Below are positions 1 through 64,000 of a stretch of DNA of 64,000 nucleotides, one piece after another. The notes under the pieces are model-generated. The model saw only the letters and a list, made by a program, of their open reading frames with translations, searched no databases and had not been told where the DNA came from. The translations under genes were made by a program, and so were the position numbers. Positions within the stretch are counted from its first letter, which is position 1. The number at the start of each line of letters is the position of its first letter. Source of the DNA: Eledone cirrhosa (lineage: Eukaryota); contig OZ024753.1 of the NCBI GenBank assembly GCA_964016885.1, forward strand, positions 40,114,001 through 40,178,000. The letters are read 5' to 3'.

Positions 1-5130
<5,130 letters not shown>

Positions 5131-5437
5131 TACATAAAACAGATGTAAAAGATGGATAAAAAACTTTTATGTGAAAGTAAAGACAATAATGCATTTTATA
5201 GTGTTACGTCAAAGGCTGGCCATTTTATTGAGTTGCCGCCGTCAAGACTCACTGACGGAACACAGTATTGGTAAGATGAAACCAATTTATGACTGCATCG
5301 TCTAATAAACTACATTAATGATGAAGAAGAAGAAGAAGAAGAAGAAGAAGAAGAAATAATTTGTATAATAACACCTTTGTATCTTAAGATATATATCTCT
5401 CTTTATTTAGTAATCCGCTCTCTCTCTTTCTCTCTCT

Positions 5438-5484
<47 letters not shown>

Positions 5485-5507
5485 TATATATATATATATG
5501 TGTGTGT

Positions 5508-5579
<72 letters not shown>

Positions 5580-5584
5580 GTGTG

Positions 5585-5670
<86 letters not shown>

Positions 5671-5929
5671 TATAATTATGTTTTCATAAAATCTTATCTC
5701 CGTTTGCGAAGATCTATTTTTTTCAACAGCCTTAATTAGTTATATATCAAATTCAAATAGTGAAAGGACTATACGCACACCACACACACCACACACATAC
5801 ACACACATACGTACACACACACACATATATATGAATATATTTATAAATAGATTATATATATATATAATATATAATATATATATGTGTATAGATATATACA
5901 TATATAAGTAGTAGTAGTAGTAGTAGTAA

Positions 5930-5980
<51 letters not shown>

Positions 5981-6093
5981 GACCAACAGATGCTGCTAAG
6001 TTTATATCGATAGATGGCGCCACTGACACCGAGGCTTATGCCATTCAGTTCGAAGAGTTTGCCGTCAGTTTGGCATTAATCTTTTATATTTTT

Positions 6094-6281
6094 GGGCAGT
6101 GGATTGGTAGTATCGGTAGAGAGTCGGACGCTATGCTTTGCAGCAAAGAGTTACGGCCCTTGCCATTCTGAGTTCAAATCCCGCCGAGGTTAACTTTGCC
6201 TTTCATCCTTACGGGGTCGATAAAATAAAGTACCAGTAATGCACTGGAATAATTGCTGGCCTTGTGCCGAAAGTAGAAACA
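6094..6281 (+). mobile_element. tRNA-derived SINE family A, full length
   Basis: B-box-like GAGTTCAAATCC; central GCCTTTCATCCTTACGGGGTCGATAAAATAAAGTACCAG; 19-bp TSD ATTAATCTTTTATATTTTT at 6075-6093 and 6282-6300; many copies in the window. Confidence 0.93.
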
Positions 6282-6312
6282 ATTAATCTTTTATATTTTT
6301 TCAAGTTATTCA

Positions 6313-6917
6313 TGTGAAATGAATAGTGTCCATAGCATTAGAGAATTCTCAGAAATAGATGAGATAATATATTGGAGGCAGAATTTGAACTAAGTATACA
6401 AAATACTAGAACAGATTGCACGAGTTATATATCTCACACAAAGAACTCCACCAAATCTCTGCCATAATTTAATATATATAGACATGTTTATCTTTAGTTT
6501 GTATGAGATGAAAGAATGGTATTCATCTAATGTAATGGTACGCGATGGGGCCCACAGTGTCCATGGGATTTCTCAGAGAAAGGTGCGATTATATATTGGA
6601 GGCAGAATTGAACTGTTTACAAAATACTGGTACATATTGCACAAGTTATATATCGCACACAAAGAACTCCACAAAATCTCTGCCATAGATTAGTACATAT
6701 CGATAACAAAACGATGTCGTCCAAAGTTGATCTCAAATGTGTGAAGTGAATAGTGTTCGTGGCATTAGGGATTTCACAGAAATACGTGAGATAATATATA
6801 ACTGTTTACAAAATACTAGAACAAATGGCACTAGTTATCTACCTCACTCAAAAAAACTCCACAAAATCTCTGCCATTATCGATACCAAAACGATGACATC
6901 CAAAGTTGATCTCAATT
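6313..6917 (+). repeat. Degenerate tandem triplication of a ~200-bp unit
   Basis: ACAAAATACT..., AACTCCAC.AAATCTCTGCCAT each occur three times; TCCAAAGTTGATCTCAA occurs twice. Confidence 0.75.
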
Positions 6918-7159
6918 AGATTTGAACTCGGAAATCAGAGGATCAGAGTGCACAGATAAATGTCGTTACCAATTCGAGACTTTAGTGATTCAGCCTTCTC
7001 TGTATACTAATGGACATTATTCTGAAATAAAACATTTATACCGTTGTAATATGTTTGACTAAAACATCTTTATGTATCAAACATTTTTGTAAGAATTTTC
7101 TTAGGTTCTTTGATATATATATATGCATGTATATATATATATATATGCATGTATATATA

Positions 7160-7380
7160 GTGAAGGCGTGTGGCTGAGTGGTTAGAGAATTGGATTCGCA
7201 ATCGTAAGGTTGTGAGTTCGATTCCTGGACCAGGCGACGCGTTATGTCCTTGAGCAAGACACTTTATTTCACGTTGCTCCTTCTACCTGGAGTTGCGACC
7301 GATAGATAGTATTAGCAATTGGAAAGACCAACGGAAACATTGTTCCCTCGGTCCGATTTGACGAAAGTCGATCGTTCCTT
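7160..7380 (+). mobile_element. tRNA-derived SINE family B (CORE-like central domain)
   Basis: A box TGGCTGAGTGG, B box GTTCGATTCC, CORE-like TGTCCTTGAGCAAGACACTT; near-identical copies at 7517 and 51210. Confidence 0.9.
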
Positions 7381-7422
<42 letters not shown>

Positions 7423-7516
7423 GTATATATGTATATATGTATATTGTATACATATATATAGTATATACATATATATATTACATTATATATAATTATTATA
7501 TTTTTATATATTTTTA

Positions 7517-7731
7517 GTGAAGGCGTGTGGCTGAGTGGTTAGAGTATTGGATTCACAATCGTGAGGTTGTGAGTTCGATTCCTGAACCAGGCGATGCGTT
7601 ATGTCCTTGAGCAAGACACTTTATTTCACGTTGCTCCTTCTACCTGGAGTTGCGACCGATAGATAGTATTAGCAATTGGAAAGACCAACGGAAACATAGT
7701 TTCCTCGGTCCGATTTGACGAAAGTCGATCG
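7517..7731 (+). mobile_element. SINE family B, second adjacent copy
   Basis: Near-identical to 7160-7380. Confidence 0.9.
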
Positions 7732-7771
7732 ACTAGAATATATATATATATATGCATGCATATACATATGC

Positions 7772-7881
<110 letters not shown>

Positions 7882-7963
7882 ATATATATATATGTATGTA
7901 TATTTATATATATATAACCAAAATTGAATTAAGGGTGTCATGTCTAAGAAACATTCGCCTTAA

Positions 7964-8000
<37 letters not shown>

Positions 8001-8403
8001 AATTTGTTCAACTATTTTGAATTCAAACATCACACCACATTAATCGGTAGAGAAACCCTGGGGTGTTTATATATTTAATGATAATGGTTGATGGATTCGC
8101 AGCCATCACATTTTCAACAACCTCCTGCCTGTCTCAACGACCAGCAATATTAACCAACACTAATATCATTATTCTAATTTCTCCAACCATGGGAATTATG
8201 CAATCTTATATATGAATGTACATAGTTGCGCACGCTTACACATACACACATATATAGATGCTGACACATATAATCACACACATATAACCACATATACACA
8301 CATGTACTTATATAACACATCAAGGTTCATATGAACTGGGAAATTTGAATTGGTAGACTGCCCAGTTTCAAACTGAATCCATCCTGATTTATACACACAT
8401 GTA

Positions 8404-8443
<40 letters not shown>

Positions 8444-8445
<2 letters not shown>

Positions 8446-8519
8446 GGCTGTCCCAAAGATATACATACGCTATGATTAGAATGCTGTTGAAGTGTGTATA
8501 CATCTTTTTGGACACCCTT
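8444..8519. mobile_element. Tc1/mariner-type MITE (~76 bp), degenerate
   Basis: Imperfect TIRs CAGGCTGTCCCAAAGAT...ATCTTTTTGGACACCCT in a TA context. Confidence 0.65.
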
Positions 8520-8541
8520 TAAATATATATATATATACATA

Positions 8542-8617
8542 CAAGGTGTCCCAAAATGTGTATACACACTTTAATTAGCATGCTCATGAGGTGTGTATAC
8601 ATTTTTTAGACACGCTG
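8542..8617. mobile_element. Tc1/mariner-type MITE (~76 bp)
   Basis: TA-CAAGGTGTCCCAAAATGTGTATACAC...GTGTATACATTTTTTAGACACGCTG-TA; TA TSD. Confidence 0.75.
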
Positions 8618-8669
8618 TATATATACATAGTTAAAAAGGTAAGACTGGACACAGTACAGCATTATATAT

Positions 8670-8728
<59 letters not shown>

Positions 8729-8968
8729 TGAATAATAGTAGTCGTATAATCTTTTATTTTTCTTCTTTACTTAGACAAAAGGTTAATTTTGAAAAAAGAA
8801 GAAAAAATGTTCATAAAATATATAAAATATGACAGGTTTCGTTGTAACCCATCTTATGAAATATTAAATAATAAAATTAAAACTTAAAAATCAAATATTA
8901 AGATTGAAGTATATCTGTTCATATTTTTTCATGTTGTGAGCATATATATATATAAATATATATATATA

Positions 8969-9094
8969 TAGGAACGAAATGGCTTGAGCTCAGCCGTCGG
9001 GGTCCTACTCGTTCCTATTACCCACTCTACTACCGTAAGTATTGAGTACTTTGGTGCGTTATGGTCCATCTGGTTCCTTACCACATTTCCTTCG

Positions 9095-9097
<3 letters not shown>
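8969..9097 (+). mobile_element. Fold-back element family C (PLE-terminus-like), very short inverted stub
   Basis: TAGGAACGA stub joined to the hammerhead 3' half and the 80-nt tail ending TTCGTTA; flanked by (TA)n. Confidence 0.85.
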
Positions 9098-9163
<66 letters not shown>

Positions 9164-9294
9164 CATATATATATATATTTATATATAAATATATATATAT
9201 ATATATATACATACATATATATATATATATTTATATATATATATACACATATATACATATATATATATATTTATATATAAAAATATATATATAT

Positions 9295-9369
<75 letters not shown>

Positions 9370-9432
9370 TATATTATATATACACATATATATTTATATA
9401 TATTTATATATATATATATATATATACGCACG

Positions 9433-9536
<104 letters not shown>

Positions 9537-9994
9537 CATAAATATATACACCCATTTTGGCGAAGGTTAGGGAAGACAGGGGTAGGTACTGGGTTATTTT
9601 CGTCTTCTCACTATCTAACTAAGCATGAACAACTATTGTCACTTGAGAATTTCCTCATTTTGTTATTTTCATTTTTATTTTAATTCTTTGTATTTTATTC
9701 TTTCGTTTATTTTAGTTGCTGTTTTGTTTTTCTGATTGCCCCCCCCCTCCCCCTCCCTCTCCGCACATATCGCTCTTCCCCTCATTGTCTTTTATTTACA
9801 TTTAAAAAAAAACGTGTTATGTATTTGATAATTAGGGTTTTGTTTATGATTTCTCTCTCTTTTTATTTGGCTTTTATTGATGTTGTTGCATATCTTTTAG
9901 AGAGAAAAAAAAAGACAAATAGATAACTTTAGGAGTATGTGCAACAGAAGCAGACAAGGAGAAAGAGGTGAGTAGATGAAAGAGAGGAATATAA

Positions 9995-10038
<44 letters not shown>

Positions 10039-10101
10039 GTATATATATATATATATTTATGTATATATATATATATATTTATGTATATATATATATATAT
10101 T

Positions 10102-10138
<37 letters not shown>

Positions 10139-10203
10139 GTATATATATATATATATTTATGTATATATATATATATTTATGTATATATATATATATATTT
10201 ATG

Positions 10204-10235
<32 letters not shown>

Positions 10236-10238
10236 TGC

Positions 10239-10270
<32 letters not shown>

Positions 10271-10590
10271 GCATATATATACATATATATATATATATGT
10301 ATGTATATATATATATACATACATATATATACATATATATATATATATGTATGTATATATATATATATATACATACATATATATATATATATATATACAT
10401 ACATACATATATATATATACATACATACATATATATATACATACATATATATATATATACATACATATATACATACATACATATATATATATACATACAT
10501 ACATATATATATACATACATATATATATATATACATACATATATATATACATACATATATATATATATGTATATACATATATATATATAT

Positions 10591-10648
10591 ATGAAGATTT
10601 CATCTGAATGAAACAGTACTAGTCCTGTAGAAGCTCCTTCTATAAAAT
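10591..10648 (+). mobile_element. Family D fragment with partial hammerhead
   Basis: TGAAGA-TTTC ATCT GAAT-GAAACAG TACTAGTC CTGTA GAAGC; 5' strand of stem I is missing; lies within (TA)n. Confidence 0.75.
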
Positions 10649-10806
10649 AAATATATATATATATATATATATATATGCATTTATATATATACATATATAT
10701 ATATATACATATATGTATATAAATATATATATATATATATATACATATATATGTATACATATGTATACATATATATACATATGTATACATATATATATAT
10801 ATATGT

Positions 10807-10860
10807 GTAATAGGAACCAGTAAGACCCCGACAGCTGAGCTCAAGCCGTTTCGACGGCTA
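10807..10860 (-). mobile_element. Family C fragment (hammerhead 3' half)
   Basis: TAGGAACCAGTAAGACCCCGACAGCTGAGCTCAAGCCGTTTCGACGGCTA between TA tracts. Confidence 0.85.
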
Positions 10861-10891
<31 letters not shown>

Positions 10892-10893
10892 GC

Positions 10894-10930
<37 letters not shown>

Positions 10931-10931
10931 A

Positions 10932-10964
<33 letters not shown>

Positions 10965-11132
10965 GATATATATATATGTCCATCTGTTTCGTTGTGTTCC
11001 AATGTGCACTGGAACGAACAGTATCAAGCTGAAATTACCGAAACTGTGGTGATATCCTCAGGTTAATTGAAAAGATTCTACTGTCTGTATATCCGTTTTT
11101 CCCCGTTATCTTATACTTATATATATATATAC

Positions 11133-11260
<128 letters not shown>

Positions 11261-11824
11261 TATATATATACATATATATATGCATATACATATACACAAT
11301 ACATAAATACATATATATATATACACACACAAACACTTATATATATATATATATAATGGAAAATTTGAACAGGAACAAAACAGAGAGGCAGTACAACGAA
11401 TGTTTATTAATTTCACGCTCTGGAGAGTGGGATGGTGGTATACACACATTTATATATATATATGTAATATTACATAAGTTATAGATTTATCTTGCACGTA
11501 AAACCATTTGGAACACAATCAACAGGTACCCCATGTATCATTTCTCATTCCAGTGAATTTTCCACCTGAAGAACTAAAGATTCCTTGCAGTGAAGTCTCA
11601 GAAGGGGACCGAACTGAAGCCAAATATTAAAACATAAGAAAGATATGTTACACCCAGTTCTGATTAAAATAACTACAAAGTTGGTCCAAGTCTAGATGGT
11701 TAATTCTAGAATAGAAGACGGCGTTGATAATAGCAATAGCGACATTATTAATAACAATAACAATAACAACCAGAATAATAATTATTATTATCATATTGAT
11801 AACAACAACAACAACAACAACAAC

Positions 11825-11877
<53 letters not shown>

Positions 11878-12246
11878 CATTTGAAAAATTGAGCAAGTAT
11901 AAGGACCTGGAGATAGAAATTGGAAAAATGTGGAAATTGAGAACTAAAACAATACCAGTGGTTGTAGGCGCTCTGGGAATGATACCTAAGGGGTCTAATG
12001 ATTACATATCGCAAATCCCAGGAAACCCGCGTATAGGAGAAATACAAAAGATAGTACTAATGGGAACTGCCCATATACTAAGGAAGATTCTGTCAATATA
12101 AGTACATCACAAGTCTAAACACTAAAGATGCATGTGTGAATATGTATGTTCTTTCTTGAACATGGCGGACCTTGTTGTCTCTTGAGGTCACTGGTTGTGA
12201 CTTGGTGATAACTCGTATGAACATAAAGCAAGATAAATGCAACTGT
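11878..12246 (+). mobile_element. R4/Dong-like non-LTR retrotransposon 3' fragment (restriction-like endonuclease C-terminus plus 3'UTR)
   Basis: Translation EKLSKYKDLEIEIGKMW...IPVVVGALGMIPK...EIQKIVLMGTAHILRK*; flanked by (TAA)n. Confidence 0.85.
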
Positions 12247-12261
12247 AATAATAATAATAAA

Positions 12262-12493
12262 AGTGGTCCCGATTGTCATAGGCGCACTAGGTACTATCTC
12301 CCAAAGAGTGTCCAAGGATGGTTAAAGAAAATTAGTCCCGTCACGCTTTTTGGAATACTTCAAAAGGCATGCTTGCTGGGAACTGCAAGAACCCTACGAT
12401 ACGACCTGAATATCTGAGGCTGCAGGTAGTGGCTTGATATTCATTTCAACAAACTTTCCAGTTAAATAACATCAATGACTGAGACTCAAAGAA
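12262..12493 (+). mobile_element. Second, divergent R4/Dong-like 3' fragment
   Basis: VVPIVIGALGTI, frameshift, then ...LQKACLLGTARTLR*; (TAA)n on both sides. Confidence 0.8.
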
Positions 12494-12494
12494 C

Positions 12495-12534
<40 letters not shown>

Positions 12535-12559
12535 TAAAGATAAATGGTAACAATAATGA

Positions 12560-13587
12560 TTTCTTTATTAACCACAAGGGTTTACATAAAGTAGACATTA
12601 AGGACAGTGCAGGACAATGCAGGACGGTACAAATGGGCATTTCTGCGTGTAAAAAAAACAAAAACAGAGGATGTAACAAAAATAACAATGAAAATAACAA
12701 TGAAAAATTCCCCAATAGGGGGGAGACTTCGGAGGGACATTTGTGGAGAAAGCCCAGTAAAAAGCCACAATGACCCTGACCACCAAGGCAAGTGCCCTCT
12801 CCCAGTTTTCCACCTTTAGTTTACAGATATATACTCAGAGTCGGCCCATTCACTCGGGCCATTCTTGCTTCTCTCACCCATCTTTCAACAAAATGCTGGG
12901 AAGAGAGCACTTCCTTCTCTACTCTGATTTTCCTTTTCAAATGAAATTTGAAAAAGTCAATCAGAGCATCACCGAAGAGGTAAGTGCTCGTCTTCAGCCC
13001 TTTCAAACGTGTCCACCATACTATCTCTTTCGCCATGGCCACCAGACAGATAAAAACTGCCTGCCCTTCCCGGCTAAAGGAGGAGGGCGGGGCAATCCTC
13101 ACGATAGACTCAGATGATAGCTGGATCCGTCCTAAACGCGACAGCAGGTGTTCGACATAAACCCACAAGTCAGCAATTTTCGGACACTGGACGAGTGCGT
13201 GCAGGACGGTTTCGTCGCCCTGCGCGCATCTCGGACATGCCCGGCTGACGGCACCTCCATGCCTGTAGAGTTTATCCCGAACTGGCAAGGCTCCTCGGTA
13301 GCACTGCCAGGCCAGAGATTTCTGGAAGTTGTCCATAGGCCCTGGCCCGAAAGTTCTTCCGAAGAGATTGGCTAGTTGATTTTCGTCGACGCCTAGAGTT
13401 TCCCCAAGTACGTCGTCGCTCTTCCCCTCCACTAATCCTCTATAGAACGCCGAGGTGGAGTTTCCACCGATCACATTGCCCGATTGGTCGAGGGCTGTGA
13501 GCGCCTGAAGACATTCCAGTCTCCAGGCGCTCCCTCTCGGTCTTCGCTTGACCCAGGACTGCAGCTCCGTCAAGGAAACGAGCTGGG
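12560..13587 (-). mobile_element. 5'-truncated L1/Tx1-clade LINE (ORF2 C-terminus with CCHC zinc knuckle, 3'UTR)
   Basis: ORF 12821-13573 contains CPRC...ETVLHALVQC; 3' end TGTGGTTAATAAAGAAA; 21-bp TSD GATAAATGGTAACAATAATGA at 12539-12559 and 13588-13608. Confidence 0.92.
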
Positions 13588-13738
13588 GATAAATGGTAAC
13601 AATAATGACAACTATTTATCTTTATTTTATTATTCTGTTTAATAATAAAAATGACAAAAGTAATAATAAATGTAATAAAACTAATAATAATGACGATGTT
13701 GAAAATTGTCATAAGAATGTTAATGTGTGTATATATAT

Positions 13739-13779
<41 letters not shown>

Positions 13780-13786
13780 CACACAG

Positions 13787-13832
<46 letters not shown>

Positions 13833-14625
13833 GCACACACACACATAAACGAATGTATATATGAGTGTTCGTTTATGGTTTCTGTGTAGGCGCACACTTG
13901 CTTGTGCATGTTTCCATTCATATATATATGTATATATGTATGTAAGTGTGTAGGTATGTCTATATATCTATATATGTATGTGTATGTATGTCTATATATG
14001 TATGTATATATGTGTATGTATGTCTATATATGTATGTATATATGTGTATGTATGTCTATATATGTATGTATGCATGCATATAATGAAAGATACGTAACAT
14101 TTTATAAACAAGTTCGGTCACTGCCTCATTGCTTCAGTAAAATGTGTAGTTCGCTTAATAAAATGCTTTTGGCAAATGTGTTCTTATCAACTGATACTGT
14201 TATAAAATACACGTTTTAGTAAACAATGTGGAATCAGATTCAAATAATTTGAAGGTCTGGCCGGTTTGATACTGTTAACACTGTTTGTTGATTCTATTTG
14301 TTAGTTTTGAAATTTTATGCTAGACAAAAGTGTTGCTGTTTGCTTCTAGCTTCGTGATACGTGATTCGTGTGGTTGTTATTGTTAATATTGTATGCATTG
14401 GATTTAGTACCGTAACAGAGAAGTATTCTCTTTGCCAAACCAAATTTGGAACTTTGTTTAGATTCTAGAATAACGTCAAACACCTTGAAAAGCTGAAAGT
14501 AAAACCAAAAATCAAAAAATAAAATCATCATTCGATGCTGTTTCGCATTCCTTTCCTCTTAATCTAAAAAGCTGAAATACTAACAGATATCCATTTCTGT
14601 GTTTCACAGTTTTGTAACTATTTCG

Positions 14626-14859
14626 AAATTTAAAGTGGATGTGATTTGCCATTATTGAGTAACTACTTGTTATGTCATTATCAAAGTCATGAAATATCTT
14701 TTGTACTTTCACCACTCTCACTTGCTTCTCCTTTTCCCTCTTCTTTCTGGGTTCCCCTATGATTAAAAACGTCTAAGATACGCCATTTATCAGGACGGCC
14801 ACACCAAGCCTCCAGTATATGTATATATATATATATGGATATGTATACATACATATATG

Positions 14860-14906
<47 letters not shown>

Positions 14907-14907
14907 G

Positions 14908-14954
<47 letters not shown>

Positions 14955-15049
14955 GTGGATATGTATACATACATATATGTATATATATATATACATATAT
15001 ATATATATACATATATATATATATGTGGATATGTATACATACATATATG

Positions 15050-15110
<61 letters not shown>

Positions 15111-15131
15111 ATATGTATACATACATATATG

Positions 15132-15162
<31 letters not shown>

Positions 15163-15185
15163 GGATATGTATACATACATATATG

Positions 15186-15229
<44 letters not shown>

Positions 15230-15252
15230 TATGTATACATACATATATGTAA

Positions 15253-15320
<68 letters not shown>

Positions 15321-15780
15321 GAATATATATATGTATATATATATATATGTATATATATATATGAATATATATATATGAATATATATATATGAATATATAT
15401 ATATACATATGTATATATATATATGTATATATATATATAAATATATATGTTTATATATATACATATATATAAACATATATATATACACACATATATATAT
15501 ACATATATATATATGTTTATATATAAACATATATATATACACACATATATATACATATATATATATACACACACACATATATATATATATATATATTATA
15601 TATATACAAATATATATAATATATATATAAATATATATATATATATGTATATATATATATTATATATACAAATATATATAATATATATGTATATATATAT
15701 ATTATATATTCAAATATATATAAATATGTATATTATATATACAAATATATATAATATATATATCTATATATACATATATA

Positions 15781-15827
<47 letters not shown>

Positions 15828-16069
15828 ATATATGTATATACATATATATATATATATATACATATATACATATATATACATATATACATATATATATGTA
15901 TATACATATATATATGTATATACATATATATATGTATATACATATATATATACATATATATACATATATACATATATATATGTATATACATATATATATA
16001 CATATATATACATATATACATATATATATGTATATACATATAGATATATATATACATATATATATATAT

Positions 16070-16108
<39 letters not shown>

Positions 16109-16109
16109 C

Positions 16110-16144
<35 letters not shown>

Positions 16145-16388
16145 CATATATACATATATATGTATATATATATATATATATACATATATACATATATATA
16201 TATTTATATATATATTATATATATTTGTATATATAATATATATATATATATATATGTGTGTGTGTATATATATATATGTATATATGTGTGTGTATATATA
16301 TATGTTTATATATAAACATATATATATATGTATATATATATGTGTGTATATATATATGTTTATATATATGTATATATATAAACATATA

Positions 16389-16446
<58 letters not shown>

Positions 16447-16828
16447 CATATGTATATATATATATTCATATATATATATTCATATATATATATACATATA
16501 TATATATATGTATATATATATATTTACATATATGTATGTATACATATCCACATATATATATATATGTATATATATATGTATATATATATATACATATATG
16601 TATGTACACATATCCATATATATATATATATACATATACTGGAGGCTTGGTGTGGCCGTCCTGATAAATGGCGTATCTTAGACGTTTTTAATCATAGGGG
16701 AACCCAGAAAGAAGAGGGAAAAGGAGAAGCAAGTGAGAGTGGTGAAAGTACAAAAGACATTTCATGACTTTGATAATGACATAACAAGTAGTTACTCAAT
16801 AATGGCAAATCACATCCACTTTAAATTT
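14626..16828. repeat. Large inverted duplication centred on a (TA)n-rich tract
   Basis: 14626-14817 is the reverse complement of 16637-16828 (one mismatch seen); the interruption pattern of the adjacent microsatellite is also mirrored. Confidence 0.92.
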
Positions 16829-16915
16829 GCCTTTCATCCTTAAGAGGTCGATAAAATAAAGTACCAGTAATGTACTGGGTAATTGCTGGCCTTGTGCCAA
16901 TAGTAGAAACAATTA
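16826..16915 (+). mobile_element. SINE family A, 5'-truncated
   Basis: TTTGCCTTTCATCC...GTAGAAACAATTA. Confidence 0.88.
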
Positions 16916-17566
16916 TTAGCTGAGGACAAATATAGGGTAAGCTAAACAAAAGCTGAAGAGGGTATTAGGTTATTAGCCACAATAATGTCGCTATTTTCTG
17001 TTGTAAATACTTGGTGGGAATTCCATTCTCCTAGATTACACGGAATTAACCTTCAAGGTGAAATATTGTTAATTTATCAGTAATCCAAACCAGCTTTTGT
17101 TTTGTTGGTCCACTGCCGAGGTAGATGTTGAGATAGAATTAATATATTTTTTCACACAATTACCAAGATAGACTCGAAGAATATGCTAAAGACATTAGGT
17201 TGTAAATCATGTATGCATCAAGATACAGTTGAATTTCTATGATGAGCCAATTTCATGACAAGACACCTTAACATGTTTTGTAAACAAAAGATGTCTTAAA
17301 TAATAGGAGACGCCGATTGTTCTCTGTGTTCTCTGTGTTTCTGATGCTGGTGATGATGATTATGATGTCTAAGCAGCGAAAGTATACGTGACATGCAGCC
17401 ACAATTCACGAATATGTACAGACCGAATTGTACATAAATGGATGTATACATTCATCTATGTACTTATATGTTTGTTTTGTTTATATATATATATATATAC
17501 TTGTATATATATATATATACATACATATATATACACATATATACACATATATATACATATACATAT

Positions 17567-17597
<31 letters not shown>

Positions 17598-17838
17598 TAC
17601 ATATATACATATATATATACATATATACATATATATATACATATATATATATACATATATATATACATACATATATATACATATATATATACATACATAT
17701 ATATATACATATATATATACATACATATATATATACATATATATATACATACATACAAATATATACATACACACATACAAATATATACATACACACATAC
17801 AAATATATACATACATACAAATATATACATACATACAA

Positions 17839-17881
<43 letters not shown>

Positions 17882-17890
17882 ATATATATT

Positions 17891-17934
<44 letters not shown>

Positions 17935-18115
17935 CATATATATTCATACATATATATACATATATATACACATATATATATATATACATATATACATATA
18001 TATATACATATATACATATATATATACATATATATATATACATATATATATATATACATATATATATACATACATACAAATATATACATACAAATATATA
18101 CATACATACAAATAT

Positions 18116-18148
<33 letters not shown>

Positions 18149-18384
18149 GGCATGGAGACACACGTCTCGTTGTGTAGCCATATACTGATGACATTGTGAG
18201 GGTAATATGAACTTTTGTTGATGTGTCTAACCTGTCTGTTCATTTAGGTGTTTGGTAAGAATTATATGTGAGGTCGCTCTACTGTTAAAAAGGAGACTTT
18301 TATCTCAAATATGATATATTTTGAATGTCGATATCATTTGTATCTGCTTATCTACTAGAGAACTCTTAATATCTATCAAATAAG

Positions 18385-18569
18385 AGTTTCTACGTTTTGG
18401 CACAAGGCCAACGATTATCCCAGTGCATATCTGGTACTTTATTTTATCGACTCCGTAAGGATGAAAGGCAAAGCTAACATCGGCGGATTTGAACTCAGAA
18501 CGCAAAGGGCCATAACTATGCTGCAAAGCATGGCGTCTGACGCTCTACCGATACTGCCAAACCACCGCC
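18385..18569 (-). mobile_element. SINE family A
   Basis: Reverse complement of family A; TSD CTATCAAATAAG at 18373-18384 and 18570-18581. Confidence 0.9.
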
Positions 18570-19322
18570 CTATCAAATAAGGCCATTTATTTTGATGAGA
18601 AATATCTATTATGTCAAACTATGTGATGACATCTTAGCTATTCTACAACTGCACTAGCTCGATTTGTTCTCTGATGGTAGCAATTTCTTTCTAAGTATAT
18701 TTTTTTTATTAACTAGACTTATCTCGGTTCTGGCAGGGTTAAGAAGCCTGCAAGTGGGGTTATTGGTGAAATGACCTTTGTGGTCAATCAGAATTGTTAA
18801 GCCCTCCCGATTAACAAAGTATTTAAGTTTCTTATCTATGTTTAGGCTCCCGCTTAACCAAGTATTCTAATTTCTTATCTATGCTTAGGCTACTGGTTAA
18901 GTATTTCATGTTAACGGGAATTACATTTTTGGTAGCGGGAATTACATTTTTGTATTTGTTAATTATACTTTTAAGTAGAAGTTAGCTACGTCTAACGTTA
19001 TTTATCTTACATAGGTTGTTAGTTTTATCAGAAAGTACGAATGTTTTGTTGGAAAATCTAAATGATTTAGATATTCCAACTTTATTTTGAATATTATTGG
19101 AGTATCTACAGAAGGGGGTATTGACAACTATGTCTGCTATAAGAGGGATGAGGTCTTTAACATTAAAGGGGAGATTTGGGGCCTTAGATTGAATATATCA
19201 ACTGTACTATCAACTGTACAAGATGGAAAATATCACGGATGATATTTTCCATCTTAAACATTTAACCACGTCTTCTAATTCCTACACTGCCAAGCCACCG
19301 CATTTAAAGAGTAATAATAATG

Positions 19323-19523
19323 GGTTTTGATTTAGGCACGAGGCCAACAATTATGGGGGATGGGAAAGATCCCAGTGCATTACTGCTACTTTATTTTATC
19401 GACAACGTAAGGTTAAAAGGCAAAGCTAACCTCGTCGGGATTTGAACTCAGAATATAAAGGCCCGTAGTTATACGCCACAAAGCATGGTGTACGAAGCTC
19501 TACCTACACAGCCAATCGACCGC
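19323..19523 (-). mobile_element. SINE family A, diverged long-3' variant
   Basis: Shares the core and GGATTTGAACTCAG with family A. Confidence 0.8.
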
Positions 19524-20117
19524 TTTTAAATAGTGATAAAAATAACAACAGAATAGAATATGTCTGCTGTAGGCATTTCTTTTTATATTTTAATATCTAA
19601 TAAATGACTTTAGAATATCGCCATAATAGCTGTATCTAAATATCGCACAGTCACAGCAAGTCCTCAAAGACGCCAATTTTAACCACCGTTAGAGAAGAAA
19701 AACAACAAAACACAACAACAACAACAACAATAAAGAAAAAAAAATTACAAAGCCTACAAATATAGAAGGTGGGTAGAGCTGGCTTGGGCTGAACTTTCTT
19801 ACACACAGTTGATTTTTTAAAGTTATATTTTCAGCAAGCATATCTTTCTTTCTCTCTGGTTGCGTACAGATAGAATATAAAAAAGCTTGATACATGAAGT
19901 AGAGGAAAAAGGTTAAACTGTAACAGCGTTTGAACCAAATTCCCTTGCTTACATTACAACATGCTGATATTAAATGTGATATGCAAATAGAAACCAAAGT
20001 TGAAATGTGTAGATTAGAAAACAAATATTTGTGCTATATCATAACCATTACCACCAGCGTCTCTGATGCCGCCCGCCGAATATTTATGTGTTATATATAT
20101 ATATATATATATATACA

Positions 20118-20194
20118 CAGCGTGTCCCAAAAAAATATATACACCCTTCAATAACATTCTAATAAATTTGTATATATTTTTTAGGGAAACCCTG
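20118..20194. mobile_element. Tc1/mariner-type MITE, third copy
   Basis: CAGCGTGTCCCAAAAAAATATATACA...TGTATATATTTTTTAGGGAAACCCTG-TA. Confidence 0.7.
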
Positions 20195-20368
20195 TATATA
20201 TATATACACATACACACACATATATATGTTTGTGTATATATGTGTCTTTGTATGTATATATCGCATATATATATAATTATATATATATATAATATATATA
20301 TATATATACACACACATATATGTTTGTGTATATATGTGTCTTTGTATGTATATATCGCATATATATAT

Positions 20369-20401
<33 letters not shown>

Positions 20402-20857
20402 TATATGTTTGTGTATATATGTGTCTTTGTATGTATGTATGTATATATCGTATCGTATATATATATATAAATATATATATGTGTGTGTGTGTGCATATAT
20501 ATATATAATATATATATATGTGTATCTATTTATACATACATATATATATATATATATACTGGCTATTTCTAATGCTTGGCTCCAATAACAGAAGATAGAC
20601 GATATTTTTCCTAAACTAAAATTTGTTTTGATTGTCGCCATTAAAGTTTGAAACCTATGGTGTCGTACAGGCAGGCTGGAGAACAAAAACCTAAACTTTC
20701 TCCTCTGTGTGTCTTTAGGTTGATTCATAAATAATAGCTTCTTACCTAGACACGTGTCGGCAGATTAATTGATTAGCTAAACAGTATTATGAGGTGTATT
20801 TCAAGAGAAACTAGGGAGGTGGCCACATTACATTTTTCAAGAGTACACCGGTATATA

Positions 20858-20889
<32 letters not shown>

Positions 20890-21030
20890 CATTCATATAT
20901 ATATATATACATATACATTCATATATACATATATTTATATATATTTATAAATGAAAGTATAGAAATTGTTGTGAGCGTGAAGCCAACAGTATTTCATAAT
21001 ATATATATATATATACACACACATATATAT

Positions 21031-21081
<51 letters not shown>

Positions 21082-21092
21082 TGAGTGTGGAA

Positions 21093-21130
<38 letters not shown>

Positions 21131-21459
21131 GAGGAGAGACACAAACAAACAAAGAGAAAGAGTAAAGCAATGTAGACTTACTTATATGTGTGTATTTATA
21201 ATATATACATATTTTTACCTCGACCCCACACCGCCCTCAAATTACAAATTATCGAAATAAGTATATATTAAATGCACGCCCACGTAAGAGTACCTCAGCC
21301 CACTCACCACACGACAGTGTTGTTGGTTCGAATGAGTGTCTACCTCAGAGAATCACACTGTTTCACATATTTTTTTTTTGGGGGGGGGGGGGGATTTCTG
21401 GCTGAGATGTGATTTGTTTTTATGTCTCTTTAATCTCTTCGATCCTAGTCCTCTTAAAG

Positions 21460-21667
21460 CAGACTGGGGGAGAGGGGGAAAGATTGATTAAATAGACTAC
21501 AGTGTATTACTGGTACTTTATTTTATCGCCCTCGTAAGGATGAAAGGCAAAGTTAACATCAGCGGGATGTTAACTCAGAACGTAAAGGGCCATAATTCTA
21601 TGCTTGCAAAGCATAGTGTCCTGACGCTCTACCGACACAATACTGCCAAACCAATAATAAAAATGTT

Positions 21668-21700
<33 letters not shown>

Positions 21701-21993
21701 TGTTTCTACGTTTTGGCACAAGGCCAGCAATTACCCCAGTGCATTACTGGTACTTTTATTTTATCGACCCCGTAAGGATGAAAGGCAAAGTTAACCTCGG
21801 TGGGATTTGAACACAGAATGGCAAGGGCCGTAACTCTATACGTCAAAACATGGCGTCCGACCCTCTCCCAATACTGCCAATCCACCAATAATAATAATAA
21901 TAATTGTTTCTACGTTTTGGCACAAGGCCAGCAAATACCCCAGTGCATTACTGGTACTTTTATTTTATCGACGCCCGTAAGGATGAAAGGCAA

Positions 21994-21999
<6 letters not shown>
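21460..21999 (-). mobile_element. Three tandem SINE family A copies separated by (TAA)n
   Basis: Copies at about 21460-21650, 21700-21887 and 21904-21999 (partial). Confidence 0.88.
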
Positions 22000-22039
<40 letters not shown>

Positions 22040-22044
<5 letters not shown>

Positions 22045-22275
22045 TGATAATGATGATGACGATGATGTTGATGATGATGATGATGATTGTGATGAGGATG
22101 ACGATTTTGATGATGATGATGATTGTGATGACGATGACGATGTTGATGATGATGATAATGGTGATGATGATGATGATGATGATGACGATGATGTTGACGA
22201 TGGCGATGATGATTGTGATGATGGTGATGATGATGGTGATGGTGATGATTGTGATGACGACGATGATGATGATGT
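22040..22275. repeat. (GAT)n-rich simple repeat
   Basis: Read directly from the sequence. Confidence 0.9.
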
Positions 22276-22523
22276 AAAAAGAGTAATAGGCAGCCAAAGC
22301 TAACGGATTCTGTTAATTGCACGTGTGCACCCCCAGCAGCAAACAATTTGAGCCTGCCCTCCCTCCCTCCCCTACATACATACCGCAGTATAAATACCCA
22401 CTTCCTTTCCTATCCTTTCATATACAATCACCAGCTTTTTCCTGAGGCGCGTGTGTAAACTTAACCGCTAACACGTTTGTTGTTGTTTCACTTCTTTCGT
22501 GTGGAAGAGAGGCGGAGGAGAAG

Positions 22524-23430
22524 GTGGTGGTGGTGGTGGTGGTGGTGGTGGTGGTGGTGGTGGTGGTGGTAGTGGTGTTGGTGGTGGTAGTGGTGGTGTT
22601 GGTGGTGGCGGAGGAGGAGGTGGTGGTAGTGGTGGTGTTAGTGTTGGCGGTGGTAGTGGTGGTGTTGGTGTTGGTGGTGGTAGTGGTGGTGTTAGTGTTG
22701 GCGGTGGTGGTGGTGGTGGTGGTGGTAGTGGTGGTGTTGGTGTTGGTGGTGGTGTTGGTGGTGGTGGTAAGTGGTGGTGGTGGTGGTGGTGGTGGTGGTG
22801 GTGGTGGTGTTGGTGGTAAGTGGTGGTGATATGGTGGTGGTGGTGGTGGTGGTGGTGGTGGTAGTGGTGGTGTTGGTGGTGGTAAGTGGTGGTGATATGG
22901 TGGTGGTGGTGGTGGTGGTGGTGGTGTTGGTGTTGGTGGTGGTGGTGGTGGTGGTAGTGGTGGTGTTGGTGGTGGTAAGTGGTGGTGATATGGTGGTGGT
23001 GGTGGTGGTGTTGGTGGTGGTGATATGGTGGTGGTAAGTGGTGGTGGTGGTGTTGGTGGTGGTGTTGGTGGTGGTGGTGTTATGGTGGTGGTAGTGGTGG
23101 TGGTGGTGGTGGTGGTGGTGGTGTTGGTGGTGGTGTTGGTGGTGGTGGTGTTGGTGGCGGTGGTAGTGGTGGTGTTGTAGTGGTAGTGTTGGTGTTGGTG
23201 GTGGTGGTGGTGTTGGTGGTGGTGGTAATATTTACATATCATCATCATCATCATCATCATCGTCGTCGTCGTCGTTATCGACACTGGCGACGTCGTCGTC
23301 GTCATCATCATCATCGTCGTCTTCTTCTTCGTCATCAACAACAGCAACAGCTGCACTACCACACCACTACCCCCACCACCCCACCAGCCCCACCTCACAA
23401 CAATCATCATCATCATCATCATCATCATAA
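22524..23430. repeat. (GGT)n-rich then (CAT/CGT)n simple repeat
   Basis: Read directly from the sequence. Confidence 0.9.
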
Positions 23431-24623
23431 ATATTACTATCATTATGATCAATTAGAGGTAGTTGTTATAACACTTGAATTGTAGTACTTATGATTATTA
23501 CAACAACCCCCAACCCCTACACACATACACCCACACACAGACTCCCACACTCACTCACACACACACTCACACAGACACACACTCACACACTCACACAGAC
23601 ACACACTCACACACACGTACGCACGTAAGAATAAATATAAATTAAGCAATGAATGCATAATTAAGAATTACTCGTATCTAGAGTTTTGTTTATAGAAACG
23701 AAATTAATATTGGTTTACAAATGTATTACCGTAAGCATCATTACCGCCACCAGAGCACCACAGAGGGGGGTCCCACGCTGGTCACTGAACCAGCTAGAAA
23801 TGACAGCTAAATATCCTTCCATTCACACACATGTAACATCTTCATAGTGTCTTCATAACTAAATCTCCTCCCAACAGCATCATGTCTGTCTTCCCCATTT
23901 AGTGGCTGTTAACGCTCTGATTCGGTATGCAGAGTTTTGGGAAGATGGTGGTGCGTATTCGGTTTACCAAATTCGGAGAGTGGGTCGTGGTATTGTTTAG
24001 AAGGAGTCATGAGTGCTGACTGACGTTAAGATTATGGTCTTTGTTAAGTATTTTGTGGACTGATTTGAGCAATAACCCTCAAACACATACTAATTTCTTA
24101 AAAATGGAAATGAAACGCTAGGAAGGTTTTCCTCTATAACTTTAAAAAAAAACAGGATGGTCATAAATGGAGTGCCATTGATAATATAGGTCTCCTCAAC
24201 AAAGATTAACTTAATGGGAAATAAGCATTCTATCCGACGTTCCTACGATTCTGCCAATTCGCCGTCTAGATTAAAATATACATCTTGACAACGTCATCAG
24301 ATATTTTAAATTCAATAAAAGTGATTTTATTAGTAATTACCTGAAATCATTGAATTGTAATTTACCTGACATAATCTATATCAAGTGAACATTTTGTTTA
24401 TAAATTTTAAAACGTAAACATATTTTTATATATAGATATATGGATTTAGTTGGAACTAATAATTTCATAGTTTGTGCTGATAATGGATTGTGTGTACCTT
24501 TATCAAATTATGAAACTAATAGTTCCATGAAATCACAAAATTCAGATAAAAGACATGTATTAACATCACCACATATATATACGCACACATATATATATGT
24601 ATTTATATATATATATATGTATT

Positions 24624-24661
<38 letters not shown>

Positions 24662-24801
24662 GCTGAATAGAATAAGTGTAATCTGGGTTTTTTCGAATAT
24701 TAATAATAACATTTGATTCGTTTGCAATTATGCAAACAACCCTCGATTTTATAGCCATGTCTGGAGAATGAATAGTTCATTCTTGCTCTTGTGTTGGCAT
24801 G

Positions 24802-24843
<42 letters not shown>

Positions 24844-25073
24844 GACAGCATATATATGTGAAGGTATGTATATTTCCTCTGATAGTTTGTAATATTTTTA
24901 CATAGATCTATATGATATACATACCAACACACATATATATCCTAGAAACGATCGTAAAATGATGAATTTTTTAATATAAGGAATTGTTCTTTGTTTTTAT
25001 TCATTGTTTTTATTAATTTATATATATATATATATATATATATGTACATATATATATAATATATATATATATA

Positions 25074-25427
25074 TATAAAGAAAAAGAGATGAAATCGAAA
25101 ATGCAACTGGAGTCTTATTTTTTTTTTAAATATATATATTTATTTGGTTCCTTTACCGGTTTCGCAGTTCTTCTGCTTTTCAAAAGGTGCGTTGAGATGT
25201 GGTTTTTCTCACATCTGATGTGAGAAAAACCACAGACCCTCCATCTCAACTCACCTTTTGAAAAGCAGAAGAACTGCGAAACGGTAAAGGAACCAAATAA
25301 ATATATATATTTGAAAAAAAAATAAGACTCCAGTTGCATTTTCGATTTCATCTCTTATTCTTTATACTTTCACTCGTGTAGGACACCTCGGTTATTTTTT
25401 ATTTTGTAAAAAAAACCTCACTTTCTA
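25074..25427 (+). mobile_element. Fold-back element family E (PLE-terminus-like) in (TA)n
   Basis: ~125-bp inverted arms 25074-25199 and 25242-25366; nested hairpin 25198-25234; single-copy tail 25367-25427. Confidence 0.88.
25150..25187 (-). ncRNA. Minimal type I hammerhead ribozyme motif, U3-A8 variant, palindromic stem III
   Basis: CCUU-UUGAAAA-GCAG AAGAA CUGC-GAA-ACCGGU-A/AAGG. The + arm copy at 25254-25290 lacks one C in stem III. Confidence 0.8.
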
Positions 25428-25489
<62 letters not shown>

Positions 25490-25907
25490 GTATATATATA
25501 TATGTGTACATGTATATTTGTATATATGCATATATACATGCATCATGTAGAAAGAGTGAGAGAATGATATAGACATATAGTTATGCACAGCATTACTCCG
25601 CTAGAAGATAAATGTTTCAAAGTTTCAATTGGGTTGATGAAATAATCAGTCTTGAAGGGAGGAGAACTCACTGCAAATCTAGATATACGGACGATATAAA
25701 TTCCCAGAACATTTTATGGTGAAGTGCCAAACTTTTTCAAGATAACCATTTTCCATTTCTTGTATCTTATCTCTTTCCCTCTCTTTTCGTTTCTTTTTCT
25801 CCTTTTTCTGCATACGAACACATTCACACATAATGTATAAATATATATTCACTAATATATATATATATACTTACATACATACAGCTGCCCCTCGAGTCAC
25901 TGGTACA

Positions 25908-25954
<47 letters not shown>

Positions 25955-25961
25955 ATGTATG

Positions 25962-25993
<32 letters not shown>

Positions 25994-26545
25994 TGTATAT
26001 ATACATATATGTATATATATATACATATAGGTATATATATATATATATGTATGTATATATATATATATACATGTAGTGTATATATATATATATACATGTA
26101 TATATATATGTATATATATACGTATATATATATATATACATGTATATATATATGTATATATATACGTATATATATATATATACATGTATGTATATATATA
26201 TATATACATGTATATATATATGTATATATATACATATATGTATATATACATATACATATATATATACATATATGTATATATATATATATATATACTTATA
26301 CATATATATATACATATACATGTATATATATATGTATATATACATATACATATACATATATGTATATATATATATATATATATACTTATACATATATATA
26401 TACATATACATATATATGTATATATACATATACATATACATATATGTATATATATATATATATATATACTCATACATATATATATACATATACATGTATA
26501 TATATATGTATATATACATATACATAATATAATACATATATGTAT

Positions 26546-26579
<34 letters not shown>

Positions 26580-26699
26580 ATATACATATATGCATATATA
26601 TATATATTATATATATATATACATATACATATATATATACATATATGTATATAATATATATATATATACTACATATACATATAGTATATACATATATGT

Positions 26700-26750
<51 letters not shown>

Positions 26751-26765
26751 AATACATATACATAT

Positions 26766-26796
<31 letters not shown>

Positions 26797-27129
26797 ATAT
26801 ATGTATATTATATATACATATACATATATATATACATATATATATACATATACATATATATATATGTATATATATATACATTATACATATATATATACAT
26901 ATATATATATATATACATATATACTTATATATATATATATACATATATATATACAATATACATATATATATACAATATATCAATTATATATATATGTATA
27001 TATATATATATATGTAAATATATATAAATATATATATATATATATGTAAATATATATAAATATATATATATATATATGTAAATATATATATATATGTAAA
27101 TATATATAAATATATATATATATATATAT

Positions 27130-27196
<67 letters not shown>

Positions 27197-27222
27197 TAAT
27201 ATATATATATATATATATATAG

Positions 27223-27273
<51 letters not shown>

Positions 27274-27293
27274 TATATATATATATTATATAT

Positions 27294-27359
<66 letters not shown>

Positions 27360-27394
27360 TATATATAAATATATATATATAAATATATATATAT

Positions 27395-27467
<73 letters not shown>

Positions 27468-27704
27468 AATATATATATATATATATGTGTAAATATATAT
27501 ATATAGATATGTAAATATATATATATAATATATATATGTAAATATATATATACATACATATGTATATATATATATATGTGTGTAAATATATATATATATG
27601 TAAATATATATATACATACATATGTATATATATATATATGCGTGTAAATATATATATATATGTAAATATATATATACATACATATGTATATATATATATG
27701 CGTG

Positions 27705-27760
<56 letters not shown>

Positions 27761-27926
27761 AATATATATACATGCATACATATATATATATACATATATA
27801 TATACATATACTATAAAGTATGTCCATAGAATCATTTGATAAGATATATACACCATTTCCTATATACATATATATATATATATATATATACATATATATA
27901 CATATATATACATATATACATATATA

Positions 27927-28024
<98 letters not shown>

Positions 28025-28289
28025 TATATACACCGCTTGAAATATAATAAAACTTAAGTGGAAAGCATATGAAAAAGAGAAAAGAAGAAAGAAATAAAAC
28101 TGTGAGAACAGCAAAAAAAAATTCTGAAGAAAGAAATGTGGGTTGGGGTAGAACCGTTGAATTGTCAGAGAAGGGGTAGGCAGAGAAATGAAGAGATGAC
28201 ATGAAATATGAGTATTTAGCTATCTATATATCTATCTGTATATTTATATATCTGTATAGCTATCTATCTATCTATTTATCTATCTATCT

Positions 28290-28872
28290 TGAACGACTAT
28301 TGTCGCGGGTGGGGACCAATCCAGTTGACCACCGGGGTCCATTGTCATAATCAAACCGCCACCCTCCTTCAAAAACGAAGGAGAGGCGGTTTTCCTTTGT
28401 GTGGTAGCTATGACGAAAGAGGTTGATGGTGGATGAGGTTAAAAGGGCTGAGGTCAGACACCTTTCTCTCCGGCCAACAACTGATTCTATTTTTCAAATA
28501 CCACTTTGGAAGAAGAATCAGGATGGAGAGAGAGGTGCTGCAACCCCAGCAAGTTTTATGAAAGGTGGGTGAAAGTGGCGAGATGGCCCGAGTGAATGGG
28601 ACCTTCTCTCTATATCAGCCGTTAGGTTTATGAAAAAGAGGAAGAGAGGAAAGGGGTACAAACTCTTAGTACTCCTGGAGATGAGGGTTGCACATTTTTT
28701 TCGGGGGTATGTGTTACCCATAAGAACTGTCTCCCCCTATTGGGGAAAATCGATTAACTTTTAATTTACAATTGTGATAACATTTTACACGTTATTATTG
28801 CATGTAAACTCCCCCCCCCCCGCCCTTTGTAATTGTCCCCTTCTTTTGTGCCCCTGTGGCTAATAAAGAAAC
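28290..28872 (+). mobile_element. Probable L1/Tx1-type 3'UTR fragment inserted in (TATC)n
   Basis: GC-richer island ending CCCCTGTGGCTAATAAAGAAA, similar to the 3' end of the Tx1 copy at 12560; (TATC)n on both sides. Confidence 0.55.
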
Positions 28873-28949
28873 ATATCTATCTATCTATCAATCTATAAAT
28901 CTATCGATCTTTCTATCGATCTATATATCTATCTATCCCCCTCTAACTC

Positions 28950-28995
<46 letters not shown>

Positions 28996-29051
28996 CTCTT
29001 TATGCATCTATCTATATACTATATACTCTCTCTGTCTCTCACTCACACACA

Positions 29052-29159
<108 letters not shown>

Positions 29160-29389
29160 CTATTTATCTGTCTGCCTGCCTATTTGTCTCTCTCACGCGC
29201 ACACACACAGACACACACGCAAACACACACAGAGACACACTCACACATGTGCACACGCTGTTTTGGTTTATATAGTAATGTGCGAAATTAAGCAGGCTAA
29301 GTGAAAACAAAATTTTCAGGGTTGATGATTACAAGTGATCTATGCTCGTGCGAATACATCACGCATAGACTCTCATACGCAAACACACA

Positions 29390-29520
29390 CACCCTCTCTC
29401 TCTCTCTCTCTCTCTCTCCCTCTCTCTCTCTTTTGCATTCTTTCTTACTCTCTCTCTCTCTCACTCTCTCTCTCTCCTTCTCTCTCCCTTTTGCATTCTT
29501 TCTCACACAAACACACACAC

Positions 29521-29586
<66 letters not shown>

Positions 29587-29905
29587 ACTCTCTCCCTCTC
29601 TCTCTCTCTTTTGCATTCTTTCTTACTCTCTCTCTCTCTCACTCTCTCTCTCTCCTTCTCTCTCCCTTTTGCATTCTTTCTCACACAAACACACACACCC
29701 TCTCTCTCTCTCTATCTCTCTCTCTCTCTCTCTCTCTCACTCTCTCTCTCTCTCTTTTGCATTCTTTCTCACACACACACACTCTCTCTCTCACTCTCTC
29801 TCTCTTTTGCATTCTTTCTCACACACACACACTCTCTCTCTCTCTTTCTCTCTCTCCCTCCCTCCTTTGCATTCTTTCTCACACATTCTCTCTCTCACAC
29901 ACACA
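29390..29905. repeat. (CT)n-based minisatellite with recurring TTTTGCATTCTTTCT
   Basis: The motif recurs about seven times among CT runs. Confidence 0.85.
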
Positions 29906-30330
29906 CATATACCTAGCAGATATACGCATACACGATAACAAGCAGATTCATAAACTGACAAACACGCGTAAACGTTTGGGTTTATATAATACGTTAAAAA
30001 CAGTACTGACATTCATCTCAAGAATGTGGTTGTAACGTTATTATGACGTCAGGGCGGTTCATGATAGAATAAATCCTTTGTCTTGTCTTAAAGCTATATT
30101 CTCACGTGATGTTCCCGACCCACTACTCATTAGCCAGCATCACTAACAGTCCCGCCAACATTGATCACCTCTAATCAAGACAAAATCAAATCTAATCCTG
30201 TCAACGGCTTTCATAACTTCCATTTAACTGATCCTATTAGTTACATCCTTTGTCTACTGTTTTCATATATTTCACAGGCCTAGGGTGTAATTCTGTTTAC
30301 TTACATACTTAAACTTGGAAGCTCCCGCGT

Positions 30331-31176
30331 CTTGAGACACACAAGGCAGCCAAAGTGGTCCAATAGCCACGGTCAGTTACATCTATCAATACATCCCACA
30401 TCTTGAGACACACAAGGCAGCCAAAGTGGTCCAATGACTACAGTCAGTTATATCTATCAATACATCCCACATCTTGAGACACACAAGGCAGCCAAAGAGG
30501 TCCAATGACTACAGTCAGTTATATCTATCAATACATCCCACATCTTGAGACACACAAGGCAGCCAACGTGGTCCAATGACTACAGTCAGTTATATCTATC
30601 AATACATCCCACATCTTGAGACACACAAGGCAGCTAAAGAGGTCCAATGACCACGGTCAGTTACATCTATCAATACATCCCACATCTTGAGACACACAAG
30701 GCCGCCAAAGTGGTCCAGTGACCACGGTCAGTTACATCTATCAATACATCCCACATCTTGAGACACACAAGGCCGCCAAAGTGGTCCAATGACCACGGTC
30801 AGTTACATCTATCAATACATCCCACATCTTGAGACACACAAGGCCGCCAAAGTGGTCCAATGACCACGGTCAGTTACATCTATCAATACATCCCACATCT
30901 TGAGACACACAAGGCAGCCAAAGAGGTCCAATGACTACAGTCAGTTACATCTATCAATACATCCCACATCTTGAGACACACAAGGCAGCCAAAGAGGTCC
31001 AATGACTACAGTCAGTTACATCTATCAATACATCCCACATCTTGAGACACACAAGGCCGCCAAAGTGGTCCAATGACTACAGTCAGTTACATCTAACAAT
31101 ACATCCCACATCTTGAGACACACAAGGCCGCCAAAGTGGCCCTATGGCCACGGTCAGTTGCAACTATCAATACATC
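30331..31176. repeat. 71-bp tandem repeat, ~12 copies
   Basis: CTTGAGACACACAAGG recurs at 30331, 30402, 30473 and onward; no unique spacers. Confidence 0.95.
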
Positions 31177-31288
31177 ATTCAAATTTTTGTATAAAACAAT
31201 TATGGTCTTGGCCCTTTCCTAAGGGGTTAATATATCGAGCTTCTTCGCATTTGGTAAGAAACTAGTATTATACCAGATTTATTCATCT

Positions 31289-31617
<329 letters not shown>

Positions 31618-31913
31618 GTTCATTTATTATGACTATTGGTGAGATTTGTTACACTAGAGTTTCACTGAATCTCACAGCATAGAACGGTACAGGTCAGTAT
31701 AAATAATAGGTATAGATCGAAGTTGTAGCTGCAATATAGCAGATACCAATCAAGGGAATATATATATATATATATATATATGTAAAGTTATATTTAAAAT
31801 TGTTGGGTTACAACTAGTAAATATTTATAACTGATATAAAAGCACTCGACAAATATTTGGAGTATATATACAATATTAAATAAATGGAAAACTATATTTA
31901 TAAAACCATATTT

Positions 31914-31977
31914 ATTTCATTATATATATTTCGGGGATATCATATTAACAATATGCTATGCCTTCATCAGACAAAAT
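31914..31977 (-). ncRNA. Type I hammerhead motif (family F, minus arm)
   Basis: Reverse complement of 32104-32167. Confidence 0.72.
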
Positions 31978-32103
31978 ACAATATAAACAGTTTTATAGAT
32001 AAATAGATTCGACATACCGTAATGCCAGCGTAAACCTTTTCAAATGAAGTCGGTGTTATTACGGTATGTCGAATCTATTTATCTATAAAACTGTTTATAT
32101 TGT

Positions 32104-32167
32104 ATTTTGTCTGATGAAGGCATAGCATATTGTTAATATGATATCCCCGAAATATATATAATGAAAT
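32104..32167 (+). ncRNA. Type I hammerhead motif (family F, plus arm)
   Basis: AUUUUGU-CUGAUGA-A GG..CAUAUU GUU AAUAUG..CC C-GAA-AUAUAUAU-A/AUGAAAU. Confidence 0.72.
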
Positions 32168-32226
32168 AAATATGGTTTTATAAATATAGTTTTCCATTTA
32201 TTTAATATTGTATATATATATATATT

Positions 32227-32259
<33 letters not shown>

Positions 32260-32506
32260 GTTTACATACATACATGCATTATATACGTTTCGACAAATAG
32301 GAACACGTGTCTACAAACGCAGATATAAATAAACATAGAAATCTAATTCATCAAGACATGTATATATGAAGATGGAATAATATTTATATAACCACTCGTC
32401 CTAGTTTTCACACTAACAGTTTGAATAAACATACATGCACGCAGAAACCAAAATACATGACACGCGCGTCTACACACATACAATTGCGCACGCGTAGGCA
32501 CGCTAC

Positions 32507-32555
<49 letters not shown>

Positions 32556-32563
32556 CATGGTAA

Positions 32564-32708
32564 AGTATACATTTTTATTATAGAAATGGCTTCTACAGGA
32601 CTAGTACTGTTTCATTCGAAGGAAATCATCAGGAAAGCCCTGATAATTTCCTTCGAATAAAACAGTTCTAGTGCCGTAGAAGCCATTACTATAATAAAAA
32701 TGTATACT
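32564..32708. mobile_element. Fold-back element family D
   Basis: ~70-bp imperfect inverted arms about AAAGC at 32634-32638. Confidence 0.85.
32588..32639 (-). ncRNA. Type I hammerhead motif (family D)
   Basis: GGCUUUC-CUGAUGA-UUUC CUUC GAAU-GAA-ACAG UACUAGUC CUGU-A/GAAGCC. Confidence 0.75.
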
Positions 32709-32710
32709 CT

Positions 32711-32820
32711 GTAATAAAGTGTCCTGCTTAAGGACCTATAACGCATCGCCCGGCTGAGGAATAGAGCTCAAAATGTCACGATTGAGAATCCAACTCTTAA
32801 ACCACTAATCAAGGTGTCTT
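32711..32820 (-). mobile_element. Degenerate SINE family B head
   Basis: AATAAAGTGTCCTGCTTAAGGAC..AACGCATCGCC...AACCACT. Confidence 0.65.
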
Positions 32821-33762
32821 GACGCGATCAACCCAAGACATAAACATGCAAAACAATCAGTTACATAACCACACACAGATATGTGAAAAACCATGACATA
32901 TGTCTAAACAGATCATTCAAACACCTGATTCTCTCGACCTCTACATACACACTCACATTCAATACTTTCCGGATGTCATAGAAACCAGTCGAAAACACAT
33001 TTGAGGTGTGTTTATCTTCTGGATGGATAAATGTACTCAATACTTGCATATATTGCTGTCGTTGGTAAAACTTAAATCCTATGATACAGGTACCCTCGCT
33101 AAAGATCCTCACTGCTTTTCCTGTCCTTCAGAAGCTATCTAACATGTCTGTATTTTCGGTTTATTTCTTTCCCCATTTTATTCTATGTCAGCTGTGAAGG
33201 TCTGTCGTTACACAAGTAAATCTGTTTGCTTTGTTAGGGGAGGGACATTTGCTATTGTCCACCTTTGTGATTGAATGAAATGTAAATTCTCCGCTATCTC
33301 TGGATTAGAAGAGAGTAAATCGGTAGGATTCGCTTCGGGTGGTGTTAACTTACAACATATCAACCGCCTAATATAACCGCACTGACAAAAATACTCACAA
33401 ATACAAGCTGTTGCTTATCATATTTCAAATTTCATTTTCCGCGCTCAGTTTACCACTTGAATGCTGACACTTCCACCTGGGTGATCCGATTAATATATAC
33501 ACCCATCAAATTAATATGCAAATCAACCATAGGTAATCTATTAACAACTGTTACTATATACGTGCATTTATATTTTTATCACGCAGTTCTAAATTAATAT
33601 TCTGAATTATTATAACGTTAATCGACTGACCATGGCAACAAGGAACGAAAGAATTTTACTGTATTGTGTCATTCCTTGTGCTTATGAGACATTTAGTGAA
33701 TATTTCTAGCACGGGGATCCTGAAAGCAAAAGCTTTCACCAGAGAATAAAGGAAGATATAAT

Positions 33763-33950
33763 GGTTTCTACTTGTTGGCACAAGGCCAGCAATTACCCAG
33801 TGCATTACTTGTACTTTATTTTATCGACCCTGTAAGGATGAAAGGCAAAGTTAACCACGGCGGGATTTGAACTCAGAATGGCAAGGACCGTAACTCCATA
33901 CCTCAAAGCATGGCGTCCGACCCTCTACCGATACTGCTAATCCACCACCC
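33763..33950 (-). mobile_element. SINE family A
   Basis: Full reverse-complement match to family A. Confidence 0.9.
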
Positions 33951-34164
33951 ACCAAAGGGAGATATAATAGGACTTTAAACTGCCGATATTGTCCCGTAAC
34001 TCCCGAGGGGCACCGTATTGTATACGGCGTTTCAAGCTCATCTTTAAACCCTAGCAAAACCGAATCCTCTCCAAGTCTGTATACAGCAGATTTCTTCCAG
34101 AGAAAGAGCGAGAGAGAATGAGAGATATGGAAGTGAGAAAGAGATATAAAGGAATAATCAACTG

Positions 34165-34302
34165 ATACTATTTTCATCAACCTTGAATGGATGAAATGCA
34201 AAGTTGATATAAGCGGAATTCGAACTAAGAGCAGAGAGTCGAAACGAATATCGCAAAGCATTCTATAAGACGTTTTAATAACTCTGTCAATTCGCCGCCG
34301 CC
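34165..34302 (-). mobile_element. Old SINE related to family A
   Basis: GGATGAAATGCAAAGTTGA...GGAATTCGAACT...AATTCGCCGCC. Confidence 0.6.
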
Positions 34303-34464
34303 TAAACGGCAGATATAGATTGTAAAAACAGTAGGACTGATTGATTAGAGAGAATAACTGAAGGTGAACGTGCAAGAGATAAAACAGACAAGAATAGAAA
34401 ATGTGAGGAGTTAGAAAGAGAGTGACACGATATAGAGAGAAGAATGCTAGGATTTATGAAGAAA

Positions 34465-34685
34465 TTGTTTCTACTTTCGGCACAAGGCCAAAATTTTGTG
34501 AGGAGGGGGGAGGGGAACGTCGCTTAAATCGACCCCAGTGCGTGACTGGTAGTTTATTTTATCGACCCCGTAAGGATGAAAGGCAAAGTTAACCACGGCG
34601 GGATTTGAACTCAGGCCGTAAAGGGGCGTAACTCTATGCTGCAAAGCATGGTGTCCGACACTACTGTTACTACCAATAGCACCAC
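34465..34685 (-). mobile_element. SINE family A, long-3' variant
   Basis: Core match, with extra GCTTAAATCGACCCCAG. Confidence 0.85.
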
Positions 34686-34720
34686 ATTACTTCAATTTTG
34701 AATGTAGGTTTATAATTATC

Positions 34721-34969
34721 AATTTTCAATAGATTTACATAGCTGTCTCGGTAGCCTAGTGGAAGGTACCATAGACGACAGAGGTCCTGGTCTGGAGTTC
34801 GAACTTGGCTAGGGTTCCCGGTTATTGTTTTTTCCTAAAGGATGTAGAATAAAAACTAAAATCGATTATATGAACCCTTGACCAGGATTGAACCCAAGAC
34901 CAGGATCTCAACCGTCCCTATCACCTACCGCTGGGCTACTGAGACAGCTACGAAAATCATATAGAAATT
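34721..34969. repeat. Inverted repeat built from two diverged tRNA-like heads
   Basis: TAGCTGTCTCGGTAGCCTAGTGG...GTTCGAAC versus ...CCGCTGGGCTACTGAGACAGCTA. Confidence 0.7.
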
Positions 34970-34979
34970 CATATTTAGT

Positions 34980-35145
34980 ATAGGCACAAGGCCACTAACT
35001 TTTTTTTTGGTGGGGGGGATGATTAAATCGACCCAGTACGTTACTGGTACTTTATTTTATCGACCCCGTAAGGATGAAAGGCAAAGTTAATCTCGGCAAC
35101 AAGATTTGAACTGAGATCATAAAGGGCCGTAACTCTACGCTGCAT
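34980..35145 (-). mobile_element. SINE family A variant, 5'-truncated
   Basis: Core match to family A. Confidence 0.82.
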
Positions 35146-35708
35146 CGGTGCGATTTATAAATAATAATTGTATTATCATAGGAAGGGGTTTGGAATAAAA
35201 GTAAGACCTGAAAAAAAGTAAGAGAGGAATAAATATCGGACTGGCATTTGGAGGATGTGTTGGAGGTAATGGCGGTGTAAGTGAAATGATGAGGCAGTTA
35301 CGTACTGTAGAAACAGTGAGATGTTTATAGAAGAACCGTACTGTGTCAAGATTGGGACGGGACGAGGAGGGGGGGGAATGTGAGAGTATTTTGTTCCCGT
35401 CCGGTATATATTACGACTATAATTTTTTTAAATTGTCATCGGCCGCTAGTGATGTATGGAGAAGTGCTTGGATGGAAGTATAAAGTAGACCTTTATGAGG
35501 ACGATCGTGATAATGTTGGTGGTAGTAGTTGTAGAGGAGTGTGGTGGTGGTTGTAGAGGAGTGTGGTGGTGGTGATTAAAGTGGTGGCCGTAAGAGGAAA
35601 AACACATTATGGTGATTTTTTTTATCTTTGAGTGATAGAGGGAGCTTTTATAAGAGCAGTAGTTTCAGGTGGTAAGAAATCACCAGAGTGTATATATATA
35701 TATATATA

Positions 35709-35918
35709 TAGGAACGAGTAGGACCCCGACGGCTGAGCTCAAGCCGTTTCGACGGCTAATTCTGGACTAAAATATTTTAGTCCAGAATTAGCCGTCGAAA
35801 CGGCTTGAGCTCAGCCGTCGGGGTCCTACTCGTTCCTATTACCCACTCTACTACCCTAAGTATTGAGTACTTTGGTGCGTTATGGTCCACCTGGTTCCTT
35901 ACCACATTTCCTTCGTTA
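35709..35918 (+). mobile_element. Fold-back element family C
   Basis: Perfect 130-bp palindrome 35709-35838 with no spacer, plus an 80-nt tail. Confidence 0.92.
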
Positions 35919-35982
35919 TATATATATATATATATACACTCCGGTGATTTCTTACCACCATATATATATATATATATATATA

Positions 35983-36095
35983 TTGGAAAAGAGTCAGGAC
36001 CCCAACGGCTGAGCTCCGGCCGTTTCGACAGCTAAGTCTGTTCAGCCGTCCTGACTCTTTTCCTATTACCCACTCTACTACCCTAAGTATGGAGT
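35983..36095 (+). mobile_element. Family C subfamily 2, internally deleted
   Basis: GGAAAAGAGTCAGGAC...GTCCTGACTCTTTTCCTATTACCCACTCTACTACC. Confidence 0.8.
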
Positions 36096-36147
36096 GGTTG
36101 TCGTATGATGGTAGATATCGTGTTGATGTTCATGGTTGTCCTGTATG

Positions 36148-36252
36148 AACTCAATACATTAGTAGAGTGTAAACATCAAGTTTAATAGAGAAATGTCTTC
36201 TACATGACTAGAACTATTTCATTCAAAAGAAATCACCTGGAAAGTTTTCCTG
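36148..36252 (-). mobile_element. Degenerate family D copy with tail
   Basis: CTTCTACATGACTAGAACTATTTCATTC...GAAATCACCTGG; tail contains ACTCAATAC. Confidence 0.6.
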
Positions 36253-37177
36253 CGACTATATGATCGTTCAATGACACAATGTAGAAATCGGTTGTATTCA
36301 GAGCTGGGAAGGTATAGGCTAAAATACTTGAATGAGTTGGGTTGCATGAGAGAGACAGACTGTGGTAACACCTATGTTGTAATTCCCCAATGATTGTCGT
36401 GACGCTGGTTCAAGCCTATATAATGGAAACGGTGAACGTAGCAGTGGTGACTGGGTCGTAATGGGGTGCTGGTTAAGGGGTCCTTCTGTCCTAAATCCGA
36501 CACTGACTGCGTGTGATTCTAGAATGTCTTGATTGCTGTTTTTAGCTGCTCAAGGTATCTCACAGAAGACATTTCATCGGCTTGTATAAAGATGTGCAAG
36601 TAGTGGTGTTTATTAGTGTTTAACCTCAGGTCAAACCTGATTAAGCTGATAGACACATGAGGAAAGTCAATCCAGCCGTGACAATCCCCCTCTGTTTCCT
36701 ATGTATAAGTAACCCAGGACTATTGTATCCAGCAGGTCCATTTCTAAGATGGTAATTAGTCATTACTAATGAGATAATTAGTAAATTGAGTGAGATTTGG
36801 CTGCTATTTCTTGCATTTTGAGCAAGTAGAAACAGGTTTACTTGTTAGCTCGGTGTGGAGGCGGTGAAAGTTGTAAGTCAAAGAACAGGGGAAGGTGAAA
36901 GTAGGAGACGGGAGGGGGAGAAGGGGGGTGGGAGAAGAAGAAGAAGAAGAAGAAGAAGAAGAAGAAGAAGAAGAAGAAGAAGAAGAAGAAGAAGAAGAAG
37001 GAGGAGGAGGAGGAGAAGGCAGAGGGAGAAAATAGAGGAAGTAAAGAATATATGGGAAGGGGAGGGGCGGACGAAGATACATGTACAGGAAGAGTAGAAC
37101 GAGAGAGAGAGAGAGAGAGGAGGAAAAAGAATGAAGCGGTTGTCAGAGGGAGAAGGAGAAAGATAGGGAGATAGAGG

Positions 37178-37247
<70 letters not shown>

Positions 37248-37349
37248 AGATAGAAAATAAGGAAGTGAGCAACAAGGAGTTGTTAGTGGTGGTGGTGTTG
37301 GTGGTGGCGGTGGTGGCGAAAATGACGTGGTTTGTAGTGCTGATAGTGA

Positions 37350-38475
37350 TTATTTACGGTGGCGGGTGTGTTTGTGGTGGTGGTGGTGGTGTTGATAGTG
37401 GAGGTGGGGTGGGGGTGGGGTGGGGATGGGGGGGTAGTGGTGATGGAGGTGGTGGTAGTGTTTGAGGTGGTGGTGGTGGTGTTGATAGTGGAGGTGGTGG
37501 GTGGTGGGGTGGGGTAGTGGTGATGGAGGTGGTAGTGATGGAGGTGGTGGTAGTGTTTGAGGTGGTGGTGCTGATGGAGGTGGTAGTGGTGGAGGGCGTG
37601 GTGGTGGGAGGGGGTAGTGGTGATGGAAGTGGTAGTGTTTGAGGTGGTGGTGGTGGTGATGGAGGTGGTAGTGGTGGAGGCGGTGGTAGTGTTTGAGGTG
37701 GTGGTGGTGGTGATGGAGGTGGTAGTGGTGGAGGTGGTGGTAGTGTTTGAGGTGGTGGTGGTGGTGATAGTGTTGATAGTGTTGGTAGTGGAGTGGGGTG
37801 GTGATGGAGGTGTGGTGGTGGTGGGGGGGGATGTGGGATGTCGTAGTGGTGGAGGTGGTGGTAGTGTTTGAGGTTGTGGTGGTGCTGGAGGTGGTAGTGG
37901 TGGTAGTGGTGGAGGTGGTGGTAGTGTTTGAAGTTGTGGTGGTGCTGGAGGTGGTGGTGCTGATGGAGGTGGTGGTGGTGGTGTTGATAGTGGAGGTTGT
38001 GGTGGTGGTGGTGGGATGTGGGTTGTCGTAGTGGTGGAGGTGGTGGTAGTGTTTGAGGTGGTGGGATGTGGGTTGTCGTAGTGGTGGAGGTGGTGGTAGT
38101 GTTTGAGGTTGTGGTGGTGCTGGAGGTGGTAATGGTGGAGGTGGTGGTAGTGTTTGAGGTTGTGGTGGTGCTGGAGGTGGTAATGGTGGAGGTGGTGGTA
38201 GTGTTTGAGGTTGTGGTGGTGCTGGAGGTGGTGGTGCTGATGGAGGTGGTGGTGGTGGTGGTGTTGATAGTGGAGGTGGTGGTGGGGGTGGGATGTGGGT
38301 TGTCGTAGTGGTGGAGGTGGTGGTAGTGTTTGAGGTTGTGGTGGTGCTGGAGGTGGTAGTGGTGGAGGTGGTGGTAGTGTTTGAGGTTGTGGTGGTGCTG
38401 GAGGTGGTAGTGGTGGAGGTGGTGGTAGTGTTTGAGGTTGTGGTGGTGCTGGAGGTGGTGGTGGTCGAGGTGGTG
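37350..38475. repeat. GGT-rich compound minisatellite
   Basis: Recurring GGAGGTGGTGGTAGTGTTTGAGG. Confidence 0.9.
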
Positions 38476-38804
38476 GTCTATGTAAAGAACCGAACCAAAC
38501 AAAGGTTTTGTAAATGGCTGCCCGGTAGGTTGGTTGGTCAATTGATTAAATGGCTGGCTGTCTGGTCAGGCGGCTGGTCGGTCCGTCAATCGGTTGGTTT
38601 ATCTGTCTATCGGTAGGTCTGTCTGTCTGTTGGTCGGCTGGTTGGTCGGACTGTCTGTCTGTCCACCGGTCAGGCGATCGGTCTGTCTGTCTGTCGGTCG
38701 GTCTGGTTGGCTGGCTGACTGGCTAGGCGGTTGGTTGGTCAGTCTGTCTGTCGGTTGGTAGGTTGGTCGTTCGGCTGGCTGGTGGGCAGGCAAGGTGGAT
38801 GGTC

Positions 38805-39880
38805 AGACCTTCGGCTGGCTGGCTGACTAGGGTGGTGGTCGGTCGTTCGGCTGGCTGGCTGTTTAGGGGGTTGGTCGGTCGTTCGGCTGGCTGGCTGGCT
38901 GGCTGGCTGGCTGGATAGGGTGGTGGTCGGTCGTTCGGCTGGCTGGCTGTTTAGGGGGTTGGTCGGTCGTTCGGCTGGCTGGCTGGCTGGCTGGCTGGCT
39001 GGATAGGGGGGTGGTCGGTCGTTCGGCTGGCTGGCTGGTTAGGGGGTGGGGGGTGGGGTCGGTCGTTCAGCTGGCTGGCTGGTTAGGGGGTTGGTCGGTC
39101 GTTTGGCTGGCTGGCTGGTTAGGGGGGTGGGGGGTGGGGTCGGTCGTTCAGCTGGCTGGCTGGTTAGGGGGTTGGTCGGTCGTTTGGCTGGCTGGCTGGT
39201 TAGGGGGTTGGTCGTCGTTCAGCTGGCTGGCTGGTTAGGGGGGTGGTCGGTCGTTCGGCTGGCTGGCTGTTTAGGGGGTTGGTCGGTCGTTCAGCTGGCT
39301 GGCTGGTTGGTTAGGGGGTTGGTCGGTCGTTCAGCTGGCTGGCTGGTTAGGGGGTTGGTCGGTCGTTCAGCTGGCTGGCTGGTTGGGGGGTGGTCGGTCG
39401 TTCAGCTGGCTGGCTGGCTGGTTATGGTGTTGGTTGGTCGTTCAGCTGGCTGGCTGGTTGGTTAGGGTGTTGGTCGGTCGTTCAGCTGGCTGGCTGGTTA
39501 GGGGGTTGGTCGGTCGTTCAGCTGGCTGGCTGGTTAGGGTGTTGGTCGGTCGTTCAGCTGGCTGGCTGGTTATGGTGTTGGTTGGTCGTTCAGCTGGCTG
39601 GCTGGTTAGGGTGTTGGTCGGTCGTTCAGCTGGCTGGCTGGTTAGGGTGTTGGTCGGTCGTTCAGCTGGCTGGCTGGTTGGTTAGGGGGTTGGTCGGTCG
39701 TTCAGCTGGCTGGCTGGTTAGAGGGGTGGTCGGTCGTTCAGCTGGCTGGCTGGTTGGTTAGTGGGGTGGTCGGTCGTTCAGCTGGCTGGCTGGTTGGTTA
39801 GGGGGTTGGTTGGTCGTTCAGCTGGCTGGCTGGTGAGCTGGATAGGGGGTGGTCGGTCGTTCGGCTGGCTGGCTGGCCGA
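38805..39880. repeat. ~36-bp G-rich minisatellite
   Basis: Unit GGTCGGTCGTTCAGCTGGCTGGCTGGTTAGGGGGTT. Confidence 0.92.
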
Positions 39881-40271
39881 TCAGACGGTTGGTCGGTCGG
39901 TCGTTCGGTAAGTCGGTTGGTATGGCTGGCAAGTCACACTTGATGGCAGGTGGGAGCCAGACATGGTGTCGCCATTCGAGATAAGAAGAGCCAACAATTC
40001 TACACTACCGACCTTTCAGCCCAGTCGGGGCGGTTGGAAACAAATACACACACTCACACACACTCACACACACATACCAAACATACACATTCATATACAT
40101 ACACACATTTATATATATATATATATATATTTTTATATACACACATATATATATATATATGTATATGTACAGGTATTTAGAGAAACACACGTGCATGTTT
40201 ATACATACCACACACACACACACTCTCTCTCTCACACACACATATATATAATATATATGTTTGGGTAGGTG

Positions 40272-40289
<18 letters not shown>

Positions 40290-40327
<38 letters not shown>

Positions 40328-40679
40328 GGGGGGAGGAGAGGGAGACAGACAAACACAGTCAGACAGATAGAGAAAAGGAGAGAGAGAGAGAGAGTGTGTG
40401 AGTGAGACAGATCGACAGAGACAGACAGAGAAAAAGAGAGAGAGAGAGATAGACATACATAAAGACAGAGAGAGATAGACAGATAGAGAGAGATAGAGAA
40501 AAAGAGAGAGATAGATAGACATACAGACAGACAGAGAGAGAGATAGACAGATAGAGAGAGATAGAGAAAAAGAGAGAGAGAGATAGACATACAGACAGAC
40601 AGACAGAGAGAGATAGACAGATAGAGAGAGATAGAGAAAAAAAAGAGCGAGGGAGAGAGAGAGAGAGAGAGGGAGAAAG

Positions 40680-40754
<75 letters not shown>

Positions 40755-41000
40755 TACATACATATAGACAGAGAAAGCGATAGACAGATAGAGAGAGATA
40801 GAGAAAAAGAGAGAGATAGATAGACATACAGACAGACAGACAGAGAGAGATAGACAGATAGAGAGAGATAGAGGAAAAAAAGAGCGAGGGAGAGAGAGAG
40901 AGAGAGAAAGAGAGAGAAACATACATACATATAGACAGAGAAAGACAGACATATATATATATATAGAGAGAGAGAGGGGGTGCGAGAGAGAGAGAGAGAA
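40290..41000. repeat. (AG)/(AGAC)/(AGAT) compound repeat
   Basis: Read directly from the sequence. Confidence 0.9.
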
Positions 41001-41081
41001 ATAGGAAATATAAGTACAAAAAGTTGCAGAATTTGTTTTTATTGCTGTTGCTATTTAACGTTTGCTATTTTGACGGTGATT

Positions 41082-43502
41082 TTTTTACTCTTGTTCTCCT
41101 GTGCCTTAAATTATCTCCTTTTTTACTCTTGTTCTCCTGTGCCTAAAATTGTCTCCTTTTTTACTCTTGTTCTCCTTTGCCTTAAATTGTCTCCTTTTTT
41201 ACTCTTCTTCTCCTGGGCCTTAAATTGTTTCCTTTTTTACTCTTGTTCTCCTGTGCCTTAAATTATCTCCTTTTTTACTCTTGTTCTCCTGTGCCTTAAA
41301 TTATCTCCTTTTTTACTCTTGTTCTCCTGTGCCTTAAATTATCTCCTTTTTTACTCTTGTTCTCCTGTGCCTTAAATTATCTCCTTTTTTACTCTTGTTC
41401 TCCTGTGCCTTAAATTGTCTCCTTTTTTACTCTTGTTCTCCTGTGCCTTAAATTGTCTCCTTTTTTACTCTTGTTCTCCTGTGCCTTAAATTGTCTCCTT
41501 TTTTACTCTTGTTCTCCTGTGCCATAAATTATCTCCTTTTTTACTCTGGTTCTCCTGTGCCTTAAATTATCTCCTTTTTTACTCTTGTTCTCCTGTGCCT
41601 AAATTATCTCCTTTTTTACTCTTGTCTCCTGTGCCTTAAATTATCTCCTTTTTTACTCTTGTTCTCCTGTGCCTTAAATTGTCTCCTTTTTTACTCTTGT
41701 TCTCCTGTGCCTTAAATTGTCTCCTTTTTTACTCTTGTTCTCCTGTGCCTTAAATTGTCTCCTTTTTTACTCTTGTTCTCCTGTGCCTTAAATTGTCTCC
41801 TTTTTTACTCTTGTTCTCCTGTGCCTTAAATTATCTCCTTTTTTACTCTTGTTCTCCTGTGCCTTAAATTGTCTCCTTTTTTACTCTTGTTCTCCTGTGC
41901 CTTAAATTATCTCCTTTTTTACTCTTGTTCTCCTGTGCCTTAAATTGTCTCCTTTTTTACTCTTGTTCTCCTGTGCCTTAAATTGTCTCCTTTTTTACTC
42001 TTCTTCTCCTTTGCCTTAAATTGTCTCCTTTTTTACTCTTCTTCTCCTGGGCCTTAAATTGTCTCCTTTTTTACTCTTGTTCTCCTGTGCCTTAAATTGT
42101 CTCCTTTTTTACTCTTCTTCTCCTTTGCCTTAAATTGTCTCCTTTTTTACTCTTCTTCTCCTGTGCCTTAAATTGTCTCCTTTTTTACTCTTGTTCTCCT
42201 GTGCCTTAAATTATCTCCTTTTTTACTCTTGTTCTCCTGTACCTTAAATTGTCTCCTTTTTTACTCTTGTTCTCCTGTGCCTTAAATTGTCTCCTTTTTT
42301 ACTCTTGTTCTCCTGGGCCTTAAATTGTCTCCTTTTTTACTCTTGTTCTCCTGTGCCTTAAATTATCTCCTTTTTTACTCTTGTTCTACTGTGCCTTAAA
42401 TTGTCTCCTTTTTTACTCTTGTTCTCCTGTGCCTAAAATTGTCTCCTTTTTTACTCTTGTTCTCCTGTACCTTAAATTGTCTCCTTTTTTACTCTTGTTC
42501 TCCTGTGCCTTAAATTGTCTCCTTTTTTACTCTTGTTCTCCTGTGCCTAAAATTGTCTCCTTTTTTACTCTTGTTCTCCTGTACCTTAAATTGTCTCCTT
42601 TTTTACTCTTGTTCTCCTGTGCCTTAAATTGTCTCCTTTTTTACTCTTGTTCTCCTGTGCCTTAAATTATCTCCTTTTTTACTCTTGTTCTCCTGTGCCT
42701 TAAATTGTCTCCTTTTTTACTCTTGTTCTCCTGTGCCTTAAATTATCTCCTTTTTTACTCTTGTTCTCCTGTGCCTTAAATTGTCTCCTTTTTTACTCTT
42801 GTTCTCCTGTGCCTTAAATTGTCTCCTTTTTTACTCTTCTTCTCCTTTGCCTTAAATTGTCTCCTTTTTTACTCTTCTTCTCCTGGGCCTTAAATTGTCT
42901 CCTTTTTTACTCTTGTTCTCCTGTGCCTTAAATTATCTCCTTTTTTACTCTTGTTCTACTGTGCCTTAAATTGTCTCCTTTTTTACTCTTGTTCTCCTGT
43001 GCCTTAAATTATCTCCTTTTTTACTCTTGTTCTCCTGTGCCTTAAATTGTCTCCTTTTTTACTCTTGTTCTCCTGTGCCTTAAATTATCTCCTTTTTTAC
43101 TCTTGTTCTCCTGTGCCTTAAATTGTCTCCTTTTTTACTCTTGTTCTCCTGTGCCTTAAATTGTCTCCTTTTTTACTCTTGTTCTCCTGTGCCTAAAATT
43201 GTCTCCTTTTTTACTCTTGTTCTCCTGTGCCTTAAATTGTCTCCTTTTTTACTCTTGTTCTCCTGTACCTTAAATTGTCTCCTTTTTTACTCTTGTTCTC
43301 CTGTACCTTAAATTGTCTCCTTTTTAACTCTTGTTCTCCTGTACGTTAAATTTCCTCCTTTTTTACTCTTGTTCTCCTGTGCCTTAAATTACTCCTCTTT
43401 TTACCTCCTGTTCTCCTGTGCCTTAAATTACCCCCTTTTTTACCACCTATTCTCCTGTGCCTTAAATTGCCCCCTTTTTAACTCTTGTACTCCTGTGCCT
43501 TA
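41082..43502. repeat. 38-bp tandem satellite, ~63 copies
   Basis: Unit TTGTTCTCCTGTGCCTTAAATTRTCTCCTTTTTTACTC; period 41281 to 41319. Confidence 0.96.
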
Positions 43503-43749
43503 TTTTACCTTATTTTGTTTCCCATTTATTTATCTTTGTGCCCCTTTTATTTATTTATTTACTTTCTTCTTTTTATTATTGTGTGTGTATCTTTTTCTCT
43601 ATTTTCATTTTACAACTAAACGACTGAAAGACCAACTGAGTGAAATATCAGCCTGGTAGACAGGCAGGAGGACAGACAGATAGATAAATGGACAGATATT
43701 CTTCACATTTCTGGCCTTGTGCCTGAAGTAGAAACAATTATTAGTATCC

Positions 43750-43965
43750 TGGAGGATTTTCAGTAATCGGTAGAGCGTCAGAAATCATGCTTTGCGGCAT
43801 AGAGTTACGGTTCTTTAAGTTCTGAGTTCAAATCCCACTGAGGTTAGATTTACTCTTCATCTTTACGGGGTCGATAAAATAACGTACCAGTTTAGCACTA
43901 GGGCCGATTTAATAAACTTACCCCTCACCCCGAAATTGTTGGCCTTGTGCCTAAATCAGAAACCC
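43750..43965 (+). mobile_element. SINE family A, diverged long-3' variant
   Basis: GAGTTCAAATCCC...GGGGTCGATAAAAT...GGCCTTGTGCC. Confidence 0.82.
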
Positions 43966-44173
43966 TTATTTATTATAGTACATAATAGATAGCGGGTGCT
44001 TAAATGAACTGCTAGACGTGAGAACGTTGGAGAAAATACCTTGCAATGAATTTATATATATATAAATAGTTCCACAAGAGTTAGTTCACCTTTGAAACAT
44101 TTGTTCTTGGTTTGGTGAACTAACTGCAGAGGAAGAACTATTGCTACCGGACTCATCCTATCGACTGAGAGCT

Positions 44174-44228
<55 letters not shown>

Positions 44229-44252
44229 GGATATAACCCTCCAATGTTCTAC

Positions 44253-44312
<60 letters not shown>

Positions 44313-44317
<5 letters not shown>

Positions 44318-44362
44318 AATGATGGTTGGAAGATCACTGATGAAGGACTAACTTTATTCATA
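44313..44362 (+). mobile_element. Family G fragment
   Basis: ATACCAATGATGGTTGGAAGATCACTGATGAAGGACTAACTTTATTCA, identical to the end of the right arm near 61243-61291. Confidence 0.85.
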
Positions 44363-44378
44363 TATATATATATATATA

Positions 44379-44442
44379 TAGGAAAAGAGTCAGGACCCCG
44401 ATAGCTGAGCTCCGGCCGTTTCGACAACTATTTCTGAACTAA
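44379..44442 (-). mobile_element. Family C subfamily 2 fragment
   Basis: TAGGAAAAGAGTCAGGACCCCGA..GCTGAGCTCCGGCCGTTTCGACA. Confidence 0.82.
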
Positions 44443-44520
44443 CGCAGTATATCACTTTATATATATATATATATATTCATTCATTGCAAGGTATTTTGTC
44501 CAACGCTCTAACGACTATAT

Positions 44521-45682
44521 CTAAGGCGGGTAAAATTCCCGAGATCCATGGACGAGTTCTCTCCAGCGGTCTCTGTCCCTCATTATCGCTGCCATGTCCT
44601 GCATCTCCAACAGACCAGTGTCTGTCCTTAGGGCATCAACATACGTTAACCTTGGTCTTCCTCTTCTAGTGTGTCCATGTAGGGGCTCCCAAAGGAGTAC
44701 TGAGTGAAATGTCAACTCTGGATGTCGGTGAGCATGTCCAGCTAACCTCAGTCTCCTCTGTGTCACTTTTGAGCTGACTTTTGGGATGCTCCCATACAGC
44801 TCTGAGTTTTTCATCCTCAGTGTATACTGATTAATGTTCAGAGCCATCCTCAGCATTCTCGTGTAGCACCCATCTACCATCTGAGTGAGTCTCTTGGTCA
44901 GTGTCCAAGTCGCAGACCCATACAGCAGTACAGACTCCACTACAGCAATGAAGAGGCGGATTTTCAGGTCTCTACGAAGGTCCGACTTCCACACCGATCT
45001 CAAGCTGTGACACGCCGCCCAGGCCTTGCTCTTCCTCTCAACCACATATTCCCAATCTTTGCTCCCAAATACAGGAAGTCCTCAACCAATTCCAGCGGCT
45101 TCCCGCCTACATTAGTGATCCCCTCTGGCTTCTCAACATTCTCTACCAGATATTTTGTTTTAGTCTCATTCATTCTCAGCCCCACACTCATCGACACAGT
45201 CTCAACCTCCCGCATCAAATCCTCTGCCTCCCTCACTGTATTTGTCACCAAAACTATGTCGTCGGCAAATTCAGCATCCGATACCTTTTTCGCCCCAACT
45301 CTCCTGCTCTGAGCCGGTGCTACAGTAAAGCCAGAGTCCTGGTGTTTCTCCAGTGCAAGGCGCATACAATAGTCCACTACGATGATAAAAAGGTAGGGAG
45401 CCAATGTATCTCCCTGGAGCACTCCAGCCAGTATCTCAAAGAACTCTGTCATCCCATCAGGTGTAATGACTTGGGCTGTGGTGTTGGTGTAGAGCAGTGA
45501 TATCAGGTCCACTATCCTCTTGGGGATTCCATAAGCCTGTAAGATCTTCATCAGGCAGTAACGGTCCACAGAATCAAAGGCCTTCCTAAAGTCAATGAAA
45601 ACCATGACCGCAGGAAGGCACTTTGCTCTAGCTCCCTCTAATATCCTCCTCAGCATCAGGATGTGACTGATGGTTGATCTAC
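44521..45682 (-). mobile_element. 5'-truncated RTE-like LINE, reverse transcriptase and C-terminus, with a frameshift near 45045
   Basis: FIDFRKAFDSV, GVLQGDTLAPYLF, EFADD, FLYLG, VESVLLYGSATW, RRLRLAGH, RGRPR; 13-bp TSD CTAACGACTATAT at 44508-44520 and 45683-45695. Confidence 0.93.
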
Positions 45683-45723
45683 CTAACGACTATATATATA
45701 TATATATATATATATAAGAACAA

Positions 45724-45860
45724 GTATGTTGATGCCCTAAGGACAGACACTGGTCTGTTGGAGACGCAGGACATGGCAGTGATAATGAGAGACAGAGACC
45801 GCTGGAGAGAACTCGTCCATGGATCTCGGGAATTTTACACGCCTTAGATAGATAGATAGA
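45724..45860 (+). mobile_element. Short 3' copy of the same RTE family with a (GATA)n tail
   Basis: Reverse complement of 44521-44645 with a few substitutions. Confidence 0.9.
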
Positions 45861-46075
45861 TATATATATATAAATTCATATATATATAAAGTAATCATGA
45901 AATATACATGAGACAGCAGGTAAAGTAAGTATAGAGAGAACGTACATGAATTTACTAAGTCCCATTAGTGAAACAAAGATGGCCACTCTTGTTGCTATGC
46001 AATGTCTGCTTCAATAAAGAAACATCAACAGATGTCTAACCGGAAGTCAGTGAGTTCATTCAAAAAATAATAATA

Positions 46076-46111
<36 letters not shown>

Positions 46112-46464
46112 CACACAGAAAAAAATATAAAGAAAAATATATTGCATTTTCAAGTTTCCTATTGAGTCTTGTTTCTTCCACTTATTTATTTATTTATGTA
46201 TGTATTTATTTATTTTCCTTTTTATCCTCTTTAGTTTCCGTAAGTTTGGGCCCCCTTCTCCACCCCTCCTCCCCACATTTACTTCCCGAACACCTTGGCA
46301 ATCAACAGCTGTTGACAGGTGTGAAAATCTATGAAGACGGTAAAAATATTTATTTATCACAGTGTACACGAATGCACTAGCGACATCTCGCCCGACCATA
46401 GCTACACACACACACACACGCGCGCGCGCGCACGCACGCACACAAGCATACACACGCACATGCC

Positions 46465-46501
<37 letters not shown>

Positions 46502-47569
46502 TTATACACACATACACATATATACATATATATACATCTATACATATACACATATAGACACATATATACACATATATACACGTATATACACATTTATACA
46601 TATATACACATATATACATATACACAATTATACACAATATATACATATATGTACATATATATACACATATATACACATATACATGTATACATATATACAT
46701 ATATATACACATATACACATATAGACACATATGTACACATATATACACGTATATACACATATACACATATAGACACATATATACACATATATACACATAT
46801 ATACACGTATATACACATATACACATATAGACACATATATACACATATATACATATATATATATATACACATATACACATATAGCCACATATGTACACAT
46901 ATATACACGTAAATACACATATACACATATAGACACATATATACACATATATACACGTATATACACATTTATACATATATACACATATATACATATACAC
47001 AATTATACACATGTATACATATATGTACATATATACACATATATACACATATACATATATACATATATACATATATATATATACACATATACACATATAG
47101 ACACATATATACACATATATACACATATATACACATATATACACATACACATATATATATATACACATATATACACATATATACACATACACATATATAT
47201 ATACACATATATACACATATAGACACATATATACACATATATACACATATATACACATATATACACATACACATATATATATATACACATATATACACAT
47301 ATACACATATATACACATACACATATATATATATACACATATATACACAGATATAGACATAGATATCTACACACCTTCCGGTACATACGGAAAAGACGAG
47401 AAATTAGTTTATATGCCAGCTCATAAATTCATATCACGAAAAGAAACCTGGTCCATAGATCAAAGGGATGTGAGCTCCCTTGCTTGACTGATGATTCTAG
47501 TTTATTGAACCCTGTCTGATTTCGGTTCCCACAATTATCGATTTCATTTTGATTGTCATTATATTATCA

Positions 47570-48655
47570 CTTTGCTTTTCATCCTTACGGGGTCGATAAA
47601 ATAAAGTACCAGTAATGCACTGGGTAATTGCTGGCCTTGTGCCAAAAGTAGAAACAATTATATTTGTTTCTACTTTAGGCCCAAGGCCAGCAATTACCCA
47701 GTACATTACTGGTACTTTATTTTATCGACCCCATAAGGATGAAAGGCAAAGTTAAATAATTGTTTCTACTTTAGGCACAAGGCCAGCAATTACCCAGTGC
47801 ATTACTGGTACTTTATTTTATCGACCCCGTAAGGATGAAAGGCAAAGTTAAATAATTGTTTCTACTTTAGGCACAAGGCCAGCAATTACCCAGTGCATTA
47901 CTGGTACTTTATTTTATCGACCCCGTAAGGATGAAAGGCAAAGTTAAATAATTGTTTCTACTTTAGGCACAAGGCCAGCAATTACCCCAGTACATTACTG
48001 GTACTTTATTTTATCGACCCCATAAGGATGAAAGGCAAAGTTAACCTCGGCGGGATTTGAACTCAGATCGTAAATTATATTATCCCTTTGGCAGTATAGG
48101 TAGAGGGTCGGACGCCATGCTTTGACGCATAGAGTTACGACCCTTGCCATTCTGAGTTCAAATCCCGCCGAGGTTAACTTTGCCGTTCATCCTTACGGGG
48201 GTCGATAAAATAAAGTACCAGTAATGTACTGGGTAATTGCTGGCCTTGTGCCAATAGTAGAAACAATTATATTATCACTTTGGATTGGCAGTATCGCTAG
48301 AGGATTGGACGCCATGCTTTGCAGCATAGAGTTACGGCCCTTGCCATTCTGAGTTCAAATCCCGTCGAGGTTAACATTGCCTTTCATCCTTACGAGGTCG
48401 ATAAAATAAAGTACCAGCAATGTACTGGGGATTTGCTGGCCTTGTGCCAATAGTAGAAACAATTATATTATCACTTTGGCAGTATCGCTAGAGGATTGGA
48501 TGCCATGCTTTGCAGCATAGAGTTACGCCCCTTTACAGTCTGAGTTCAAATCCCACCGAGGTAAACTTTGTCTTTCATTCTTATGGGGTCGATAAAATAA
48601 AGTACCAGTAATACACTGGGGTAATCACTAGCCTAATGCTTAAAGTAGAAACGAT
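47570..48655. mobile_element. SINE family A cluster, eight full or partial copies on both strands
   Basis: One + stub, four minus-strand 96-bp 3'-half units (47665, 47761, 47857, 47953), then three + copies. Confidence 0.92.
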
Positions 48656-48759
48656 TGTATTATCACTTTCTAATTAAACCTCTTTTTCTTTTAACGAAAA
48701 TATAAAAAACATAAATTAATTCATCTGCAAGACCCATTTCGGCAAAGAATGAATACAAG

Positions 48760-48960
48760 GAATGGAGACACGATAAAGTAACCAAGATTGTCATCTCATT
48801 ACCCCACCAGTAAACCTCTATAGAACACCAATGTAGACTTTGCATTGACCGTACTGCACGATTGAAGACATTCCAGGTGGTAAACGCTCCCTTTCGGTTT
48901 TAGCTTGACTCAGGATTTCAGCTGTGTCAGAGAGACGAGCTGTGGAAACATGCATCTAGG
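48760..48960 (-). mobile_element. Degenerate Tx1-like ORF2 fragment
   Basis: Manual translation FPQLVSLTQLKS*VKLKPKGSVYHLECLQS...FYRGL matches PQLVSLTELQSWVKRRPRGSAWRLECLQA...FYRGL of the 12560-13587 element. Confidence 0.7.
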
Positions 48961-49336
48961 ACTTCATGTGTTCACCGACGGTTTTCGATATGTACCAGCT
49001 CTTGCAGGTGTCAAGTAAACGCTTGAGGACATGTTTTGTCCATCGTGATTCCATCTGATTACAGGTGAAAGAAAGTAAGTTTGTCACTGAACATGTCCAT
49101 ATTTCAACATGAAATCGTCCTTGTCCCATAAGTCAACTTCACCACAATATCCTTGATGGCAACCCTCGTGTGCCCCCATTCCATATATCGCGGAGCTAAT
49201 TCAATGGCATATGAATCTCAAAAAATCTACGCCCATATTTTTACTATTATTAAGATGGCAGATTTGCAGAATCCATAGGGTTTCTGACAAAATTGCATTA
49301 CCATATCCGTTTTGGCTGTTTTAACTTCTTAGAGAC

Positions 49337-49590
49337 TTGGCAGTGGAGACTTCTGGTGTCCTTGGCCCTAGAGCTACCTCCCTATTCTCCACCATAGGCG
49401 CTGAGCTGGCCAGCCGCAGGTGTGAGCCTCGCGAGTTGGAATGGCTCGTCCAGCGCATCTCCCTTACCATCACCCGGAAAAACGCCTTGTCCTTTCTCTC
49501 CGCCGGGGCTGTGGGGAGGCCAGCACGTGGGATACCATTTGCTCACCATACGGATTAATAGACAAAGTTATAAACTATTGTAAATAAGTG
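49337..49590 (+). mobile_element. CRE-like non-LTR retrotransposon 3' fragment
   Basis: AVETSGVLG...LVQRISLTITRKNA resembles the C-terminus of CRE-clade restriction-like endonucleases. Confidence 0.72.
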
Positions 49591-50195
49591 TTTGTGAATT
49601 TCAAATGAACAGCTACTTCTCAGTGTAAATCCCGTGACGTTTAGCCTTGACTTTCGTCCTTCCTGGATCGATACAACAAAGTTACAGACAACTAACCAGG
49701 TAGATTTCATATTTGTATAACACATTGTATATGTATATGTTATAATAAGACAAGCTTTTTGTTTATACTTAATAAGTATTCAGAAAAATGTTAATGTCTG
49801 AATAAAACAATACAACCAATTGATTCGTTCTTCTCACAAGTCTGAACATGTTGACATTTTCATATTGACATTCTGTTGTTGGCGGCGTTGTTGATATTGT
49901 TCTTATTGTTAGTGTTATTATTGTTGTTGCTGCTGCTGCTGTTGTTGTTGTTGCTGTTGCTGTTCTTCTCATCCCCTTCTTCTTCTTCTTCTTCTTCTTC
50001 TCTCTACTGCCTCTTGTTGTTGGCGGCGTTGTTGATTTTTCGCTGTTCGTATTGTTCTTATTGTTAGTGTTGTTATTGTTGTTGCTGCTGCTGCTGCTGT
50101 TGTTGTTGTTGTTCTTCTCATCCCCTTCTTCTTCTTCTTCTCTCTACTGCCTCTTGTTGTTGTTGTTGTTAATAGTGTCTGATTAATAATTATAA

Positions 50196-50381
50196 TTGTT
50201 TCTACTTTTGGCACAAGGCCAGCAATTACCCCAGTGCATTACTGGTACTTTATTTTATCGACTCCCGTAAGAATGAAAGGCAAAGTTAACCTCGGTGGGA
50301 TTTGAACTCAGAATGGCAAGGGCCGTAACTCTATGCGTCAGAACATGGCGTCGACCCTCTACCGATACTGCCAATCCACCG
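50196..50381 (-). mobile_element. SINE family A
   Basis: Full reverse-complement match to family A. Confidence 0.9.
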
Positions 50382-50549
50382 CAATGTTGTTGTATCATTC
50401 ATGATATTGTGGTAAATAACTATGGTTGTTGCGATGGTCTTTAGATAACCCCCTCACTAGTAATTCACTGCCTCACCTTCCTTATCTGCGAAGAAATAAT
50501 CAGAACATTTTCCTCCATTTCCATCTCTCTGCCTCTTCTTCTTTTCTCA

Positions 50550-51080
50550 CCTCCTTCTCTCCCTACCTCATTCTATCTATCCCTCTATCTATCCGTCCTT
50601 CTCTCCCTCTCTCTATCTCTCTATCCATCCTTCACTCTGTGCCCCCTTCTCTCCCTACCTCCTCTCTCTATCTCTCTATTCATCCTTCACTCTGTCCCTC
50701 CCTTCTCTCTCTACCTCCCTCTCTCTATCCCTCTCTCCATCCTTCACTCTGTCCCCCCTTCTCTCCCTACCTCATTCTCTCTATCCCTCTATCTATCCGT
50801 CCTTCTCTCTATCTCTCTATCCATCCTTCACTCTGTGCCCCCTTCTCTCCCTACCTCCCTCTCTCTATCTCTCTCTCCATCCTTCACTCTGTCCCTCCCT
50901 TCTCTCTCTACCTCCCTCTCTCTATCCCCCTCTCCATCCTTCACTCTGTCCCCCCTTCTCTCCCTACCTCATTCTCTCTATCCCTCTATCTATCCGTCCT
51001 TCTCTCCCTCTCTCTATCTCTCTCTCCAACCTTCACATTGTCCCTCCTTCTCTCCCTACCCCCTCTACCCCCCTCCCTGA
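50550..51080. repeat. Pyrimidine-rich minisatellite
   Basis: Recurring CATCCTTCACTCTGT and CTCCCTACCTC. Confidence 0.85.
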
Positions 51081-51209
51081 ATATTTACCCACACACCCCC
51101 ATCCATCGTTCCCAAGCTGGAGCATATATTATGGTAACTAAAGATTTATCTTACACAGCTGCTGACTTTACAATTCCAATAAAATCATCACGACCAACAT
51201 CATCATAAA

Positions 51210-51428
51210 AAGGAACGATCGCTTTTTGTCAAATCGGACCGAGGAAACAATGTTTCCGTTGGTCTTTCCAGTTGCTAATACTACCTATCGGTCGCAACTC
51301 CAGGTAGAAGGAGCAACGTGAAATAAAGTGCCTTGCTCAAGGACATAACGCATCGTCCGGTCCAGGAATCGAACTCACAACCTCAAGATTGTGAATCCAA
51401 TTCTCTAACCACTCGGCCACACGCCTTC
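51210..51428 (-). mobile_element. SINE family B
   Basis: Reverse complement of 7160-7380; TSD ACATCATCATAAA at 51197-51209 and 51429-51441. Confidence 0.92.
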
Positions 51429-51735
51429 ACATCATCATAAACAAAGAAAAACAACAACAACAAAACAACTAAAGAGATAATAATTAAAAGAAAATAACCT
51501 CCTATCCTCAGTCAAATACTTCAAAATAAGTATTTTATCTTGAAAATTACGACTTATCTCATTTGTTTGTTGTTTTTTAGATTTTGAACACCCACTAGAT
51601 GAGTCTTTAAACTGCAAACAAAGTCTCAATTCAGAATTAAGTTACATTTTCATACATGACAGACTTACTTAACAGTATATGTGTTTATACCTATGCATAC
51701 AACATAAATACATACATATATGAATACTATGTATA

Positions 51736-51920
51736 GGTGGATTGGCAGTATCGGTAGAGAGTCGGACGCCATGCTTTGCAGCATACAGTTATGGCCCTTG
51801 CCATTCTGAGTTCAAATCCCGCCGAGGTTAAATTTGCCTTTCACCCTTACGGGGTCGATAAAATAAAGTACCAGTAATGCACTGGCTAATTGCTGGCCTT
51901 GTGCCAAAAGTAGAAACAAC
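51736..51920 (+). mobile_element. SINE family A
   Basis: Full match to family A; ACTATGTATA on both sides. Confidence 0.9.
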
Positions 51921-51962
<42 letters not shown>

Positions 51963-52226
51963 ACGAAAGAACTTTGACAATATATGAACAACCGTCTGGT
52001 TATGGAACCAACCAACCAACCGGAAATTTATAAATTCTTAAATTTATAAATTTAATTCATAATAAATTGGAGTGAAAGCAACTGGTGCGTGTGTTTCTTA
52101 TTGGCAACATGACCCTCCCAAAGCATAACAATATATGAATATTTATATACATAAATAAGTAGATATATATATATGTGTGTATAAATGTAAATATATATAT
52201 ATATATATATATATATTTACATTTAT

Positions 52227-52279
<53 letters not shown>

Positions 52280-52297
52280 TTTATCCCGGGTTTAATC

Positions 52298-52348
52298 GGC
52301 TTCCTGATGATTTCTCCCGAATGAAACAGTTCTAGTCCTGTAGAAGCC
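52298..52348 (+). ncRNA. Type I hammerhead motif (family D), followed by a ~90-nt tail
   Basis: GGCUUC-CUGAUGA-UUUC UCCC GAAU-GAA-ACAG UUCUAGUC CUGU-A/GAAGCC; perfect 6-bp stem I. Confidence 0.82.
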
Positions 52349-52444
52349 TCTTCTATATAAAATCTTCATTGTTCTCACTCTATGTATTGAGTACCTTATT
52401 TATTGTGGTTACGCCCGATTCTACTCGGTACCGACATATCACAT

Positions 52445-52476
<32 letters not shown>

Positions 52477-52689
52477 GGTGTGTGTCTGTTTGTGTGTGTG
52501 CATGCGAAAAGTAAACGAAAAACAACACAGGACATAAATACCATAAACACACATTTTTTTTTTATCCACCCCAAAACTAACAAAACACTCACACATATGT
52601 ACACATATTTAATACATACTCACGAAAAGTAAACACTGCGATATACACCCAAGTAAAACTGTGCCCACGCCTCTGGGCATACGCTATGA

Positions 52690-52915
52690 TCTGGTCTCTT
52701 GTGATGATAACATCAACAATCTGTTTTTCTCGATTATAGTTCTGTGTATAACAATATCGTGCCTGTTGCGTCCGTGGTCCGTTTGTATAGTGACGTCCTC
52801 TGAGTAATTCTTTTTTGTCTCTTTCATCAAGGACAAATTCTGGGACATATTAGTACCAGTTATTGGACACCTGATAACCATATTGTTTAAACATTGACCA
52901 GTGAATATAAGTGCA
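52690..52915 (-). mobile_element. Degenerate R4/Dong-like endonuclease fragment
   Basis: DVTIQTD...NRHDIVI resembles the D.TIQTD..NRPDIV motif; frameshifted. Confidence 0.55.
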
Positions 52916-53117
52916 GAATTTATTAATTATTTTAGTTTGTTTCAAATAAGCTGTTGTTTTGTTGTTGTTTATAAAGTTAATTATTCGTTGTGTATATCGC
53001 TGGAGTTTAAATACTGTTTGAACTTTTTTGGGGCTTCAGCGTAAGTTACACAAATATATATTTTTAAATATTGAAGCTGCTAATAATTTGACGTTTTTTT
53101 CTTTTACGGTTAAATAG

Positions 53118-53205
53118 GTTTATTTACAATAGTTTATAACTCTGCTTATTAATCCGTATGGTGAGCAAATGGGGTCCCCACGTGCTTTCCTCTCCACAGC
53201 CCTGG
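53118..53205 (-). mobile_element. 3' end of the CRE-like family
   Basis: Reverse complement matches about 49505-49588. Confidence 0.75.
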
Positions 53206-53705
53206 TCTTACATATTTCATAGTAATATGTTGGCCTACTTCTCTAACCAACCTGGTATTTTTTCTCCTACTTTTCTTTATTCCATTACCTTTCTGACAAA
53301 CATGTCCAAGTATCATTTTAAGGTATAAATTTTAATTTATAAAGAAAATTGATTGTCACAGAAATGCTACCGCTTAAAATAAAATTTCGCCAGGGATAGA
53401 TTAGCAAAATTTAATAAGGGATTGGGGTTGGAATTAGAGTGGGAGGATAGAAAAAAATCTGAAAAATGTATAAGTGCGGGGTGGGGACAATTATTGGAGA
53501 CTCGAGTGAAGCCGATTTTAGCCTAGTTCCTTTTACTCAACGATTGCTGTTGCATGTAGAAGATGTCTTACTTTAGTTATGTCCTGAATATGTATTATCA
53601 GAAAGGTATCAATTATAGTTTTACTTTTGTTTCTTTAATATGTGATTTGAAACAGTCTTGAGATTTAGTAAGATGGACATCACGGCTTGTGGTGTATAAT
53701 CTCTT

Positions 53706-53737
<32 letters not shown>

Positions 53738-53744
53738 TACTACC

Positions 53745-53805
<61 letters not shown>

Positions 53806-54264
53806 TGGCAGCTCTGATCGTTTAAACAGGCTGCTTTTCACATAAATGCATTAAATTACCTTACAGAAATTCCGTGAGACATCTGGTCAATCATATTGTA
53901 ATTAGAGGTCAGTTTTTCTTGAAAACCACGGCCCCCTTGATTCCTTGCGAATAAATGACTCGTTGCATACATCATATAATGGTAATCCTGAGGATTATGA
54001 CAATCACAATAGTAATAAGATATTAGTGGAAGTGAATACCGGAAATATGCTATCAGATTCCTGAAGCATTTGGTGTGGGGAAAGTGTTGGAGATTCTACA
54101 AAGCGACTGAGAATCTGTGGCAGGTGTTACGTACAGGAGAATAGAACTGGGACACATTAGCGTGTTTATGCAAACGCATATAAGTAGTTTGTACACACTA
54201 CATCTACATATGTGTGTTTATACATATTTCAGTGCATGTGCATTCTCTCTCTCTCTCTCTCTCA

Positions 54265-54303
<39 letters not shown>

Positions 54304-54377
54304 CGTGTGTGTGTGTGTTTGCGTGTCTCTGTGCGTCTCCTTGTGTCTGTGTGTCTATGTATGCATAGACACACACA

Positions 54378-54436
<59 letters not shown>

Positions 54437-54928
54437 ATTTATGTGTTTACATATATATATAGCAAGGGCAAAAATATAACTCTATTTGCATACAGAGAGC
54501 TACACAGGAGAGTATATGATTACCAAATAATTTAACAGTTTTATACAAAAGCTCAATGTGTTTATGTAGGAATAGATGGAAGATATGAGAGATATTCTTA
54601 AGGTAAAATATATACAGAAAGATGGACGTAAACACAGAGAACATCCAACTAAAGAAAATAATAGAATAAAGATCTTATCTCATTTAATGCTTTACAATTG
54701 TTTTGGCATTACTTCCGATTAATACACAGTTAGGCAAATATATATATATATATCAGAAACAACATTATATTAAGAAGAAATTAGTGATTACTCTTCATGT
54801 GAAGCAGCATATTATTATATTATTTTAGAGTATTTTAAGTGTATTTGTATACATTTCCATTGTTTTGAGGTTTTTTGTTTTATGGTAATGTTAACTGAGA
54901 TGTATCCGCATTAATAAAAAGGTTTTTC

Positions 54929-55260
54929 TTTCTACTTTTTGCACAAGGCCAGCTATTACCCCAGTGTATTACTGGTACTTTATTTAATCGACCCTGTAAG
55001 GCTGAAAGGCAAAGCTAACTTAGGCGGGATGGCAAGGGCCGTAACTCTATGCGTGAAAACATGTCCTCCGACCCCCTACCGATACTGCCAATCCACCGCC
55101 CAATCGGACGCCATGCTTTGACGCATAGAGTTACGGCCCTTGTTATTCTAAGTTCAAATCCCGCCGAGGTTAACTTTACTTTTCATCCTTACGGGGTCGA
55201 TAAAATAAAGTACCAGTAATGCACTGGGTAATTGCTGGCCTTGTGCCAAAAGTAGAAACA
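54929..55260. mobile_element. Head-to-head SINE family A pair
   Basis: Minus copy 54929-55101 and plus copy 55104-55260. Confidence 0.88.
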
Positions 55261-55424
55261 ATTAATGAAAGGTTTTTACAGGACAGTGTGTTTGACTTGT
55301 CTAAAACAAAATTGTGATCTCTGTGTGATATTAATGTTTATAAACGATCACTCAATTGTCTGCACTATGTGTATCATGATTTCTAAATCTAGTCTAATGT
55401 CTGTCTCAAGCCAAGAGGCTCGTT

Positions 55425-55640
55425 AGGCATGTGCTTATCCTGGTTTCGTAGCGTGACGCGACAGATTGTACAAGTATTATCTCTGAACAGGACGCCAGTC
55501 CATCGCAGGGTTAAAGCCCCAACTATTGCTGCTACTCATGTTTAGCTGAGTATGCAGGAGCAACGTGAAACGAAGAGTTTTGATCAAGAACACAACACAT
55601 AACCCAACCCAGGAATCGAACTCATGACATTGTGATCGCA
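55425..55640 (-). mobile_element. SINE with a family-B-like head and core but a different tail
   Basis: GGAGCAACGTGAAA...TCAAGAACACAAC...CCAGGAATCGAACTCA. Confidence 0.7.
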
Positions 55641-56823
55641 CTTGCCACTTGTATGTGTCAAGGGTAAAACGTTTCATGTATTTAACCTCATGGTCCCATT
55701 ATTAGATGGTCTACGAGATTTCATTGATAGGGTTTCAACAAGGATAGTTCTACATCACTTCAACAAAAGTTTGTTTATAGGAAATCTATTTCTAAAAGTT
55801 GTATTACGATCTTTATAGAGATCTCAATAAAACCACAGTAACAGTGCTTCCTTAATGACTGTATCTACATAATACCTCTAAGGTTTCATTTATAGAACTT
55901 GTATATGACTTTATGAATAGAATAACTTCAATATGACTTTATATAAGATTTCAATCCTCTTTGAAAATAAATTAATTTTTAAGCTCATGAGAAAATCCCA
56001 CACAAGCACACAAACTCACACAAGCACACAAAAGCTTACACAAACTCAAACTCAAACACATACACATACATCCGCACACATTCACACACATAAACAAACA
56101 TACAAAAACGCACAAGCCTTTCACAATACTTTTTTTTAATTCAGTGATTATCGTAATATATTCATTCTAAAAGGAAATGCTAACTTTTTCTACGAAGAGT
56201 CATCAAACTCTTGTTACAGCTTGGTCTTTTACACATTTCCGTTAATAATGTAATCTGCCAAATCAAACGTATACATCCCTTCAACCAGACTGATATATCC
56301 CTTCCCAGCAACAATCGCATGTCAAAGATAGAAGAATTATGCCAAAGGTTAGCAGGGCAAGCATAATTTTTGAATGATTTCTTTCCACTTAAAAACGTAT
56401 TAAGGACTCTCGATTTTTTTTTTTATTCCTAAGGATATGCTTCCTGGAAGCCCGATCAAACATACCAGACAAAGAACAACTGCACATTTAAAGAGGTCAA
56501 CGTGAGACCCTTTAAATGATTGCTCGACTGCAAGATATATCAGCCAAATCTGGTGTAGAAATATGTTTGAAAGTTTGAAGTTTGTATTACTTTGAACTGG
56601 GGCTCAATGTTTCTTTTCTGTCTCTTTCTCACACACACCACTATATGTATATATATATATATATATATATTATAAAAGACACAAAAGCGAGAAGCGGCGA
56701 AAACCAACCAAACAGTGAGTGTGTTCTGTTATTAATTCTGGCAATATTACACAAATATGACCCTCCCCAAGTATAACATATATATATATACAACAAACAA
56801 GTCAATAAGCACTCGACATATAC

Positions 56824-56864
<41 letters not shown>

Positions 56865-58047
56865 ACAAACCTCAATAAGCACTCAACATTTAATACAGAA
56901 CATAATTATATTTATTACGTTGGTGCCTTTTGCAGTTATTTTAAGTTTCTTCAGTATCTTATCCATCAGACGATAATGAAAAACATGCCTTAAATCAAGA
57001 TACCACCGAACCCCATCCTTTTGTTGGTCATCAAAAACTGCATGAGTACGATGTAATGGGGTACACTTCACATGTGACAAACAACATATTTATTTTCTTA
57101 AGGCATATCTCTTAACTTAAATCGACGTTTAGTTTGGATTTTAGCTCAGTTTTCCTTGCCGGCTTTCTTGATACATCTTGCATAACATAATGGTTTCTGA
57201 ACATAATACATGTAAGAACATGTCTTTCTTTAAGTTATTAATGTTGACTTTAATTGACTTGTTAGCAGACGTAGCTTTCAACTAATATTTCGGCTTCGTT
57301 TTTTCGTATCAAATATCTTGCTGTAGACTTAATCAATTTGCACTGCAATGCCAAGTACTAAAGGAATATATTTAAAAGTATAATCTTATCATTTCTTTTG
57401 ATGGAGACACGACAAAAGGTTTTTTTTATAATAAAGTATGTCCAGATAAAGTCAAACACATGAGACTGCTCTAGCCGGCCTTTCTATATCTACCTTTGTA
57501 TATCTATTTTTGTATATCTACCTTTGCAAAGGAACCTTATAGCGATGTTCTTTTCTCTTCTGTATTTTAAAATACATTTCTACTTCGAATGGAACAATAC
57601 CCTTATCTCTGGATACAAAACAAGAAAAAACATATCACAAGGACAAAAGGACAAAATTCTTCGATGTTTCATCATATGATAAAGGGGTTCTAAACTCGAA
57701 ATATTATTCAACATAAGATAAAAACTTGGTGCATACCCTGACACAAACCAGTTGTGAGTGCAGGTTGTTGTATATTTGTGTATAATACTGTATATATCAT
57801 AATGGATTGTATAGGGTTTATCTGAGATTGCTTATGCGTATAAATGTTCAAACAACAGGATGGTTGCGTAGTAATATCGAATAGGTATATACTCTGTCTT
57901 GTGTTTATTTATTAGTGCGTATGTTCGTATAAATATATACAGAAGCGTGCACATTATTACAATAAGATGGTGACTCTTACTAAGTGATTACGCATGCATA
58001 TGGCAGTACTTGTATGCTTGAATGCACATGATGAAGGTAGGATGGCA

Positions 58048-58103
<56 letters not shown>

Positions 58104-58191
58104 CGTGGGAGGTGTATGTGCATGCATATACATGTATATTAATAACATCTTTATACACACGCAAAACACTTCCACATAGTCATCCCACACA

Positions 58192-58258
<67 letters not shown>

Positions 58259-58332
58259 CACATAGATATACATGCATGTATATATATATAACTATCTATA
58301 TATATATATATATATGTGTGTGTATACATATA

Positions 58333-58368
<36 letters not shown>

Positions 58369-58413
58369 CACATATATATATATATTTATATATATATACA
58401 TACACATAGAATG

Positions 58414-58474
<61 letters not shown>

Positions 58475-58609
58475 TATATATATATAATATATATATGTAT
58501 AATATATATATGTTTATATACACATATATATATACACATAGATATACATGTATATATATATATATACACACATAGATATACATGTATATATATATATACA
58601 CACATAGAT

Positions 58610-58668
<59 letters not shown>

Positions 58669-58671
58669 GAT

Positions 58672-58723
<52 letters not shown>

Positions 58724-58989
58724 ATGTTGTTAATTTAATATGGCAGTAACACTGTGATAGTACTGCACTTTCAAGATAAACCAAATAAAAGAGCTGAACG
58801 GGAACCCACGGGGGCACCCATACAGCGCCCCACGCGTGACGCCTCCACAAAGTCATCAAGTCAAGTCATTTTGGTAAAGAAACCAAAATAAAGAACAAGG
58901 ATAGAAAAAATAAACAGAAGAAAAAGAGTAAGGAAGTAAATGAGAGATAGAGAAGGAGAGAAAATGAGAGTGTATGAGAAAGGGTTGGA

Positions 58990-59056
<67 letters not shown>

Positions 59057-59191
59057 ATGCGAGGGAGAGGAGACGAAAGAGAGAAAGGGAGTGAATGAAA
59101 GAGAAAGATATAGAAAGAAAGGTAGAAAGAAATAAAAGAAAGCGAGCAAGAGTAAAAGAGAGTTTGTGTGCGACAGAGAGAGTGAGAGAGA

Positions 59192-59252
<61 letters not shown>

Positions 59253-59547
59253 AGAGAGTGAGAAAGAGGGGGGGGGGGCGATGCGATAGAAAAGAGATTA
59301 GGAGAGGGAGAGTCAGTGAGAAAGAGAGAGAGCTAGAGAGAGAGGGGGTGGAAAGAGAACGATACGAGAAAAGAGATTAGGAAAAGGAGACTGGACGAGA
59401 GAGAGAGAGAGAGAGAAGGAGAGAGAGATATGAAGAGAGCTAGATAGAAATATTGAGGGAGAGAAAGTGAGAGAGCTAGAAAAAGAGAAAGAAAGAAAGA
59501 AAGAAAGAAGAAAGAGAGGAAATGAGATCTAGAGAGAGAGGGAGATC

Positions 59548-59602
<55 letters not shown>

Positions 59603-59864
59603 CTAGAGAGAAATATAGTTATGAAGAGTGCTGACAATGGTTGAGCTGCTACGGGGTTGTTATGGGTTAACTGATTTCAAATCCGTATTGATTTTGTAAT
59701 TGTGCATTCTCCTTGTCAGCAATGTTTAGACGAGACTGGTCAACTGTGAAATGAAGTGGCGTGAATGATTATCAGTGAAGGACACCCTCTCTTATGTATC
59801 TTAGCTTCTGAGGTTGTTGATTGAGCTGATGGTGAATTTAGAGGGTGGGAGTAGCAGGGTAGGG

Positions 59865-60340
59865 TAATTGTGATGGTGGTGATGGTGGTAATGATGGTGG
59901 TGGTGATAGTTGTTGTTGATATTGGGGGTTGTGGTGGTGGTGGGGGTAGTGGTGGTGGTGGTGGTGGTGGTGGTGGTAATGATGGTGGTGGTGATAGTTG
60001 TTGTTGATATTGGGGGTTGTGGTGGTGGTGGGGGTAGTGGTGGTGGTGGTAATGATGGTGGTGGTGATAGTTGTTGTTGATATTGGGGGTTGTGGTGGTG
60101 GTGTTGTTGATGGTCTTGGTGGTAGTGGTGGTGGTGGTGATGGTGGTGGTGGTGGTGGTGGTGGCGTTAGTGCTGGCAATGGTAATTGTTGTTGATGGTG
60201 TTGGTGGTGGTGTTGGAGGTGGTAGTGTTGGTGGTGGTGGTGGTGATGGTGGTGGTGGTGGTGGTGGTGGTGCTAGTGCTGGTAATGGTAATTGTTGTTG
60301 ATGGTGTTGGTGGTGGTGTTGGAGGTGGTTGTGTGGTGGT
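59865..60340. repeat. (GGT/GTT)n-rich repeat
   Basis: Read directly from the sequence. Confidence 0.88.
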
Positions 60341-60726
60341 GCTGTTGCACTGTCAATATGCATGTGTTGACTGATAATAGTAGTTGCGCTAAACATGAAG
60401 CTGATGGTGATGGTGGTAAATATTGGTGGTGGTATTGGGGGGGGGAGGGGCTGGCAATGAAATTTGTGTGGGTGATATGATATTGTGTGTGTATATGTTC
60501 CTTTATATGTGCTTGTGTATGTATGTGCGTATGTGTACGTGTGTATGTATGTGTGAAAGTATGTCGATGTGGTTGATGATAATGCTTGAGCTGGTGGTTG
60601 AATATATATATATATATATATATATTTATTAAAATAACAGATTAAAGTTTAAGCAAAGAATCGGTGCTTTCACCCTTAACGGGATCTTCTGAATTTTTGG
60701 ATTTTAGTCTTCAAATTTATTATTAT

Positions 60727-60781
<55 letters not shown>

Positions 60782-60858
60782 TTTTAATGCAATGAAATAT
60801 CTATGATCGTCGGCAAATCACTGATGAGGGACTCATTTTATTACATGTTATCCATGCG

Positions 60859-60905
<47 letters not shown>

Positions 60906-60910
<5 letters not shown>

Positions 60911-61287
60911 ATAAATGTGCTGCGTGGTTGTTAATGGGTTACATATGAATAAAGTTAGTCCTTCATCAGTGATCTTCCAACCATCATTGGTATTCAATCG
61001 CTTTAAAGACCATATACCTCCGGTTGGTGCGAGCAACGGCTAAAAAAAGTCGTTGGGACACGTAAATAAAGAGGACACGAGTGTAAACAAACAAAGATGG
61101 TGAAGCAACGAAAAGTGAGGAAGAAGGAGTCAAGTCCCAAATGTCTATGAATTTAAATTCGGTGAAATCGTGTACGTGTCCCAACGACTTTTTTTAGCCG
61201 TTGCTCGCACCAACCGGAGGTATATGGTCTTTAAAGCGATGAAATACCAATGATGGTTGGAAGATCACTGATGAAGGACTAACTTTA

Positions 61288-61294
<7 letters not shown>
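60906..61294 (-). mobile_element. Fold-back element family G
   Basis: 122-bp arms 60943-61064 and 61173-61294, 108-bp spacer, short tail 60906-60942; CTGATGA near the arm ends. Confidence 0.88.
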
Positions 61295-61333
<39 letters not shown>

Positions 61334-61391
61334 TATATATATATATATAAATATATATATGTATGTATATATATTTGTATATATCTATATG

Positions 61392-61457
<66 letters not shown>

Positions 61458-61460
<3 letters not shown>

Positions 61461-61753
61461 CGAAGGAAATGTGGTAAGGAACCAGGTGGACCATAACGCA
61501 CCAAAGTACTCAATACTTAGGGTAGTAGAGTGGGTAATAGGAACCAGTAAGACCCCGACGGCTGAGCTCAAGCCGTTTCGACGGCTAATTCTGGACTAAA
61601 TGAAAATTTATCCTGGTATTTAAATAGCCGAGCTTCTCAAGAATTACCCCTTGAGAAGCTCGGCTATTTAAATACCAGGATAAATTTTCATTTAGTCCAG
61701 AATTAGCCGTCGAAACGGCTTGAGCTCAGCCGTCGGGGTCTTACTGGTTCCTA
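61458..61753 (-). mobile_element. Fold-back element family C, longest copy
   Basis: 104-bp arms 61538-61641 and 61650-61753; tail 61458-61537. Confidence 0.92.
61646..61739 (+). ncRNA. Complete type I hammerhead motif (family C), U3-A8 variant, long stem II
   Basis: ACCCC-UUGAGAA-GCUCGGCUA...UAGCCGUC-GAA-ACGGCU UGAGCUC AGCCGU-C/GGGGU; predicted cleavage after 61734. Confidence 0.82.
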
Positions 61754-62536
61754 TATATATATATATATGTATATATATGTATGTAAGTATATGCTTGAGA
61801 GTGTGTTTGTGTGTTTGTGTGTTTGTTTGAGAATGTGTGTCTGCGACGGTAGTTGTATGTGTACATAATTGTGCGTGTGAAATATAGTTTATACGGACTG
61901 TAATTATCGATGCTTTCTAATTCTGTTGATAGAGATTTAGACATCAGCCAAGTGCTATCTCTGCTGACCAGTCTTGTCTTGTCTTTATAATTCTCTTAGT
62001 TTTTAATCTATTGCTGTAGTGTTCCTCTTTCAGATAATATAGGATTCTATTTTCATAATTGATATTTTAATATAATGATTTCGTCTTATAATGATGAATA
62101 TAAAAACAATGCTATATTATTCTAAACAGCTGAAATAACAACAAAGGAAAGTAAAAGAAATACTACACCAACAGTATAAACAACGAAAACACTACAACTA
62201 CGTAGCTATTCGTTATCCTAGAAATAACAGTCAAATTACCCTGAAATTTTACTCTAAATGAATTTATGACATTTATCTTTAATTGGAATATAGAAAAATA
62301 AAATTGACGTTGATGTTATTGTTGTTAACCCGTAGCTGATTGATCTGAGCAACAAAGAATGTTTTTCCAGTCGTGACCTTCCCAATTTTTCCAATGTTTT
62401 GCTAACTTATGTCATATCATTAAAGGTCTCAGATGGTAGGATATGATTTTGGTGATATTTGGCAGTTATTCTTAACAGATTGAGTAACTACTTAGCAGAC
62501 CCATCACACTTGTTGATATAGAAGTAAATACGCACG

Positions 62537-62852
<316 letters not shown>

Positions 62853-62880
62853 TATATATATATATATACACATATGTATA

Positions 62881-63056
62881 TAACAAAGAGGGTATGGTAA
62901 GATACCAGGTGGACCATAATGCACCAGAGTACTCAATACTTATGGTAATAGAGTGAGTAATAGGAAAAGTGTCATGGCCCGACGGCTGAGCTACGGCCGT
63001 TTCGGATCTAGCTGTCGAAACGACCGGAGCTCAGCCATCGGGGTCCTGACTCTTTT

Positions 63057-63060
<4 letters not shown>
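62881..63060 (-). mobile_element. Fold-back element family C subfamily 2
   Basis: Tail 62881-62960; diverged arms ending CTTTTCCTA. Confidence 0.85.
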
Positions 63061-63130
<70 letters not shown>

Positions 63131-63335
63131 CAAATAACGAAACGAAATTAAATTTCGTTTCGTTTGTAACTCACTTTTGTACAGAATAGCTGGACACTCA
63201 CAGTAAAGTGTCCTGTGAAAAACTCGGTACATCTACATATGTACACGTGTGTGTATTCATATGCATACTAGTATTTCAGTATACATATGTGGATGTACAT
63301 TTTTAACTTAATTATATATATATATATATATATAT

Positions 63336-63630
63336 TAAGTTGTTAAACAATATTCGATGATTATGTCAAAGAATGAGTTTTACAGTAGTTTGGAAGCACT
63401 CTACGACAAAAATAATTTTCAGGAGTTATTAATATTAAAATATAAGTATTAATAAAATAGATGTTCTTTTGATCAATTACCTTGATTAAATCTTAACCAT
63501 TTAACATCTCAGGGTATGTCATGTATCATTATATTTTGTCTGACGAGGACGTACTGTTGTACATCAGAAATATGTATAATAAAATGTAATTGATCAAAAG
63601 AACATCTATTTTATTAGTACTTATATTTTA

Positions 63631-63634
<4 letters not shown>
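63336..63634 (-). mobile_element. Fold-back element related to family F
   Basis: 49-bp arms 63432-63480 and 63586-63634; tail with AAGCACTC resembles 31839-31850. Confidence 0.75.
63533..63585 (+). ncRNA. Type I hammerhead motif (F-related)
   Basis: AUUUUGU-CUGACGA-G GACGUAC UGUU GUACAUC A-GAA-AUAUGUAU-A/AUAAAAU. Confidence 0.72.
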
Positions 63635-63690
<56 letters not shown>

Positions 63691-63728
63691 GTATGTGTGT
63701 ATATATGTCTCTTTCTCTCTCCCTCTCT

Positions 63729-63776
<48 letters not shown>

Positions 63777-64000
63777 CAGAGAGCCCGTGTGTATTTCCCC
63801 ATGTGCATATAAATATAAGTAGGTAAGTATAAATACATGTAAGTACATACATAAATACGTAAGTATACATACATGTATGACTATATGCAAGTATATAAAT
63901 TCCTCTAATCTACATGCTACGTACAATATCACCCAAAGGACAAAGGTTATTGATTTTCCTCTCGTATTTCATTCAAATCCTTTTGGCCTTTCATCCTTTA

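Follow-up and report, generated by a model that had tools for sequence, protein, structure and literature searches.

The motif found near the end of the 64-kb stretch of DNA analysed (the window) is almost certainly a type I hammerhead in a pseudo-LTR, i.e., a hammerhead of a Penelope-like element (PLE). It is a motif of known kind and unusually large, and what is distinctive of it is the history of the 3-8 pair, together with a palindrome on a stable stem. As judged from the sequences of the genomic copies, the main lineage of the element likely spread with a mismatched C3·A8 pair and later went back to U3-A8, with the rest of the motif conserved, and these data suggest that self-cutting is weak or optional.

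All the motif parts named in a previous, sequence-only reading of the window were found at their places on the + strand: ACCCC at 61646, TTGAGAA at 61651, CGGCTA at 61661, TAGCCG at 61704, GAAA at 61712, ACGGCT at 61715, TGAGCTC at 61721, AGCCGT at 61728, GTC at 61732-61734 and GGGGT at 61735. The window copy lies within (TA)n, where it forms the right arm of a perfect 105-bp inverted repeat (61537-61641 / 61650-61754). The features are the following:

61460..61536, - strand: 77-nt 'tail' (5' UTR sequence, located 3' of the hammerhead in intact tandems), the long 3' end of the left arm, adjoining (TA)n
61537..61641, - strand: left arm of the 105-bp perfect inverted pair, from the core through the stem I 3' strand, without the stem I 5' strand
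61641..61650, + strand: stem I 5' strand GAAUUACCCC (ACCCC at 61646-61650), mostly equal to the 8-nt spacer between the arms
61651..61657, + strand: core U3 U4 G5 A6 G7 A8 A9, with a U3-A8 tertiary pair indicated by covariation
61658..61711, + strand: stem II domain of 54 nt, with G10.1-C11.1, CGGCUA (61661-66) / UAGCCG (61704-09) and a predicted distal hairpin at about 61678-61698
61712..61715, + strand: G12 A13 A14 A15.1, from the sequence
61715..61733, + strand: stem III ACGGC(U)/(A)GCCGU and its loop, with the palindrome GAGCUC at 61722-61727 (UGAGCUCA at 61721-61728 in the subfamily of the window copy)
61734, + strand: C17, with cleavage predicted 3' of it from the sequence and the hammerhead numbering
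61735..61754, + strand: stem I 3' strand GGGGU, internal loop, UUCC and the short 3' insertion end at TAT/(TA)n

A descriptor of this architecture matched the window once, on the + strand only, versus one match in 100 dinucleotide-shuffled windows searched on both strands. Rfam gave no match above its gathering thresholds across the window, and no hammerhead family on an intact copy even at E<=10; it misses such motifs because stem II is long. The copy had been described as the only whole one, which holds within the window but not in the genome, where 40 of the 40 scored matches (1,355 candidates) were 100% identical over 112 nt. The stem II insert, given as about 50 nt with a long AU-rich loop, has 54 nt from A9 to G12, and the loop closed by CGGCUA/UAGCCG has 37 nt and is predicted to be structured, with an extended stem II and a distal hairpin, and not open. 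Stem I ACCCC/GGGGU is present, and is predicted to extend past its 5 bp by GAA/UUC. The assignment as a PLE hammerhead with a U3-A8 core was borne out by the sequence and by family comparison, and ACCCC-TTGAGAA, checked against genomic copies, is the sequence of the family. That the motif could be a chance or DNA-level pattern (promoter, endonuclease site or by-product of the inverted repeat), and not an RNA structure, is very improbable and largely refuted: it would agree with the missing Rfam match and with the position of ACCCC within the spacer of the fold-back, but the same sequence is present in thousands of non-fold-back copies (ACCCC as a fold-back artefact was rejected), the copies display compensatory changes, and the shuffles gave that single match.

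Elsewhere in the window, the family has left shorter 3' remnants in (TA)n, mostly short-plus-tail inverted pairs, at positions 8974-9095, 10804-10860, 31318-31514, 35706-36095, 44376-44442, 62656-62850 and 62895-63063. At 25150-25300 there is a second U3-A8 hammerhead, a minimal one (UUGAAAA, 13-nt stem II, palindromic ACCGGU), which is present as an inverted pair and belongs to a different repeat family, and inverted remnants with CUGAUGA/CUGACGA, resembling other Penelope-like families, occur at 60690-61290 and 63540-63570.

Full motifs were counted in the 3.0-Gb genome (G000) by exact patterns, with zero matches for the reversed-pattern controls. The genome contains about 7,700 of them (7,710 pattern matches), of which 5,812 (2,892 + 2,920) are U3-A8, 1,821 are C3-R8 (33 of them matching the C3-G8 pattern, which leaves about 1,790 C3·A8 copies) and 77 are U3·G8, while the 3' half of the motif occurs 52,478 times. 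In five fetched arrays, the tandem order was hammerhead, tail, ORF, 1.1-kb UTR and hammerhead, with a period of 3,528-3,531 nt (3.53-kb unit). The motif is non-coding, because the ATG lies 191 nt after the predicted cleavage site at C17. The ORF, of 717 amino acids, contains RT, DKT, CNCPDRSIC, YIG, CNLC and CKH; Pfam gave no match on the ORF itself, and its best homologue carries GIY-YIG. The features of EN+ Penelope-like elements are present (a single RT plus GIY-YIG ORF, tandem and inverted copies, and a tail), as are those of the Hydra clade (DKT, CxCX5C, CxxC/CxH and the (TA)n target), with CCHH absent by reading of the sequence. Naiad and Nematis were dropped as assignments, the C-terminal endonuclease and the motifs fitting Hydra. 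The element can be classed as a young Penelope-like retrotransposon of high copy number whose protein has Hydra-clade motifs, and its many near-identical open ORFs suggest recent activity and a usable experimental system. From one RNA run (word share 0.10) came a single contig of 200 nt, which lies outside the motif, at L083:5384-5517.

Some observations on individual loci can be added. At L083:5787-5987 the frame is open for 67 codons 5' of the ATG, starting from a TGA in loop III, and a short upstream ATG frame lies within the tail. At L230, an old U3·G8 copy appears four times (G000:C440:38330, 64752, 91116 and 117977) with a spacing of about 26.5 kb, which suggests a large segmental repeat in tandem. 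Joins between a CUGANGA half of other families and the 3' half of the present one, apparently chimeras or nested insertions, were found at G000:C4:91626266, C5:114165244, C6:101323211 and C11:11992405.

Covariation among genomic copies, a check that had been proposed for the motif, was run, and stems I and II and the 3-8 pair were found to covary. In an alignment of 34 hand-picked, related copies, stem II displayed three compensatory pairs (GC18/AU13, GC13/UA8 and UA16/AU11) and 32 doubly changed cells, with 0/500 shuffles as high, and N7 was variable while the remaining core positions were nearly fixed. The positions required of a type I hammerhead (N3-UGA-N7-N8-A9, G12-A13-A14, A15.1-U16.1 and H17) are all present. 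A second alignment of 20 rows included a much older subfamily, with a protein 57% identical in the sole coding-match locus of 11; in it, the 3-8 pair was C-G in nine rows, U-A in seven, U·G in three and other in one, and a stem I pair was swapped (CG10/GC6). Stem III is conserved, with changes mostly one-sided. RNAalifold recovered stem II and placed stems I and III in a wrong register. The Watson-Crick 3-8 pair is U-A in the window copy and C-G in the oldest relatives, and it is absent from the C3·A8 copies.

Concerning loop III, the comparison of copies indicates that its palindrome is under selection. Of the first 100 matches to a pattern blind to the loop, 92 had GAGCUC intact (manual count), and each position of the palindrome was kept in 72-75 of 76 copies without the upstream core, part of which had been retrieved with a query containing it; the flanks were split by subfamily. 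A loop variant, CAGCUC, recurs in 4 of the 100 matches listed (G000:C1:570119, 2495636, 9893710 and 14144697), with only the central AGCU palindrome kept. A candidate loop I/II pseudoknot could, by eye, pair as ACCAG/CUGGU in young copies and is not conserved in older ones. The swapped fold described below, considered as a conserved switch, had no covariation support (3 cells, with 327/500 shuffles as high).

The 3' ends of insertions were located in 110 copies with young-type sequence past C17: 48 ended at +18-20 and 50 at +98-100, with six read-through and six elsewhere. Of the inverted pairs, 21/23 had one short and one tail end. Genomic copies continue past C17, therefore the template spans it. 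Anolis Poseidon likewise has two internal RT starts (PMC11167929).

The family contains four states of the 3-8 pair (C-G, U·G, U-A and mismatched C·A), and A8 was present in 100/100 of the C3 copies among the matches listed. A tree was built with 67 copies from 159 candidates, of which 99 had enough upstream sequence and were thinned to seven per type, with position 3 masked. In this tree, 21/23 C3·A8 rows formed a ladder between old and young U3-A8 groups, and their grouping in a single clade (21 rows together, four single-mutant rows left out) was rejected with p-AU 1e-47. Rooting on subfamily 2, for which eight long branches were flagged, gave the order U3·G8, U3-A8, C3·A8 (100/99) and, once more, U3-A8 (98/90), from which the window type and the youngest copies follow. 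Two coding-region trees also placed C3·A8 between U3-A8 groups, with the root near the young side at weak support (86/89). A return from C3 to U3 is required under either root. The ORF is present in the C3·A8 copies, mostly with frameshifts and an identity of about 88-96%, none of the fetched loci having a fully intact C3·A8 ORF; in L171, a direct tandem, both ends have C3·A8. The changes over the C3·A8 interval were 81/319 in the UTR, 9/37 in the insert, 2/30 in the stems, 0/13 in the core and 0/6 in the palindrome, the last two zeros being partly built in by the search patterns. About one third of the 33 C3-G8 matches looked, by eye, like single mutants scattered within the C·A lineage, and the others were chimeras or old copies. 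Arm-to-arm divergence was discarded as a clock, being too noisy for ordering the older subfamilies.

From hammerhead mutagenesis, C3·A8 would be expected to lower activity strongly, and a protonated C·A wobble, similar to U·G, could leave a residual one. The C3·A8 copies would be attenuated, to judge also from other 3-8 mutants. G8C and C3G abolish hammerhead activity (PMC11167929). No paper giving an activity figure for C3·A8 was found in the literature searched, nor any describing natural C3·A8 hammerheads or the sequence of this family in the mostly open literature and the Craig supplement (PMC8557442).

Folding was considered with models that omit tertiary contacts and protein. CGGCU/AGCCG is common to stems II and III, and for the window variant a swapped, inactive fold is predicted with P=0.74 versus about 0.2 for the hammerhead helices. 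In the youngest subfamily, two substitutions flip the predicted balance to the hammerhead (0.72-0.75), and for other subfamilies, the youngest included, a monomer hammerhead fold is predicted with P 0.7-1.0. When the left arm was included, the hammerhead helices dropped to P=0.000, with the window copy predicted to be fully sequestered; it is a truncated, predicted self-sequestered, dead-end remnant. For the window variant, the predicted minimum-energy dimer is a double hammerhead and lies 13.3 kcal/mol lower than two monomers, while permuted, non-palindromic loops gave a mean dimer gain of -8.6 kcal/mol, with 3/156 as good. Overall, mean gains were -7 to -11 kcal/mol with non-palindromic loops versus -13 to -16.5 with the real ones, so that part of the dimer gain, even much of it, is generic. 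The palindromic dimer is predicted to restore the hammerhead from the swapped misfold, in line with the proposal of the sequence-only reading that the RNA might dimerise through GAGCUC, with the palindrome apparently selected.

That reading had as its main idea that the motif could cleave as a monomer. For the window variant this is doubtful, as the swapped fold is predicted to be dominant, while it would be possible for other subfamilies, where the monomer fold is favoured. As a general explanation, a monomer that cleaves itself efficiently and releases unit-length RNA from tandem transcripts, with the palindrome as an optional leftover, seems to us quite unlikely. It would fit with the 5-6 bp of stem III, with the hammerhead as predicted minimum-energy fold in the youngest and several older subfamilies, with the cleavage as monomers of fungal PLE hammerheads having a large helix III (PMC4209133), and with a 5' end left 191 nt before the ATG. 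Nevertheless, genomic copies extend beyond C17, the main lineage passed through a long C3·A8 interval, window-type and C3·A8 variants are predicted to adopt the swapped fold, and the palindrome is conserved while its flanks change.

The mechanism towards which we lean, with a little more confidence than doubt, is that of a slow, dimer- or protein-assisted hammerhead, in which selection acts on the fold and on the pairing of loop III, and insertion does not require cleavage in cis. Reverse transcription would start at two internal sites on an RNA spanning C17, uncleaved or religated, with one cDNA made from each nicked (TA)n strand. Two RNAs would pair through loop III and convert to the predicted double hammerhead, removing also the swapped misfold. 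A low level of catalytic activity would be tolerated, given that the main lineage kept C3·A8 through several subfamilies with the fold constrained, and then regained U3-A8. The support comes from the anatomy of the element, the covariation seen in the 3-8 pair and in stems I and II, the two classes of ends, the C3·A8 ladder with the constraint on the motif during that interval, and the dimer fold. Against it count the several subfamilies predicted to fold as monomers, the generic share of the dimer gain, the weakly supported root of the coding-region tree near the young side, and the use of hand-picked, related alignment rows. In Anolis Poseidon, hammerhead mutants were without effect on insertion in vitro, cleavage needed protein, and the tail was explained by two RT start sites (PMC11167929).

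Catalysis could instead be irrelevant, the fold being a signal for protein binding and RNA pairing through which, much as with the kissing loop of retroviruses, two templates would be brought to both strands of the target. We regard this as unlikely, but it would account for the 9-nt loop with a 2+6+1 layout, kept, as in the HIV-1 DIS (PMC4066764), across subfamilies with proteins 57% identical, for the coincidence of the short end with the end of stem I, for the one short and one tail end of each inverted pair, and for the tolerated 3-8 mismatch. It is less compatible with the fixed U4, G5, A6, A9, G12-A14, U16.1 and C17 next to a free N7, with a 3-8 pair that covaries from C-G to U-A and is restored after the mismatch, and with loop flanks that are not conserved purines. 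It may also be proposed, tentatively and with low expectation, that the motif is mainly a device for kissing-loop dimerisation and RT positioning with deliberately low catalysis: the RNAs would pair via GAGCUC, each one priming one nicked strand at a different start, to yield short-plus-tail pairs, and selection would steer the core off C3-G8 (one step away as U·G and C·A, settled as U-A).

PLE hammerheads cleave poorly, and mutating them left insertion in vitro unblocked (PMC4209133, PMC11167929). The present family offers the genomic counterpart, since a coding lineage likely spread with a mismatched catalytic pair that was later repaired, with all the 3-8 states in one background, and these natural variants can be used for testing what PLE hammerheads do. 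In addition, the palindrome is kept on a stable stem, while it is normally confounded with an unstable stem III, so its role becomes testable alone.

Compared to known systems, the U3-A8 core itself is not new, as it occurs in about 1,300 Schistosoma motifs (PMC4209133) and in other natural hammerheads (PMC3088659). With the Hydra-clade PLEs (Craig et al. 2021, PMC8557442), the element shares RT plus C-terminal GIY-YIG, DKT, the CxCX5C linker, CxxC and CxH, WFNPP, the (TA)n targets and a type I hammerhead near the 3' end. However, in 26/26 listed rows of File S2 the Hydra hammerheads have CUGANGA, a stem III of 3-4 bp, a loop III of 1-3 nt and a loop II of <=10 nt, and the elements are generally <3 kb, while the present family combines U3-A8 with a stem II domain of 54 nt, its stem III is of 5-6 bp and closes a loop of 7-9 nt, the unit measures 3.53 kb, and RWR stands in place of RWK. 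For a long loop II there is a precedent, PLE-X1_sMoe (PMC8557442). The Schistosoma mansoni Cercyon PLEs (Cervera and de la Pena 2014) share U3-A8, the pLTR location, G10.1-C11.1, a palindromic helix/loop III and opposite-strand pairs, but lack a stable helix III, and the available text describes no lineage history of their 3-8 pair (PMC4209133). The minimal PLE hammerhead, an obligate dimer, has an absent or 1-2-bp helix III versus 5-6 bp here, although the palindromic loop III and the pLTR location are common to both. Other literature consulted includes a retrozyme preprint (10.64898/2026.07.22.740005) and PMC6765202, PMC3884650, PMC7151607, PMC2837043 and PMC6257768. The likeness to the HIV-1 DIS (9-nt loop, 6-nt palindrome, usually a 3' A, and predicted conversion to an extended duplex) is one of analogy only, as the palindrome is preceded by AA, CG or UU in this family and its hairpin forms stem III of a hammerhead (PMC4066764). 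Finally, Anolis Poseidon PAc (Frangieh et al. 2024) shares the two insertion ends with the tail between them, 3' of the cleavage site, but its cut site lies inside the ORF and its fold is minimal, while the present motif is non-coding and extended, with a tail of about 79 nt versus the 30-40 bp cited as usual (PMC11167929).
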